Shown here piece after piece: positions 1-64,000 of a stretch of 64,000 nucleotides of DNA; within the stretch, counting starts at the first letter, position 1; every line of letters begins with the position of its first letter. The notes beneath the pieces were generated by a model, which was not told the DNA's origin, did not search any database, and was given only the letters and a program-made list of their open reading frames with translations. The position numbers and the translations under genes are program-made. The DNA is from Orbicella franksi (Eukaryota). Location: NCBI GenBank assembly GCA_964199315.1, contig OZ116701.1:25544001-25608000 (forward strand), read 5' to 3'.

Positions 1-799
1 GCAATACAGTTGCTGAGTACTTCGGGATATGTAACAAAATCGCCATAGTTATTTTTCCGTTGTGCGTGGCATTATAGGAACATGTTACATATCCTTTCTG
101 GTTCATCCAGGCTGAAGTCCATGCAATACCGTTGCTGAGTGCTTCGGGATATGTAACAAAATCGTCATAGTTATTTTTTCCGTTGTGCGTGACATTATAG
201 GAACATGTTACATATCCTTTCTGGTTCATCCAGGCTGAAGTCCATGCAATACAGTTGCTGAGCGCTTCGGGATATGTAACAAAATCGCCATAGTTATTTT
301 TCCGTTGTGCGTGGCATTATAGGAACATGTTACATATCCTTTCTGGTTCATCCAGGCTGAAGTCCATGCAATACAGTTGCTGAGCGCTTCGGGATATGTA
401 ACAAAATCGCCATAGTTATTTTTCCGTCGTGCGTGACATTATAGGAAAATGTTACATATCCTTTCTGGTTCATCCAAGCTGAAGTCCATGCAATACCGTT
501 GCTGAGTGCTTTGGGATATGTAACAAAATCGTCATAGTTATTTTTTCCGTTGTGCGTGACATTATAGGAACATGTTACATATCCTTTCTGGTTCATCCAG
601 GCTGAAGTCCATGCAATACAGTTGCTGAGTGCTTCGGGATATGTAACAAAATCGCCATAGTTATTTTTCCGTTGTGTGTGACATTATAGGAATATGTTAC
701 ATATCCTTTCTGGTTCATCCACGCTGAAGTCCATGCAATACAGTTGCTGAGTGCTTCGGGATATGTAACAAAATCGTGATAGTGATTTTTCCGTCGTGC
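1..799. repeat. Tandem satellite, ~122-bp unit, ~6.5 copies (continues off the left edge)
   Basis: Unit start GCAATAC recurs at 1, 123, 246, 368, 490, 613 and 735; units differ by few substitutions and 1-nt indels. Confidence 0.97.
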
Positions 800-1653
800 T
801 CTTTCCAGAATCGCTCGGCATTTCTTGAAAAGAATTACATCATGTACTCGAGATTTCTATCGCTCTTGAGAGCTTTGACATAATTTTTGAGATGATTTCC
901 TGACTGCCCATATCATTAACTGATTTTCAAAGTGTCGGTGCACACGATCTTCGAATTCGAATACTAGAAAATTCAGATTATTTTTGGAATCACTAAGCAA
1001 CAAACATGTATACAGAGCATACCCTAAACAGGTTTCAATCAGGCTTTCCGCGGAAAATCTGAGAACATTTCTGACTCTCGGACATTTCTGGGCTGCTGGG
1101 CATAGTCACTTCGCTTACTGAATAACAGTGATAACTGAGATTAGCGAAAACGTTTCATCTATACGTGCTCCGTAGCTTTACAAGAGTAAGAAATGTATCA
1201 AAAAGTCTAAGTTTTAAACTGGCGTTTGTGCCCCAACCTAGAAAACACATTGGTTCAACGTTATTTTTTCTTTTAATCCAAATTCTTCACGTCAGTCGCG
1301 CGATTTCCCGAATCGCCGACTATTAAAATGTTTTGTATCTTTCTGACACGATGGAATTGTCTTACAGTAAATATAATTTCACACTTTAGGATTATGACAC
1401 ATTCGTGCAAAACTTGACGCGTTTTGTGGAACATAAACGATCACCGACAGGGATATGATTACACTGGAATGTTGTAAGCCACTGGATATCCCGTGGAGAT
1501 GCAGGACTAAAAGTTCTACATCTCCACGGGATCCTAGGTCTGTTGTTTGGTTCCTAAGAACGTCTGGCTCGTTATGAATCGGGAACCAGTGCCTGAGAAA
1601 CGGTCAGCAAAAAATCACGCAATTTGGGTGAGCTCTAAGGGTGAGCCAAAGAA

Positions 1654-1915
1654 ATGGTCACCTGATATTGGTCAGCAGATACCTTACTTTGACAACTGTC
1701 AGTTGACCATAACTTGGGTGCCCAAAATCAAAGATCGAGTATGGTCGCCATGTTGCACGACGTAGGCGTTGTCGTCGTCGTAGGGCGAAAGCGCCCGCGA
1801 TCCTTGCCGCTAGCTATGTTAACCATGAAAAAAGAGATGCATGTTTTTTATTTCTATGCATGCATGTGGTTCTGTCCCTTGGCTTATGGTGCTCCGCCAG
1901 TGGGAGCTCCGTTAT
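1654..1915. repeat. Dispersed repeat, copy 1 (diverged), ending in a GGAGCTCC hairpin
   Basis: Shares GAGTATGGTCGCCATGTTG...CCGCTAGC.ATG..AACCATGA...GCTCCGC...GGAGCTCCG with the copies at 36268 and 48605. Confidence 0.75.
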
Positions 1916-1988
1916 TAAAAGAAATGTGTGAAAGTCACCCTAAGGTTGGTTAAGCATGAAACTAACGTGTTTTTTTTTCTGTTATCAG

Positions 1989-4588
1989 GCCACGAAAAGC
2001 GACCGCATTTATGTCAACAGCCCTGAGGCACAAGCAGGTGACAATGGAAATATTCAGATTCTATCATTTACCCAGTCTTCAAAAACGGAGGAAGAAGCTG
2101 GAATGCACAATAAAGGAATGTCCAAAGAAGATGAAGCTGATGACGAGGAAGATGAAGGCGAGGAGACCCTTACTCCAGGAGATCTTATGGCGTTTGCTTG
2201 GCAGATTAGCGAAGGAATGGTGAGGCTATTGCTTTGTTGTGTTACCATCTTTAGACATCACAATCCCGTGTAGAGAACGGAGTGTTCCAAAAACAAAATC
2301 GAATTCCCAGATTTTAACTTAAAACAAACATTCAAAGAGTTTACAATTAGCTCTGGCTGTTTAATTATTTTCTTATGTTTTACCTTTAGACAACTCTCCT
2401 GTTGACGTTGTTCGTCCTCATGTTGTCGATTTTTCTCTCCCTTACTTTACAAATTGTTCTGATTATTAAAATGCGTTCACAGGAGTACCTAGCGAGGAAA
2501 GGCTTCGTGCACCGTGATTTAGCAGCCCGAAACGTTCTCGTTGGTGAACACAAGATCGCAAAAGTGGCGGATTTTGGCCTGACTCGCCACGTGTATGAAG
2601 AGAAAGTTTACCATGCAAAGAGAAACAGAAAACTTCCATTAAAATGGATGTCAATCGAGGCCATCTTTGATCAAACTTTCACAGCTCAAAGCGACGTGTA
2701 AGTAGGAAAATGTTGTTTTCAGGGGGCACACAAGGTGCAAATTTGTCAGAAGTCATTCTGGCTACAATTTAGCCAACAAATAAGCATATGAAAAACAATT
2801 TTTCGAATTGCTTACAATATTTTATTCCATCTTCCCCAGCTAAAATTTAATTCCTGAACGTCTACTTCTAAAGAAATTTCTCTGTAGACATTTACTAGCC
2901 GGCAGACATATTTAAGTCTTTTGGGGGAGTAGTTCCAGGGCCATATCTCATCTTTGATAGCGGAAGGGAGAGGGCATATGTCCAAATGGTTGCGGCCAAG
3001 GCCACATCTTCACCTGCTGTGCGCAGCAAGCAAAGTCAACGAGAAATGGCAACACTCCCGCTGAGGTAACCAGCCAGCAAGAAATCGGCTGAAGAACAGA
3101 TTATAGGTCTAGTTTCAGGAAACAGATTCGTTACGTGTCCCTCTTGTTTTAACAGCTGTCTCGTACGTTTTCTTTTTAAACGACGACTAACATTGCACTT
3201 TTTGTTACTTTATTCATTCAGGTGGGCTTTTGGCGTTGTTTTGTGGGAGCTGGTCACACTAGGTAAGGTTTCCATTACCTAACTTATGAAACATGCGAAG
3301 TTCAATATCATTATTGTAGCATTTTTTTGACCAGTAACGCGTCTTGCAATTCAGCTTCCATGAAACCAGAAATTGACTCAATGTAATAGCGTTTTTGAAA
3401 TGTGTTGTTAATTTTTGAAATAGATGTGTAATTTGGAGCTCTATTTTATTCAGGCGGAACTCCGTACCCTACAATAAACAACAGAGAGTTACTTCGCCTC
3501 CTAAAGGGGGGTTATCGAATGGAAAAACCAGATATTTGTAATGATGAAATGTAAGTAAGATCCTATTTTGATAATGATAGAATGCAGTTATTGTTTGTCC
3601 TAATGAACGAAATATATCGTCGGGAAAGTCACTAAGCAACCTACTGATCCCACGCTAACTTTGCTGTGAAAAAAAGGAATGGAAACCTTTTTTGGGGAAA
3701 TTATTCAAGAAGGCCTCCAAAGATACATGGAGGTACTGGTCTCCATGACTAATAAATTGTGAAAAAGGTACTATTAGTATGAAATAGTGAAGGAAATAAT
3801 TACATTAGCATGAAAGCTGTCATAGCTATCGAACAATAATAACTTTAGGGGTGTCTAATAAAAGAAAGCATACACAGAATAAATTGTTCAAAGAAACAAC
3901 GTTTCTGATAAACTAGACCAGGGGAGGAATCTCATGCCTAAAGAAATTTGTTCGTTTTTGTCATCTGTTCATTCATCCATAAAAAAAAAAGACAAGAAAA
4001 ACAGATTCACAGCTATTTCAGTCTGCATGTCTGCATGTCAGCTATTTCAGTCTGCATATATGTAAAGTTTTTACACATTGACCAATAAGCATGCATCGAC
4101 ATTTTGTTAGGTTCAGTATGATGACGGATTGCTGGATGGAAAACCCAGATGACAGACCAAACTTCACCCAAATACGAGAGAGACTGGAGGAGATGATGCA
4201 GAAGGACAATCCGTATTTGGATTTCAGCGTTTTAGACGAATCCAGGGATTATTATAATGTGCCTTCCTTCAACAGCTTAAATGAGGAATCTGCAGATGAT
4301 GAACTGTCTGACAAAGAAAGTGACGAGCTGTTAAAGGATGAAAGTGATGATATTAGCGTAGGAGAACACAAACCCACAAAAGATTCCAACAAGAATGAAA
4401 TAGTTCCATTGCCAAAACCCGGTCCAGAGATGAACGGCGATATTGACTCTCTTGGTGTGAATAAGATTGAGTTTCATAACAGTGCTTTCCGTGGTGAAGA
4501 TTTTCGTGATCTTAAAGACGTAAAAGTGAATATTGACGCCATTGAAATGGCTCTATACCGCCCAGGAAGTAGAGGGCTTGTGCTCTAA
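1989..4588 (+). CDS. Receptor tyrosine kinase (FGFR/RET/Tie-like), C-terminal exons 1989-2219, 2483-2697, 3222-3262, 3454-3550, 4111-4588
   Basis: All introns are GT-AG and phase-compatible. Spliced protein has [68 protein letters not shown] and [12 protein letters not shown]. Upstream exons lie outside the window. Confidence 0.96.
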
Positions 4589-4882
4589 TTGACAACTAAT
4601 AATGAAGGTTCAGCCCTTCAGTTCAGCTGAGGATACAGAACCCACGATAGCTGCTAAAAATATACAAACCATGCAGTAACTGCTTTATAGTTTTTTTTTT
4701 TTTGGTTTATTGCTTTTTATTACGTATAGGTGGAGAAGTCAAAGTCACTTTCAAATCTAACTAGTCTCGGCAGCATTTATTACTTATAGAAGGCCCCTGC
4801 TTCTTTTCATAGTTATGTTGCAGCTTTGCGATCGATGGCTTTTGTATTTCTATATGGGATGGTTGATTTAGGGGTTATTTAA

Positions 4883-5124
4883 GGCCCAGGGCAAACGTCA
4901 AACTTCACATGAGACGAACTAAACTGCAAGTTGAGTAGATCTAGACGAGTAAAGTTCGACCTTTGGGTCAAACATCAAACTTCATTCGAATTTAGATCGA
5001 CCAACACGTTCCATCCGTCTTCTTCAGACGGACGAACTCAGTTGAGTCGAACGTCGAACTTATCATGGACTTAATTCGCTTGGTTTAGTTCGTCTCATGA
5101 GGAGTTCGACGTTTGGCCTGGGCC
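4883..5124. mobile_element. PIF/Harbinger-like MITE
   Basis: ~45-bp imperfect TIRs (GGCCCAGGGCAAACGTC... / ...GACGTTTGGCCTGGGCC); TAA on both flanks (4880-4882, 5125-5127). Confidence 0.85.
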
Positions 5125-5845
5125 TAACGCTGGGAAACTCGCATTGTCTGGGTAGTAACTGTGCTTTGGTGAAGGCATTCATTTGTTTATTTCTTTTGAA
5201 CACGCTATTAAGTACAATATTGGTGAATGTAACACGAAGAAATTCCTACTAATTTAGTCAGAAGCAAGAATTGTCGTGCTGTACTATATTTAATCATACG
5301 CTTTTTATATTGGTTATGAGATTTCATGAGCCGCGGGAAATTATGTTACATGTAATACATTCAAACTGAGTAAAGCCAGAGCAACTGCATTCCTGTTTTA
5401 TGTTTTATAGTTAAACTTAAAATATACATTTTATAACTTATAGCTAGACTACAAAAAGATGCATAAAGCGTTTCATGTCTTATCGATGTTTAAACAATTT
5501 ACACTTTGTATGCATTAACTGTCTATTCGATTCATTTTGTACTCACGTTTATTAATCTTATTCCTCAATTAAATTATTTTAAAGAAGGAAATCATTTATG
5601 ACTGATTTCATGCTGCTCTACATCAACATCATGGAAGGCGGTTTCTCGAGACAAAGGGAACTCTGAAAACGCTTCAAACGAAACTATGGATCAATTCTTT
5701 AAAAACTTAAAATATTTGGTTTGTGGCCAGGCATGGTTAAAAACTTGATAGTTTTAAGGCCAGTAGTAACATATTTTAATCAAATCTTTAAAAACTATCC
5801 CGTTTAAAAATATATGTGGAACTTCAAATAAGTAACTGATTCTTT

Positions 5846-6047
5846 CAATAGGCCCTTTGCACGACCCGGTCACGTGGTACAAAATCAGCCATGATGGGAC
5901 GCAAATTACACAGTGGGACATCCAAAGCAAAAGAATGTCAAGCTTCACTGGTGGGGGTTGCTCTGTTTTGGAAGCCCCACTGTGTAACTTAGGTCCCTAC
6001 ATAGCTGATTTTGTATCACGTGACCGGGTCGTGCAAAGGTGCTATTG
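5846..6047. mobile_element. MITE with ~45-bp TIRs
   Basis: CAATAGGCCCTTTGCACGACCCGGTCACGTGGTACAAAATCAGC is mirrored by GCTGATTTTGTATCACGTGACCGGGTCGTGCAAAGGTGCTATTG. Confidence 0.85.
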
Positions 6048-6539
6048 TTGTTCCAGTCCAGTTGCATCAGTATGATGACTTTAACATCTTCACTTTCGAT
6101 GCGGTGTTCATGCTGAGAGGATTTCTCAAAAACGTTTCTCCCCTCCACTTGTCCATCAGTGACCTTCTTTTATCTATGACATTCTGCGAGAAGAATCAAG
6201 ACCTACATTAGCGAAAGCCGTCTCCTTTTTGGAGTAATTCATCAGAAAATCCGAAAAGGCAATCTTGTGGAGATACACAATGCATTTGCACACCAATCAA
6301 GCTCAAGCATTGTCGACCACATTTTCTAAATGGCCTTATAAAGAAATGAGAAACGACCACGACACCATGATCAGAAATTGGCTTCCACCTTTCGACCGTT
6401 CAGCGGTGTGGTTGGTCGGAAGTTGTCACATTCAGATCTTTTTGCAGACGTGAGTTTCGTAAAAGCCAAAAGCTGTCAATAAAGATAACAAAAGATAGAA
6501 ATTATTCACCTTGACCTGTACAATCTGACTTATCAAACC

Positions 6540-6645
6540 GAACTAACTAACCAACGGACTGACTGAAATACTGACTAGTGACTGACCGACCGACTCTCTG
6601 AGTAGGACTGACTAACGGAATGACTCGCAAACTGACAGACTCAAG
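6540..6645. repeat. Degenerate (ACTG/ACTA)n simple repeat
   Basis: Runs of actaacta, gactgactg and ctgaccgaccgac. Confidence 0.6.
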
Positions 6646-7918
6646 AACTATTTCAAGATCGAATGGCAACAACTGAAACCATTGTTTCCATTTGTTTGAA
6701 AGGAAATAAGTACTGTTAATTACTCAAAGAAATAAGTGCTCTTAGTATAATTTCCAGAGGTAAATATAAGAATTGGACATTCTGATTGGTCGAAAAGCTC
6801 ATCATGTGACGTTATATTCATCCCGCTGGACCTTGGTTACTTATCTCGCCATCTTTGCCATCTCGGCAAGTAAACATGGTGGACAGTTGCTGAATGAAGT
6901 TTTCATTTATTCAAAAGACATCACTCCAAGTCCAGGATATTTGAAAGGATGGAGAATTTTCAAAATGACTGCTGTCGCCCTTGGACCAAAAATATTTTCA
7001 AGAACTCTTATTCAAGGCTTTTGAGAATCGCAAACGCAGTGGTTGCGTCGATCGCCAGCAGGCCAGATCGATTGACCGAAGTTTATTTTTCTTTAAACTA
7101 AAGCTACGCATTTTTAGGCGTCGATGACAACTGTGAAAGAAGTCAACGACGATAAAACAAAGGTAGCGGATGAATTTTTTTTCGAAATGTTTCGCTCGTT
7201 TGCTTTACTGCCGACCTCGGTGAGTAAATTGATTTACAATCGATGTACATGTAAGCTTATTATTAAAACTATGGCTGCAAACGTGTATATGCACATAAAC
7301 AACTGCGTCTGTGTTTTTATGTTTTAGTCCGTTATTTTGTAGTCCTTGATATTCACCTCTGAAATTTATACTAAAACAACTATTCCTTTCAGGGTCAGTG
7401 AACATTGGTGAATAATTGTTAATTAACAAGAGGCTCCAAGTAGCCTATACTCATGCGCAAGGGAATACAGGTCATTTAATATAGATACGCAATGCGTACA
7501 TAGTCAGACAAGCAATTTGAAAACGTTTGCCATCTAACAACTAGAAATAATACGGGAGAAAGGCTAATTTGAAAAAAGTGCATCATAGATCTAAGATATA
7601 GATAATTAAAAGTGAATGTCCCTAAAAATCAACGAAAATTCAAAAAATGTGGCCACGGTCAAAAAATCGATTTCGCACAGACTTTGTCAGTTTGAAGGCC
7701 TAAGTAAGTAACTAAAGGAAATCAAGTTAGCTTTTTGAAATATTTAATATAACGGCGGAAAACCACGAAAAACGGTTATCGTGCGGGAAGCTCAGATTCA
7801 CTCCGCGAGAACCCGAAAATTCACACTTACGTTCTAATTCGCTACGCTCAAACGAACGTAAATTATTTTCCTCTTAAAAACATAGATAAATAAATACAAT
7901 AAATTGATGGTTGGATGC

Positions 7919-8900
7919 TCAGGCAAGCTGGCTAGTTACTTGTAAACGCTTAGAAACATCTTCAAGAATATACATATCTTTTGCAGTATCAGACTTTCAC
8001 CGTCCGTGAAGCTTGAGTACTCTTTCTGAAAGATTAGGATTATAACTGACGGCAGAGGTGGCTCCACCAGACCTTAAACTATGAAGACCGTACAATTTAT
8101 GATCCACCCCTATTTCCTTAAAGCACTCTTTAAAGATTTCCTCACATCTGGTATTGATAATTTAACTCCATATAACTTGTAAGAATTGGTGGACTTAAAT
8201 AATCTTACCGGACGGAAAAGAGCAACTGAACTGGAAAGTTCAATATTACACATGCCAAATATATCTTTCTAAAAGTGCAACCGGGCAATACACGCTAGTT
8301 AACCTCTTAATACAAACATAATTACCTTCGCGATAAATGTCATTTTTAGCCTTGGGAACAAACACTCTAAGATGATCAGGAAAAAATTCAAGATGCGCGG
8401 GCGCGATGTTACTAAGTTCATCATAACGAAAAAACCGCGCAAAGCCTAACGAGCAGATACAAGCAACGCGTATGTCCTTAAGATTAGCAGAAGGAACAGC
8501 AAACATATCAATAATACTCTTAATAATCTCAGCGGATATAGGCGCCTTTTTAACACTAACTGGCTTATCACGCCTAGCAGCCTCCAACAAATTATGACAA
8601 ATAGAACTATCCAACGGATTGGCGCTGTTACTTGGACCGAACGAGTGAAACCACTTAAGAGCTGCGTGAGTCATAACGAAAGAAAGAGGCATATGAGCTA
8701 GAACTCTTATAAACCTTAAAAAGATAAGGAACTATAAACGTAACAGGAAAAGGAGGCACCGGCCGAACCCAGGAAAAATTACAATATTCAATAAACTTCA
8801 AAATCTCTTTCTTATATCTCTTCGTTGTAGAATCTGCTTTAGACTTCAGTTAAGTCGAAATAAGCTCTCCTAGGTCTGGCTTTACACTAACCGGTATGCA
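7919..8900 (-). pseudogene. Tyrosine recombinase of the DIRS element
   Basis: My translation gives SKADSTTKRY (N-terminal domain), GFARFFRYDEL, GLHSLRSGGAT and HGR*KSDTAKDMY; stops and frameshifts present. Confidence 0.92.
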
Positions 8901-9034
8901 CCTCCAACCGTGGTCTGAGAGAAACATCTGTGACGAGAAAACAACAGAAATAACAGAAAATATGGACCGCCACTGAAAACATTCACATGCTGCAAAAATA
9001 TTTCTGCTCGAACACGACAAAACGGCAAGCGCCT

Positions 9035-9180
9035 ACACAAAAACATTGTAATAATACCAATGCAGGCCAGTACCTCTATCCACAAAAAAACATTGTGATA
9101 ATACCAAACTCAGGCCAGTGCTTCTTATCCACAAAAAACATTGTAAAAGCACCAAATCAGGCCAGTGCCTCTTCTCCACT
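9035..9180. repeat. Three tandem ~45-50-bp units inside the DIRS element
   Basis: ACAAAAA(A)CATTGT..A..ACCAA...CAGGCCAGT.C.TCT..TCC repeated three times. Confidence 0.85.
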
Positions 9181-9231
9181 GAAAAATACATGGACAAGCG
9201 TCCCATGTAGATAAAGCTATAGGGACTTAAC

Positions 9232-9675
9232 TTAAGTCCCTATAGCTTCAAGTTTCATACAAACAGCCAAGATGAACCTAGTGAACCTAACACTACCCAA
9301 AAACGAATTGGTGTTACGCCCTTGCTCTAAAGCGGTAGCACCAAAACACTTACTATCTACTACAAATCTAGAAAATTTTCTAGAAATAATGGGCCAGAAA
9401 TATGACGACGGCCAAAAGGGCACGACTATAGTGGCAATGGCCTTAGAAACGTGCAAATAATGAATAGCTTTAGCAATCAGGCTTACAGGAGGGACAACAA
9501 GGCAATTTTCGCCTTCCAAACTTTGCACGAAAAAATCCACCCCGCTACAACCTGGGTTCCAAAATCTAGAAAAAAACTTGCCAACCTTCTTATTATAATA
9601 ACTAGCAAAACAATCCACTGAATGAACCCCCAGCTTTCCTCTAAAGACATGAAACAATCGGCTGAAATCTGCCAA
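9232..9675 (-). pseudogene. DIRS methyltransferase-like (MT) domain
   Basis: VDCFAS...KFFSRFWNPG...GVDFF...VVPPVSLI...VVPFWPSSYFWP follows RNase H across a frameshift. Confidence 0.85.
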
Positions 9676-11273
9676 TCATCTAAATCACTGATTCGGCTAA
9701 TATAATCGGCTCTCTCAATTTCAGTGCGAGGGATCCAGTGGACCTCTAACTCTATACCATTATTGGCACAGAACTGAAAAATCTCCAGCGCAATAGCATG
9801 TAAATTACTTCTCATACTTCCTACTTGTATGATTTTACATACACTATCAGAAAACCACTTCACAGAAGAGCCTATAAGTAAGGGTAAAAATGAATGTAAA
9901 GTGAACAATATGGTAGATAACTCCCTCCATGTAGGACTTTTTCTACGCTCTTCTAAATCCCATTGCTTATTACAAACCTGCTCGCCATTAATATCTAGGT
10001 GAGCACCACACCCTGTGGCGCTTGCATCCGAATATATTACATAATTAGACATTCTATACGGAGAATCCGCCACTACCCTACGATTCAGTCGCTTCAAATT
10101 AGACTCCCAAAAATACCGTTCTCTAACACAATATTGATCAAGATAAAACTTGGAGTCCCATTCCAGGGCTGAGGCAACTGAAATTGAGCAATACCGCGTC
10201 ATGAGTCTGGAAATATTACCAAAAACCGCCCCACCGGAAATAATCCTACCCACGAGTGAGGCCAACTCCCATGCCGATACCAAACGATCACTTAAGAGAA
10301 TCTTATCGACAGATTTAGCGATACTACTCTCCCGTCGCTCAAATATAGTAATAGTTCCGTTAATGGTGTTCCATATAATCCCCAGCCATTCGAGAACTTG
10401 ACTCGGACAGCATTGAGACTTCTCATCATTGGTGATAAACCCTGATTTCCTTAAATCAGACCAAATATTAGTAGCTAGGACTGCATAGGTGTCACGGTCG
10501 GAATGTATCAACCAGCCATCATCAAGAAATAAAGCAGTATTAACACCGTTGAACCTCCAGTACTTCTCAAGCGGCTTAAGACATTTTGTAGAAATGTAAG
10601 GTGCAGAAGACAGAGCAAAAGGATGAACTGTAAACACAAAATATCGTATGGAAGCTTCCCCTGGAAACTTCCATGCAAACCCCAAAAACCTCAGATGATC
10701 TGGATGAATTTCAATATGATGGTAACCGCTTTTAAGATCAACAGTTGTCATAAAAGAACCCTTTTGGAAATAGGATAAGGCAATCTTACAATCTTCGCAC
10801 TTGACTCTACGCTTAATAAGATAATTGTTGATGTAACGGAGATCAAGAATTAGCCTCTTTTTACCGTTGGGCTGGATGGACACACTCAAAGGATTGACAA
10901 CATCAGGAGGGCTATTTAGTTCCATAACCCTACCTGAATGTAAAAGCTCCAAAATGGCTTCATTAACAAACTCTGAATGATCCAAAGCTGATCTATTATT
11001 TCGGAAGGTAAACCCAGCGGGAGTTTGCTGAAAAGGCAAACGGTAACCCTCGCATATAACTGATAATATATATCTAGGGGCACCTATGCTGCGCCAAAAC
11101 TCTTCGTGTCTTCTCAGACTACCCTTGACTTGCGACAAAGCTGACCCACTAGATTCTTCAAACTCACAAGCTTCTTGTACCTCCGAGAGTTGTGCAAACA
11201 AAACGTTATCACCTCCGTCACTTTGAGCTTCCATCAGTAAGACCTCCTGCTCCGGGTCTAACAATTGGGGCAC
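9676..11273 (-). pseudogene. Reverse transcriptase and RNase H of the DIRS element
   Basis: KKRLILDLR, DLKSGYHHI, FLDDGW; RNase H YSDASATG, RELSTI, WFSDS, HWIPR...RADYISR. Confidence 0.95.
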
Positions 11274-11301
11274 TGCTCGAATAATAGACGCCGCTCATGT
11301 T

Positions 11302-11420
11302 TCAGGTGACAGGCAACGGGACTCTGCAGTCCTTCGCCCAGTGTCCTGGACGGTTGCAACGGTAGCGGCGACCGGCACTTGAAGCATATTCTGAACGGCC
11401 CAAAATAATGGAAAAATAAA
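11302..11420 (-). pseudogene. gag C-terminal CCHC zinc knuckle remnant
   Basis: CFKC and CNRPGHWAKDC sit in two adjacent frames just upstream of pol. Confidence 0.7.
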
Positions 11421-11644
11421 ATGAAAACAGGGAAACAGGTTGGACCGGGCGAGTAGGGGGGAAATGAAATAAACGCCAGAGTGGAGAACGCGAGCGAGAG
11501 GAATCTAGCAACTATTGAAGCCTTAAATACTAAACACCAACCAAGCACAAAATCCCTGGAGACAAGCGCTAACGGCGTGCTCCAACAAAACACGAAAAAC
11601 ATACACTGCTAACGAACTGTATCAACTTCATACCAGCGGAAAAT

Positions 11645-12348
11645 CGGTCAGTGTAAAATGCAGACTGCAGACTGCAGACTGCAGACCGGGGATAAAATAC
11701 AGACTGAGTGTAAAATGCAGACTGCAGACTGCAGACCAGGGGTAAAATGCAGACTGAGGGTAAAATAAAATATTAATAATAAAAAACACAATGATCAAAT
11801 CCGGATCAAATAAAGACGCGTACAATTTTGTTTACGCGATCAGGTCTGGGACCGACCAACTCTTATAGCGCAATTCCTTCATCCTGTTTTCATCGACAAA
11901 GGGTTAATAACGTTCAAATCACCGCGGGTCTTAGTTGCTTCAAATGGCCTTGGAATTGTTCGGAACACAGGGCAAGCAAAACACGACAGCACAACAACAG
12001 GGCAAGCTAAACTTGTAGGCATCGAGCCTAGTTTGTGGAAGAAATTCAATCTCTGTTTACGACTTAATATAGCAAGAGGTTTGTGAATTGGTATTCGCTG
12101 AAAGGTGACAGTCGGCGGCGTTGTCAAATAATCGTTAGTATGACCATTTAGTTTGAAGAGATGCCAAAACTCGACGTGTACAAAATTCAATTTCTGAGTG
12201 AGGCCTTTGTGCATTTCGTGAGTCCTGACGTGGCATTTTACGAACACTATTATTTTATCCTTATGACTCGTTTTTTATTATTAATATTTCATTTTACCCT
12301 CAGTCTGCATTTTACCCCTGGTCTGCAGTCTGCGTTTTACACTGACCG
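11645..12348. mobile_element. Mutator/Foldback-like non-autonomous element
   Basis: TIRs CGGTCAGTGTAAAA.GCAGACTGCAGAC... with 7-bp subrepeats; exact 9-bp TSD GCGGAAAAT (11636-11644, 12349-12357). Confidence 0.92.
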
Positions 12349-13789
12349 GCGGAAAATACATTTTTCAGCTTCCTGCGACACAAACGTTTACATCGCTGTG
12401 AATCTTTCTCAACTTTAATTGCATATATTGACTCTTCCTTGGTCAAGACATAGTGATTATTTTTATCTCTTTTCCTTTCCGAGCGAACTGAGCCCCGATT
12501 AAGTAAACACACTTTTCTCATTAATGCAAAACTCAAAAATAATCAAAATCCAGCGAGGCAAAAAGCTGACCGGTAGTGCTTTAAATCTTCTGATATTTTA
12601 ACCAAAGAGAGTCCAGTCATTGAGGTTTAGATTTGCAGTTTTGCGTGAACGCCGGTCAAAATTCCAGATAATTACAATTCAGCGCCATTGAAATTTACAA
12701 TGTAAGCTGTTGTAACACAACTCACCCCATACAAGAAAACAACAACAACAACAACAACAAAAAAAAGGCCAGAGGCTTCAAAAAAACGGGTCGAAATGCT
12801 TTTACGCCGATGAAACGTTAGAAACATAGCGCATTTATCTTGACCATCGCGTACAAGAGGAAAAAAGACAAGGAACACCAAACTCAAATCACACTGTAAT
12901 CTACTTCATTGTGTCACGCACGAACGACTTCGTAAAATTATCGACCCCAAACCAGGTGATATTTTAAAATATCTGTGTTGTTGATGGGCAAAATGTTGCT
13001 TTAATAAGAGAGGATTAACTAGTTAACCTGCTGATAGAATAAAACAGCCCTGACAGACACACAAATCGGAATAGTGAAAGATAATGTTATCACGGAAGAG
13101 TAGCTTAATTTATGCCGCCGAAAAGTTTAAATCGCATCGGTATAAAAATAAACAAAGCACTTTTCTCTGAATAAACAGAGTGTATTGCTGGGGAAGTTCC
13201 GTGACATATTCAAAAGCGATTTTGTGTTCCTTCTTTAGATTCTCGGTGGAATTTGACTTCAATACGAACAAAGTACAACAATGTAGTCGACCCAACTTCC
13301 GTCATACCGCTGTCCGGAACCTAAAGGGAAATAGGCCTATTTTGGCACGGTGTTGATGTTTTCAAAAACCAACTAGCTTACGCGTGCAACTTACGAAAAT
13401 CTATCCCGCTCATCGAGCATCGTTATAGTTGGGTGAAGGTCAAATAGTGTAGAGTAACTTATGCAGCGTACCAGAAATTGACTCGGTTCCCGGGGAGGGG
13501 GGAGGGGGGCACCCCGGGGCTAGGTCCTTGTAAGGTTCTACGAAACGTACAAATGCAGATTTCCGCCCTCACCTCCACCTGCTAACTACTAAATAATCTC
13601 ATAACTGTAAACAGCTTATTAAATTCTCTCGGTTTTACGAGCCACAGTTGCATTCGTCCACAAGCTGCGACAGGCGACTGATGTACGGACTCTTTGGCCT
13701 TTGCGTTATATCGCAGACATCCACGCTCAATTCAGTGCAAATGCTACGCAGCATATCCACACTTAGCGATGTCGGTTTCTTCTTGCGCG

Positions 13790-16700
13790 CTGGCATGAGC
13801 TCACAGATATTGTAGCCTGACGAGGATACAATTGGGTGCTGAAGGGAAACCTCCCTCATCACATATACACAGATTTCCAAATGGGCCGCCTCCGCCTCGA
13901 TCCGCTGCTCTGTTATCTTCTCCTAGGACCTCGTCGTCCGATTCTCCACGGTTCACTCTACTGGGAGCCAGCTTTTTCTTTGTAGCCATTCGTGAGAAGA
14001 ATCCAGCGATTTGCTGTCCTGTTAGAACTTCTGGTTGAAACCGGCGAGCTCCCAACTCGTCCCTAGCAGATCTCATTAATTTCGAGACCTCACTCAGATC
14101 TGCTTTCCTTTCCTACCACTTTGCTCGCCAATTTCAAATTGTTGTTTCAAAAATTCATTCTGTTTCTGCGTAAAACGAGCCTTCTTGGTAATTGTTTTTA
14201 GAGCCCATCCCACTGGAAGGGGAGTTAAGCACTGACTCTGTTCTTTACATTGTAACTGCACAGAGGAAATCCTGCCACTTTCATCCATTAGCTTTGAAGC
14301 GTAAACTCGTTTAGCCTTGTCATACAGTGTTTCCTGTTCAGACAGTTGTTTGTGTTTACCCGTGTCTAGAAGTGCTTGTAACGATGTAAAACGGCTGTAG
14401 GCTTTATACATCCTTCCTCGGGGCACGGGAAAAGTAGTGAGGCCTGATCATTTTCACTATCATCATCATCTTGGTCTTGACTGGTGGTCTCGCTGGTTGC
14501 TTCTTGATCCCGTGTAGCTGTTTTCTTTACATATCTGTGTCTCACGCTCTTGAAAGATGGCTTAGTCTGCGATGGGGGGGGGGGGGGGGGGGGGAGGGGG
14601 TGAAGCACTTCTAGGACTTCCGGGATCTGCAAAACGCCCTCAAATTGAGACCATGGTATCAACTTCCCTGGACCCACATTGAACGCTCTCTACGCTCGTA
14701 TTCCGCTCTCTTCATACTTGAAGTTGTTAAGCAAGCTAACACCCTCCCATTTGACTGGCGGAGTAATTGACGTATTGAGAGAGACGTAACTAGCTTTCGC
14801 ACAAGACTCTGGACCAGACTCTATGGCAGTTTTCAGCTCCACAGCTGTTGTCACATCATGACCCTCGTTAACATGTCTTCTTACATCTTCCTTGATAGTT
14901 GCTGCTTGACGGTCACAGACTCCTTTGCCGCCTTGAGGGTCGGAAAGTCGTTCCGTTCTACAACCACCCCAGCGATGTCACCTGCTAGTTTAGCTGAAAA
15001 AATTGTATACCCGCTGTGGTAACAGCCCGCGTTATCTTGCCTGTAATATAAGTTCTTTCTAATTCCGACATTTCCTTCTTCAGTAAGGCAAGACAGTCCT
15101 GCATGATAGATACCACGGCGGCGCTGTCGTGTGAACAGTTCTGAAAGACATGCTCAAATGTTTGAGCGCTCGCTTTCCTCCTACTTTCTGATTGCAACTG
15201 TAATATGCCATGGTGGCCCACGCTTAGCAAAAAAATCCGACTGCGGCTCTCACAATTTCCGTGGCATGAGTTTCATCGCCCACTCCTGAACGAGGAACAC
15301 ATCAGATTTGCTCTTGATGTTAGCCTCTAAGACAGAACATTTGGCTTGATCCTGGTGAACGGAGCGCAACTGATGGGCTTTCCAGGTCATGATGTTATTT
15401 TTTGCTTGCTTAATAGTGTGCAACATGTCCTCCTTATCCTCGTCATTGCAAAGTGCATGGGAATACTCACTTTGAAAGTCAGGGTCTGTCAAATCACTTA
15501 GGGCGTAAGTCCCACAGTGATCAGCAATGTTCGACGACTCAACCACGTGGACCTTAAACACACTGAAGACAAAGCAAACCACAACTGTGTTTTACGTATA
15601 CAATTTCAACTGCAATACTTTTTTGACTAAGCGACACCCCCGTCCCCCCATACTCCGAATTAAGCGTCCCTCGAATAAAACCCACGCTCCATTAGGTGTT
15701 TATTTCTGATACTGATTTTCAAATATAATATACCAAAACTATCCAGCAAGATATTTTCACTTTAGGAAGGTAATTCGCAAGACTTGCTGTGTATAATGTC
15801 TGTCCCATTTTCATGAATTTCTTCTGCCAAACCTCATACTGAACCATAAAACGAAATAAAGTACCTTGTAGTCACTCTTAAGGTATTGCTTCGATAACCG
15901 CAGCTGTTGCTTCATTTCTCTCGTCCTGACTTCCGTTTTACCACAGTCCACCAGTTTATCGACCAGTTTGTCCAAGTAATCAAATGCGTCGGTTCCTTGG
16001 GCGGAAAAGTTGTCAAGTCCTTGTAAAGACTTCCTAACAGACGCTAAACACTCATCCAAAACTCTATGTAGTGTTCGCTTGCTCATGGGCTCAAAACCTC
16101 TTTCACTACAGTATTGTTGGTACTGTTGCACAATACGCTCAGGTATCATCATTCTGATCACGTTTGGGGTCTTAATAACCTCACCAGTTGATAGCTTCAA
16201 AAGCCTTTCGCCAAAAGGAACATCTTGGAGAACATGCGGACTTGTGATGAACGAAATGAAATCTTCTAATTTTCCCTGGTCAACTTTCATTCTCCGGTAT
16301 TCGTGGCTTGGAATCGGTTCTGCTCTCCCATGTAGCAGGGTATGGTGTCGAGCTATGTTATAGCGGTAATTGGTGACCGTTGGGATAAATTCCTGCACTT
16401 CTTTGAAAGACAACTTGTCCGACAGGATTGAGAGTATTTACCGTCGAGTACTCCAGTGCTGAGCGTTTAAGCAACTCTCGCCAAACGCTTCAATAAGCTC
16501 CAGATCCTTCCGACTTCTCCCGCCAGTTGTTCTTAAATACCCTTTGCGCTCACATAATTCATCCCACAAGCATTTTGAATCTTTTGGAGCAAGGACATCC
16601 AGAACTGCTGAAACGCACTGCTCGGCTTTTCCTACATATCGGCGCTTAGAACGGCTTTGTGCTTCATTTCACGGTACTGACAGTACGTGGCGCACTGGGC

Positions 16701-16895
16701 TGATGTCTCGAGCCTGTAGAAGGCGGTTGAGTAGTTCCCTGAACTCGTCTTGCACGTCGGTTAAACTAACTTCGCTTTCCTGTGAAGCCTCGTCTGGTAC
16801 ATAAAAGCTCTCTCGTTTATACTTGCCTTTACATTCAGTTTCAGTGGTAGGAATGGAAAAAGAAATGTCGCTATCAGTTTCATGATCGACCTGAA
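13790..16895 (-). pseudogene. Decayed intron-containing DDD transposase, tentatively Sola3-like (copy A)
   Basis: Fragments: ASVRKSLQGLDN, VQEWAMKLMPRK, RQDNAGCYH, GGKGVCDRQAA, FPCPEEGCIK...LDTGKH, GWALK...QQIAGFFSRM. The superfamily assignment is from recalled motifs. Confidence 0.7.
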
Positions 16896-18683
16896 GTGCG
16901 AAAAAGGAAAGAAGAGGTTTGAATTGCATGTGCGACGCTAGGGTGGGGTTGGTGGGTGGAGGGGGAAAGCGATTAGGTACTTTTGTCTTTCTCATTGAAA
17001 CCTAACAGGGCACTTTCCATATATTACAATTCAACTTGATAGTGAGGTTTAGAGGACACAAGCAAAAGAAATGAATAAACATGGTCATTCAATTTCCTTT
17101 GTTTGTGTCCTCTAGGCATCGCTGCCAAGCTTAGATAAAGAGAGGGTGCCCCGGCTAACCGAGTTACCCGGATAACTGAGCTACTCTGGGAGAGCCAATT
17201 GTTCAAACGTTCCGTTAGAAAACACATTGAAGCGTTTACATACCAGAAAGGGTGACCCGGCTAGCCGAGGCGAGAAGACAGCTAAAGCAGCGTTATATTC
17301 CAAGACAGCCTTTAACGTGAACTGCCTCTAGTGACTACCCTCAATTAGTAGAGCGAAAAATAATAGCCCGAGACACTGAAAAGCAGCTGCTAGCGTAACG
17401 GTGATTAAAAATTTACACTTGCTGCGAAAACGTTTTTTTTTTCGTCGGTCATCTGGTTTGTTGTGCTTAGATGCCGCTATTTTCAGTGAAAGAGATCTTT
17501 GTATATTTTTATACTATGATTTTACATTTCTGTTTTCTACTTTAGCATTTTATTGAGGGCTACATACTCACCAGGTTTAACTCACTCAAACCATCTGCGA
17601 TCTTAGCAACTTCTTCTGTCATATCCCTGTTTCAGGTACTTTTTCTTTATACACGCTGAGCATCTTTCTACATTTTACGCAAACTCCTTCCGAAAAAAAA
17701 GAAAAAAAAAAAGGCGAACGCGTTAACAGTACAAAAATTATTCCAAAGAGGCGTGATCTTAGACGGATAGAAAATTTGAAGCCGAACCAAGTTTAACTGT
17801 AGCTATTTTTGAAAACATAAACAAATAAAACAATTACTAAAGGCTGGTGGTGCGATGAAAGGACTGGAAGGGGTGGGGGAAAAGTAGAAATGTGACAGTA
17901 TGTTTTCCTCATTACGAACCTAACGTAAGTGTCATTGTCTGAGAAAGTGTTCCAGGGGCCAAAAGTTGTGGTCGACTGATTTGGCTGAAACATGGCACAG
18001 AAGTTGGGTGCAATGAGATATTTCAAAAGCCAATTTGGCTCACTTTTCTGACTTTTAGTTTTGGAGTCTCAGGGGAGGTCTCATTTTTTGCCCTTTGAAC
18101 ACCAAAAACCCAGCCTTCCAGGGGACATTTTGAAAGCGCCATAAAACCCAATTGGTAAATTGTGCTTCCAAATGAATTTGACCATGAACTCTACCATAAT
18201 AGAGCTTTCATTTCATACATGTAACTTTGTCCTCGAGGTACTGGACAAAGAGGGGCCTGGGGCTAGACTTTAGCAAAATTTGATGTTAAAATTACAACCC
18301 AAAAGTGCCATTTATCAAAAACTCAGTGTATCTACCTGCCTTCTTGCATAACTTCCGTACCTATACCATTATTTACTTTAGTGACCCAGTTATCAAAATC
18401 AGTCGAGAAAAATATGGCTTATCAAAGTTTGCTGAATTTTTGCCACAAACACTCCATGCCCATCTAAGGCCATTCAAAATGGAATTTTGAGCATAATTCA
18501 TGCCATGAACAAACCAAATTGCTGACATGAAGCCCTTATTCTGTATTTGGTAAGTGAAAATGAATTGCTAAAGCCAAATCAGTTTGATTGTTTAGAATTA
18601 CTGTGATTCTTACCTTACAATTACTCTTAAAAGGCCTTTGATTGAACAAAAAAAGGATGAATCTCTTCTTTGAAAACCTAGTA

Positions 18684-19106
18684 CAGTCGACCCTGTCATA
18701 GCGACCGCTTCTCGTAAGCGACCACCCGACATGATCACGTATGACTGTAAGAAAACCATTGCTCAAATATCACAAAAGTTCAGTTTTAAAAAGCGCTGAC
18801 CAAGCGTGCTCACAGATAATAGCAGTTGCCTAACAAAAAAAGGCTGCAATACGATCTGTAGGTAAAAATGGATTGTAACATTGATGTAAGATGTTATGTA
18901 CAAATTTTCAACAGTTTCAAGCGTTATTCGATTTGAAACATTATTGGCAGTTGTTTGTTTGCTCGTTAGGTAATAACTTTATGTCATCACGTTAATCACT
19001 TCGGTTTGAGCTTATTCTCTTATTTTTTCTCGTAGATGACCCCTTCTCAGCGTAAGCGACCACTTTGTCTTGCATCAAGGGTGGTCGCATACAAGAGAGT
19101 TGACTG
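18684..19106. mobile_element. Tc1/mariner (pogo-like) MITE
   Basis: TA|CAGTCGACCCTGTCATAGCGACC ... GGTCGCATACAAGAGAGTTGACTG|TA. Confidence 0.85.
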
Positions 19107-20429
19107 TACACATCATAGAGCACAAATGACAATGTTCTTACCTTCATTCAAAAATATTTGAGATTTTCTCTGATTTATATTTTTCAGGTCATATCTCCAT
19201 GTATTACCGCAAGCATGGAAAGTCCCCATAATTTTCCAAGTCATTTTTTAAAAGTTAAAGTAAGCTTAGCAAAAATGATCGTTAACAGATAATCTTTGTC
19301 TGACATTTTAATACCCTAAATAGCTCTTGCATCAGTAATGAATCATGGCCAAACGTAGATACAGTGTGCATACGAGCTGCAGTGATCAGCGTCTCGGTGA
19401 CCTGCGATCCATCAGATTTCCCAAATACTTTATCGCTCACTAAGTGAAACCATAGAAGAGATCCACGTGGATTCATTGCCTATGTATTAGCACGCAGTCT
19501 AATTAGTTTAAATCTTCCAAGCAAATCCGATAACACAAACTTATTCGGTAGATTTTGAGACAATATTAGGGCCTCATAACGATGCGAAGCAGAGAGGCCA
19601 TCTGCAGGAAAACATTCTCTACCATGGTGACATTATGGTGTCGTAATACCGTCTCAAAATCGAATGTATTTTTTATCGCGATTCATCTATTTTGTAGAAA
19701 CAAAATGCTTAATCAATTAATCGAGCTTCAGAATACAACGATAAATCTGAGATAGGTTTCACACTGGGTATAAGATTCCTAAAATTATGCCACCTCTGTT
19801 TACATACTAAAATAACTAATTATAAGTAATTAAAAAATGTATCCAAATAATTTTTGTAACCAAGAATGTTATCCGTGAAACAAGGCATTTTCTCGCTTAA
19901 AATGTCAGCTTCATCAAAAAGCTTCGATGCAGCATGATTGCAAAGATTTTTCTTCGACGAAACCAGCAAATATAGGAAAACGATAGAGTTTCAAGCTCGA
20001 ATTGTGATTGCGTGATAAGCATCTGCACAGGTAAAGCTGAATGTAAACAAACAGAGTGAGCGGACGAAAAACAGCCTTCAAGTTATTCTTATCGTTGTTT
20101 CTGGTTCACGAGATTGCTGCGATAAAATAACTGTACTTTAACCTTTCAAAGTTAGGATTTTAGTCAACCCTTTTGCCCTGTCTATGAACAATTTGTTGAA
20201 TGTTAGTTTCTCTTCGCAAGAACCAAGTAAATCACCTCGAGAAATCTTCGTCACAAACAAGCAATTTGAGACGACAAAATCGTAAAATATCGTGGTCTCT
20301 GTCCAATAAAAAGAGTCCACTGGATCGCGATAAAAGCCATTTGTGCGCGTGTATGATCCCAAACTGATATTTTGAATCACCTGTAGCTTTTGTATTACCA
20401 GGTCTTCCTCTTGCCCGGGACGCACCTGA

Positions 20430-20564
20430 CCCCTTGTACTTTTCCTTCAACCATTCAAGCATGTCTATCTCGCAGGACAACAAAGGAACCATTCCTGTTT
20501 CGTGCGCAGCCCATGATGCAGCGCCGCACTGGTCACTTACCCCTCCAAAGGAACAAAGCGCCAT
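20430..20564 (-). pseudogene. N-terminal fragment related to the Sola3-like transposases
   Basis: MALCSFGGVSDQCG...VPLLSCEIDMLEWLK parallels METCGYSELVGEPCG...IERCRRNIKSHLK at 25742. Confidence 0.5.
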
Positions 20565-21937
20565 CGTGAAATTACCCTCGAATTTCTTACACCTGACAAA
20601 ACAATGGCAAAGCATACCCACGAAACGGAAGAAGAATGGGAACTCGGTTCAGTCCCCACTCTCTCCTATGTCCAAAATGGCGGGCCAGTTGATACGTCAT
20701 CTCAATGCAAGGCCTCGTTTGGTTATTGTATCTGCAACAAAAGCTTTTTGTTTTACTATCCAGCTCTCTGAACTGTACATTCCTTCTTGACGTATGGTTT
20801 CATTTTCTCCGCTCTAAAGGACTCTGAAATAATGGGTCACATCGACACTGCTATAAACTGCAGCTCGTATGTTTGTAATATATCTATGTATGCATGGTCA
20901 TGCTCCTTTACTGGTGGGTATTTACAAGAACTATGCAGGCTGTTAACAGACATAGATTATTTGCTAACGAACGTTTTTGTTAAGCTAACTTTGTCTTGTA
21001 ATCGTATAAAAAATCAGGCCTGAGAAAATATGGAGATTTTCCATGCTTGGAGCAAGAAGAATTATGACTTGAAACTAAATATAAATCAATGAAAAATTCA
21101 AGCATCGTTTAAAAAAATCGTTATATCTAGGCAAGGCCTTCATCATTTGTGCTGTTTGATCTGTACTAAGTTTTGAAAGAAAACTTTAACCCTTGTTTTG
21201 CTAAATCAGGGTGTTTGTTGTGCTAATCAAAGGCCTTTTAAGAGCAATTGTAAGGTAAGAATCACAGTATTTCTGAACAATGAAACTGATTTGGCTTTAA
21301 CATTTCATTTTCACTTACCAAATACAGAATAAGGGCTTCATGTCAGCAATTTGGTTTGTTCATGGCATGAATTATGCTCAAAATTCCATTTTGAATGGCC
21401 TTAGATAGGCATGGAGTGTTTGTGGCAAAAATTCAGCAAACTTTGATAAGCCATATTTTTCTCGACTGATTTTGATAACTGGGTCACTAAAGTAAATAAT
21501 GGTATAGGTACGGAAGTTATGCAAGAAGGCAGGTAGATACACTGAGTTTTTGATAAATGGCACTTTTGGGTTGTAATTTTAACATCAAATTTTGCTAAAG
21601 TCTAGCCCCAGGCCCCTCTTTGTCCAATACCTCGAGGACAAAGTTACATGTATGAAATGAAAGCTCTATTATGGTAGAGTTCATGGTCAAATTCATTTGG
21701 AAGCACAATTTACCAATTGGGTTTTATGGCACTTTCAAAATGTCCCCTGGAAGGCTGGGTTTTTGGTGTTCAAAGGGCAAAAAATGAGACCTCCCCTGAG
21801 ACTCCAAAACTAAAAGTCAGAGAAGTGAGCCAAATTGGCTTTTGAAATATCTCATTGCACCCAACTTCTGTGCCATGTTTCAGCCAAATCAGTCGGCCAC
21901 AACTTTTGGGCCCTGGAAAACTTTCTCAGACAATGAC

Positions 21938-22676
21938 CAGTCCGGGATCGTTATCAGAGTTGATAACCTCGACCAAAACAAACCATTAACCAATCGCTGC
22001 ACAAGTTTTCGTTCGCGTGACATTATTTGGTAGGAACAGTGTATAATTCAATATGGCGGTCGACGGGGCGCTGCGATGCAAAACTCGACAACAGTAAACC
22101 TACCCGGCCCCGTGTAATGACCAAGCTATATCCGCAAAATCGACATAAATTTGCTATTTTGATTCTATGGGTACCAGTATCCGCCATCTCAATACCTAGG
22201 AACACATCAATTACAGCTGTAAATATGGCCGCCGTTACGAACAACTCATCGTAAATCAAAATACTCCCGTGCACTTTTTTCACAGATCGTGCACAACACT
22301 AAAAACGCGTTAAATCCCAAGAATATGGCGTGAAGATTAACGACATATTTTTTGTGATATTCGCAAAAATCTGCAAGTAACTTAAATCTAATGACAAAAT
22401 GAGAAACATACCTGGTTTGGATGCAAAATTGCAAGCGCTGTTTCACTTTACGAGTAGCATTTTACATCGTTTACGCTGGTCTTCAACCGCCATCTTCAAA
22501 ACACGTGAGGCTCCTTCTTTTCTGGTACTTATCGAATAGAATTATGGGTGAATTACCCGAGTATAATCGAACAAATAACGAGCAAAGCGAAGTGAATACG
22601 AAAAATCCCGATTTTTGAAATGGCCGCCATGTTGTGACGTCACATGGTTATCAAATCTGATAACCATCCCGGACTG
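21938..22676 (-). mobile_element. Non-autonomous element with 31-bp TIRs, 5-bp TSD and a Chapaev/RAG1-type N-terminal ORF fragment
   Basis: TIR CAGTCCGGGAT(C/G)GTTATCAGA(G/T)TTGATAACC, 29/31 match; TSD ATGAC (21933-21937, 22677-22681); ORF from 22187 (-) reads MADTGTHRIKIANLCRFCG. Confidence 0.88.
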
Positions 22677-22832
22677 ATGACACTTTTTTCTTCCATCAGG
22701 GGAAACTTTGTACCCAAAGACTGGAGTTTTGCTTTATATCTGGATAGACTGCTTTTATATGACAAACACAGTGCGAGCCGCTGATGGAATACGGGCTCCG
22801 ATAAATGAAAGTCGGAGCGGTCGCAATTAACT

Positions 22833-23042
22833 CAATCTCGTTCCCAGAGCCCACGTGTCTTTTGGTCATCGCCAAGACACGAATCTCTGGAATAATCAAT
22901 TTCCAGACGCCAAGATGTTAGGAGTTCCGGTTTCACGGCGCATGCGTGCCTTGGTTTAAAACATGGCGATCTCGTTGCCAGAGCCAACGTGTCTCTTGGT
23001 TGGCGCTGATCAAAAGACACGTGGGCTCTGGGAACGAGATTG
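22833..23042. mobile_element. Mutator-like MITE
   Basis: TIR CAATCTCGTTCCCAGAGCCCACGTGTCTTTTG; exact 9-bp TSD CAATTAACT (22824-22832, 23043-23051). Confidence 0.92.
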
Positions 23043-25741
23043 CAATTAACTGGCTATTAAGAGCAATCGTCCCAAAATTTCGCCTGGAGGTAGGCAAAAT
23101 GAAAAATTCGAAAATCCCCAAACTTTGCCAGAACATAGGTCTGGATGAACTATTTCTAGAAAAAATACTTTAAGCTCGATTAGATTTTTATTTTACGCGA
23201 ACGACGACAAAATCGGTTTGGCGGCTCTCATATCAGTTTCACGAGCTCCAAACAATGTATTATTTGAGCTTCGCTTAAAAATAAACAAAACGGTAACTCT
23301 GGCCATTGAATATCTAAATGAAAAGAACACATATTTACAAACAGTCTGACATGTTATTTGTCCGATTCTATCGCAAACTGAATTTTTGGGCGATTTTTGC
23401 TTTTCTTCAATATTTCACTCATTTCGGCGGACAAAAAAACGGCAGAAATGAGAGGGTAAAATAGCACCTTGGTACATGGCATGGAATTACGTCAAGTTAA
23501 TCCAGCGAAAGAACAGGGTTTCTTCTTCAAATAGCTGCAATAAAATTTTTGCGCTACTTAAGAGTCACTGCCTGTAAATATGGAGAATCCGACGACAGGT
23601 CGGAAAATTCAGATTTTCTTTTATTGCGTCAAAAAGACCCATTTGATAAAGTATTTTCAGAAATATACTTTCAAAGTTCCAGCGACTTCACATTTTTGTG
23701 AAATCTTGGAAAGTTCGAAATACTGCTCAATCAACCAAGATGGCCGATGGAATTTATGCAAAATTGCACATTTTCAACAGACCAGTACAGAAAGAAGGGA
23801 ACTTGCCTGGATTTCATATTCACACAGTTTGTAATTTACACTTTGATCATTCCTCTGAGCTAAAAGTCATCTTGAAGTAAATATGTTTTGTCTACTTCTT
23901 GGCCGTTTGAAAAATACAACTATCGCAATTTACTTTACAAGAAAAATTTCAACTGATTTTAGAGGGTCATAACTCTTCTAGTATACAAATCTCTCAACAA
24001 ATAAAAGGTTCTAAAGGAAGAGCTATGCTATAGGTATACCATATCTAACTGGCTAGCTTGGCCCGTCAAAATTAAAGGGTATTTTGACCAATTGCGTCGT
24101 TTTTGGACGAGCGAGCAAGAACTTCGATTTCGCAGTCATCTTTATGAACATAATTCGACATGTTTCATAACACAAATTATTCGCAGACATCGTGTATTGT
24201 AGACTGAAGCAATACTTTAAATAATACCTCAGAATAAGCCTTGGTTATAGATGACACAGTCTTCTAGAAATCAGCCGGCGCCCAAGCAGACGATTTTGGC
24301 AAAATGTCGGCCCTCAAGGTGGAACGGTAGTCCTGCATTCAAAACTTGAGCACCTTTGGCGAATAAATGGAGAAAAGGCATCGCAAATTCTTCCTTGGAT
24401 TTATTAGTTCTCTCTTTTTACTTTAAAAAAGGGGAACCAATCCCGACTGCAGCGATTAATAGAACGTTCGCTCGGAACGAAACGCAAGTGTTTATGTAAC
24501 GTTCGTGTACACAACAGGAATATGCAAATTGTTCTCCTTGTCACGGTGTCACGCCATGCAATTCATCACGACAACATATCTAACAACGTTGGCTGACCAG
24601 TCACAGTTTTAAACCGCTGCATTTGAACTTTTCCCTCTACATTGTTTAGACGAAGATACATATGGAAAATGGCCAAAAAGGAAGTAGCGAACGTTTCTCG
24701 GTTTTATCTGTCAAATTTACGAAGATTTTGGATTGTGAAACTCCCGTTCATGACTTTATGAGTCTTTATGGCCCGTCACAAGAGTCACGTCGTCTTCTCA
24801 CGTAGATTTCCACAGGACTTTGCCATCTATAACCAAGGCTATTGATTAGGTATGATTTAAATTATTGCTTACATGTGTGATACACAATGTCAAAGAATAA
24901 TTTGTGTGATGAAACAAATCGAATTATGTTCATAAAGATGACTGCGAAATCGAAGTTCTTGCTCGCTCGTCGAGCCATTTGAACGCCACCAAAGTAGACC
25001 AAACAAGCGAAGTACGCGCGTGAACGCACTGCTCTAATCTTTGACCGGAAAGGCTGAGTCTGCACTTGATGGGTCATAGTGCCAGGCGTTCCTAGCGGAG
25101 AGCGCGAAACTGGGGATGATAATTGCAACACGAAGACGGAACAGTAGTGACAAAACTATGGCTACTGACTTAACAAGCAACTGTATGATGCTCCTACGAA
25201 CACCTCAGATGTTGAAGAAATCGGGGATCAACAAAGGAAACGCAATGAATTACCTGGCATTCGTCGTCCGAATCGTCCAGGTTTGTGCTGTAAAGCCCCG
25301 TGACGTGATTGGCTGAAAAAAAGAGGAGCCTGCACTCATTGTGGTTAGTTGAAGAATATCTTTTCATATTTCGAGCTGGTATCAGTTTATTTTTGTTTAT
25401 TTTATTTTCGAAAATTTAATTTTACATATTTTTCTTATAATTATCATAGTTATTCGATGTTCCGGAATAGAATGTTCCGGAATGTTCCGGGGTGTCCCAT
25501 GTTCCTGGTTTTATCGACGGCCACATTTTAATAGATGGGAAGAAAATTTACACGTGGGTATAATCCTGTGCGTCTGGGAATCATCAAATACTTAGCACGC
25601 AATGACTGATGCGAGAGCACTTTAATTTCGCTTTCGATATCCACAAACAAACGTCTAAACCGCCCACCAACACATAATCAGATTACTTCAGAGTCGATAA
25701 TCTGTGCCGCGTTTGTACAGTTGCATGATACAGGTTAAGAA

Positions 25742-27433
25742 ATGGAAACCTGTGGCTACTCTGAACTTGTTGGAGAGCCGTGTGGATGCAGTAGTTTTAA
25801 CCCGGCAAATGCTGTGTGTGAAGCGATAGAAAGATGCAGAAGAAACATCAAGAGTCATTTGAAGTTTTTCGACTGCTTTGATTCAACTTTGCAAACGGAG
25901 GCAGATCTTCTTCTCTTGTCAATATTTCTCCCAAATTTTGTAGAAGTTATGCAAGGTATAAACAATGAAATAAGTCGAGATGGTTACTGAAGTAAGGCAA
26001 TGCCTTGTAGTTTTAACCTGTAGCTTTGTAGTTGTGCCGAAAAAATGACTGCAAAGCTTAATGAAGGCGATGATGTAGTCTCTGCGGATGATCTAAAACG
26101 AGCTATTCTATCTCATGGTGGTGTCAGAGGTGTCCGAGTTACCTTGATTGATTCCACAAAGCAGCATCCAATTTCGTTGCAGGGGAAAGTGAAAGGAGTG
26201 AGCAACTTAAATAATTTCCATTATGGAGAGGAATGTCTGACTGTATGGAAAGCATTTTATGTGGGAGAAGGAAAGGCCATCCCATGGTCTCAGTTGCAAG
26301 GTAAAAAAAAAATTTCTTGCTTACTTTTACCAAATTTTTATTTTCTCGCGCGCTTTCTTTTCGAGTCACGCTCGACGGACTAAGTAAGGGCTGCTCGTAG
26401 TATATCAGGGTTACCGCTAATGTAATCAATTGAAGAACCTTAGGTTCGGTTTATACCCTTATTACTGAAGGCGCTTTTATTTCAAAGGTCATTGCCAAAC
26501 AATGCAACAAAATCTCGTGTCTTGTACTATAAGTTAGTTATTTGTTATGCTCTCTTTTCCTTAGTCCAAATGGGTTCAGTGAAGGATCCAGTATTCCCCG
26601 AGAGTTCCTTTTCTCCTGGAGACTTCCAAAACGTCTCTTTGTTTGACAACACGAAACATTGCATCCGCTAACAACGAGCACGCTGGTCTTTTTTCCCGTC
26701 CAGTTGAAGGATGCGTGAATACTTTTCAGCGCCATTGTAACCTGGAGCGGCATATGTATTATGGCAAGTGCAAATTTGTAGAGGAAAGACACTCTCTTCT
26801 CGACAAGGCAAAGATTATTTACGTTGAAAAACTACAGGAAGGATCAAGCGCACAGCCATTTATTGCCGGTTCTGAGCTTTCAGAGCAGAGCGTTCGGGCG
26901 TTACCGCAGGGCGGGGCATTGCGATCTACGAGGAAGGCTGCCCGCTTCAGTGCTAAGCAGAAGGCCTACCTAAACGAAAAATTTAAAATAGAGAACAGAC
27001 AGGATTCAAAGCAGACCCCGCACAGGTGGCACAAGATATGAGACATACAAAACATGAAGACGGGAGTCGCAGATTCACTGAAGATGAATTCCTAGCCCCA
27101 CAGCAAATAAAATCTTATTTTTCAAGAATGACAGCAAAATTCAGGCAAGAAAGTCACGACGTTGCAGACGAGTGGGGCGGTCAAGCTGTTGCAGAGCAAG
27201 ACGCGTATTCCTCCGCCCGTGCGCACATTCTTGAAGAGTGTCGGCTGATCCACCCGATCACTTACGATACATACAATCTCTGTGAACTGTACTCAAGAAA
27301 TAAGCTAACCAAGCTCAGCGTCCTTATTTTGCGCATAATATGCAGCCACTTTGAAGTGAAAATTGACAATATTGCACTAAAGTTAAAAAAGCCGTATGTT
27401 CAATTAATTGAAGAGCTCGTGAGATCGTGCTAG
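25742..27433 (+). pseudogene. Internally deleted Sola3-like transposase (copy B)
   Basis: N-terminal Cys cluster joined to C-terminal parts: VSNLNNFHY...GEGKAIPWSQL, PVEGCVNTFQRHCNLERH, ARFSAKQKAYLNEKF, QQIKSYFSRM. Homologous to copy A; the catalytic core is missing. Confidence 0.75.
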
Positions 27434-29046
27434 TGTGCATAACTGTCTTAAATTTTTGTTTACATCGATGTGAGACTATTCATCCCTATTGGGTCTTTAC
27501 GTCGATCATAGTCATCAGATGTTACATGCATCGATTAGGATCAACAGATTGAAATAATTTATAAATTAGAGAACACTACTTGTACAACACTAAGGAAAAA
27601 AATTAACCTTATTGGACGTTGCGAATGGCAAGGCTGTCGGTAGAATGTCACAAATTTCTCCACTCTTTCTTTCTACGAAAATACTAATTGTGCAACTTTG
27701 CTTAAGACCCAGTTCTCCATTTCGTGTTGGCAAAATATTAATTTATGCCATGCCCAATGCAGGTTATCACAAAATTGATTTAAGAGCAACATAAACCAAG
27801 CACAATAAATATCATTTTTAAGCCAAAAAAGCAATTATTTAACTAAACTGTGACATGGTGAGTAAATTATCTCTAGGAAAAACTGATTAACTTAACAGAC
27901 ACTTTAAATAATTAGTTAATACATGTATAATAGGTGTTTCTTAATAATGTAATACAGGGTATCTATCACAATGTTGCAGTTATGATATTACTACACGCAG
28001 TATGGGTTGCACAACTCAACTTCCGAGTCAGTTTGTTCAATGAACTTAGTGCAGAAATTATTATGGCATCAAGTTGTCTGTAAATATAGAGAAACCAAAC
28101 AAAGCATTACAATCTTAAGTAATAAATTATTGAACTCATTTACATGTATGTACAATGTATGTGCCATTAATATTAGGGATCTCTCAGAAGCTGCATCTAT
28201 GATGATTTAATTTGCTCGCAGTGCATTTTTTTATGGAACTTTTCACACATATCTCTGTCATAATAGTGATCTCTGTGTTCTACAACAATTAGTACACAAG
28301 AAAATACACTCAGTAAGATATTGTTTACAATAAAAATCAATCCCTATATACAATCTTAAGGACCTTGAATTTATATTTCTTTAGAAATACATGTATCTCA
28401 CCTGGCCATGGTTGCTTTGAAAATCTTTGATGTTTTAATCCAGGCTGCCCATGTGTACACTGTTCATATATTGACTGAGAGGAACAGGGATGTAATCATA
28501 CTGTATATAGCTGCTATTTGAACACCACTGAACATACAAAGACATATCAATTACAATTTATAACCAACGGATGACATTCCTTTCATTGATATACAGTGTA
28601 CTTCATTGTTAGTTGTTTACTGAGTGTCTTCAGTAGTGAATCAAATGTTAGGGGGGTGGTACCAAAACTTCCACAGTGACAGGCTCTGCCCTGAGATGCA
28701 AAGCAAACATATATAACTGTTATGAACTTGGCCACTTGCTTTCGAGAGCACATGTAATTTGCATCACATTACTATGTAGTAGCATTGGTCAACTAAAAAC
28801 AACATAATTTGGTTAATTAATATACACTGTACATTATTAGGTTGAAATATTGGTGTAGATCGTTGCACACCAACAGATACAGAAACTATTGGCAGCTGAA
28901 TCATAACAGGTGAAAAACCGTGCATGAGACATTTACATGTACGTGTAGCAACCCTCCACTTCAGAACCATCACAGATATGATATGATATTTTTAAACTCT
29001 CTGAAATGTCAGATTATTCAAGATTAACATGCACGTACACCATTAA

Positions 29047-30452
29047 GGGCAACCCTAAAACACTGAAACCGGAAACCGTAATCCGGAACCCGAAACCAGA
29101 ATCCGGAAACCAGATATTATGAATGATGATAGAAAATATTAATAATTCACTTCAGCAATGTCTAATAAATAAATATGGGGAAAAATTATTTTGCTGTTAT
29201 TTATTTTCTTGGCTTTACTTCAGCCACAAGCTGTAATTGCTAAAAAATTATTGACAAGTTCTGAACAACCCTTAGCTATACATCTCGCGCGATTGTTCAA
29301 AAGCTGGATAAAGCTATCCTTTGGGTAAATCACTATCCAGTCAGGGTTAGTGCTTTTTCGGGTGGATAGAGTTACTCATAGTCTGCCAGCAGGCTCTGGT
29401 ATCTGTCTCTAGTGTCTGAGCAGGGTAAATAAGAGTCTAGTGTTTTTCTGCATTGGCATGTGAGCGAGTGCCTACATGCGGTTGCGGCCATTGTTTGTGC
29501 TTTGAAGTACATGTACTCACGCAAGTCACACAACCAGAGGGTTTACGCTATCCACGGCTAATTTTAAAACAGTTGTGTTTTTTCTAGCACTAACTTAAAC
29601 GTTGCAAGTTCTGGCAAGCTCTTGTTTACCTCAGCAAATATTTAATTTTTCTTCAAATCTCTTAACTCACTGCGATGAAACAGCCAAAGAATTTGCTTCA
29701 TTTGCCGGAACCCACAAGAATACTAGCAAAACTGCAAAAAAATTAATGACCATCGCTTCTGGCAAAATAAACTTGCAAAGTAAACACGATCTTATTTGTC
29801 ACGTAGCGAAAATGAAAGCTGCAATGTCAGTGCATTCCATGGCTGACATAATACCCTTTTTTAGTGTTTTTAGCGTATTTATTATTTCCTTTCGAATCCA
29901 ACGCTTCGATAAAACCAAAAGAAAATATATTTTACACACAAGTAAAGAAAAAATATCCGTAACATTGTCCTCGTATTAATATTTCAACAGCTTTTGGCAA
30001 ATAAACATCACAGGTTGCATGATTTAAAATTTGGCCGAGAGAAAGTTTGGGTCTGGTCACTGCCAAAAAAATAATAAACCACGGGTAGAACATGAACCAT
30101 GCTCGGCCCATGGCCGCGCGGTTAATTACCAACAAGCTTATTTTAGACGCTCTCAGGGTGCTTGGAATAAAATTACGACGCACTTTACTAGGACTCTCAT
30201 AATCATAGCCCTGACTAGAAATAACGGTTGCACGAATTTCAACAGATGGGGAATTTTTCTTTCAAAAAAGGTTAAGTTTCAGGTCCTTTTTACTTGGCCG
30301 CTTCTTTTTTACAGGCAAAAACCTAAGCAAAACAATTTTCGAGTATTTAAAGAACTTGTTTTCTTTGATTTGTGGATTCCGGTTTCCAGTTTCTGGATTC
30401 CAGCATTGGGTTCCGGATTCCGGATTCCGATTTCCTGGTTTTAGGGTTGCTC
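29047..30452. mobile_element. Older Mutator/Foldback-like element
   Basis: GGGCAACCCTAAAAC / GTTTTAGGGTTGCTC termini with (CCGGAAT)-like subterminal arrays; 9-bp flanks CACCATTAA and CATCTTTAA match 7/9. Confidence 0.75.
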
Positions 30453-32973
30453 CATCTTTAACAGTGTGTTATTCAGCATAGGCAGACTTATAAGTTTGCC
30501 TTCAAAAATAACTTGCAGCAACTATTGCATCTTTCATTACCTATTCTTGTGATGAAATGACGCAAAATCCAAGTACAAGAGTCAAAAGCATAAACCAAAC
30601 TTACCTGGTAATGCATACAGTACCTCTCACTGTCTGCATATGCCGTCCATAAACTGGTACTGCCTGGACAATGTACTCATTATTTTTCTGCTCACACCTT
30701 TTAAAACGTCACTGTTATACAATTTGTCCTGAAAAAGCAATACATGAAATGTTATGCCTTTGGCACTCACCAAATGCCTTTAAATGATGTATAATGCACA
30801 CCATATCAACATTCACAATTCTTTTTACTTTTACTGTAACTTTTTTTGCGTCATTTTCCCTCACTTGAAGACAGGACTTCCACATTTGGTGATAATTTGC
30901 CTCTAGAATCTCTATGAATTCACAGGGAGTGAAAACAATTAAATCGTGACTAGTTTTAGCAAAGGAGGTGTTCAAATGTCAGATTTTAATGTTAAGTCTA
31001 TAACTTTACATTACTGTTCGTACATATATAACCTCTCAATTATTGCACCTGTAGACGGAAGGTGTGCTGGGGGAAGAGATGTTCTAAACTTTCTGAACTT
31101 TTCTCCCTTACCTGTAATAGGATGACTATTATGAACTACGATTCGCAACCAACGCAAACATCAGGTTATGTATACACATGTATATTTTGTTGTCTTCTGT
31201 AATCATAAAAAAATGAAAATTTAAAACCCTACATAAAGCTCATACTCGATAACACTGCTACATGTAGCACTGTTACTGGCAATTAATTTAAGTGAAACTG
31301 TTGAAACAGCTCTGTCAAAATTGTTTCTAGCAGTTAAGGCAGGAAAACAGAATATACACGTAGTACACACCAAAAGCCAGAGATACACACACGTTGGTTA
31401 TTAGTTAGGATTTGGTGAGCTTCTGTGCTAGGTATGGTGGAAAATAATGGACTATGAAAAATGAAGGTTCCTGAGACATTTTGACAGCGCTGAGAGGAAT
31501 TAATATATAAATTTACGAAAGAAGAAGTTCTTGCCCTGTACAGTTCCCTGTCATAACAATATCATTTACATACATTTATTACATATGGTTTGTGTTGAAC
31601 GCTGATATCATGCACACTCTGATTGGCTAATTCAAGTGCATTATTTACATTTACATGGTATACATCGGTAAAATCATAAAACCTCACCTGCGACTAAAAT
31701 AAGAAAAATAAGAAAAAAAATGCCTAATTCATAATAATTTAAAAATACTTACCACTAAAACGAATCTAATTCTTTACTTGAAAATTATTCTCCCGTAATG
31801 CCCATGGGCCAATTACGGGCATGCTAAAAGGTCCTAACACAAAGTAAAAGGAAATTAAGAAAACTACTGCTTTTTTCCTGAAAATTATGGCGACTGAAAA
31901 CAATGATTGAACACTGAGAGTGCATTCTGTCACCCTGACGAGATAAAATTTAAGGAGAATAGGGAATTCACAAATTGGTACCAGACAGGACAAAGGAAAC
32001 AGCCAGAAAGAAACTGAAACTTTCTTCGACGAGCAAAAAGGTATACAAGCACAACAAAGAAAACAGTCAGTGACATTCGGTCAATGAGTTAGTAAATAAA
32101 AAAATCAGTGTGAAGAAGAGAGCAGAGAGAGAGAGAGTGTGCAGAGAAAAGAGCGCTCTCACCGACTAAACTGTGTATTTATGTATGTAAAAGTTATTTT
32201 TATTCCCGAGAAATGGTCAGGGCAAGAACTTCTACACCCTAAATTTTTTCTAAGTATGTAAATGTCATTTACACTGTTCAATTTACCGTGTAAAGCTCTT
32301 CACATTTTTTTTTTTTTATTAGTACTATCTCACTTTTGAGGAACATTTCCATATTAAGTGTAAATACTGCATTGGGGAATAACCTCTCATTAAGAAAATA
32401 GGGCCCATGTACTCCCAACCAAAAGCAGTGGCACTAATAAAATGAAATAGCAAATCGAACTCAAAGTAGAGCCTTATTTGCAGACAGGATTTACATGCAT
32501 AATCGTCTACTCGACATTTGGACTATATAAGCATAATATTTTCACCAAACCGAACTAATTGGACAGACAAAATAAAACGAGGAAATCTACCTTATAAACA
32601 CAATATGCATATCACTACATCTGAGTATCAACAACAAATCCCTTCTCAATGAAAGGTGACCGAATAAAAGAAAGGATAAAGAAAATTCGTTTAAGTTGCA
32701 GTGTTAAAGTTTAATAATTATTCGCGCTTAAATTTGAAGATTACAGTGTGTATTTTTGCCGACGGCTTAATTTAGCTTTGCAGTCATTTTATCGGCGGTA
32801 GCTTTACCAGTCTTCAACCAAATTAACCTGGGAATTCACCCAAGCATTTCGCAAAACCAAATAAATTGAAATAACAAACGAGGAAATCTCCATACTTTGT
32901 AATCACAATATGCAGATATTCACATAGGAACGTCAAAAGTAAATTTAGCAAATCCTGTTCGCTTCGGCTTAAA

Positions 32974-33090
32974 ATGGTTTACCTTTCTTGGTTTTCAACA
33001 ACAGAAGAAGAAATTTTAGCCTTCTACGAAGCAGCTGTGCCAACTAACACAGACAAAACTTCAAAACTCGCCCGGCCGTCTTTACAAATA
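32974..33090 (+). pseudogene. Possible Crypton/DUF3504-type N-terminal fragment
   Basis: Translates to MVYLSWFSTTEEEILAFYEAAVPTNTDKTSKL, resembling the recalled EE-I...AVP-NTKK-TK motif; very short. Confidence 0.35.
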
Positions 33091-33519
33091 CGGTTTTGGT
33101 TAAGTTTGTTTTTAAACGTGAGGTCATAACCTTAAGTTGACGACGAAAATCGACAGAAAACTTAATTTGTTTGCAACTTACAACAACCTCCACAAAGACT
33201 ATCTAAATTATAAACTGTCTTTTACAATTTGTAGATCGATCGGCTTGTCCTGATCACGAGCGCGTCAGAAAAAATTACACTTATTGTTAGGAAAATCGGC
33301 TTGCCGCGAATGTGTGACAGTATAAGCTAATAACAAAGCAAAAAAAATTACGCGCACCTTACGCGGGTCACTGTTGAGAAAACGAAACTAAGCGGACTAG
33401 AACTAGAACTTAGTCTGCGCGCTGTTTTCTTGTCCGCTTCGGAGAAAATTAATCCGATAACACACATATACCATTGAGTTAAAGTAAACTTTATTCTTCT
33501 GTTCTATTTTAAAAGTAAG

Positions 33520-33666
33520 CTTCGATGTAGGTGAAATATCTCAGATCGTGTAGGCGAATCGACTTCAATGTAGGCGAAACATCTCAGAACGTGTAGGCGA
33601 ATCGTCTTAAGTGTAGGCGAATCGACTTGTAGGCGAATCATCCTGTAGGCGAAACGACCGGCTTCT
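33520..33666. repeat. Array of TGTAGGCGAA(T/A) units ending in ACGACCGGCTTC, probably one arm of a foldback-type element
   Basis: Seven imperfect copies; no partner arm found. Confidence 0.65.
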
Positions 33667-34214
33667 CCACAAAGCGACTCACGTGTTATTGTTTAGAGAT
33701 GAGCGAAATTAAAACGACGTAATTTATAAAATGTCTCACAGCATGGCTTCAAATAAGGAAGGCTTTAAAAAGGATTCCAATTGAAAATAAGCTTAAATCG
33801 CCGAGGCAACTTGTCAATTTTCATAGCAAACGCCACAACAAAAGTCAGTTACCGCAAGTCGGCAATTCAGTTCGGCCAGTGTAAATCTTCCTGGCAGGCA
33901 GAAACTTGCGACAAAAGTTGTGAAGACTGCACTGAACTAATCTTTCCGATAGATCAACGAATCAACCACTTTTTACCGCTGTGTTTACCGTTCTGTAATT
34001 TCTCTAAACACTCAGGAACGTTTGATTTCTCTTGCTCATCACCTATCTGTTGTGTCTCGCGGAATTGAATAAATCAAACTGATACAACACAACAGTGTTT
34101 AATAAAACATGGCGGTTCAAATTCAACAACAGGCGCACATGGCATGCGTGCGCATAATAGTAACAAAACCGCAGACCATCATGAGCGACATAGCATTCCT
34201 TCCCACTTAATATT

Positions 34215-35623
34215 AATAATGCAATTATTAATGCCTTCTTTTTCTAGACGTTTCAGCTCCACCTCGACCTTAGGTTTCATGGCGTATGGGACAGGCCTTG
34301 CTTTACAAAACTTTGGTTGACTGCCTTCCTTCAACGCGAGTTTCGCCTTGGCTGACTTGAATGTGCCGATTTCATCCTTAAACACTTCACTATAGTCGTC
34401 TATGAGTCTCTCTAATTTCTTCTGGGTGTCTTGTGTCGGCTGGTCTTTTGAAATAGCACAGATCCTTTTCCAATCGAGTTGTATCTGGTGTAGCCAATCT
34501 CTTCCAAACAACGCCGGCCCTTGTGTCTTCACTACATACAATGTTAAGTCCTTGACTTGGTTGTTGTGTTCCACGCGAACGAGTAGTTTGCCTTCTGGTG
34601 TTATCTTCTCTCCTGAGTAGGTTTTCAAAATAGCGGTAGTGTCAGCCAGAGGTGTGTTTGGGAAGGTTTCCTTGTACGTCTCCAAGGGGAGTGTAGATAT
34701 CGCTGAACCTGTATCTAGTTCCATCTTCATTGTGTGGCCATTAACTTTTGGTGTCACCCAGATGACGTCACCAACTATCCCATAGTTAACATTGTTGACT
34801 TCTAGGGATGCCACCAAGCTATCATCATCACACTCATCATCTACCTCGAACGAGTGAAGGTTGGGGTTCTCATCCCTTCGTCTTCGGGTAGAGTTCTGAC
34901 TCTTTCCTGAGCGGCATACTCTTTGGATATAGCCTAGTTTCCCACATTTTCGGCATGTTTCATTCCTGAAGTAACACTTGGCTGACTCGTGTGTACTACC
35001 CCCACATCGATAACAATGAGATTTTGATTTGACATCATCTTTCCCTTTTGGAACTCTTTTGCTATCCTTGTTTATTTTGTTGACTTCAGACTCTTTATTA
35101 ATGTTACCCTGCAATTCAAGTGTGTCTTTCGCTGCCGCTTCCATTGCTAAGGCAATTTCTGACGCTTTGGCCAATGACAAATCTGGCTCGGAGAGCAGCC
35201 GTTTCTGGATAAGTTCATTGTGTAGTCCACACACTAGTCTATCTCTTAACGCGTCATTTAAGTTAGTTCCGAATTCACAATACAGCGACAATTTCTTTAA
35301 TTCAGCAAGGTAAGTACTTACGGTTTCACCTTCGAGTTGGTTGCTTTTGTGAAAGCGGAATCGTTCTGCTATGAGCAGTGGTTTCGGTGACAGATGCTTC
35401 TGTAGTGTTTCTACGATAGTCTTGAAGACAGGCTGGATGGCTTGGCTGGGGCGGCCAAATTGCGTAGTAATCCATACATTTTGTTTCCCATTAAGCTTAG
35501 CATTACGGCCTCTTGCTTGTCTTCCTTGATTTCGTTGGCGATGAAGTATTGCTCTATACGTTCCACATAGGCGTTCCAATCGTCGTTCGTTTCGTCAAAC
35601 GCTTCAATCTTTCCAATCGGCAT
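34215..35623 (-). pseudogene. Gag, aspartic protease and RT N-terminus (one frameshift)
   Basis: MPIGKIEAFDETNDDWNAYVERIEQYF, AERFRFHK, LRDRLVCGL, CYRCGGSTHESAKC, ELDTGSA, KARPVPYA...ELKRLEKEGI, then abruptly the PPT. Confidence 0.93.
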
Positions 35624-35668
35624 AGTGGCGAAAGCTCGAACTTTCTCTGGTTGCTGCGTAGGATCTAA

Positions 35669-35681
35669 ATCCTCGTCGCCA
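35669..35681 (-). promoter_or_regulatory. Primer-binding site TGGCGACGAGGAT, probably tRNA-Ser(GCU)
   Basis: Lies 3 nt inside the 5' LTR; complementary to the recalled tRNA-Ser(GCU) 3' end ATCCTCGTCGCCA. Confidence 0.75.
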
Positions 35682-36267
35682 ATCTGTTGTGTCTCGCGGA
35701 ATTAATAAATCAAACTGGTACAACACAACAACGTTTAATCAAACATGGCGGTTCATATTCAACAACAGGCGCACATGGCATGCGTGCGCATAATAGTAAC
35801 AAAACCGCAGACCATCATGTGCGACATAGCACTATCCAAATCATGTGACTTTCTTGCACGGCTGTACAGCATCACGTCGCGCGCGAATTTTTAAACATGC
35901 TTGGAAAGTTCTCAAATCTTCTGAGTCAGTTTGTCGGGTACTTTCGCCTCCTTTCTATAGCCCTCGTTAGCTTTCGTTCACGGCATTGTTCGGTATTATT
36001 TCACCTCCTTTCTCTAGCCCTTGACTCGCTATAATTCATGGCATTGTTCAGTACTGTTTCGCCTCGTTCCCCAGAGCTGGCCCGCTCTTTGTCGCGATCT
36101 TCTTCGCTACCTCTTTGCCTGTTAATTCTTGCTTTCTGTTTTTTTGCTTCAGTGCAACCGTATCTTAAAAACATTAGATCAACCTCCACTATCGTTTGTC
36201 GACATAACAAATAGAAATGAGTTTTCTTTTCTTTAAAAATCCCGCCAAAAAATGTCATTCTTCCGCT

Positions 36268-36488
36268 ACAAACCGAGGGTACATTTCTCTGTCAACCTAT
36301 TAGCTGGAGTATGGCCGCCATGTTGGGCAACTCCGCCGCCGAAGTCGTCGTCGTCGTGCGTACGCGCCCACGAACAATTCCGCTAGCCATGAAAACCATG
36401 AGAAAATCCATTCATGGGTTTCCTTTTCTTTCCCATATGAGCATGGGGCTCCGCTTGGCGGCCCTTCGGGTCGCCGGAGCTCCGCTAT
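36268..36488. repeat. Dispersed repeat, copy 2, with terminal compound hairpin
   Basis: Highly similar to 48820-49037. Confidence 0.85.
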
Positions 36489-39400
36489 TACATAAATCGA
36501 TCATGCTAACCAAGTGCGAGGACTGTTCTGGGAGAATTTCGCCCCAGGTCTTAAAAGTACGGAACAAGCGCAGCGAGGTGTGACCGTACAGGAATAGACC
36601 GAGGGCTCCTATTCCAGTCCCGAGGAAGCTGGGAGTTGTGTTACGCAACTAAAAATGTTTAGAAAAAAAATTATGACAGATTTTAAAGACACCGCGAACT
36701 TTAAGCACACGCTCAAAACTGAGACACCGCGAACTTCAAGGGCGTAATTCTGATTGAGAGCCAACATAGCGTTTTATGTTTTTATAAATTAATTATTAAA
36801 GTAGAAGAAAGCGAATCCCGACCAAATACTTATTACACACTGCACTGCTAAGAGGTGGCTGCGTCCGCAATACGAGCGGTAGTCAAATTCAAGCAGCCAA
36901 AACGACACCGTCGATAATAGTCTTTTTTGTCTTCGCAGCTGGAAAAAGAAAGACAATACTAAAGTTGTCTTAGCCTCTTCTACTTAATTCTGAGTTTATT
37001 TTGACGAGGAAAAGCATATTTTGTTTTCCAAATGACGCAACTATTTCTTACCTGGCGACAGCGATCATTGAGCAAGTTGCCAAACGCAGGTGGCCTACTT
37101 TTGGCGCCAAATTAAAAGCCACAACATGTTTTATATTTTGTCACTTTTTACAATCTGATATGGGTGTTGAAATTATTTCGTGAGTATTAACTATGGTTTC
37201 CAGTGAGAAAAGTGGAACGACTTCAATACCTTTCCTGTTTACCTGCATTTGACGCCAGGACAGTACAGTTTTCCAGCTGCTAAATCCTGATTGGTCAATT
37301 GAAATTTCAGACGTACCTGAGTAGGCAAGAGGAGCGATCGTATTGGTTGATTTTTGCTGAACTAACTTAGTTGTGTAATTACAACTGTCAAAGATGTAAT
37401 GTATATTTTATTCCCGACGGAAACAGGATATAACATAAGGAAAGGCCGCGTGAAAACACCGTCCTTTATGAGGCTCTATTTATTTTCCTCTCTCAAACTT
37501 TACATTTGGGAATTAATTGTTGAGGTTTGTTTGCAATACTAAATTAAAATAGTTTAATTCGATTTTATCGCTCGATAAATTTCCTCGAATAGAATTGCAG
37601 CAATACACAGCAAATTGAAATAAAAAGGAAAATACAAAGATTTAAGCCCGACCAAATTTCAGATATTAAAGAAACGATTGATTACGTGACATTATTATTC
37701 AAATGATGCTTGTTTAGGAAATTTGTTGTCTCAAGAGTAAATCAAACGTGCTTTTTTTTAAGAGAACAGTGTCAGTCACCAGCAGGCTCAGAGTTGTCAG
37801 CCAAAGTTTCAAGATACAACAGTTGACTTATTTCCTTTTTTATGGATAAATCAACAGCCTTCATGCGACAAATGCACTAAAAATCATTTGACTTAGCTTG
37901 GCGTTCAAATGCTGAGCGGATTTATTAATCTCTTTCAATCTTTTCAGGTAAGATAAGTGCCTGTTAGCTCGATGGAATCATGTGAATTTTAGCTTAAACA
38001 ACCACTAAGTCTGTCTATGTTATTAACGGTCTTCCAAAGTATATAGATTTACCAAGCATTGTGTTCATTTTATGGAAGAACAGTGTTATTTATTAGTAAG
38101 AATTTCTAGCCATTTGTTATGTGGGTATAGCTGATCTACACGTATGATGTGTGTGCTGGTTTCATTTGTGATTGTCTGTTGTTGTTTGAGATAACACTGG
38201 AAACAAAGTAATGGCTTTCGTAATTAAACTGAGCAACCACCGTGGACACAGGCTTATGTCATAAAACAGATTATTCCAATTAGCCATTATATTTTACTGT
38301 TTTAAATAAAAACCTTTATTATTCATCTAGAGCTAGTTATTCACTCAAATACACGATTCGACGCTTCCATTTCGCAAGAATCTTGGTATTTCAAAAACGA
38401 GTGAGATGAAATGTAAGGGGGTTTTACCCTTTATGTTGCTTAAGGTTCATTTTAGAATGCAATGTCAAAACTTTGTCAACATGACGACATGCAATACTAA
38501 AGAAACTCTACAGTAGTAAGTGAATGTCTTATGTCTCGAACAAACTGACAGGAAAATACACGAAAATCAAGCTCAACAATGGGATTTGGATATCAGACAT
38601 TATAGGAGAGGACAGGCTTCATTTCCGGCGGTGCACGGAACTTTTGGAGAAACGTAAACCAAGGTAATGCAGATGCAATTAACGCTGTGCAGATTTCTAT
38701 GCGCTTGCGTTAACGTATTTGGTGTTCACCTCATTCTGTTAGCCAATCAGTGTTGAGTTTAAATATGCATTTTTTTATCTTCTGTGAGTCAGGATGGCCT
38801 CTTGTGCGTTTACTGGAATAAAAGTTTATCCTTGTAAAAAGAATAGGTTTACCTTTTCATTTAGCCTAGGCAATTTTTCATTTGCGACCCTTACCTGCCT
38901 AAAATCCCACGTCGAGGGGCAATTAATCTTAAACTAAAAGCGAAACAAAATTCAAATTTAAAAACGTTATATTTGTTGAGTGGATAGACATATTTGAAAC
39001 AAGTTTTTTCATTTTGAGGTCCTTGTTGAAATTCTTCAATATTATATCGCCTGGTACCAAATTTGTGACGTCGCGTTCCTGTGAAAAATGCCAAAATTTT
39101 AAAACCTAAAAACTTAGTATTTAAGAGAATAGCATTCTCTATATTGTGGCAAATGTTCGGGATCAGATAACTGAAATAGAAATTAAGTGGACACGTTAGT
39201 GAAGTGCATCTTTTTGGGCACAAAGAACATGAAAGTCATTTGTGTCTACCGTGTCTCGAAAACATTCAAACCTAGCTATAGACTGTTTTGACTTTCGTGG
39301 CCAGTACACTCCCCTTCCCACTTACATTTTATTTCCTTTCATGACAAGAACAATACAGCATTGAAATATAATCTTTATAAAACCGAAAATCTCGCAAAGA

Positions 39401-39935
39401 GAGAATTTTAAACTCCTTCCTCGTGTATCCAGATATTTTAAAAACGGAGATTTTTGTCTCCGTTTTAGCCTTCTGTCCACGCTTAAGCAGTGCTTTCAGG
39501 CACCAGAAACAGAAAGAGTTTCGAAAACGGTTCCCAAAAGGGAGGTTTTCTTTTTAAAAGCCGGCTCATTGTTTGGGTGTGCACGGACGACAATGGAGCT
39601 TGTCGAATGCGATGTTGTCATAGATCGTGTCCAGTCTTTCCCGGTCTGCGTTCTTCCCAGTGAAAAATCAAGATGGCGGACAGACATCTTATGTCGTTCC
39701 TACTTGGGGTTCTTTCAAGCGTAGGCCGATTTCCAGTCGACATTTCACAGCGGTTTTTTCAACTTAATGCTCAAATGCAACTTTCGATTGAAGTTCTACT
39801 TCGTCATCTGTTCAAGTGAATGAGTCAGCCTTGCTTTTGGTCGAGGAATTCCTGGGTGTTTTAGCCGATTTCGACATATTGTAAGAGTTTTGAACAAGAG
39901 TAAACAGTGGAGTTTACACCTTACTAAATTGGTTC

Positions 39936-40337
39936 CAATAGAGTCCTAAAGTGATGACGTCGCAAAAATAATATTTTTGAAAATATGGGATATGATGTCA
40001 TATTCTTATAGAGGATCCTAAAAGATGCCCTCATCCCAAAAATTAGCTCTGAATTGGAATTCCCGATAGAGATATAAGGGATCAAAGTTTGATAGCATCC
40101 CATACAAACCCTTCAAAATTTGTTTCGATTCCTTCAGTTTAGAACTGACTCAAAATTAGAGAGATTTATATGGGGCAGTACCAAATTTTCATCCTTTATA
40201 TTTCGGCTGGGAATTACAATTAAGAGGTAATTTTTGGCAAGGACCCTTTTTTAAGGACGCTCTATTCGAAAATGGCGCCAAATCCCATAGTTTCTCAAAT
40301 TTATTCTTTTGTGACGTCACACTTCAGGACTCTATTG
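39936..40337. mobile_element. MITE with ~33-bp TIRs
   Basis: CAATAGAGTCCTAAAGTGATGACGTCGCAAAA / TTTTGTGACGTCACACTTCAGGACTCTATTG. Confidence 0.85.
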
Positions 40338-43300
40338 ATATATTACTGGCATTGCGCATGCTCTGCAGGGGACGCTATCGTATTTCCAGATACGTTTTGA
40401 CGGGGCCTTAAACTTTGAAAAACACTAGATTTCCGAAATATACCCACTATCGTTGCCTTGAGAAGACGGTCAGTTGTTTAAATCATAGATTAACGTGTTC
40501 CTTGTAAACATTACGAAAAGCCACAAATTTTTATCACAATTGCTCATAGCCTTGGGGGTAAATTGGGTTAAGTATACACAAAAGTTTATAGTCTATTACT
40601 CAACAACTGTATCTGGGGTGATCACGACTTTGGAGACAAATTCCGGTATTTGGCTTAAAACCGTAACTGGTGTAAAAGCTTCCAGATGATGTTTTCTTAA
40701 ACTTTTCATTATTTGATTGAAGTGTAACGACGAACATTTCCACACCTGCTTCCAGTTCCTTTCAATTCAGACAATATTTAAATAAAGTAAGTCAGGTGAA
40801 TTTGAAATAATCAGTCTTATTTTTAGTTCAAGATAACGTCAACAGGGCTTTTCGGTTTAGTAAGTACCGATAAATTGAATACCTTTTTATCGTCGATATC
40901 TATATTTGATTATGCCTCTTTTAGATCTGTAATTTACAAAATTTTTCAGTTTCAATTCAGTTGTGAATTTGTTTCGACACACTAGGTTTAACCAGTAGCT
41001 ATATAAAAAGACTTGAATTAACTGTTTCAACGGGATACATAATAGTAACGTGAAATAAATGTTGCTTGTAAATGCAGATAAAATGCGTGCCTTCTGCGTA
41101 CATAACTTATTTATTCCTGTTCAGTGTTATTCCACGTTAATTTAAATTTGTTGACACCGAGCTTGGGGGACAAAAGATTTATTTTCCCTTCTCAAAGTCA
41201 TTAACCTGTTAATCTGAAACAGAAACCACTTTGCGATATTACGTTCGGCAGCATTCAGCATTTGAATTCAAATCCTTAGTTCAATTTAAGATAAAGGATT
41301 GTTATGTTTTCTATAAAAACGCATAGAATTGTTCCGTATAATTTTCATAAATTAACAATCCATTTCAACTGCTACATGCCATTAAATTAATAATTAGGTT
41401 AGTTATCAGTTTTCTTATCATCTCTCCGACAATAAGGTTCAAAGACGAAATTAGATAATCTAATAATATTGCACGCACACGAAAACAGTCTCATTTCCGT
41501 CCTAATACACTGTGCAGAATAAAACCTCTTCTTATCAATGGCGCTGTAAGAAATCTTTTCCTTGAGATGGGACCAATTCATTTACTGAGATCACCTGGTG
41601 TCGGGAAGTGTCCTTGAATTTTATTCTCCGGTTGGACTAACACTCACACTAACACTCCTCATGAAAAAAAGTATAGCGCCGGCACAAGGTATATGGTTCC
41701 TGGTAATGTAATGGATTTTGTTTGGCCGGGCGCTTGCGATTCAAAGGAGATCGTGGTTGATTGATGAAATAACGCATTCACATTTTCAACCTTTGTTTAT
41801 CTATATTATGAATAACCGCTTTGGTTGTATAGTGGCAACGATAAGTTTTTAACTACCACGCTTCATGAAAAATTGTACATTGGCCACTAAGTATATTTCA
41901 GTAAAGTGCACTTAGTTTACAAAGTTATCTGTAACGGTCCAGATAAAAAGCAGACAGTACCTGATAATTTCTTGATAATGATGCGCGCTGCGACTTTATT
42001 TTAATAAAATATCTGACCAGTTGGGACTATATCGACACCTCGGGCACCTCTCGAGTACAGACGAGATTAAAATAGGACTTATCGGACTCCTTGGGCTTAG
42101 TATGTTGCAAGGCGAATCAGTTATTGAACAGAAAATGCGTTTTATTCCACATATTTATTTGAAACAGGAATACTGGTCGTCACACGCTTCAGAAAGTCGT
42201 CGGTTTCTACCCTGTGTTGACCGAGAAAAAATAGCGAAAATTTATTTCCGTTTCATTTTTTTTTTTCGGTAATTTTAACGTGTAAAATAATAATATAGGT
42301 TGAATTTTTGGTTAGTACCACAGTTATTACGTTTGGATTCGCTGGCCACTTTGTCGGTTATGTTAATATTATCTGTATTGTGTGGAAATAGATTTCAGTC
42401 TGTACAAAAGTTTTTTTCTAAGGCATGTTTGGTAGTCGGATATCCGTCAATCACAACTGCTTAGCAAGCAATCTCGAGAGGGTGAACTTTGTGAAATGCT
42501 TTTGACAAAAATTCTGATTGATCATTTTCTGTCGGTCAAGAAGACAAACCTTACCCTTATCTACCATCATAATTTTGTTCTAAAAGAAGGTGGCGGACTT
42601 TTAAGAGTCAAATTAGCTTTATGCATATTTTTTGACAGATTTACATCAGCTTTTGTGATAAAATAAAACGCATTTTCACTGACGTCTTGGGGGGATAAAA
42701 GTATTACTTCAGGCTGTCAATTTTGAGAGTTTACCACAAAGCGTGGTACTCTATCGTACATTTCAGCCGCGCATAACTCTCGTTGCATGTCGTTCTTGTG
42801 AATGCGATATCGAAATAACGTTTGACATTCTCAACAAACCAGCATCTTGGCAAAGGCTTCAAATGACTTTTTGTTGGTACGCCAGTTTACATTTGGCATC
42901 GTTTTTGTGGAAGGGAAACTGAAACGACATCTTTGAATACGCTACCAAAAATTTCAATTAAATTTTCTACCAAGATCTTTTTCTGTAATAGAGGAAAGAA
43001 ATAGTTTTTCAGCCTTGCTCAAAGCCACGTGAATCCTCAAAATGATGTGGACCGTATTTCACGAGCACGTATGTACCTGCATGATAATAAAATGATGTAC
43101 ATTTTTTTAATTGAAATTCCATTTAGTGTCGATAATTACTTAACAGAACTTAAGCAGAATCAAAGAATTAAGGTACGTCATTTGTTACGATAGAAACAGG
43201 TGTTAATTTTCCTAGATATTTTTAATTTAGGCTTTCCGAACTTGTGTGGTTGTGACAATTAACAATATTTTAGCCTAGCTCGGATTCATCTTGGTTTATT

Positions 43301-43390
43301 CTATTAATGTGTCATGTGTAAGACACCAAAAAATAATATTAATATTAATATCAATATCAATATTAATATTAATAATTATATCAATATTAA

Positions 43391-43493
43391 TAATGGTAAT
43401 TGAACTGAGTGGAGTGCAGTTTGGTCTGAAATCATACGAGTGATTTCAAAATCGAACGAGCGCGCAGCGCGAGTTCGATTTGAAATCACAAGT
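43391..43493. repeat. Palindromic interspersed repeat fragment after an AT-rich tract
   Basis: GTGATTTCAAAATCGAAC...GTTCGATTTGAAATCAC hairpin at 43440-43489. Confidence 0.65.
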
Positions 43494-44793
43494 TGCTATT
43501 GCAAGTTATTATTGTTTTCATTGCAATTAGGTATTGCTAATGCTGCAAATGGCCAGATAACCAAGAGTAACAAATTAGATGTTTTTCAGTTGTTCGCTAT
43601 CAATCATGGCTCTCATTCATCTCAACCGAAATTCACATGCAGCAACAATATGGCGATTTTCTTATATACAATTGGAATCATGAAACACTTAGTGTTAAAA
43701 ATAGTTACACTTGAACTATCACAAAATTATTTTGGGTCAAAATAAAAGCAGATGTCGATTACGAAACCACATTTTACGCAGCAGCAATATTTTTCGTTGG
43801 TTTGATTTTTTAACTTTAATTAGTAGAGATAATATATTCTGTAAAGTAACATTATTTTTGACAGGAGTCCAATATAAGCAATGGAAACAATTAAATTTCT
43901 TTTGTCTCTTTTAATTGTCAATAAAACTCAATTTCTCCGGCAGTTCGTGGGGTTCGTTCTGTCACGGTAATTTAAACTGATCATGTTAAATCAATAAAGG
44001 AAAACGGGGATAAGCTGAATTATGATCGTTATATTGGCTACAATTCTTTGCTGGTCTCTTAAAACTGGATAAAAAGGAAATAAAATCTACAAATTTAGTA
44101 GCTCCATTGGAGAGTAGCTAACAGACATTTTTTAATTGTTGACAAAAATGGTGAAAAACTTCCACATATCATGAAACAGCATTTTAAGACTAAATCTTTG
44201 AAAACTGATTTCGAAGATGAAGCGTTGAAGGCGAGTTTTCCATAGCAGAAAGGTTTTTGAAAAAAAAGGTCCTTTAAATTTAATTAAATCGTTTTCTTGT
44301 AAAAATGTGTTTATGGTCGTAAAGGTGTTAAGTCATATTCCATGTTTGTTCCTAATATATTTTTCAATACCATGCAGACATTAAAACAAAGGATTTTAAA
44401 GCTCCCCCGCTGAAACTACCTACTGACGACGGAACAACAAGAAATAAACGAATTTAAAAAAATGCTCTACTACCAGGGCCACTTTCGATTGATTACAATG
44501 CAGTAGTTAGACTTAAGAAATTATCTGCTGAATTCAGTGAGTTCGTGTTTAAAAAACTAGGAAAATCATGTAAAAAGGTAGTCCAAAAATTCTTGATTTA
44601 ATGACATTACCTCATGTCAGCTCGTCAGCCAGACAGAACCCGTTTAGCGGAAGTGTCAGTTAGCATTGTAGGTCAACATGTTTGCCACAACATTCAAACT
44701 TGACGTTTCTTTTACAGAGACCGAACTGCAGTTAAACTGCAATATATTGGATTGTGTCCAGTGTAGACTGCACCGGACATTGGGTCGTTGGCG

Positions 44794-44934
44794 ATGGCTT
44801 GGCAGCCCTACAGGCGAACCTGCAGCCCATTTTTGCTGATTCTATGGATTTTCACCCTCTTCAATAATGTGAAAGGAGGTCCAAGCGATTCAATTGTCAC
44901 GAAGGCTCGATGTTACGCAAACTGCCTGACTGAG
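44794..44934 (+). CDS. First coding exon of a secreted Cys-rich protein, anosmin-1-like (tentative)
   Basis: MAWQPYRRTCSPFLLILWIFTLFNNVKG (signal-peptide-like) then GPSDSIVTKARCYANCLTE|GTAAAC phase-0 donor. ARC-x2-CL resembles the anosmin N-terminus. Confidence 0.6.
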
Positions 44935-47618
44935 GTAAACTTGCCTTTCAATATACTTTCTCAAGAAGTCGTAACGTACTCTTACTAACTTATAGGTCTA
45001 AATCATTCTAATCAAGCAACAAACATTTCGTGAATATTCAAGTTTCAGATGGAGAATTTTCTAAAGCTTCTTAAAAGTTCTTAATTGTTTTTAATTTATA
45101 GGCGACTTTCGAAAGGTCCCATATTATTGATACCTCTGATAAATGAATGCTACAGATTACAGACTACCGTATGATCTCAAGTCTTTTCAAAGTCGCGCAA
45201 CAAAAACTAAATCATAAGGATATACAACAACCATGTTTGAGCTAGCAAACCAAGTCTTATTTCCTCAGCAGGTTTTCACCCGGCTAAATAATCAAATAAG
45301 CCGGGCAAATATGCGGTATCCGCAACATATGACGTATACAGGCAGAATAACACCCGGGAACATATTTTCTTCCCTTGACGAACTAAACGTTTATGAATTA
45401 AGTCCTCTGAGTTGTAATGAAAATGGATTTGATGTTACCATTTCAGTTAAAACTTAATCATTCTAGAATTTGGCTGAAACGTTTATGATTAATATTGGTA
45501 TTGTGCTTTTAAAGATTAGTATTGGCTGATGAAATTCACAGTGACCACGAATTTGCAATATCTTTTTTTTTCTTTCCGCTAAAACATGAGTCCAAGCTAC
45601 AACAGGTCTCGTTTATTTCTGCCGGAAAAAAAGTCCTTGTTTTAATTTTTCTTTAGGTGTCAAATTAACGATAATTACTTACGCTTATTGAAAGCCGGAT
45701 TAAAGTGCCACTAGCCCCCCAAATTTTTTTTCCTTTAATAAAATCTACTAGTTTCCCTGATTACTTACTTATTTTGGCGAACCCGAGATCGAAGAAATTC
45801 TCAACGGCTCCCCAGCTTTAGCTTCGCACAGATTAGCCCACTTCTTTGGTCTTTTTCTATTCTACGCATCCTGTATTGCTACAGCCTCCAACAACTTATC
45901 TTCCTTGCATGCTGCAATGATTTTGACACACACTATCCCATGTTCGCATACATTCTTCTCAGAAACAAAATATTGTTATTCCCGAAGTGACGTCAAAAGC
46001 CAACTCGTCCCATTCTCCGCTCTTCCTCGCTCGTGAACATGGAAATTTACAAACTTTTAAAATTCATAGAAAATTAATGAAAATAACTACAACGATAATT
46101 TTTTCGCAGTGGTGATCAGGAGAAAAAGGAAATTTATATTAGCGAAAAAAAAAAAATTAGGGTTAGTGGCAGTTTAAGTATTGTGTTTAACGTGGTGTAA
46201 TTGCAGTGCTTCATTCTTATAAATCAAGAAGCGGATATCAAGAAATGATTATCACTCAGTACCAGCTAGCAGTTTGCGTACAATTTTTTGGCGTGTACGA
46301 TCTGAAAAGTCTCATAAAATACGATCTTCTTGTAAAATTAGCTGAATTAAGCATTAATGGCACAAAGTCAGTTTTCATGAATTGGAATACTTTCATGACA
46401 AATTTTGAAATGAAATCGTTTATAACTCTCCTACTTTCATTTAAAAAAAATTAATATCTAAGTTCTTTGGGTAGTTTTATTTAAATCATTTATTGGGCTT
46501 AACGAATATTTCTATTTTTGGCAAGAATCGCCTCAAGTTACGCCGCTCTATTACAAATACGGTACATTTCGTTTGGACAAGGTGGTTAGCTTCTGCAGCT
46601 TGAATAAATAAATGGATTAATAACTAAATTTTAGACACCGATTGCTTAAATACACGAGTTCACGAACGACCAACTGGGTAATTTTCACATGATAATCTAC
46701 AATAAATGGGTCAAAATGAAATTAAGTTTTAGGATGTCACTTAATGAGTTTGCCACAAAAGTAAACGTTCGGGTTGGTTTCTCGCTTATTGTAACACCTG
46801 ACATTTGTTAAAAAAATAATTGCAATTTTCGCGAATTCGGAACAATTTTAATTTCGTTTGAGTTATTTTGATGATGGAAATTTCCTTGGGACAAACAGCA
46901 TACATACATAAAATTACAGCGGAAGTTTATATCCCCTGAATCGTTGTACGTTTTAAACGCAACCAGACTACATTATTTAGAGAAGGGCTATGATTTTGTT
47001 ATTTGCTAGTTTGAAACATGATAGACTTCATTCATTTAACAAAACGTGTCAGCCAAATGTATAAGGATTTCATACAAAACAGTAAGTTTTGTTGTGATTC
47101 ATTTCACATTCACCCTTGATTTAGTATATTTAATTATTTCCGCAGCTAAAGAGTTTCTATAGTTACCTTACAGCTTATGCAGTTGGGTAGTACGCACAAC
47201 GTATATTCCCTCAAAAAGTCATGCACTGGTATTTTCATTTCATGCACATGGTTGAAACTAAGAGCGAATCATCACGAGAACTCGCCCGAGAGGAACAGGT
47301 TAAGAATAATGGAAGGAAAGACAAGAGCTAACAAAATTCTAAAGAGTAGTATTTCAACAAACAATGTCTCTAATTAAACATATTTGACTTCGCCACGCAA
47401 CCTAATACAATTTTTGTTAAATTTAAAGTGAAAGGGGTGATCCTACTCTAGCCATACTGTTCATTTTCTTTTTGGTGAAGAACGTTATACATATACTTGC
47501 GTCACCACAGCATCAGCCTTCAGGTTACATTGGCTAAGGGTTGTCTACGAAATGGCGTCATTTTCTCGTTTCTACAAAGCTTCGAAGGAATATTTAGAAA
47601 TTATATTGGAATACTTAA

Positions 47619-48106
47619 AGTGCCACTATGATGAAATTCTCGATATCCATTTCTTTACATTTTCGTACAAATTAAGTCTTTCCTAGATATTTTGCCAAAT
47701 TTCAATTTTCTACGAACATTAAATCTCGTGGTTTTTGGACCTTAATTTCCGAGAATTTACGGCCGCCATTAATTTTCCTTGTTCCAAGTCTTGGTTGAAA
47801 ATTTGAGAAAATGACGTCATTTTCTCAAAGTTTTTGTTACTCTTTATGCGAATTGCTGTGCTAATTGTTATTATAATTTCAACCCGTGTGGTATTTTTGA
47901 GAAAATGACGTCATTTTCTCAAATTCTCAACCAAGACTTGGAACAAGGAAAATTAATGGCGGCCGTAAATTCTCGGAAATAAAGGTCAAAACGACATGAG
48001 TTCTAATGTTCGTAATAGATTGAAATTTGGCAAAAAATCTAGGAAAGACCTATTGTGTGCGAAAATGTAAAAAAATGGGTATGGAGAATTTGATCATAGT
48101 GGCACT
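47619..48106. mobile_element. Kolobok-like MITE with ~210-bp imperfect TIRs
   Basis: TTAA|AGTGCCACTATGAT ... ATCATAGTGGCACT|TTAA. Confidence 0.88.
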
Positions 48107-48405
48107 TTAAGTCCCCCAAAACGAATAGAATGTCATTCAGCGTGAAGCGACTTGCAAACCTCAAAATTGCTAGATGAACAGATGAACGCGCGTTTCAAAT
48201 ACTACTCATAGGTTAAGAAATAATTGAAAATCATTGTTTGAAGGAAATTTACTCAGAACTCTACTAGGAGAAATGACAGCTGACAGGTGACAGATGACAG
48301 ATAATTCGCCTTTCGGTCTCCAGCCTTATCAGCTGTCATCTCATGGAAATCGAAGGCGAATAATCTAATATATAGATTTAGGCCAGCCTGAAAGCGAAGC
48401 TCCTG

Positions 48406-48601
48406 GGCCGGGTTGTTCAGAGTCAAATTAAGCTGACCCCAAAAAGTTTTCTGTATATTGTTTGGCCTTCTGTTTTGAGTTTTAATAATCACTATATACA
48501 CAAAACAAAGCAGCGAAAACCATTTGTATAGAGGAAAAATATATATCGCGGTTAACTTTTAATCCTGGGTTAGCGTTAACCGGCTTCCGAACAATCCTGC
48601 C
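48406..48601. mobile_element. Harbinger-like MITE
   Basis: CTG|GGCCGGGTTGTTC ... GAACAATCCTGCC|CTG. Confidence 0.7.
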
Positions 48602-48604
48602 CTG

Positions 48605-49037
48605 TTTTCAACAAGTTAACCCGAGATGAGCCCGCGATCCAATCGAAAAACGGCACTTGGTCAGCAGTCAACTTTATAAAACACTCGACCTCGATAAGCT
48701 GTAAACTTGAGCCCGCGATATGGTCACGTGATACTGGTCAGCGGATACCGTGTTTTGACAGGTGTCAATTGATCATAACTTGGATGTCCAATATCAAAGA
48801 AGTACACTGTAAACCAAGGCTGCATATCTCTGTCAACCTATTATTTGGAGTATGGTCGCCATGTTGCGCGACTCCGTCGTCGTCGTCGCCGTCGCCGTTG
48901 CCGTCGTGCGTACGTGCCCACGGGCAATACCGCTAGCCATGATAACCATGAGAAAATCAACTCATGGGTTTCCTTTTCTTTCCTATATGAGTATGGGGCT
49001 CCGCTTGGCGGCTCTTCGGGCCGCCGGAGCTCCGCTA
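48605..49037. repeat. Dispersed repeat, copy 3 (longest)
   Basis: Contains both the segment shared with 1654-1735 and the hairpin-ended segment shared with 36268-36488. Confidence 0.85.
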
Positions 49038-49391
49038 AAAACTGCGGGATGAAACTGACTCAGATTGCTTTTGGAATCATTCATCTATCAGCCAGCCTGT
49101 TACAAGCCACTGAAGAAGCATTTACGAACAACCAAGTGGCAGCCTTCTGCTTGAAGGCAGCAAAAAGTGGTCTGTATCTGTCAGTTTCAAGTTCATGTAC
49201 CAAACCCGTATATACCACTAATGCTGTGTTTACACTTGAGCTTTTACCAAGGTAAAAATTTACTAAGGTCAAGTTGCTTAACCTTAGTACATTCGTCCAC
49301 ATGGACAATGGTGGTTCTGTGACAGGTTTTAAAAATAGTTCTGTGACAGTTCACGGCTCGCTTCGCTCGCCGCGAATCATACAGAATTTTT

Positions 49392-49392
49392 A

Positions 49393-49435
<43 letters not shown>

Positions 49436-49865
49436 TTTTTTTTTAAAAATCAAACTTTATTGAGCACTTTTCCATACAAACTTGAATCTTACATGTATCT
49501 GGTAAAAAATTCAGAAATTCTGTTGTTCCTTAAGTTTTCGGTAATTATAATAGTAATAATAATATCAAAATAATAATAATAATAATAATAATTTATTATC
49601 ATCATCGTCATATCATATATGTCATGATATCATGGTTACTACAACTAAAGCTAATACTACTACTACTACTACTTTTTTTTTTTTTTTTTTTATAAATAAG
49701 GTATATACAAGGTAAAAGTAAGTAAAAGAAGAAATAAACTATTAAAACCTATTTCAACAGTGTTTACATAATGGCTCCCTCCTGGGTTTCAACGTCACTA
49801 TCGGTATATTACAAGGTAAAAGTAAATAAAAGAAATAAACTATTAAAACCTATTTCAACAGTGTT

Positions 49866-49918
<53 letters not shown>

Positions 49919-49933
49919 ATATTAATAATAATA
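49392..49933. repeat. Microsatellite cluster: (TAA)n, poly-T, (CTA)n, plus a ~60-bp direct duplication (49707-49767 / 49812-49868)
   Basis: Directly visible. Confidence 0.9.
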
Positions 49934-50221
49934 ATGGCATTTCGGGTAGTATATCCACAGGGTGGCTCTTCACCTGCCCGATGCTAACTAAATTTACAAT
50001 TGTAAAAAGGTTAAAAGATATCAAAAAATGTATATCTATATGTAAACGAGATATCTGTACACAGAATTTGCCAGTATCCATTAGACTCCACACCTACTAC
50101 TGAGGGCGCGCGTGATGTCGCACACCCATTTGAAAACTTGCCTACGCTAAAAAAAATTAATTGAAGGTTTGCAAGTTTATTGTATTGCGATGGTGGATAT
50201 TATCAACCCGTCAGTTGAAAC

Positions 50222-50659
50222 ATGAACAATCTTTCAGTCGAGGAAGTGACAGTTAAATACATAAACATGCTTTTAGAAAAAGAAGTGGGAGCTAGAAAAA
50301 TGAACCATCCTTCAGAAGAGGCAGTGGATCAGTTAAAAAGTCTTTTTGATTATATGGATGAACTTAAAGAAAAATTCTCTGTTAGTCTTAAAGAAAATTT
50401 TTCGGCGACGCCCAAAGAACAAAGACCTGAAATTGAGAAAAAGATGCTGAACCTTTTGATCAATTCACTTTTTAAAGAAGAAGCGTCAGATCTTACTGAT
50501 CCGGAATTGAACGTGACTTTAGATAATTCTTTGTGTGATTTTTTTCAGCAGTATCTTCCAAAAATAGTCGATAAATTTTGTAAGCTCTGTTTGAGCGCGA
50601 GACCTGAAGAATTGCACTTTGTTTTTCAAGAATTATTTAAAGGTTTGTATTCATGTTGA
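50222..50659 (+). CDS. Hypothetical accessory protein, 145 aa
   Basis: Open ORF in the terminal region of the element; no motif recognised. Confidence 0.55.
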   Translation: MNNLSVEEVTVKYINMLLEKEVGARKMNHPSEEAVDQLKSLFDYMDELKEKFSVSLKENFSATPKEQRPEIEKKMLNLLINSLFKEEASDLTDPELNVTLDNSLCDFFQQYLPKIVDKFCKLCLSARPEELHFVFQELFKGLYSC

Positions 50660-50665
50660 ATAAAG

Positions 50666-50986
50666 ATGGCGCTTGCAAACAACGTACCCACGGAAGAGGA
50701 TTTTCAAGACCTCCAACAAAATCTACCCGACGTTACAACAAATCAACAAGTCGAACTTGATTATGAACCTGAACTGCAGCAAGAAAAAGAGAAAAATTAC
50801 TGTTGCGACGCCTGTGGCAAAAGATTTACTCAATCGAACTCGCTTAAAAGGCACAGAAAATATAGTTGTGAAAGTTTGGAAACAGAAAGGCTTCCTAAAG
50901 AAAGCTGCCCAGGATGTGGTAAAATGTTGCATAAAACGACGGTTTACAAGCATAAAAAAAATGGCTCTCCGAAAAAAGTTAATTGA
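50666..50986 (+). CDS. Small C2H2 zinc-finger protein
   Basis: CDACGKRFTQSNSLKRHRKYSC followed by CPGCGKMLHKTTVYKHKK. Confidence 0.75.
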   Translation: MALANNVPTEEDFQDLQQNLPDVTTNQQVELDYEPELQQEKEKNYCCDACGKRFTQSNSLKRHRKYSCESLETERLPKESCPGCGKMLHKTTVYKHKKNGSPKKVN

Positions 50987-51011
50987 AGGTTTGCGTGTTC
51001 ATTGTATAGCG

Positions 51012-51257
51012 ATGGCAGACATTATCAACCAGTCAGCTGAAAACATGAATAATCTTTCAGAAGAGAAATATAAAACAACTACGGACAAACAGAGTCTTTT
51101 TATGCAAGCTGGTATTATTGCAAGTGCGAGGTCAATGAATGAGGGCGAAGAAACGCAGGTCAATGAGTTTGATGAACTCGAATTAATGAAAAATCTTTTG
51201 AAAAGCTATAAAGCTTCTAAAGAACATTTAAGAAATTTTGCCGCTCTTGGGACATAG
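51012..51257 (+). CDS. Hypothetical protein whose start is paralogous to the 50222 ORF
   Basis: MADIINQSAENMNNLSEE, within an ~82-bp direct repeat. Confidence 0.45.
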   Translation: MADIINQSAENMNNLSEEKYKTTTDKQSLFMQAGIIASARSMNEGEETQVNEFDELELMKNLLKSYKASKEHLRNFAALGT

Positions 51258-51427
51258 TATCTTGGAGATCAGAAATATTCTAACAGATTTTCAAGAAGTT
51301 GTGCCGCCTTTATTACAGCGTATTTGGAAGGGATGAAAGATAATGAAAAACAAGTAGTTTTGGCCTCCGTTGGGGTAGGGGGTTTGATTGAGAAGTTATT
51401 AGACGCTATTGCGCTTAGTGCACGTTT

Positions 51428-51508
51428 AAGATAAAGAAAAAAGCAATTTTAATTGCTTTTTTCTTTATCTTGAATACTTGCAAAGCTTTAAAAAGCTTTG
51501 CAAGTATT
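51428..51508. other. Two adjacent perfect hairpins (21-bp and 17-bp stems, 2-nt loops)
   Basis: AAGATAAAGAAAAAAGCAATT-TT-AATTGCTTTTTTCTTTATCTT, one G, then AATACTTGCAAAGCTTT-AA-AAAGCTTTGCAAGTATT. Confidence 0.95.
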
Positions 51509-52445
51509 TAGCAAAATGGGGCGCGGCAGGAATGGTTTTCTCAATGCAAGCCACATGAAAAACAAAAAATTGAAAAAGGCAAGGAAAGAAGAGCCTTACT
51601 GGGATTTGGTAAAAATACATAAAGACAAAAGCCGTCAACAGACGGTATATCTGTTGGAAACACCGTTGATTGAATTAATGCAAAGTTTAGAACCACGAGA
51701 AACGGTCAAGGCACTTTTGAAATAAGCAGCCAATATTCTCTTATCAAAAAAAATATAAACATGCCTCGAGCAATCAGCTCTAATGGTGTTACTGTCACGT
51801 GACGCTGTGTTACAGACCAACAAAGGTGGCAAAACCCTCGTCGTGAGTGCTCGATGGCTGTTGTTGCCTAACCCTGGCTAGGGCTTCTCCCGCCGCTGAC
51901 AAGGCGGCTGTCATTCCCATTTAACCTCTGGGACAGAGGTTGAAATACCGAGGAATCTGTGAACACCTCCTGTTGCCAGTAGGGCCGGAGCGAGTTCACC
52001 CGGGGGTACCGTCTACTGGAAGACATCCCCCACCACTCCTAACAAAGCGCCTGCACGTGCCGTATTAGGAATTACAGGTGGCCACCCTGACATCCAAAAG
52101 CACCGCCATTTGCTTCGCTAACAATTGGTTATGCAAATCACATATTTATATTGCTTGGTCAGGCTTTCTGCATACTTGTGGTACTCTTTCTCTGTCATTC
52201 GCTGCACATGCGCAGAAAAATGACAAATTAATTTGGACAGACGTAAATGTTGCCGGGTATTAATTAGCTGTTTCAAACAAGGCATCGACGACTTCGCGTG
52301 TAATATCACGCACATTTTTTGGCCACTCTGGTGTGAAATATTCGTTCACAAGAAACGCAATCAAGTGTAAACAGACGATCATGTTCTTATAATATGCAAA
52401 TGACATCGTGTGTTTTTAAATGTTAATTCGAAGTGGCGGGATTGG

Positions 52446-53063
52446 TTATTTTTTTATCAGTTCGGCTTCAACTTTGCCGCGGATCTCTTTCTCTAGTTTG
52501 TCAGCATCGACAATCTTTCCGCTCGACGGTTGTCGAAGCAGATTAGCTCGTACTTGTTCTTTCAGGACGTTGTACTGCTGAAACTCGGAAAGAATGATGT
52601 CAAACTCGTGGGCCGACACGGCGTTGTTATTCAAAGCTTTGGATAACAATCTGTTGACTGTGTCACGTTTGGCGACGGCGAGCGGGGTAATCTCTTGATG
52701 CTTTTTAATTTTCGCCTCAAGTTTTCTGCTGGCGATTATCAGCCCTGAAGAAACGAGATCGAAACATCCGCCGACGCCACCTAACGGAACTATGGCCGGC
52801 AGGCCGACCACAGACAGAGCCGAGTCGAGGCTCGCGCTTGAAAACGCTGCAGAGAGAACACTCGAGCCCGCAGCACTCCAATTAACGAATTTCTTGGCCC
52901 GTTTGTATTTTTTCGCAACGAGGCGATAGTGTCTGACTTCTTGGCCCAAAGTGTTGGCCATCTCGTCGATCTTTTGCAAACGGAAATTTTCAGCAGGCGC
53001 CGTCAATACGGGATAGAGAGGCTCCTCAGGAGGAGCGGAAGGCAGAACGTTCGCAGACGACAT
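52446..53063 (-). CDS. Conserved Maverick membrane-type protein (PW / 'GasderminX'-like)
   Basis: LYPVL...NFRLQKIDE...KKYKRAKK, a central Gly/Ala hydrophobic stretch, then KKHQEI...LLSKALNN...EFDIILSE; intact 205-aa ORF. Confidence 0.75.
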   Translation of the reverse strand: MSSANVLPSAPPEEPLYPVLTAPAENFRLQKIDEMANTLGQEVRHYRLVAKKYKRAKKFVNWSAAGSSVLSAAFSSASLDSALSVVGLPAIVPLGGVGGCFDLVSSGLIIASRKLEAKIKKHQEITPLAVAKRDTVNRLLSKALNNNAVSAHEFDIILSEFQQYNVLKEQVRANLLRQPSSGKIVDADKLEKEIRGKVEAELIKK

Positions 53064-53078
53064 AGTATATATAAAGCT

Positions 53079-53752
53079 TTAATTAATTTCTAATTCAAAT
53101 TCCAGAGGCATGCCTTTGAAATCAAAGAGCTCCCCATGTTCATCTTTGACGCTGACGATTATGCTATTTACATGGGCGTCTATGGAGCAGTCACGCAACA
53201 CCTTTTGCAGGGTAGAATCGTAGCTTACTTTGGCATAAGGCAAGCCTTTTATGTCAAATCTAGCCAAAACATCGGACCTCTTCCCGTTTAAAAAATCTGT
53301 GGTTTTGTCGAGCAGATCGCAATGAATGAAATTGGTGCTTGGGCTGTTTAGCTTTTGAAATATGTAATATCGTTTAATGTCACCCCGATGCCAAGCAACC
53401 TAGTCAAAGGGTACCTAACTGAAATTTGTTCTGTTGAGACTGTTTCACTTCTTGTTATTTTTAGAACAGAGCTAGGCTTATTCATTTCTACTTCAATTTT
53501 TTCATCGTTGTTATGTTTTTTGAAACTTTTTCTCAGCTCTTTTGCAAGGCTCTCAACAGTATAATGACCCTGAGGCAAAGAGGCAAGCACCTTACCAGAA
53601 TTTTTGAAAGATATTAGCCCCACTCTTTCAAGATTGTGCCAGCTATTGTACAATATGCAAGAGAGGAGTCTGATGAAATGTACCTTCGGGAGTGGTTCCT
53701 CAAAGTACACGGTTTCTCCATTATTTTGCGCGACAATCGTAAGCACCACCAT
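53079..53752 (-). pseudogene. Minor capsid protein (penton-like)
   Basis: MVVLTIV...EEPLP...RLLSCILYNSWHNL...LPQGHYT; frameshift near 53350; C-terminus FIHCDL...VSVKDEHGELFDFKGMPLEFELEIN. Confidence 0.82.
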
Positions 53753-53780
53753 AATACTGTACAAATATAACATATTCAAA

Positions 53781-55418
53781 ATGGATAGCGCTGCGTTCAA
53801 GGACTTTGAAAAATGGGCGCAAAGGCCCGATACGAAAGCCAAAGAAGCCACGGCCCAGACAAACTCGTGGGCCGAATTCAAAAAACAGGTCCCGAATGCT
53901 GATAAAAACCAATTCGTGGCGCAAATCAACATCGATGAAAAGCGCAGCATTACGGCAGAAATGTTCTTCAAGGCAGGGGAAGGTTCTCTCCAAAGCGTGT
54001 TTGGGTCAGACAGGCGCTACTGGAGCCAAAAAATGAAATCTGCTCTTGGTTTGGCAAGTACGGCAGGCTTCCCTTATCAATTGTCGCCAATGAAAGCCAA
54101 AAACGCGCTAGCCATACCCGCTGAAAATTTTGCAGAGACACCTGCAAGCCTGAAAAAGATTTTCAACCAACCCATTAACATATATGTGACCCCAGACGTC
54201 TTCTTCGTGACAAAATTCAGAGAAATCTTTCAACAAACCAAGCTCAGGCATAACAGTGCATCTGAATCAAAGCGGTGGCTTGGTGGACCCCACATGTCAT
54301 ATTGGCCACAGCGGCTCAACTTCGCCGTGTTTTGTGCGACACAAGGCTGAAGAATTTCACGAGAAATCTTTGACAGCGGCCTGGCAATGCCGCCGCAAAT
54401 AAGGGCTTTTTATAAATTCCACGTGTATTTCACGGTAAGACGCATTTTGTACCAGCTTGGTGGAATTCAGAGCATCAGCGCTTTGCCATGCGACCTAACA
54501 TTCGACAAATCTAACAACCATTATGAGTGGCTTCATCCAACGGGATCTGCGATGAGTTCAGCATAGATTCATCCAGTGATTTTTGCTTCACACACGGGGC
54601 AAACCACGGGCTGGGAAGCATATACTTTTATGTGTCAGGGCACCCAACGAAGACAGAAAACCCGTTCCCAGGATACAATAAATTTAGTGATGAAGGTGGG
54701 AAAGCAATCAAAGGAAACCTGATTTCTTTCATCGAGCCGGAGGATGTGCCCCAGTACGACTGGTTCGCCCCCAACACAGCCTCTGGTTTGACGCAGGCAG
54801 GTCTGGTGCGCATAAACCAGTCGATCGAAGCGTTCGTGTACTGCATCTTGGGCGCGCAGGTCAACGTGCGCAGCAGTATTCTTGGCCAAGGCGGCCGGGC
54901 TAACGAAGCCCAGAGCAAGTTCCTTGTGTTGATGGAAGACGCTATCAGACAGCCCGACCTGGCCCAGAGCGTGCAAAGGTATCAGCTGGCGGTGGATGAA
55001 GCGAAGGTCAGGCTCAACCAGGTGGTCTGCCCGGGCGCTTGGCTGATGCCTGCGAGAATGATCATCAACACAGAAAGGACGGTGGGGTACAACAACAAGC
55101 TGAAACAGGCCGTTGCTGGGATAAAGCTGGGGGGTAAACAACGGGGTAAACCCGAGGACAAAAAAAGTCGCCCTCAAACTCATGGCAGGCGGCCCTTCAA
55201 AAATCAACCCACCCAACAGCCACCCATCTAACCCTATTCACAAAGAAGCCATGGCCGCCCAAACAGGCAAGCCGCAGCCAAAAAAAGAGGAGACCACGGG
55301 ACAAGAGGAGCCCACGGCACAAGAGGAGCAAAAAACTAGCCAACAGGAAATCAACAAAACAGCTGTGATAATAGGGGGCGTAGGGCTCGTGGCGTTGATC
55401 TTAATCGCCTTGCGTTAG
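53781..55418 (+). pseudogene. Conserved Maverick protein of unknown function (possibly PZ-like) with a C-terminal transmembrane segment
   Basis: WPQRLNFAVFCATQG*, KFHVYFTVRRIL, VRINQSIEAFVYCILGAQ...RSSI, VQRYQLAV, ending AVIIGGVGLVALILIALR; one stop and two frameshifts. Confidence 0.7.
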
Positions 55419-56963
55419 GCCCGTTTTTGATATATTTTTCAAAAATAAAGACAACAGCCGCCGAGATCAGAAGCCAGGTGTGCTCGGCGAGATAGCCAAC
55501 CACCTTCCCGGCCGTTTTGAAAAGAAAGCTCGCGACCTGGCCGATCGATATCAGCCCTGGGAGCAGGGCCCCATGCTTCGTGTCGATTTCTTTTAGGCCG
55601 GCCCACAAAGCTTTGCCGGTGGCCTTCAAAGCATTTGTAACCGTGCCGATCAGCCCCGATCGTGATGCCGGCTGCCAAAAAGGTGGCTGTCACAGTGACG
55701 CCATATTTTTTGAAAATTTCTTTGATTCTTTCGGCGAGAGAGAGAGCCCTTTCTCGTTCCTCAGTCTGAGTTTGCAAACGCGCGAGATCTTCGTTTCTTT
55801 CTGCCACACCAGCATCTGTGGCTTCTCTGGCGGAGAGGGTGGTGTTTTCATCTTGGATGACCGCCCGATCTTCTTCGTTTTGGCGCTGCAGCTCGCTTTC
55901 GAGCTCTTTCAGCTCATCAAGTGTTTGGGTTCTGTTGAACCTTTCTTCCAAGGCGTTTCTATGACTTTCTTTCGCTGCAACTCTTCCACTGAGGGTGTCG
56001 AGGTCCTTTTGGGCTTTTTCTCTGCTTTTGGATTGTTTTTTAAGAGAGGCTTCTTCTTTTTTTCACATTCGTCAGACGGTTCTTCAAAGCTTTTTGCTGG
56101 CTCTTTAAGGCTTCTGGGTCATAGTCTTTCAATCTTTCTTGTAAGATGGCAGTCTGGGCCTCCTTCTCCGCGATCTCGCGTTTCAGTCTGTCGCTCTCTA
56201 GCGACTCTTTTTCTTCTTTTGCGATCAAGTTCTACAACAGTTTTAGTTGTTTTCCAGCTTCTATAAGTTTTTCTCTGTCTTCTCTAACGTCCCCTGGGGG
56301 GTCTTTATTTATTTGCTCTTCTTGAAGAGCGATATATTCCGTGCGGATTTCCTCGGTTTTTTGCTTATAGGTTCTCACCTCTTGAGCCTGTCTTTCTTCT
56401 TCTGATGTTTGCACATTCAAGACCCTTTGAGCTTCTGCCATTCTTCGGGCATCTTCTTGAAGGCTGGCGTTTTCTTCAGCCATGATTGTTTCAAAAGAAG
56501 GCCCCAGAGCTTTTAGGATTTCTTTTGGAAGATTAGGGTTCAGCCTTTGATTTCCTGTCGTATTATCCTTTGTAAACAATGGGTAAAATTTTTTGCCAAA
56601 GCCAGACTTTTTAACTTGCAAACGTTTTTGGCTGTAAGAAATCTCAAGATCTATCGAGCTTGCCTCAGGAAACAGAGCCTTTCAAACATCCCACGACGTT
56701 TGTATTTCAGCTTGCGCTCCCAACAAAGGGGTTTCTTCATAATAAGAAGTGTCAGGCAGGCCGCTCTTCTCGTGTTGCCTCTTTTGCATTTCCAGTTCTT
56801 CACCTCCGTGGTAGGGGGTAGACGCCGCGCCCGGCTGAAGGGGTTGTGTTCTGTTCACCTCTTGTTCGTCGTCATCATCATCATCGTGGTCGATCTGGTT
56901 GTCAAGGTCAGGGTCATTGTAACAAAATTCGCCGCCGCCTTCCGCCATCGCAATATATTCCAT
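55410..56963 (-). pseudogene. Coiled-coil protein with C-terminal amphipathic/hydrophobic helices (adintovirus 'cupiennin-like' type)
   Basis: Acidic N-terminus, long coiled coil, IKEIFKKYGVTV, GKALWAGLKEI...LLPGLI...SFLFKTAGKVVGYLAEHTWLLISAAVVFIFEKY; several frameshifts. Confidence 0.72.
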
Positions 56964-57095
56964 ATATGTTCTTTTTAAATTAGAAAATAATCAAGGATTA
57001 ATATACCATGTCGTCTGCGAACGTTCTGCCTTCCGCTCCTCCTGGTGAAATCCCGGACGTGCTGCTTCCAACATACATGGCGAAATCTTTGGGGC

Positions 57096-58037
57096 CATGA
57101 AAACGAGGTGCTGGTGCCCGGCTCGCTGGCGCTGCGCTTTGACATCGACCTGGAGGGCGGGCACGCCGACAACGTTCTCGTTCGAAACGTTACGCGGGCG
57201 CTGGTCGACAAGCTCGTCGTAAAGTTTGCGGGCACCACCCTGCAAGACACGGTGGGGTACGGCATCTACAAAACGTTCGAAGACCTGTTTCTCCCGGTCC
57301 AAAAACGCGACAACATGGTGCAGGAGGGGATCCGGAGTGATAAATTGAACAAGATACGCTTAAACGCAGGCGACAGGGCAAGCGACCCTGCTGAAACCAA
57401 GCTCAACGAGACCTTCGGAAGCAAATACTACATCATGCTCGACCACCAGATCTTGACCGACCACGACATTTTCTACCCCCAGGCCCTGTACAACGACCTC
57501 ATTTTCGAAGTGACGCTCGCCCCTGCTTCACAGGTGGTCAGAGGCTCAGACCCCACCAAGCCGAAATACAAGCTGACCAACATCCAGCTCGAGTACGAAA
57601 TGATACGCAGTAAGTTCCTCGGAGCCGAGGCGCTCAGCGTGTATCAGAACGGCAAAGAATTCGCTTACGACCACGTGATGCGGCACAAAATCGTGAGCTT
57701 TAAAAAGGGCGCGGATTCGCGGCTGAACATCAAAGTCGACGCTCAGAAACGGTCCCTGAAAGGGATCCTATTGCTTTTCATGGAGCCGTATGTCGCAGGC
57801 GCCCGGGACTCGGAAAAATACATCTTCCCCGACATCACCAAAGTCAGCGTCACCATCAACGGCTCGCCAAACATGCTGTACAACGAAGGCATCGAAAGCT
57901 AGGACATGTGGAAAGAGGCCAGCCGCTTCTTTGTGAAAGAAAAAAGCAAAACCGAAAACATGACGCTGCAAAAGTTCTACACCGAAAACCGGTTTGAGAT
58001 GCTGATCAACCTGTGCTCCATGGCCGACCAAACGCTC
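57096..58037 (+). pseudogene. Major capsid protein (double jelly-roll), truncated at both ends
   Basis: ENEVLVPGSLALRFDI, NVTRALVDKLVVKFAG, YKLTNIQLEYE, RSLKGILLLF, FPDITKVSVTINGSPN; internal stop at 57900-57902. Confidence 0.88.
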
Positions 58038-58250
58038 TCGAGCATTGCGAAACCGTTCCGTGAAAATGTGGCGGTCATCGTGCTGTTCTACACCCCTTCG
58101 GCCAAGACAACGAGGGCGATTTTTGAAGAATACGCGGGAGAGCTTTCGCAAGGTGCCCTCAAGCAGCTGATTGCGAGGCTTAAAGAGAGCAAGTTCTCCC
58201 AACTTATTTTCTCTCTTCGCCACCCATACGAGATCGAATTTTCGAATTAA
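58038..58250 (+). pseudogene. Packaging ATPase C-terminal remnant fused in-frame to the MCP
   Basis: SIAKPFRENVAVIVLFYTPSAKTT...LIFSLRHPY matches the recalled post-Walker-B region of Maverick A32/FtsK-like ATPases; Walker A and B are absent. Confidence 0.7.
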
Positions 58251-58270
58251 AAAAGGAAAACGTTAACTAA

Positions 58271-58798
58271 ATGGCGGCCATTACCGATGACGATATGAAA
58301 GTTATGGAAGAAGTCGCTCAGATGCTCGAAACCGAGCCCTCAAACTCTCCAGGCCCCGCTCTTTCTCAGCCAGACATCCCAGCCCTCTGAGAAGAGCGTG
58401 CAATTCTGGTTTCTACAGGCAAAGCAAAGGAAGCTATCGGCGTGCAGCTTACACAAGAGCAGGTTAGCGCTTGGAAGCTAAAGATGTTGAAAAGTACTAC
58501 AAAAGGTATGAGACTTACGTAGGTGCCAAGATCACTGAAACCTTTGTCAATAGCTTTATCTCGGTTTACACCAGGGGAATTGGTATGTTTTTGCCGATTA
58601 AAGACGTTGAAGCTCTGCAGAAAGATCTCAAAAAGAGATTACGTCATCACCAAAGAGTTGTCCACCCTTGTCGGAAGTCTTGCGTTGAAATGTGGGCGGC
58701 TTCTCATGGTACTCAACACGGCACTGATCACAACGAAACATGTCGATCTCATTACTGCTAAGGATTGCCAAGCAGTTGCTGAACAAACTGCTGAATAA
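58271..58798 (+). pseudogene. Conserved Maverick hypothetical protein
   Basis: AILVSTGKAKEAIGVQLT...KYYKRYETYVGAK...DYVITKELS, spread over stops and frameshifts. Confidence 0.65.
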
Positions 58799-58854
58799 TT
58801 AGTAAGCTTTGCCCAGCAATTCCTCAATGAAATATTTTTTTGTTTAATAAAATA

Positions 58855-59276
58855 ATGGCAGATTCAGAAAACACTCAAGTCGAGCCGGCACAGGGTCAAG
58901 TTAATTCAAAAATACCAACCACACGGCCTGCGAAAAACCCGAACCGGATGGCTGCAGGCAGAGCCGTCGCTGCAAGAAAAAAGCCGCTGAAGCCGCGGGT
59001 CTCGTTCTTCCTAGCAAAAAGCAGCCAGGCGTTCATGAGGTGCCCGTTGATGAGGTGCCAAAGGAAGACACAAAAAAAGTTATCAGTATGACGCAGTGGC
59101 TCAGTATAATCAGCATCGCGGTTTCCGTCATTGGCCTCTATTAAAAACGCGAAGATATAAAAAAGTTTTTCAATCGACAGCCTGCTACGCCTCAACCAGC
59201 CGTCGAGATGCAAGCCCCTGTTGATACGCAGCTGCCTCGACCGGTGCAAAGAAGAGAGCTCTGGCATATGGATTGA
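58855..59276 (+). pseudogene. Small membrane-type protein
   Basis: KNPNRMAAGRAVAARKK then, after a frameshift, QWLSIISIAVSVIGLY. Confidence 0.55.
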
Positions 59277-59308
59277 TATTTGAAAATAAAAACGATGTAC
59301 ATTATGCG

Positions 59309-59501
59309 ATGTCAGACAATAAGCTCGTTAATACGATAATGGATGCGGTCGTTCTCACCGAAAAAGGTGGTAAAAGAAAACTTTACCTCTGACCCGAGCA
59401 GCGGTGTCATGCAATATGCAAAATTTACGGCTGTCCTGTCAGGTAGCATCGCACTCAAACAGTACCTTGAAGACCAAAAAATTCTTCCGTCTTCGGTTTA
59501 G
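59309..59501 (+). pseudogene. Small hydrophobic protein remnant
   Basis: MSDNKLVNTIMDAVVL...KFTAVLSGSIALKQYLEDQKILP with a frameshift. Confidence 0.5.
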
Positions 59502-59527
59502 AAGAAAGAAATATTGTCATAATACCA

Positions 59528-59761
59528 ATGCCACGTTGTCATTTTTTCCTCAAAGCCCTCTCAACGGTTGCGTTATTATATTTTTCAATGAAGATATCTT
59601 ATTATACCGCTGATGCCATAAAATTTGTTTGGTTGGATGCTATTGAGGATTCCGATTAGGAGGACTCTGATTTTGAGGATCTCGGTACTGAACACTTTCC
59701 ATTACCGGACAAATGCCTTACGCCTCCTCCGTACGAACCCCCACCGCCATACGATAATTGA
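59528..59761 (+). pseudogene. Small protein with N-terminal hydrophobic segment, acidic linker and tandem PPxY motifs
   Basis: My translation: MPRCHFFLKALSTVALLYFSMKISYYTADAIKFVWLDAIEDSD*EDSDFEDLGTEHFPLPDKCLTPPPYEPPPPYDN*. Confidence 0.65.
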
Positions 59762-59785
59762 AAAAAACATTTTTACACATATACA

Positions 59786-60211
59786 ATGGCGAGCATTGCG
59801 ATGATGATTGGGGGCGCGATTCTTAACGCCGCTGCTTTTTCCGGCGGCAACTACCTTGTCAGATATCTGTCTGGCGACAGTGGGAAAGCGGCATTGGCAG
59901 AGAAAACACGACACGACAAAGCCCTTGAAGCTTATCAAGCCGCTATGGCCAAATACACGCGCGACCGCACCGTGCTTCTTGATTGGATCGAAACCAACAG
60001 AGAAATCAAAGAACAGGCGAAGCAGAACTTCACGAACACCGACTACGCGTTCAAACTCTATAACCAGGCCCACCCAGACAAACAGATCACAATCAAAGAG
60101 CCTCGCTTCGCTGACTTTTATCAGCCCAGTGAGTAGCAGAAATAAGGCGAGCTGCTTTTTGTGGACAGCAGCGCGCTCGCTCTCGGCTAAGCGGCTTTCC
60201 GTTTTCTTTGA
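59786..60211 (+). pseudogene. Conserved small Maverick protein with hydrophobic N-terminus
   Basis: MASIAMMIGGAILNAAAFSGGNYL...RHDKALE...FADFYQPSE*QK*GELLFV; the frame continues past premature stops. Confidence 0.7.
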
Positions 60212-60232
60212 ACGTGAAGGTGTAATAAATAA

Positions 60233-61195
60233 ATGGACGCCAAGCTTGCCAAAGTCTACTACAGCCCACAGGGTTACTGGAGAGGCATCGCTGCCATCAA
60301 AAAATTAGCGGAAGCTGCGAAAGTCCCTGAAGAAACCGCCAAGCAGTGGCTCATCAAACAAGCCCTCTGGCAAATCTATCTCCCCGCGCCGCGATATGTT
60401 CCACGGCCCAAATTCGACGTATCGTCGCCTAACGCGGTCTACCAGGCGGACCTTCTTTTTCTGCCTCATGACAAGCCCCCTCGCGACCGCAAAGTTTACA
60501 AATACGCGCTGACTGTTGTCGACGTCGCCAGCTGTTACAAAGAGGCAGAACCTCTGACCTCCAAAGACTGCGGAGGTTGCGAAAGCTTTTCAGTCGATTT
60601 ACAAGCGCAGCCCTTTGACGTGGCTTCAGCTGCTGCAGGTCGACCCTGGGCGCGAGTTCATGGGAAGCGTGACCAAAGAAATGGAAAACCCCAAAAGTCG
60701 ACACGGGCGCCCTGAAATTCACAGAGACCAGGCTATCGTGGAACGGTTCAACCGCACGCTCGCCGAGCGCTTGTTTGGGCATCAGTATGCTGTAGAAATG
60801 CTTTTGCCTTCGGTTCAGCGGTCGACTGCCTGGGTCAAAAGGCTTCCCGACGTTGTTGCCGCTCTTACCGGCGAAGTCACTAGTCTTATCGGAAAAAAAC
60901 CGGCTGTCGCTATCAAAGAGAAATCTGTCGCCTCCAAACCCTCTACTTATTAAAACTCCCCTCACTTCTTAGTGTAAGATATTTGTATCAGCCCAGCGAA
61001 CTTGAAGGCGGGACTAAAAGAGCCACAGACCCAGTTTGGTCTTTGAAAGTACACCATCTTGAAAGAACTGTAACCAAACCGAACGAACCTGTTGTCTATT
61101 ATTTGTCTGACGGGCCTTAGCGCGGTTTTGTTCGCGAAGAGCTGTTGGTTGTGCCTCCTAATACGCAGCTTCCTCCCGAAAAAGTCCGTTCCTGA
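60233..61195 (+). pseudogene. Retroviral-type (rve) integrase
   Basis: YYSPQGYWRG, DDE residues in QADLL, VDPGREF and VERFNRTL; C-terminal VRYLY...RATDPVWS...YYL...GFVREEL; frameshifts and stops. Confidence 0.93.
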
Positions 61196-64000
61196 TCTTT
61201 TTGTGCCCGTATGCCACCGTGTGCACGCCGTCGTCAGCCATCCACCGCTTCGTGTCGAACGCCGACAGCGAGGCCTTCTCCACGCGCACGCCGTAGATCT
61301 CGTGGCCCTCGCTTCGCAAGATGTTCATCCCGTGACAGAACTGCTTTCTCTCAAAGAACGCCTCTTTGTACTGCTCATGCTGGATCTCTTTTTTTTTACG
61401 AAATTTTTTCACGCCTTTCGCTTTTTTGATGTTTTCTTTTTCTTCTATGATCGAGTACATTTTCGACCGTATCGCCACCGCTTCAGCGATCACCCTCCCC
61501 GCGCACTCGTCTTTCATTTTGCCCAATACCTTTTTGTTTTCACCGCTGTAGACCGGGTGATCTTTGGGGTAGTTGCTCGTGTCGTACAGCGCCAGGTCTT
61601 CCACCATGTCTCTGTATATGTCGTCCGTCTCGATGAGCAGGCTGTCGGTGTCTGTGTAGATCAGCTCGCATTTCTCCCCATATCGGGCTTTCATCTGGTT
61701 GTAGAAGAAGTCGTACATCAACATCTTGCTGTTCTCCAAGATCGTCATGCCGGTGTCTATCGGCTTATCCAAGAACAGTCGCGTTTTGTGCATGTGGATG
61801 CCTGCCAGGTCGCTTACGTATATATGAAAGCCTCCGTACGAGGCGCTGGCCGTCAGGCGGCGTCTCTTTTCTTCCTCCCAGCTCCGGACTATCTTCACGT
61901 CGACGCGGTTGCATAGGTTTTCCATCGTTTTGCCGAACACCGAGTTGTTCATCAGCTCGTAGAAGTTTGTTTCGAAGTCGCTCTTCGCCTCTTTCCTGAA
62001 CTCTGTGATCATTCTGATGTAGGGCTCTATCCACCGCTCCTGGTCGAACTCCAGTACTTGGTGGACGGTTTTCAAACGCATTCCCTGTTTCAGGTATAGC
62101 TGCAGGTTCCGGTAATGGACCACGTACTTTTCTTTGCTCTCCAGAGTGAGCACCAGTTTCTCGCTTGTCGGGAAGTCCAGCCCCAGATCTTCCATCATTC
62201 TCTTTTGGTAACCTGACATCTTTTCTGCCCCGATGAACTTCTTCTCGGGCGCGAGCGGGTAGCTGTTGTGAGCTTCGTGGAGCTCCTCTGGATACTCAAG
62301 GTCCACCTCCAAGATCCAGCCTAAGTGCGAGTTTTCTTTCATTTTCATTATTTGCTCTTCCATCGGCATCACTCGCTTCCACTTGAAGCCTCCTTTCGGC
62401 AGCGGCAGGCTCATGGCCCAGCCATACAGGTTGTTCGCGTCCAAGTACGTAATGTATTTGTTCGGCTTGCTTGGGTCATAGTCGGCCGCCCGCGAGTTGT
62501 TCGCCTTCGCGTACCGCTTGCTTGCCATCGAGATGCCGCCTCGCATGCCTTTTTCGATAAAAAGGTGCATGTCCAGGTCTGTCAAGAGCTCCAGCTCGAC
62601 GCCGGTCTTTTTCAACAGTACATCCCAGCTCAGACCGGGAGCTGTGTAATAGTGCGCGGGGTCGAGCCCGTACTTTTCCATGCAAACTTTTCGGAAGTTT
62701 TCGAATACGTCGACCAGCAACACCACGTCGGTTTTTACATACAAGTCGTGGTAGTCGCCAAGGGTCTTGCAGCCGAAAGCGGCCCACACGGCCTGGACGT
62801 GGGCGTACTCTTCTTCGGTTATCCCTTTGCCTGACAGCTTTGAATAAAACTCTTCTTTTGGCGGCAGCCCTGCCTCGGCGAAACTTTCGAACCCGTCCAT
62901 GTACTCGTACGGGTAGATTCCTTTCAGCATCAGCTTCCTCTTTTCTTCGTCTTGACACAGCTTTTCTATAATTTTCATGTCTTCCGGCGCGTTTCCCTTT
63001 ACCAGCCCATCGAGGCTGCTCATCATGAAGTTCAGGCTGTCTTTGAATGTAAGGGTTTCAATCGAAAAGGAGACGTATTTCTCCATGTTGTTCGGGATGC
63101 AGTTTATTTCCCCCTGCATCCGCGCCATGGCCTGCATCAACAGGTGGCCGTCGTAGCCCTTCAGATTGTGGAAGATCACTGGTATCGGCGCCGTTTTAGG
63201 CTTTATGCCTAGCTTTAGGTTGGTATTTTCCTGTTATGTGGCAGTGGTCTTTCACCGCATCTCTGTATCCGTTTACCAGCAGCGGGGTCCTGCAATATAC
63301 ACACGCTTCGGTGTCGTGGCCTTTTGGCTTCCTTTCTCTTCTTAGGCCCACGAACCCCTTTTGTGTCTTTGATCGCAATAATAACCTGTGTTGGGGTCGT
63401 ACACGCCAAATGCATCTCTGCCTGCCTTTACCACGCTTTCGTTGCAGATGTGGAATTGTGTTGCGGCCTTGTACTTGGCCCAATCCTTTCTCGTCATGAC
63501 TATCGGCTTTGGGGTGGCTAGCTCGGCCCTCATCGCCTTTTCGTGGTTCTGGAGGCTCATAAGAAACCTGTAAACCGCGTCTTCCCCGCGGTACCCGTAC
63601 GGGCTGTGCGTCTGGCCGTCGCTTCTCACGATTACATATGAAAAGCCACAGGGCTCGTGGACCTCTGTTTTGATCGTCACCTGGTTTTCTTTGGCGCAGC
63701 CGCGGATCTTCCTTATCAAAGACTCAAAGTCGGCGTACACCACGAACGGCGCTTTCATCTGCTTGTGATGGTTCTTGAACCTGACTTTGTTTTCATCCTC
63801 TTTGGGCAACTCGGTCCTTGTGGGGCGTTTCAGCTGCCCCATGCATTCCGGTTTGTGCCTTTCCAGCAGCTCCGCCGTCTTGTATCCGTGCAGACATCGT
63901 TCGCAGAAATGTTTGACACCCCCATGCTTGCTTTGGCCATGCAGCAGTGCGCTCAGCCTTCTCACATAAGTATAATGAGATTTTTCTCCGTCTTCTATCA
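61158..64000 (-). pseudogene. Protein-primed family B DNA polymerase (pPolB); C-terminal 673 aa open, upstream part frameshifted and running off the window
   Basis: YADFES, DHCHITGKY, FHNLKGYDGH, DSLNFM, YPYEY, YLDANNLYGWAMS, LMNNSVFGKTMEN, YTDTDSL, KAKGVK. Confidence 0.97.

What the first reader, a model, noticed from the sequence alone, without database searches (positions are those of the whole stretch)
59528..59761. Hidden small membrane-type protein with tandem PPxY late-domain-like motifs
Missed by the ORF track because one TAG splits it. It has an N-terminal hydrophobic stretch, an acidic linker, then PPPY (59723-59734) and PPPPY (59738-59752) at the extreme C-terminus. PPxY motifs bind NEDD4-family WW domains and act in budding of enveloped viruses and in adenovirus protein VI trafficking (established). 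Together with neighbouring hydrophobic genes, this hints at NEDD4/ESCRT-dependent egress or entry in this Maverick lineage, which I do not recall being described (inference).
Basis: partly seen in the sequence, partly recalled or inferred. Interest (0 to 1): 0.72.

Follow-up and report, generated by a model that had tools for sequence, protein, structure and literature searches.

The report
Coral polintovirus PPxY membrane adaptor gene
This is a real, optional small gene of a virus-like DNA element in a coral genome, broken in this copy but intact in many others, whose conserved twin PPxY tail likely recruits host ubiquitin ligases to membranes, while a second, apparently core gene of the element carries two other classic virus-budding motifs.

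Summary
The ORF (59528-59761, one TAG at codon 44) and both PPxY motifs are there. It lies in a decayed Maverick/polintovirus copy. The stop is private: 0 of 29 other genomic copies have it. Intact 72-96 aa versions exist, and the Pro/Tyr tail is under purifying selection (shared-change omega 0.22 vs 0.89 for singletons, p=0.008). The gene is optional, though. It sits beside only 44 of 150 scored copies of its downstream neighbour, in a slot that is otherwise empty or holds another gene. The membrane anchor is marginal. Best reading: an accessory, likely membrane-bound adaptor for NEDD4-family (ITCH/WWP) WW domains, working like herpesvirus UL56/U24, with an added LC3-binding-like (LIR) motif. 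An obligatory egress role is less likely. A much more widespread 205-aa SLATT-like gene of the element (52446-53063, minus) carries conserved P(S/T)AP and YPxL motifs (54 of 81 anchorable homologues have both; shuffles 0.15%). So all three late-domain classes occur in this lineage, which my searches did not find in print. No binding was tested.

The parts
59528..59761 (+). Accessory small ORF (77 codons), interrupted here by one TAG; intact in many other copies
59543..59632 (+). N-terminal moderately hydrophobic helix (residues 6-35); predicted single helix, marginal as a transmembrane segment, evolves almost neutrally
59657..59659 (+). Premature TAG private to this insertion
59660..59683 (+). 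Acidic/Ser stretch ending in F-E-D-L, a LIR/AIM-like core (core in 36 of 41 homologues; duplicated in the 95-96 aa variants)
   Evidence: LIR consensus from my own knowledge
59696..59713 (+). F-P-L-x-x-K block, invariant F, P, L, K in 32 of 32 intact ORFs; function unknown, Lys a possible ubiquitin acceptor (inference)
59723..59734 (+). First PPxY (PPPY)
59741..59752 (+). Second PPxY (PPPY), two residues after the first in this copy (three in most relatives)
52446..53063 (-). Intact 205-aa SLATT-like helical-hairpin protein with central hydrophobic hairpin; widespread gene of the element
53031..53042 (-). PSAP motif (TSG101-type late domain) of the 205-aa protein
53004..53018 (-). LYPVL motif (ALIX-type YPxL late domain) of the 205-aa protein
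57001..57044 (+). 44-nt inverted copy (98%) of the 205-aa gene's start, placing a PSAP on the N-terminus of the putative major capsid gene in this sub-lineage
59786..60208 (+). Downstream 141-aa hydrophobic gene (3 stops here), right flank of the variable slot
59316..59501 (+). Remnant of the upstream 73-aa hydrophobic gene, left flank of the slot
60233..61186 (+). Retrovirus-like integrase, broken here
61158..63998 (-). Family B DNA polymerase pieces (named from catalytic motifs I recall; no Pfam hit)

Best explanation
The ORF is an optional accessory gene of a coral polintovirus whose 72-96 aa product likely sits on a host membrane by its N-terminal helix and likely uses its conserved tandem PPxY tail to recruit NEDD4-family (ITCH/WWP) ubiquitin ligases, working like herpesvirus UL56/UL42/U24. 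Shown: the gene is real, intact in many copies, dispensable, mobile within one slot, and its tail is under purifying selection. Inferred: the fast-changing N-helix picks the membrane or host target, the ligase ubiquitinates the adaptor or its client, and the acidic F-x-x-L motif would add LC3/GABARAP binding. The client or the ligase would then be sent to endolysosomal or autophagic turnover. In elements that carry it, it may also assist ESCRT-dependent release, which more likely rests on the P(S/T)AP + YPxL protein.
For: The tail is conserved. 13 of 14 intact genomic ORFs and 33 of 43 database proteins have PPxY. Shared changes in the tail are 13 non-synonymous to 19 synonymous, against 30 to 11 for singletons (omega 0.22 vs 0.89, Fisher p=0.008). 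The N-helix has shared omega 0.90, so it is variable while the motifs are fixed, as expected for an adaptor. The gene is accessory: 51 places in G000, next to 44 of 150 scored copies of the downstream gene. The slot holds PPxY / nothing / another gene in 10 / 13 / 7 of 30 loci, and presence needs 12 changes on a 50-row tree, at least 3 forced by well-supported branches. The AF2 model is one helix (5-45) plus an unstructured tail. A LIR-like pattern is found in 34 of 41 linkers against 12.8% of shuffles. The host has four clustered WW exons whose full one best matches WWP1/ITCH single WW domains. Precedent: small, non-homologous herpesvirus membrane proteins with PY motifs bind and deplete Itch (PMC5849660, abstract), and UL56 is dispensable in culture and degrades GOPC through its PPxY motifs (PMC7539533, passages).
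Against: The anchor is weak: KD19 median 1.42, 6 of 32 reach 1.6, and the uncharged run is only 12 residues in 15 of 32. The topology is opposite to the tail-anchored herpesvirus proteins. An invariant Lys next to the tail differs from lysine-free UL56. One distant homologue (P0044) ends without the PPxY tail. The LIR core is lost in 5 of 41. No client is identified. PPxY also binds non-ligase WW proteins (YAP, KIBRA, MAGI). Expression is not demonstrated: RNA evidence is contigs only.
Confidence: 0.48

Rival explanations
1. The protein is an auxiliary late domain. It marks the budding membrane and brings NEDD4-type ligases to the site where the P(S/T)AP + YPxL protein recruits TSG101 and ALIX, so that capsids leave in an envelope or vesicle. 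Redundancy among late domains would explain why it is optional.
For: All three motif classes occur in one element, and each is concentrated in one gene family among 357 ORFs scanned (YPxL 5 of 5, PSAP 4 of 5, PPxY 5 of 7). The 205-aa motifs are kept across two classes only 42-45% identical, with variable spacing and PSAP/PTAP exchange. Its fold hits invertebrate iridovirus proteins (E 8e-5, 8e-4, low-confidence model). The iridovirus TFV splits the three motif types over three proteins with redundant use of ALIX, TSG101 and NEDD4 (PMC4880917, abstract and section 6).
Against: About 70% or more of the sampled elements lack the gene. Nothing shows that it is in particles, and no particle or envelope is known for these elements from what I read. 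Its presence does not track loss of PSAP/YPxL: by coordinates it occurs beside both classes of the 205-aa gene, which keep their motifs.
Confidence: 0.27
2. The tandem PY is a decoy for Hippo/polarity WW tandems (KIBRA, MAGI, YAP) rather than for ligases, and would alter host cell growth or polarity.
For: The window copy's tail is two canonical PPxY separated by exactly two residues, the optimum for KIBRA/MAGI2/3 tandems (PMC6744271, passages). The host has a KIBRA-WW1-like exon.
Against: The two-residue consensus is met in only 2 of 14 intact genomic ORFs and 5 of 36 database tails; a three-residue linker dominates, and that paper reports it weakens KIBRA/MAGI binding.
Confidence: 0.13
3. The protein acts in entry like adenovirus protein VI: it is a membrane-lytic internal capsid protein whose PPxY drives transport to the nucleus.
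For: An N-terminal helix with a moderate hydrophobic moment (0.36-0.66) plus PPxY; the protein VI precedent (PMC2841620, abstract).
Against: It is optional rather than core, strongly acidic, about one third of the size of protein VI (size recalled), and has no sequence or fold hit.
Confidence: 0.06
4. The ORF is non-functional or the motif is an accident of proline-rich sequence.
For: Proline-rich tails give one PPxY in 32.8% of shuffles. The N-terminal half shows omega near 1. No homologue was found outside these coral-associated data.
Against: Two motifs in 18 of 36 against 3.2% by chance; tail omega 0.22 with synonymous variation at Pro and Tyr codons; many in-frame length variants; 26 of 29 copies without an internal stop.
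Confidence: 0.06

Closest known systems
Herpesvirus UL56 / ORF0 / UL42 / U24 PY-motif membrane adaptors (PMC5849660, PMC7539533)
   Same: Small, accessory, membrane-associated viral proteins with one to three PPxY motifs in an unstructured cytosolic part; little sequence similarity even among themselves.
   Different: They are tail-anchored (C-terminal TM) and ours has an N-terminal, weaker hydrophobic helix. Ours has an invariant Lys and a LIR-like motif. No homology was detected.
Iridovirus (TFV) VP031L / VP065L / VP093L late-domain set (PMC4880917)
   Same: YPxnL, P(S/T)AP-like and PPxY motifs spread over separate proteins of one dsDNA virus; the 205-aa protein's model hits invertebrate iridovirus proteins.
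   Different: TFV is a large enveloped virus with tested interactions. Here two motifs share one protein, the third gene is optional, and nothing is tested.
Adenovirus protein VI (PMC2841620)
   Same: N-terminal helix plus PPxY in a virus of related ancestry.
   Different: Protein VI is a core, protease-processed capsid protein with one PPxY (details recalled). Ours is optional, short and acidic.
Stony-coral polintoviruses / adintoviruses (PMC11131425, PMC8502044)
   Same: rve integrase, A32-type ATPase and DUF5679 gene. A 'SLATT' label appears on or near the Hydra and Stylophora maps in the Starrett Fig. S2 text (layout-parsed), which may be the 205-aa family.
   Different: The passages and sections I read mention no late-domain motifs, envelope or ubiquitin ligase link, and not this small gene.

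Membership tests
Viral PPxY late-domain protein | PPxY motif present and conserved under selection | tested here: met
Viral PPxY late-domain protein | Binds NEDD4-family WW domains in a Tyr-dependent way | not tested
   no binding prediction or assay was run
Viral PPxY late-domain protein | Lies in a virion or budding-site protein needed for release | tested here: inconclusive
   gene absent from most elements; particles not testable
UL56/UL42/U24-type adaptor | PY motif(s) in an unstructured segment of a small accessory protein | tested here: met
UL56/UL42/U24-type adaptor | C-terminal tail anchor (type II) | tested here: not met
   hydrophobic segment is N-terminal; so not a member, only works alike
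UL56/UL42/U24-type adaptor | Binds and depletes ITCH or a client | not testable with these tools
   needs cells
Single-pass membrane protein | Hydrophobic segment of about 19 residues above the usual threshold | tested here: inconclusive
   KD19 0.94-1.70, 6 of 32 at or above 1.6; confident helix in AF2
Adenovirus protein VI | Core gene with sequence or fold homology | tested here: not met
LIR/AIM-bearing protein | [WFY]xx[LIV] core after acidic/Ser residues, conserved | tested here: met
   36 of 41 core; 34 of 41 vs 12.8% shuffled
LIR/AIM-bearing protein | Binds ATG8/GABARAP | not tested
KIBRA/MAGI WW-tandem ligand | [quoted passage not shown] | tested here: inconclusive
   met by the window copy; 2 of 14 and 5 of 36 relatives
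Polintovirus (Maverick) | rve integrase and A32/FtsK packaging ATPase | tested here: met
   sister copies: rve E 4e-7, Pox_A32 E 6e-8; window copy matches them
Polintovirus (Maverick) | Protein-primed PolB, double jelly-roll capsid protein, terminal inverted repeats | tested here: inconclusive
   no Pfam or PDB hit for the PolB-like or capsid-like ORFs; named from recalled motifs and position; repeat scans of 50000-64000 and of L084 were run separately, so TIRs were not tested

The most novel reading that the evidence does not exclude
Coral polintoviruses leave cells without lysis by hijacking ESCRT. A widespread SLATT-like membrane hairpin carries TSG101- and ALIX-type late domains, one sub-lineage has copied the PSAP onto its capsid protein, and this optional PPxY + LIR protein adds NEDD4-ligase and LC3 recruitment. 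That would make them enveloped or vesicle-cloaked viruses with a full late-domain toolkit, and give a route for spread between cells and into the germline.
Probability: 0.3. Interest if true: 0.82.

Novelty: new variant of a known kind. Interest (0 to 1): 0.63.

Why it matters
How animal Mavericks/polintoviruses leave and enter cells is open. One preprint I read says envelopment is proposed only for nematode Polintons, from a fusogen, and is uninvestigated elsewhere (10.1101/2023.08.22.554363, passages). Conserved P(S/T)AP, YPxL and PPxY motifs give three named host partners (TSG101, ALIX, ITCH/WWP) that can be tested with single expressed proteins. The PPxY gene itself is a candidate viral ubiquitin-ligase adaptor in an early-branching animal, convergent with herpesvirus UL56/U24.

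Tried and rejected
Wider homologues of the PPxY ORF: HMMER over 1.84 billion representatives gave 7 hits, all in-family. IMG/VR gave none, the ESM Atlas no usable hit, Pfam and NCBIfam none, and BFVD none at E<=0.001. This is weak evidence for narrow range, because tiny ORFs in animal genomes are rarely annotated. Viral-contig scans with neighbours gave one false phage hit (L091) and nothing for the 205-aa family. PDB fold search of the 205-aa model found nothing at E<=0.001. Paralogy with the upstream hydrophobic/charged ORF was rejected (probability 1%). Splicing from a possible acceptor near the ORF start: no canonical joint among those listed (contigs only, so not excluded). Raw-read RNA runs X23 and X24 laid 0 and 3 reads, which is no test. 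Lower depth over the ORF than over its flanks is not used as evidence. Earlier scan findings: none returned. The Starrett supplement was cut and its slide and sequence files were unreadable or not reached, so I could not check whether the 205-aa family or the small gene is among its named 'SLATT/Adintoc' sequences. Supplements of PMC11131425 were not read and may list these clusters.

Full report
Observation. Translating 59528-59761 gives a 77-codon frame with one TAG at codon 44, a hydrophobic N-terminal stretch, an acidic linker, and PPPY (59723-59734) and PPPPY (59738-59752) just before the natural stop.

Context. The window is G000:C4, a 497-Mb animal genome. Runs that hold the cassette are labelled coral metagenome or coded organisms A-C, so the host is likely a stony coral. 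The ORF lies in a cassette of small hydrophobic genes ahead of an integrase and an opposite-strand polymerase-like gene. Sister copies give rve (E 4e-7), Pox_A32 (E 6e-8) and DUF5679 (E 2e-5) hits, matching the coral polintoviruses of PMC11131425 (section 8 and passages read). The polymerase and capsid names rest on recalled motifs and position, since they had no Pfam or PDB hit. This copy is decayed: 3 stops in the 141-aa gene, 3 in the integrase, 1 in the capsid-like gene.

Is the gene real? A DNA search gave 40 matches (40 of 81 candidates scored; 30 fetched). Of the 29 other loci, 16 hold an uninterrupted ATG ORF of 72-99 aa, two with shifted tails; I aligned the other 14. At the codon broken here, 0 of 29 genomic copies and 1 of 53 metagenome loci have a stop; 46 are sense, 5 gapped, 1 not covered. 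The one with the stop, L067, shares an identical neighbouring frame with the window, so the lesion is real and private. 43 database proteins match. 13 of 14 genomic and 33 of 43 database ORFs have at least one PPxY, and 7 and 18 have two. Among 36 complete tails, 31 and 18 compare with 32.8% and 3.2% in shuffles. In 32 intact ORFs, codon changes shared by several sequences give omega 0.22 in the tail (13 N, 19 S) against 0.89 for singletons (30 N, 11 S; p=0.008). The acidic part gives 0.48, the N-helix 0.90 (p=0.57), and the 141-aa control 0.11. This count is crude, and alleles of one insertion may inflate 'shared', which works against the result. Simple pairwise NG86 gave 0.48 for the tail and 1.16 for the N-terminus. 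Contigs of RNA runs X1, X3, X5, X12 and of runs X15 and X18 (organisms B and C) cover the ORF. That shows presence in three organism labels, not transcription; the two raw-read runs gave no test.

Anatomy. AF2 gives one helix (5-45, pLDDT about 90 at 11-30) and a coil tail. Hydrophobicity is marginal: KD19 median 1.42, 6 of 32 at or above 1.6, and an uncharged run of 12 residues in 15 and 19 in 10 of 32. A membrane anchor is plausible but not shown. The linker ends in an acidic/Ser-F-E-D-L pattern, a LIR-like core by my own knowledge of the consensus. It is present in 36 of 41 (3 of 44 lacked the anchor), and a stricter pattern is in 34 of 41 against 12.8% of shuffles. Variants keep the aromatic and the leucine (YEDL, FENL, FEAL, FDPL), and the longest variants duplicate it. 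F-P-L and a Lys just before the tail are invariant in 32 of 32. The PY-PY linker is three residues in most and two in some, including the window copy.

The gene is optional. A protein search scored all 58 candidates and gave 56 matches at 51 places. The downstream gene had 292 candidates, 150 scored, and only 44 of those 150 have the PPxY ORF within 800 nt. In the 30 best loci the slot holds it in 10, is empty in 13, and holds another gene in 7; the query came from a carrier, so this overstates presence if anything. On a 50-row tree of flanking DNA, presence needs 12 changes (at least 3 forced; shuffled mean 15.5; support is low on many branches and two rows are long). This is the pattern of a mobile accessory gene, not of an obligatory release factor.

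A second gene carries the other late domains. The intact 205-aa ORF at 52446-53063 (minus) begins with PSAP and LYPVL. It has 1023 homologues. Of the best 120, 39 were dropped (33 no anchor, 6 short). Of the remaining 81, 74 have P(S/T)AP, 59 YPxL and 54 both, against 2.3%, 7.0% and 0.15% in shuffles. In G000 it has 305 candidates in two classes 41-45% apart. The distant class has PSAP in 11 and YPxL in 11 of 12 fetched; the near class has 20 and 21 of the 24 that printed, out of 30. Spacing varies and PSAP exchanges with PTAP. Among 357 ORFs in 14 element stretches, YPxL occurred only in this family. The model is a long helical hairpin with a hydrophobic tip (pTM 0.34). It has weak SLATT similarity (E 8e-4, below cut-off; Atlas lead 0.80) and Foldseek hits to invertebrate iridovirus proteins (E 8e-5 and 8e-4, about 21% identity). 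A 44-nt copy of its start also puts PSAP on the capsid-like gene in this sub-lineage.

Mechanism. I commit to an accessory adaptor: N-helix on a membrane (inferred), tandem PPxY binding ITCH/WWP-type ligases (inferred from established WW biology; the host has a matching WW cluster), and an optional LC3/GABARAP link (inferred, untested). The likely outcome is ubiquitin-dependent sorting or turnover of a host membrane client or of the ligase (0.48). Rivals: auxiliary late domain acting with the P(S/T)AP + YPxL protein (0.27), Hippo/polarity WW decoy (0.13), protein VI-like entry factor (0.06), no function (0.06).

Comparison and novelty. It works like herpesvirus UL56/UL42/U24 (PMC5849660 abstract; PMC7539533 passages) but fails membership on topology and homology. 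The split of three motif types over proteins recalls the iridovirus TFV (PMC4880917 abstract, section 6). Searches: adintovirus + late domain, 0 papers; polinton + ESCRT, 2 papers with single mentions, listing only; polinton + PPxY, 1 paper, a motif scan of virophages; broader searches returned general ESCRT papers, listings only. In PMC8502044 (section 8, passages, part 1 of the supplement) the membrane-active genes named are PLA2X, GasderminX and Cupiennin, plus a SLATT label; 'protein VI' and 'envelop' had no hits. The library lacks most subscription papers. Verdict: a real gene, a new variant of a known kind of viral PPxY adaptor, plus an apparently undescribed late-domain set in coral polintoviruses; interest 0.63.

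Noticed in passing
window 52446-53063 (-): Intact 205-aa SLATT-like protein with N-terminal PSAP + LYPVL. 1023 homologues; of the best 120, 81 could be anchored: 74 P(S/T)AP, 59 YPxL, 54 both. Model hits invertebrate iridovirus proteins. Probably the more important finding.
   Followed up: partly
window 57001-57044 / 53027-53070: 44-nt 98% inverted repeat: the PSAP-coding start of the 205-aa gene is duplicated onto the putative capsid gene. PSAP in the window and L155, PYAP in L052 and L152, truncated in L154 and L060, absent in L085, L087, L090.
   Followed up: partly
window about 55416-56963 (-): Broken long coiled-coil gene with a conserved amphipathic/hydrophobic C-terminal region and an acidic N-terminus with recurrent dileucine-like (ExxPLL) and, in some copies, NPxY/F sorting motifs.
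   Followed up: partly
L094, L096, L097, L102, L104, L105, L113, L119 (slot between the 73-aa and 141-aa genes): A different gene of about 100 aa occupies the same slot; by eye it resembles part of the downstream 141-aa protein; L105 has both it and the PPxY ORF.
   Followed up: no
G000: About 300 candidate copies of this element family; two classes of the 205-aa gene at 73-90% and 41-45% identity to the window copy, mixed with the same downstream modules.
   Followed up: no
G000:C13:22886579-22889364 and C9:7559274-7559363: Four clustered WW exons (ITCH/WWP-like) and a KIBRA-WW1-like exon in the host genome.
   Followed up: partly
P0044: Distant homologue (68 aa) that keeps the N-helix and acidic stretch but ends before the PPxY tail.
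   Followed up: no
window 50150-51065: 71-nt direct repeat, 822 nt apart, spanning the starts of two small ORFs, one beside a C2H2-like zinc-finger ORF at the left end of the element.
   Followed up: no
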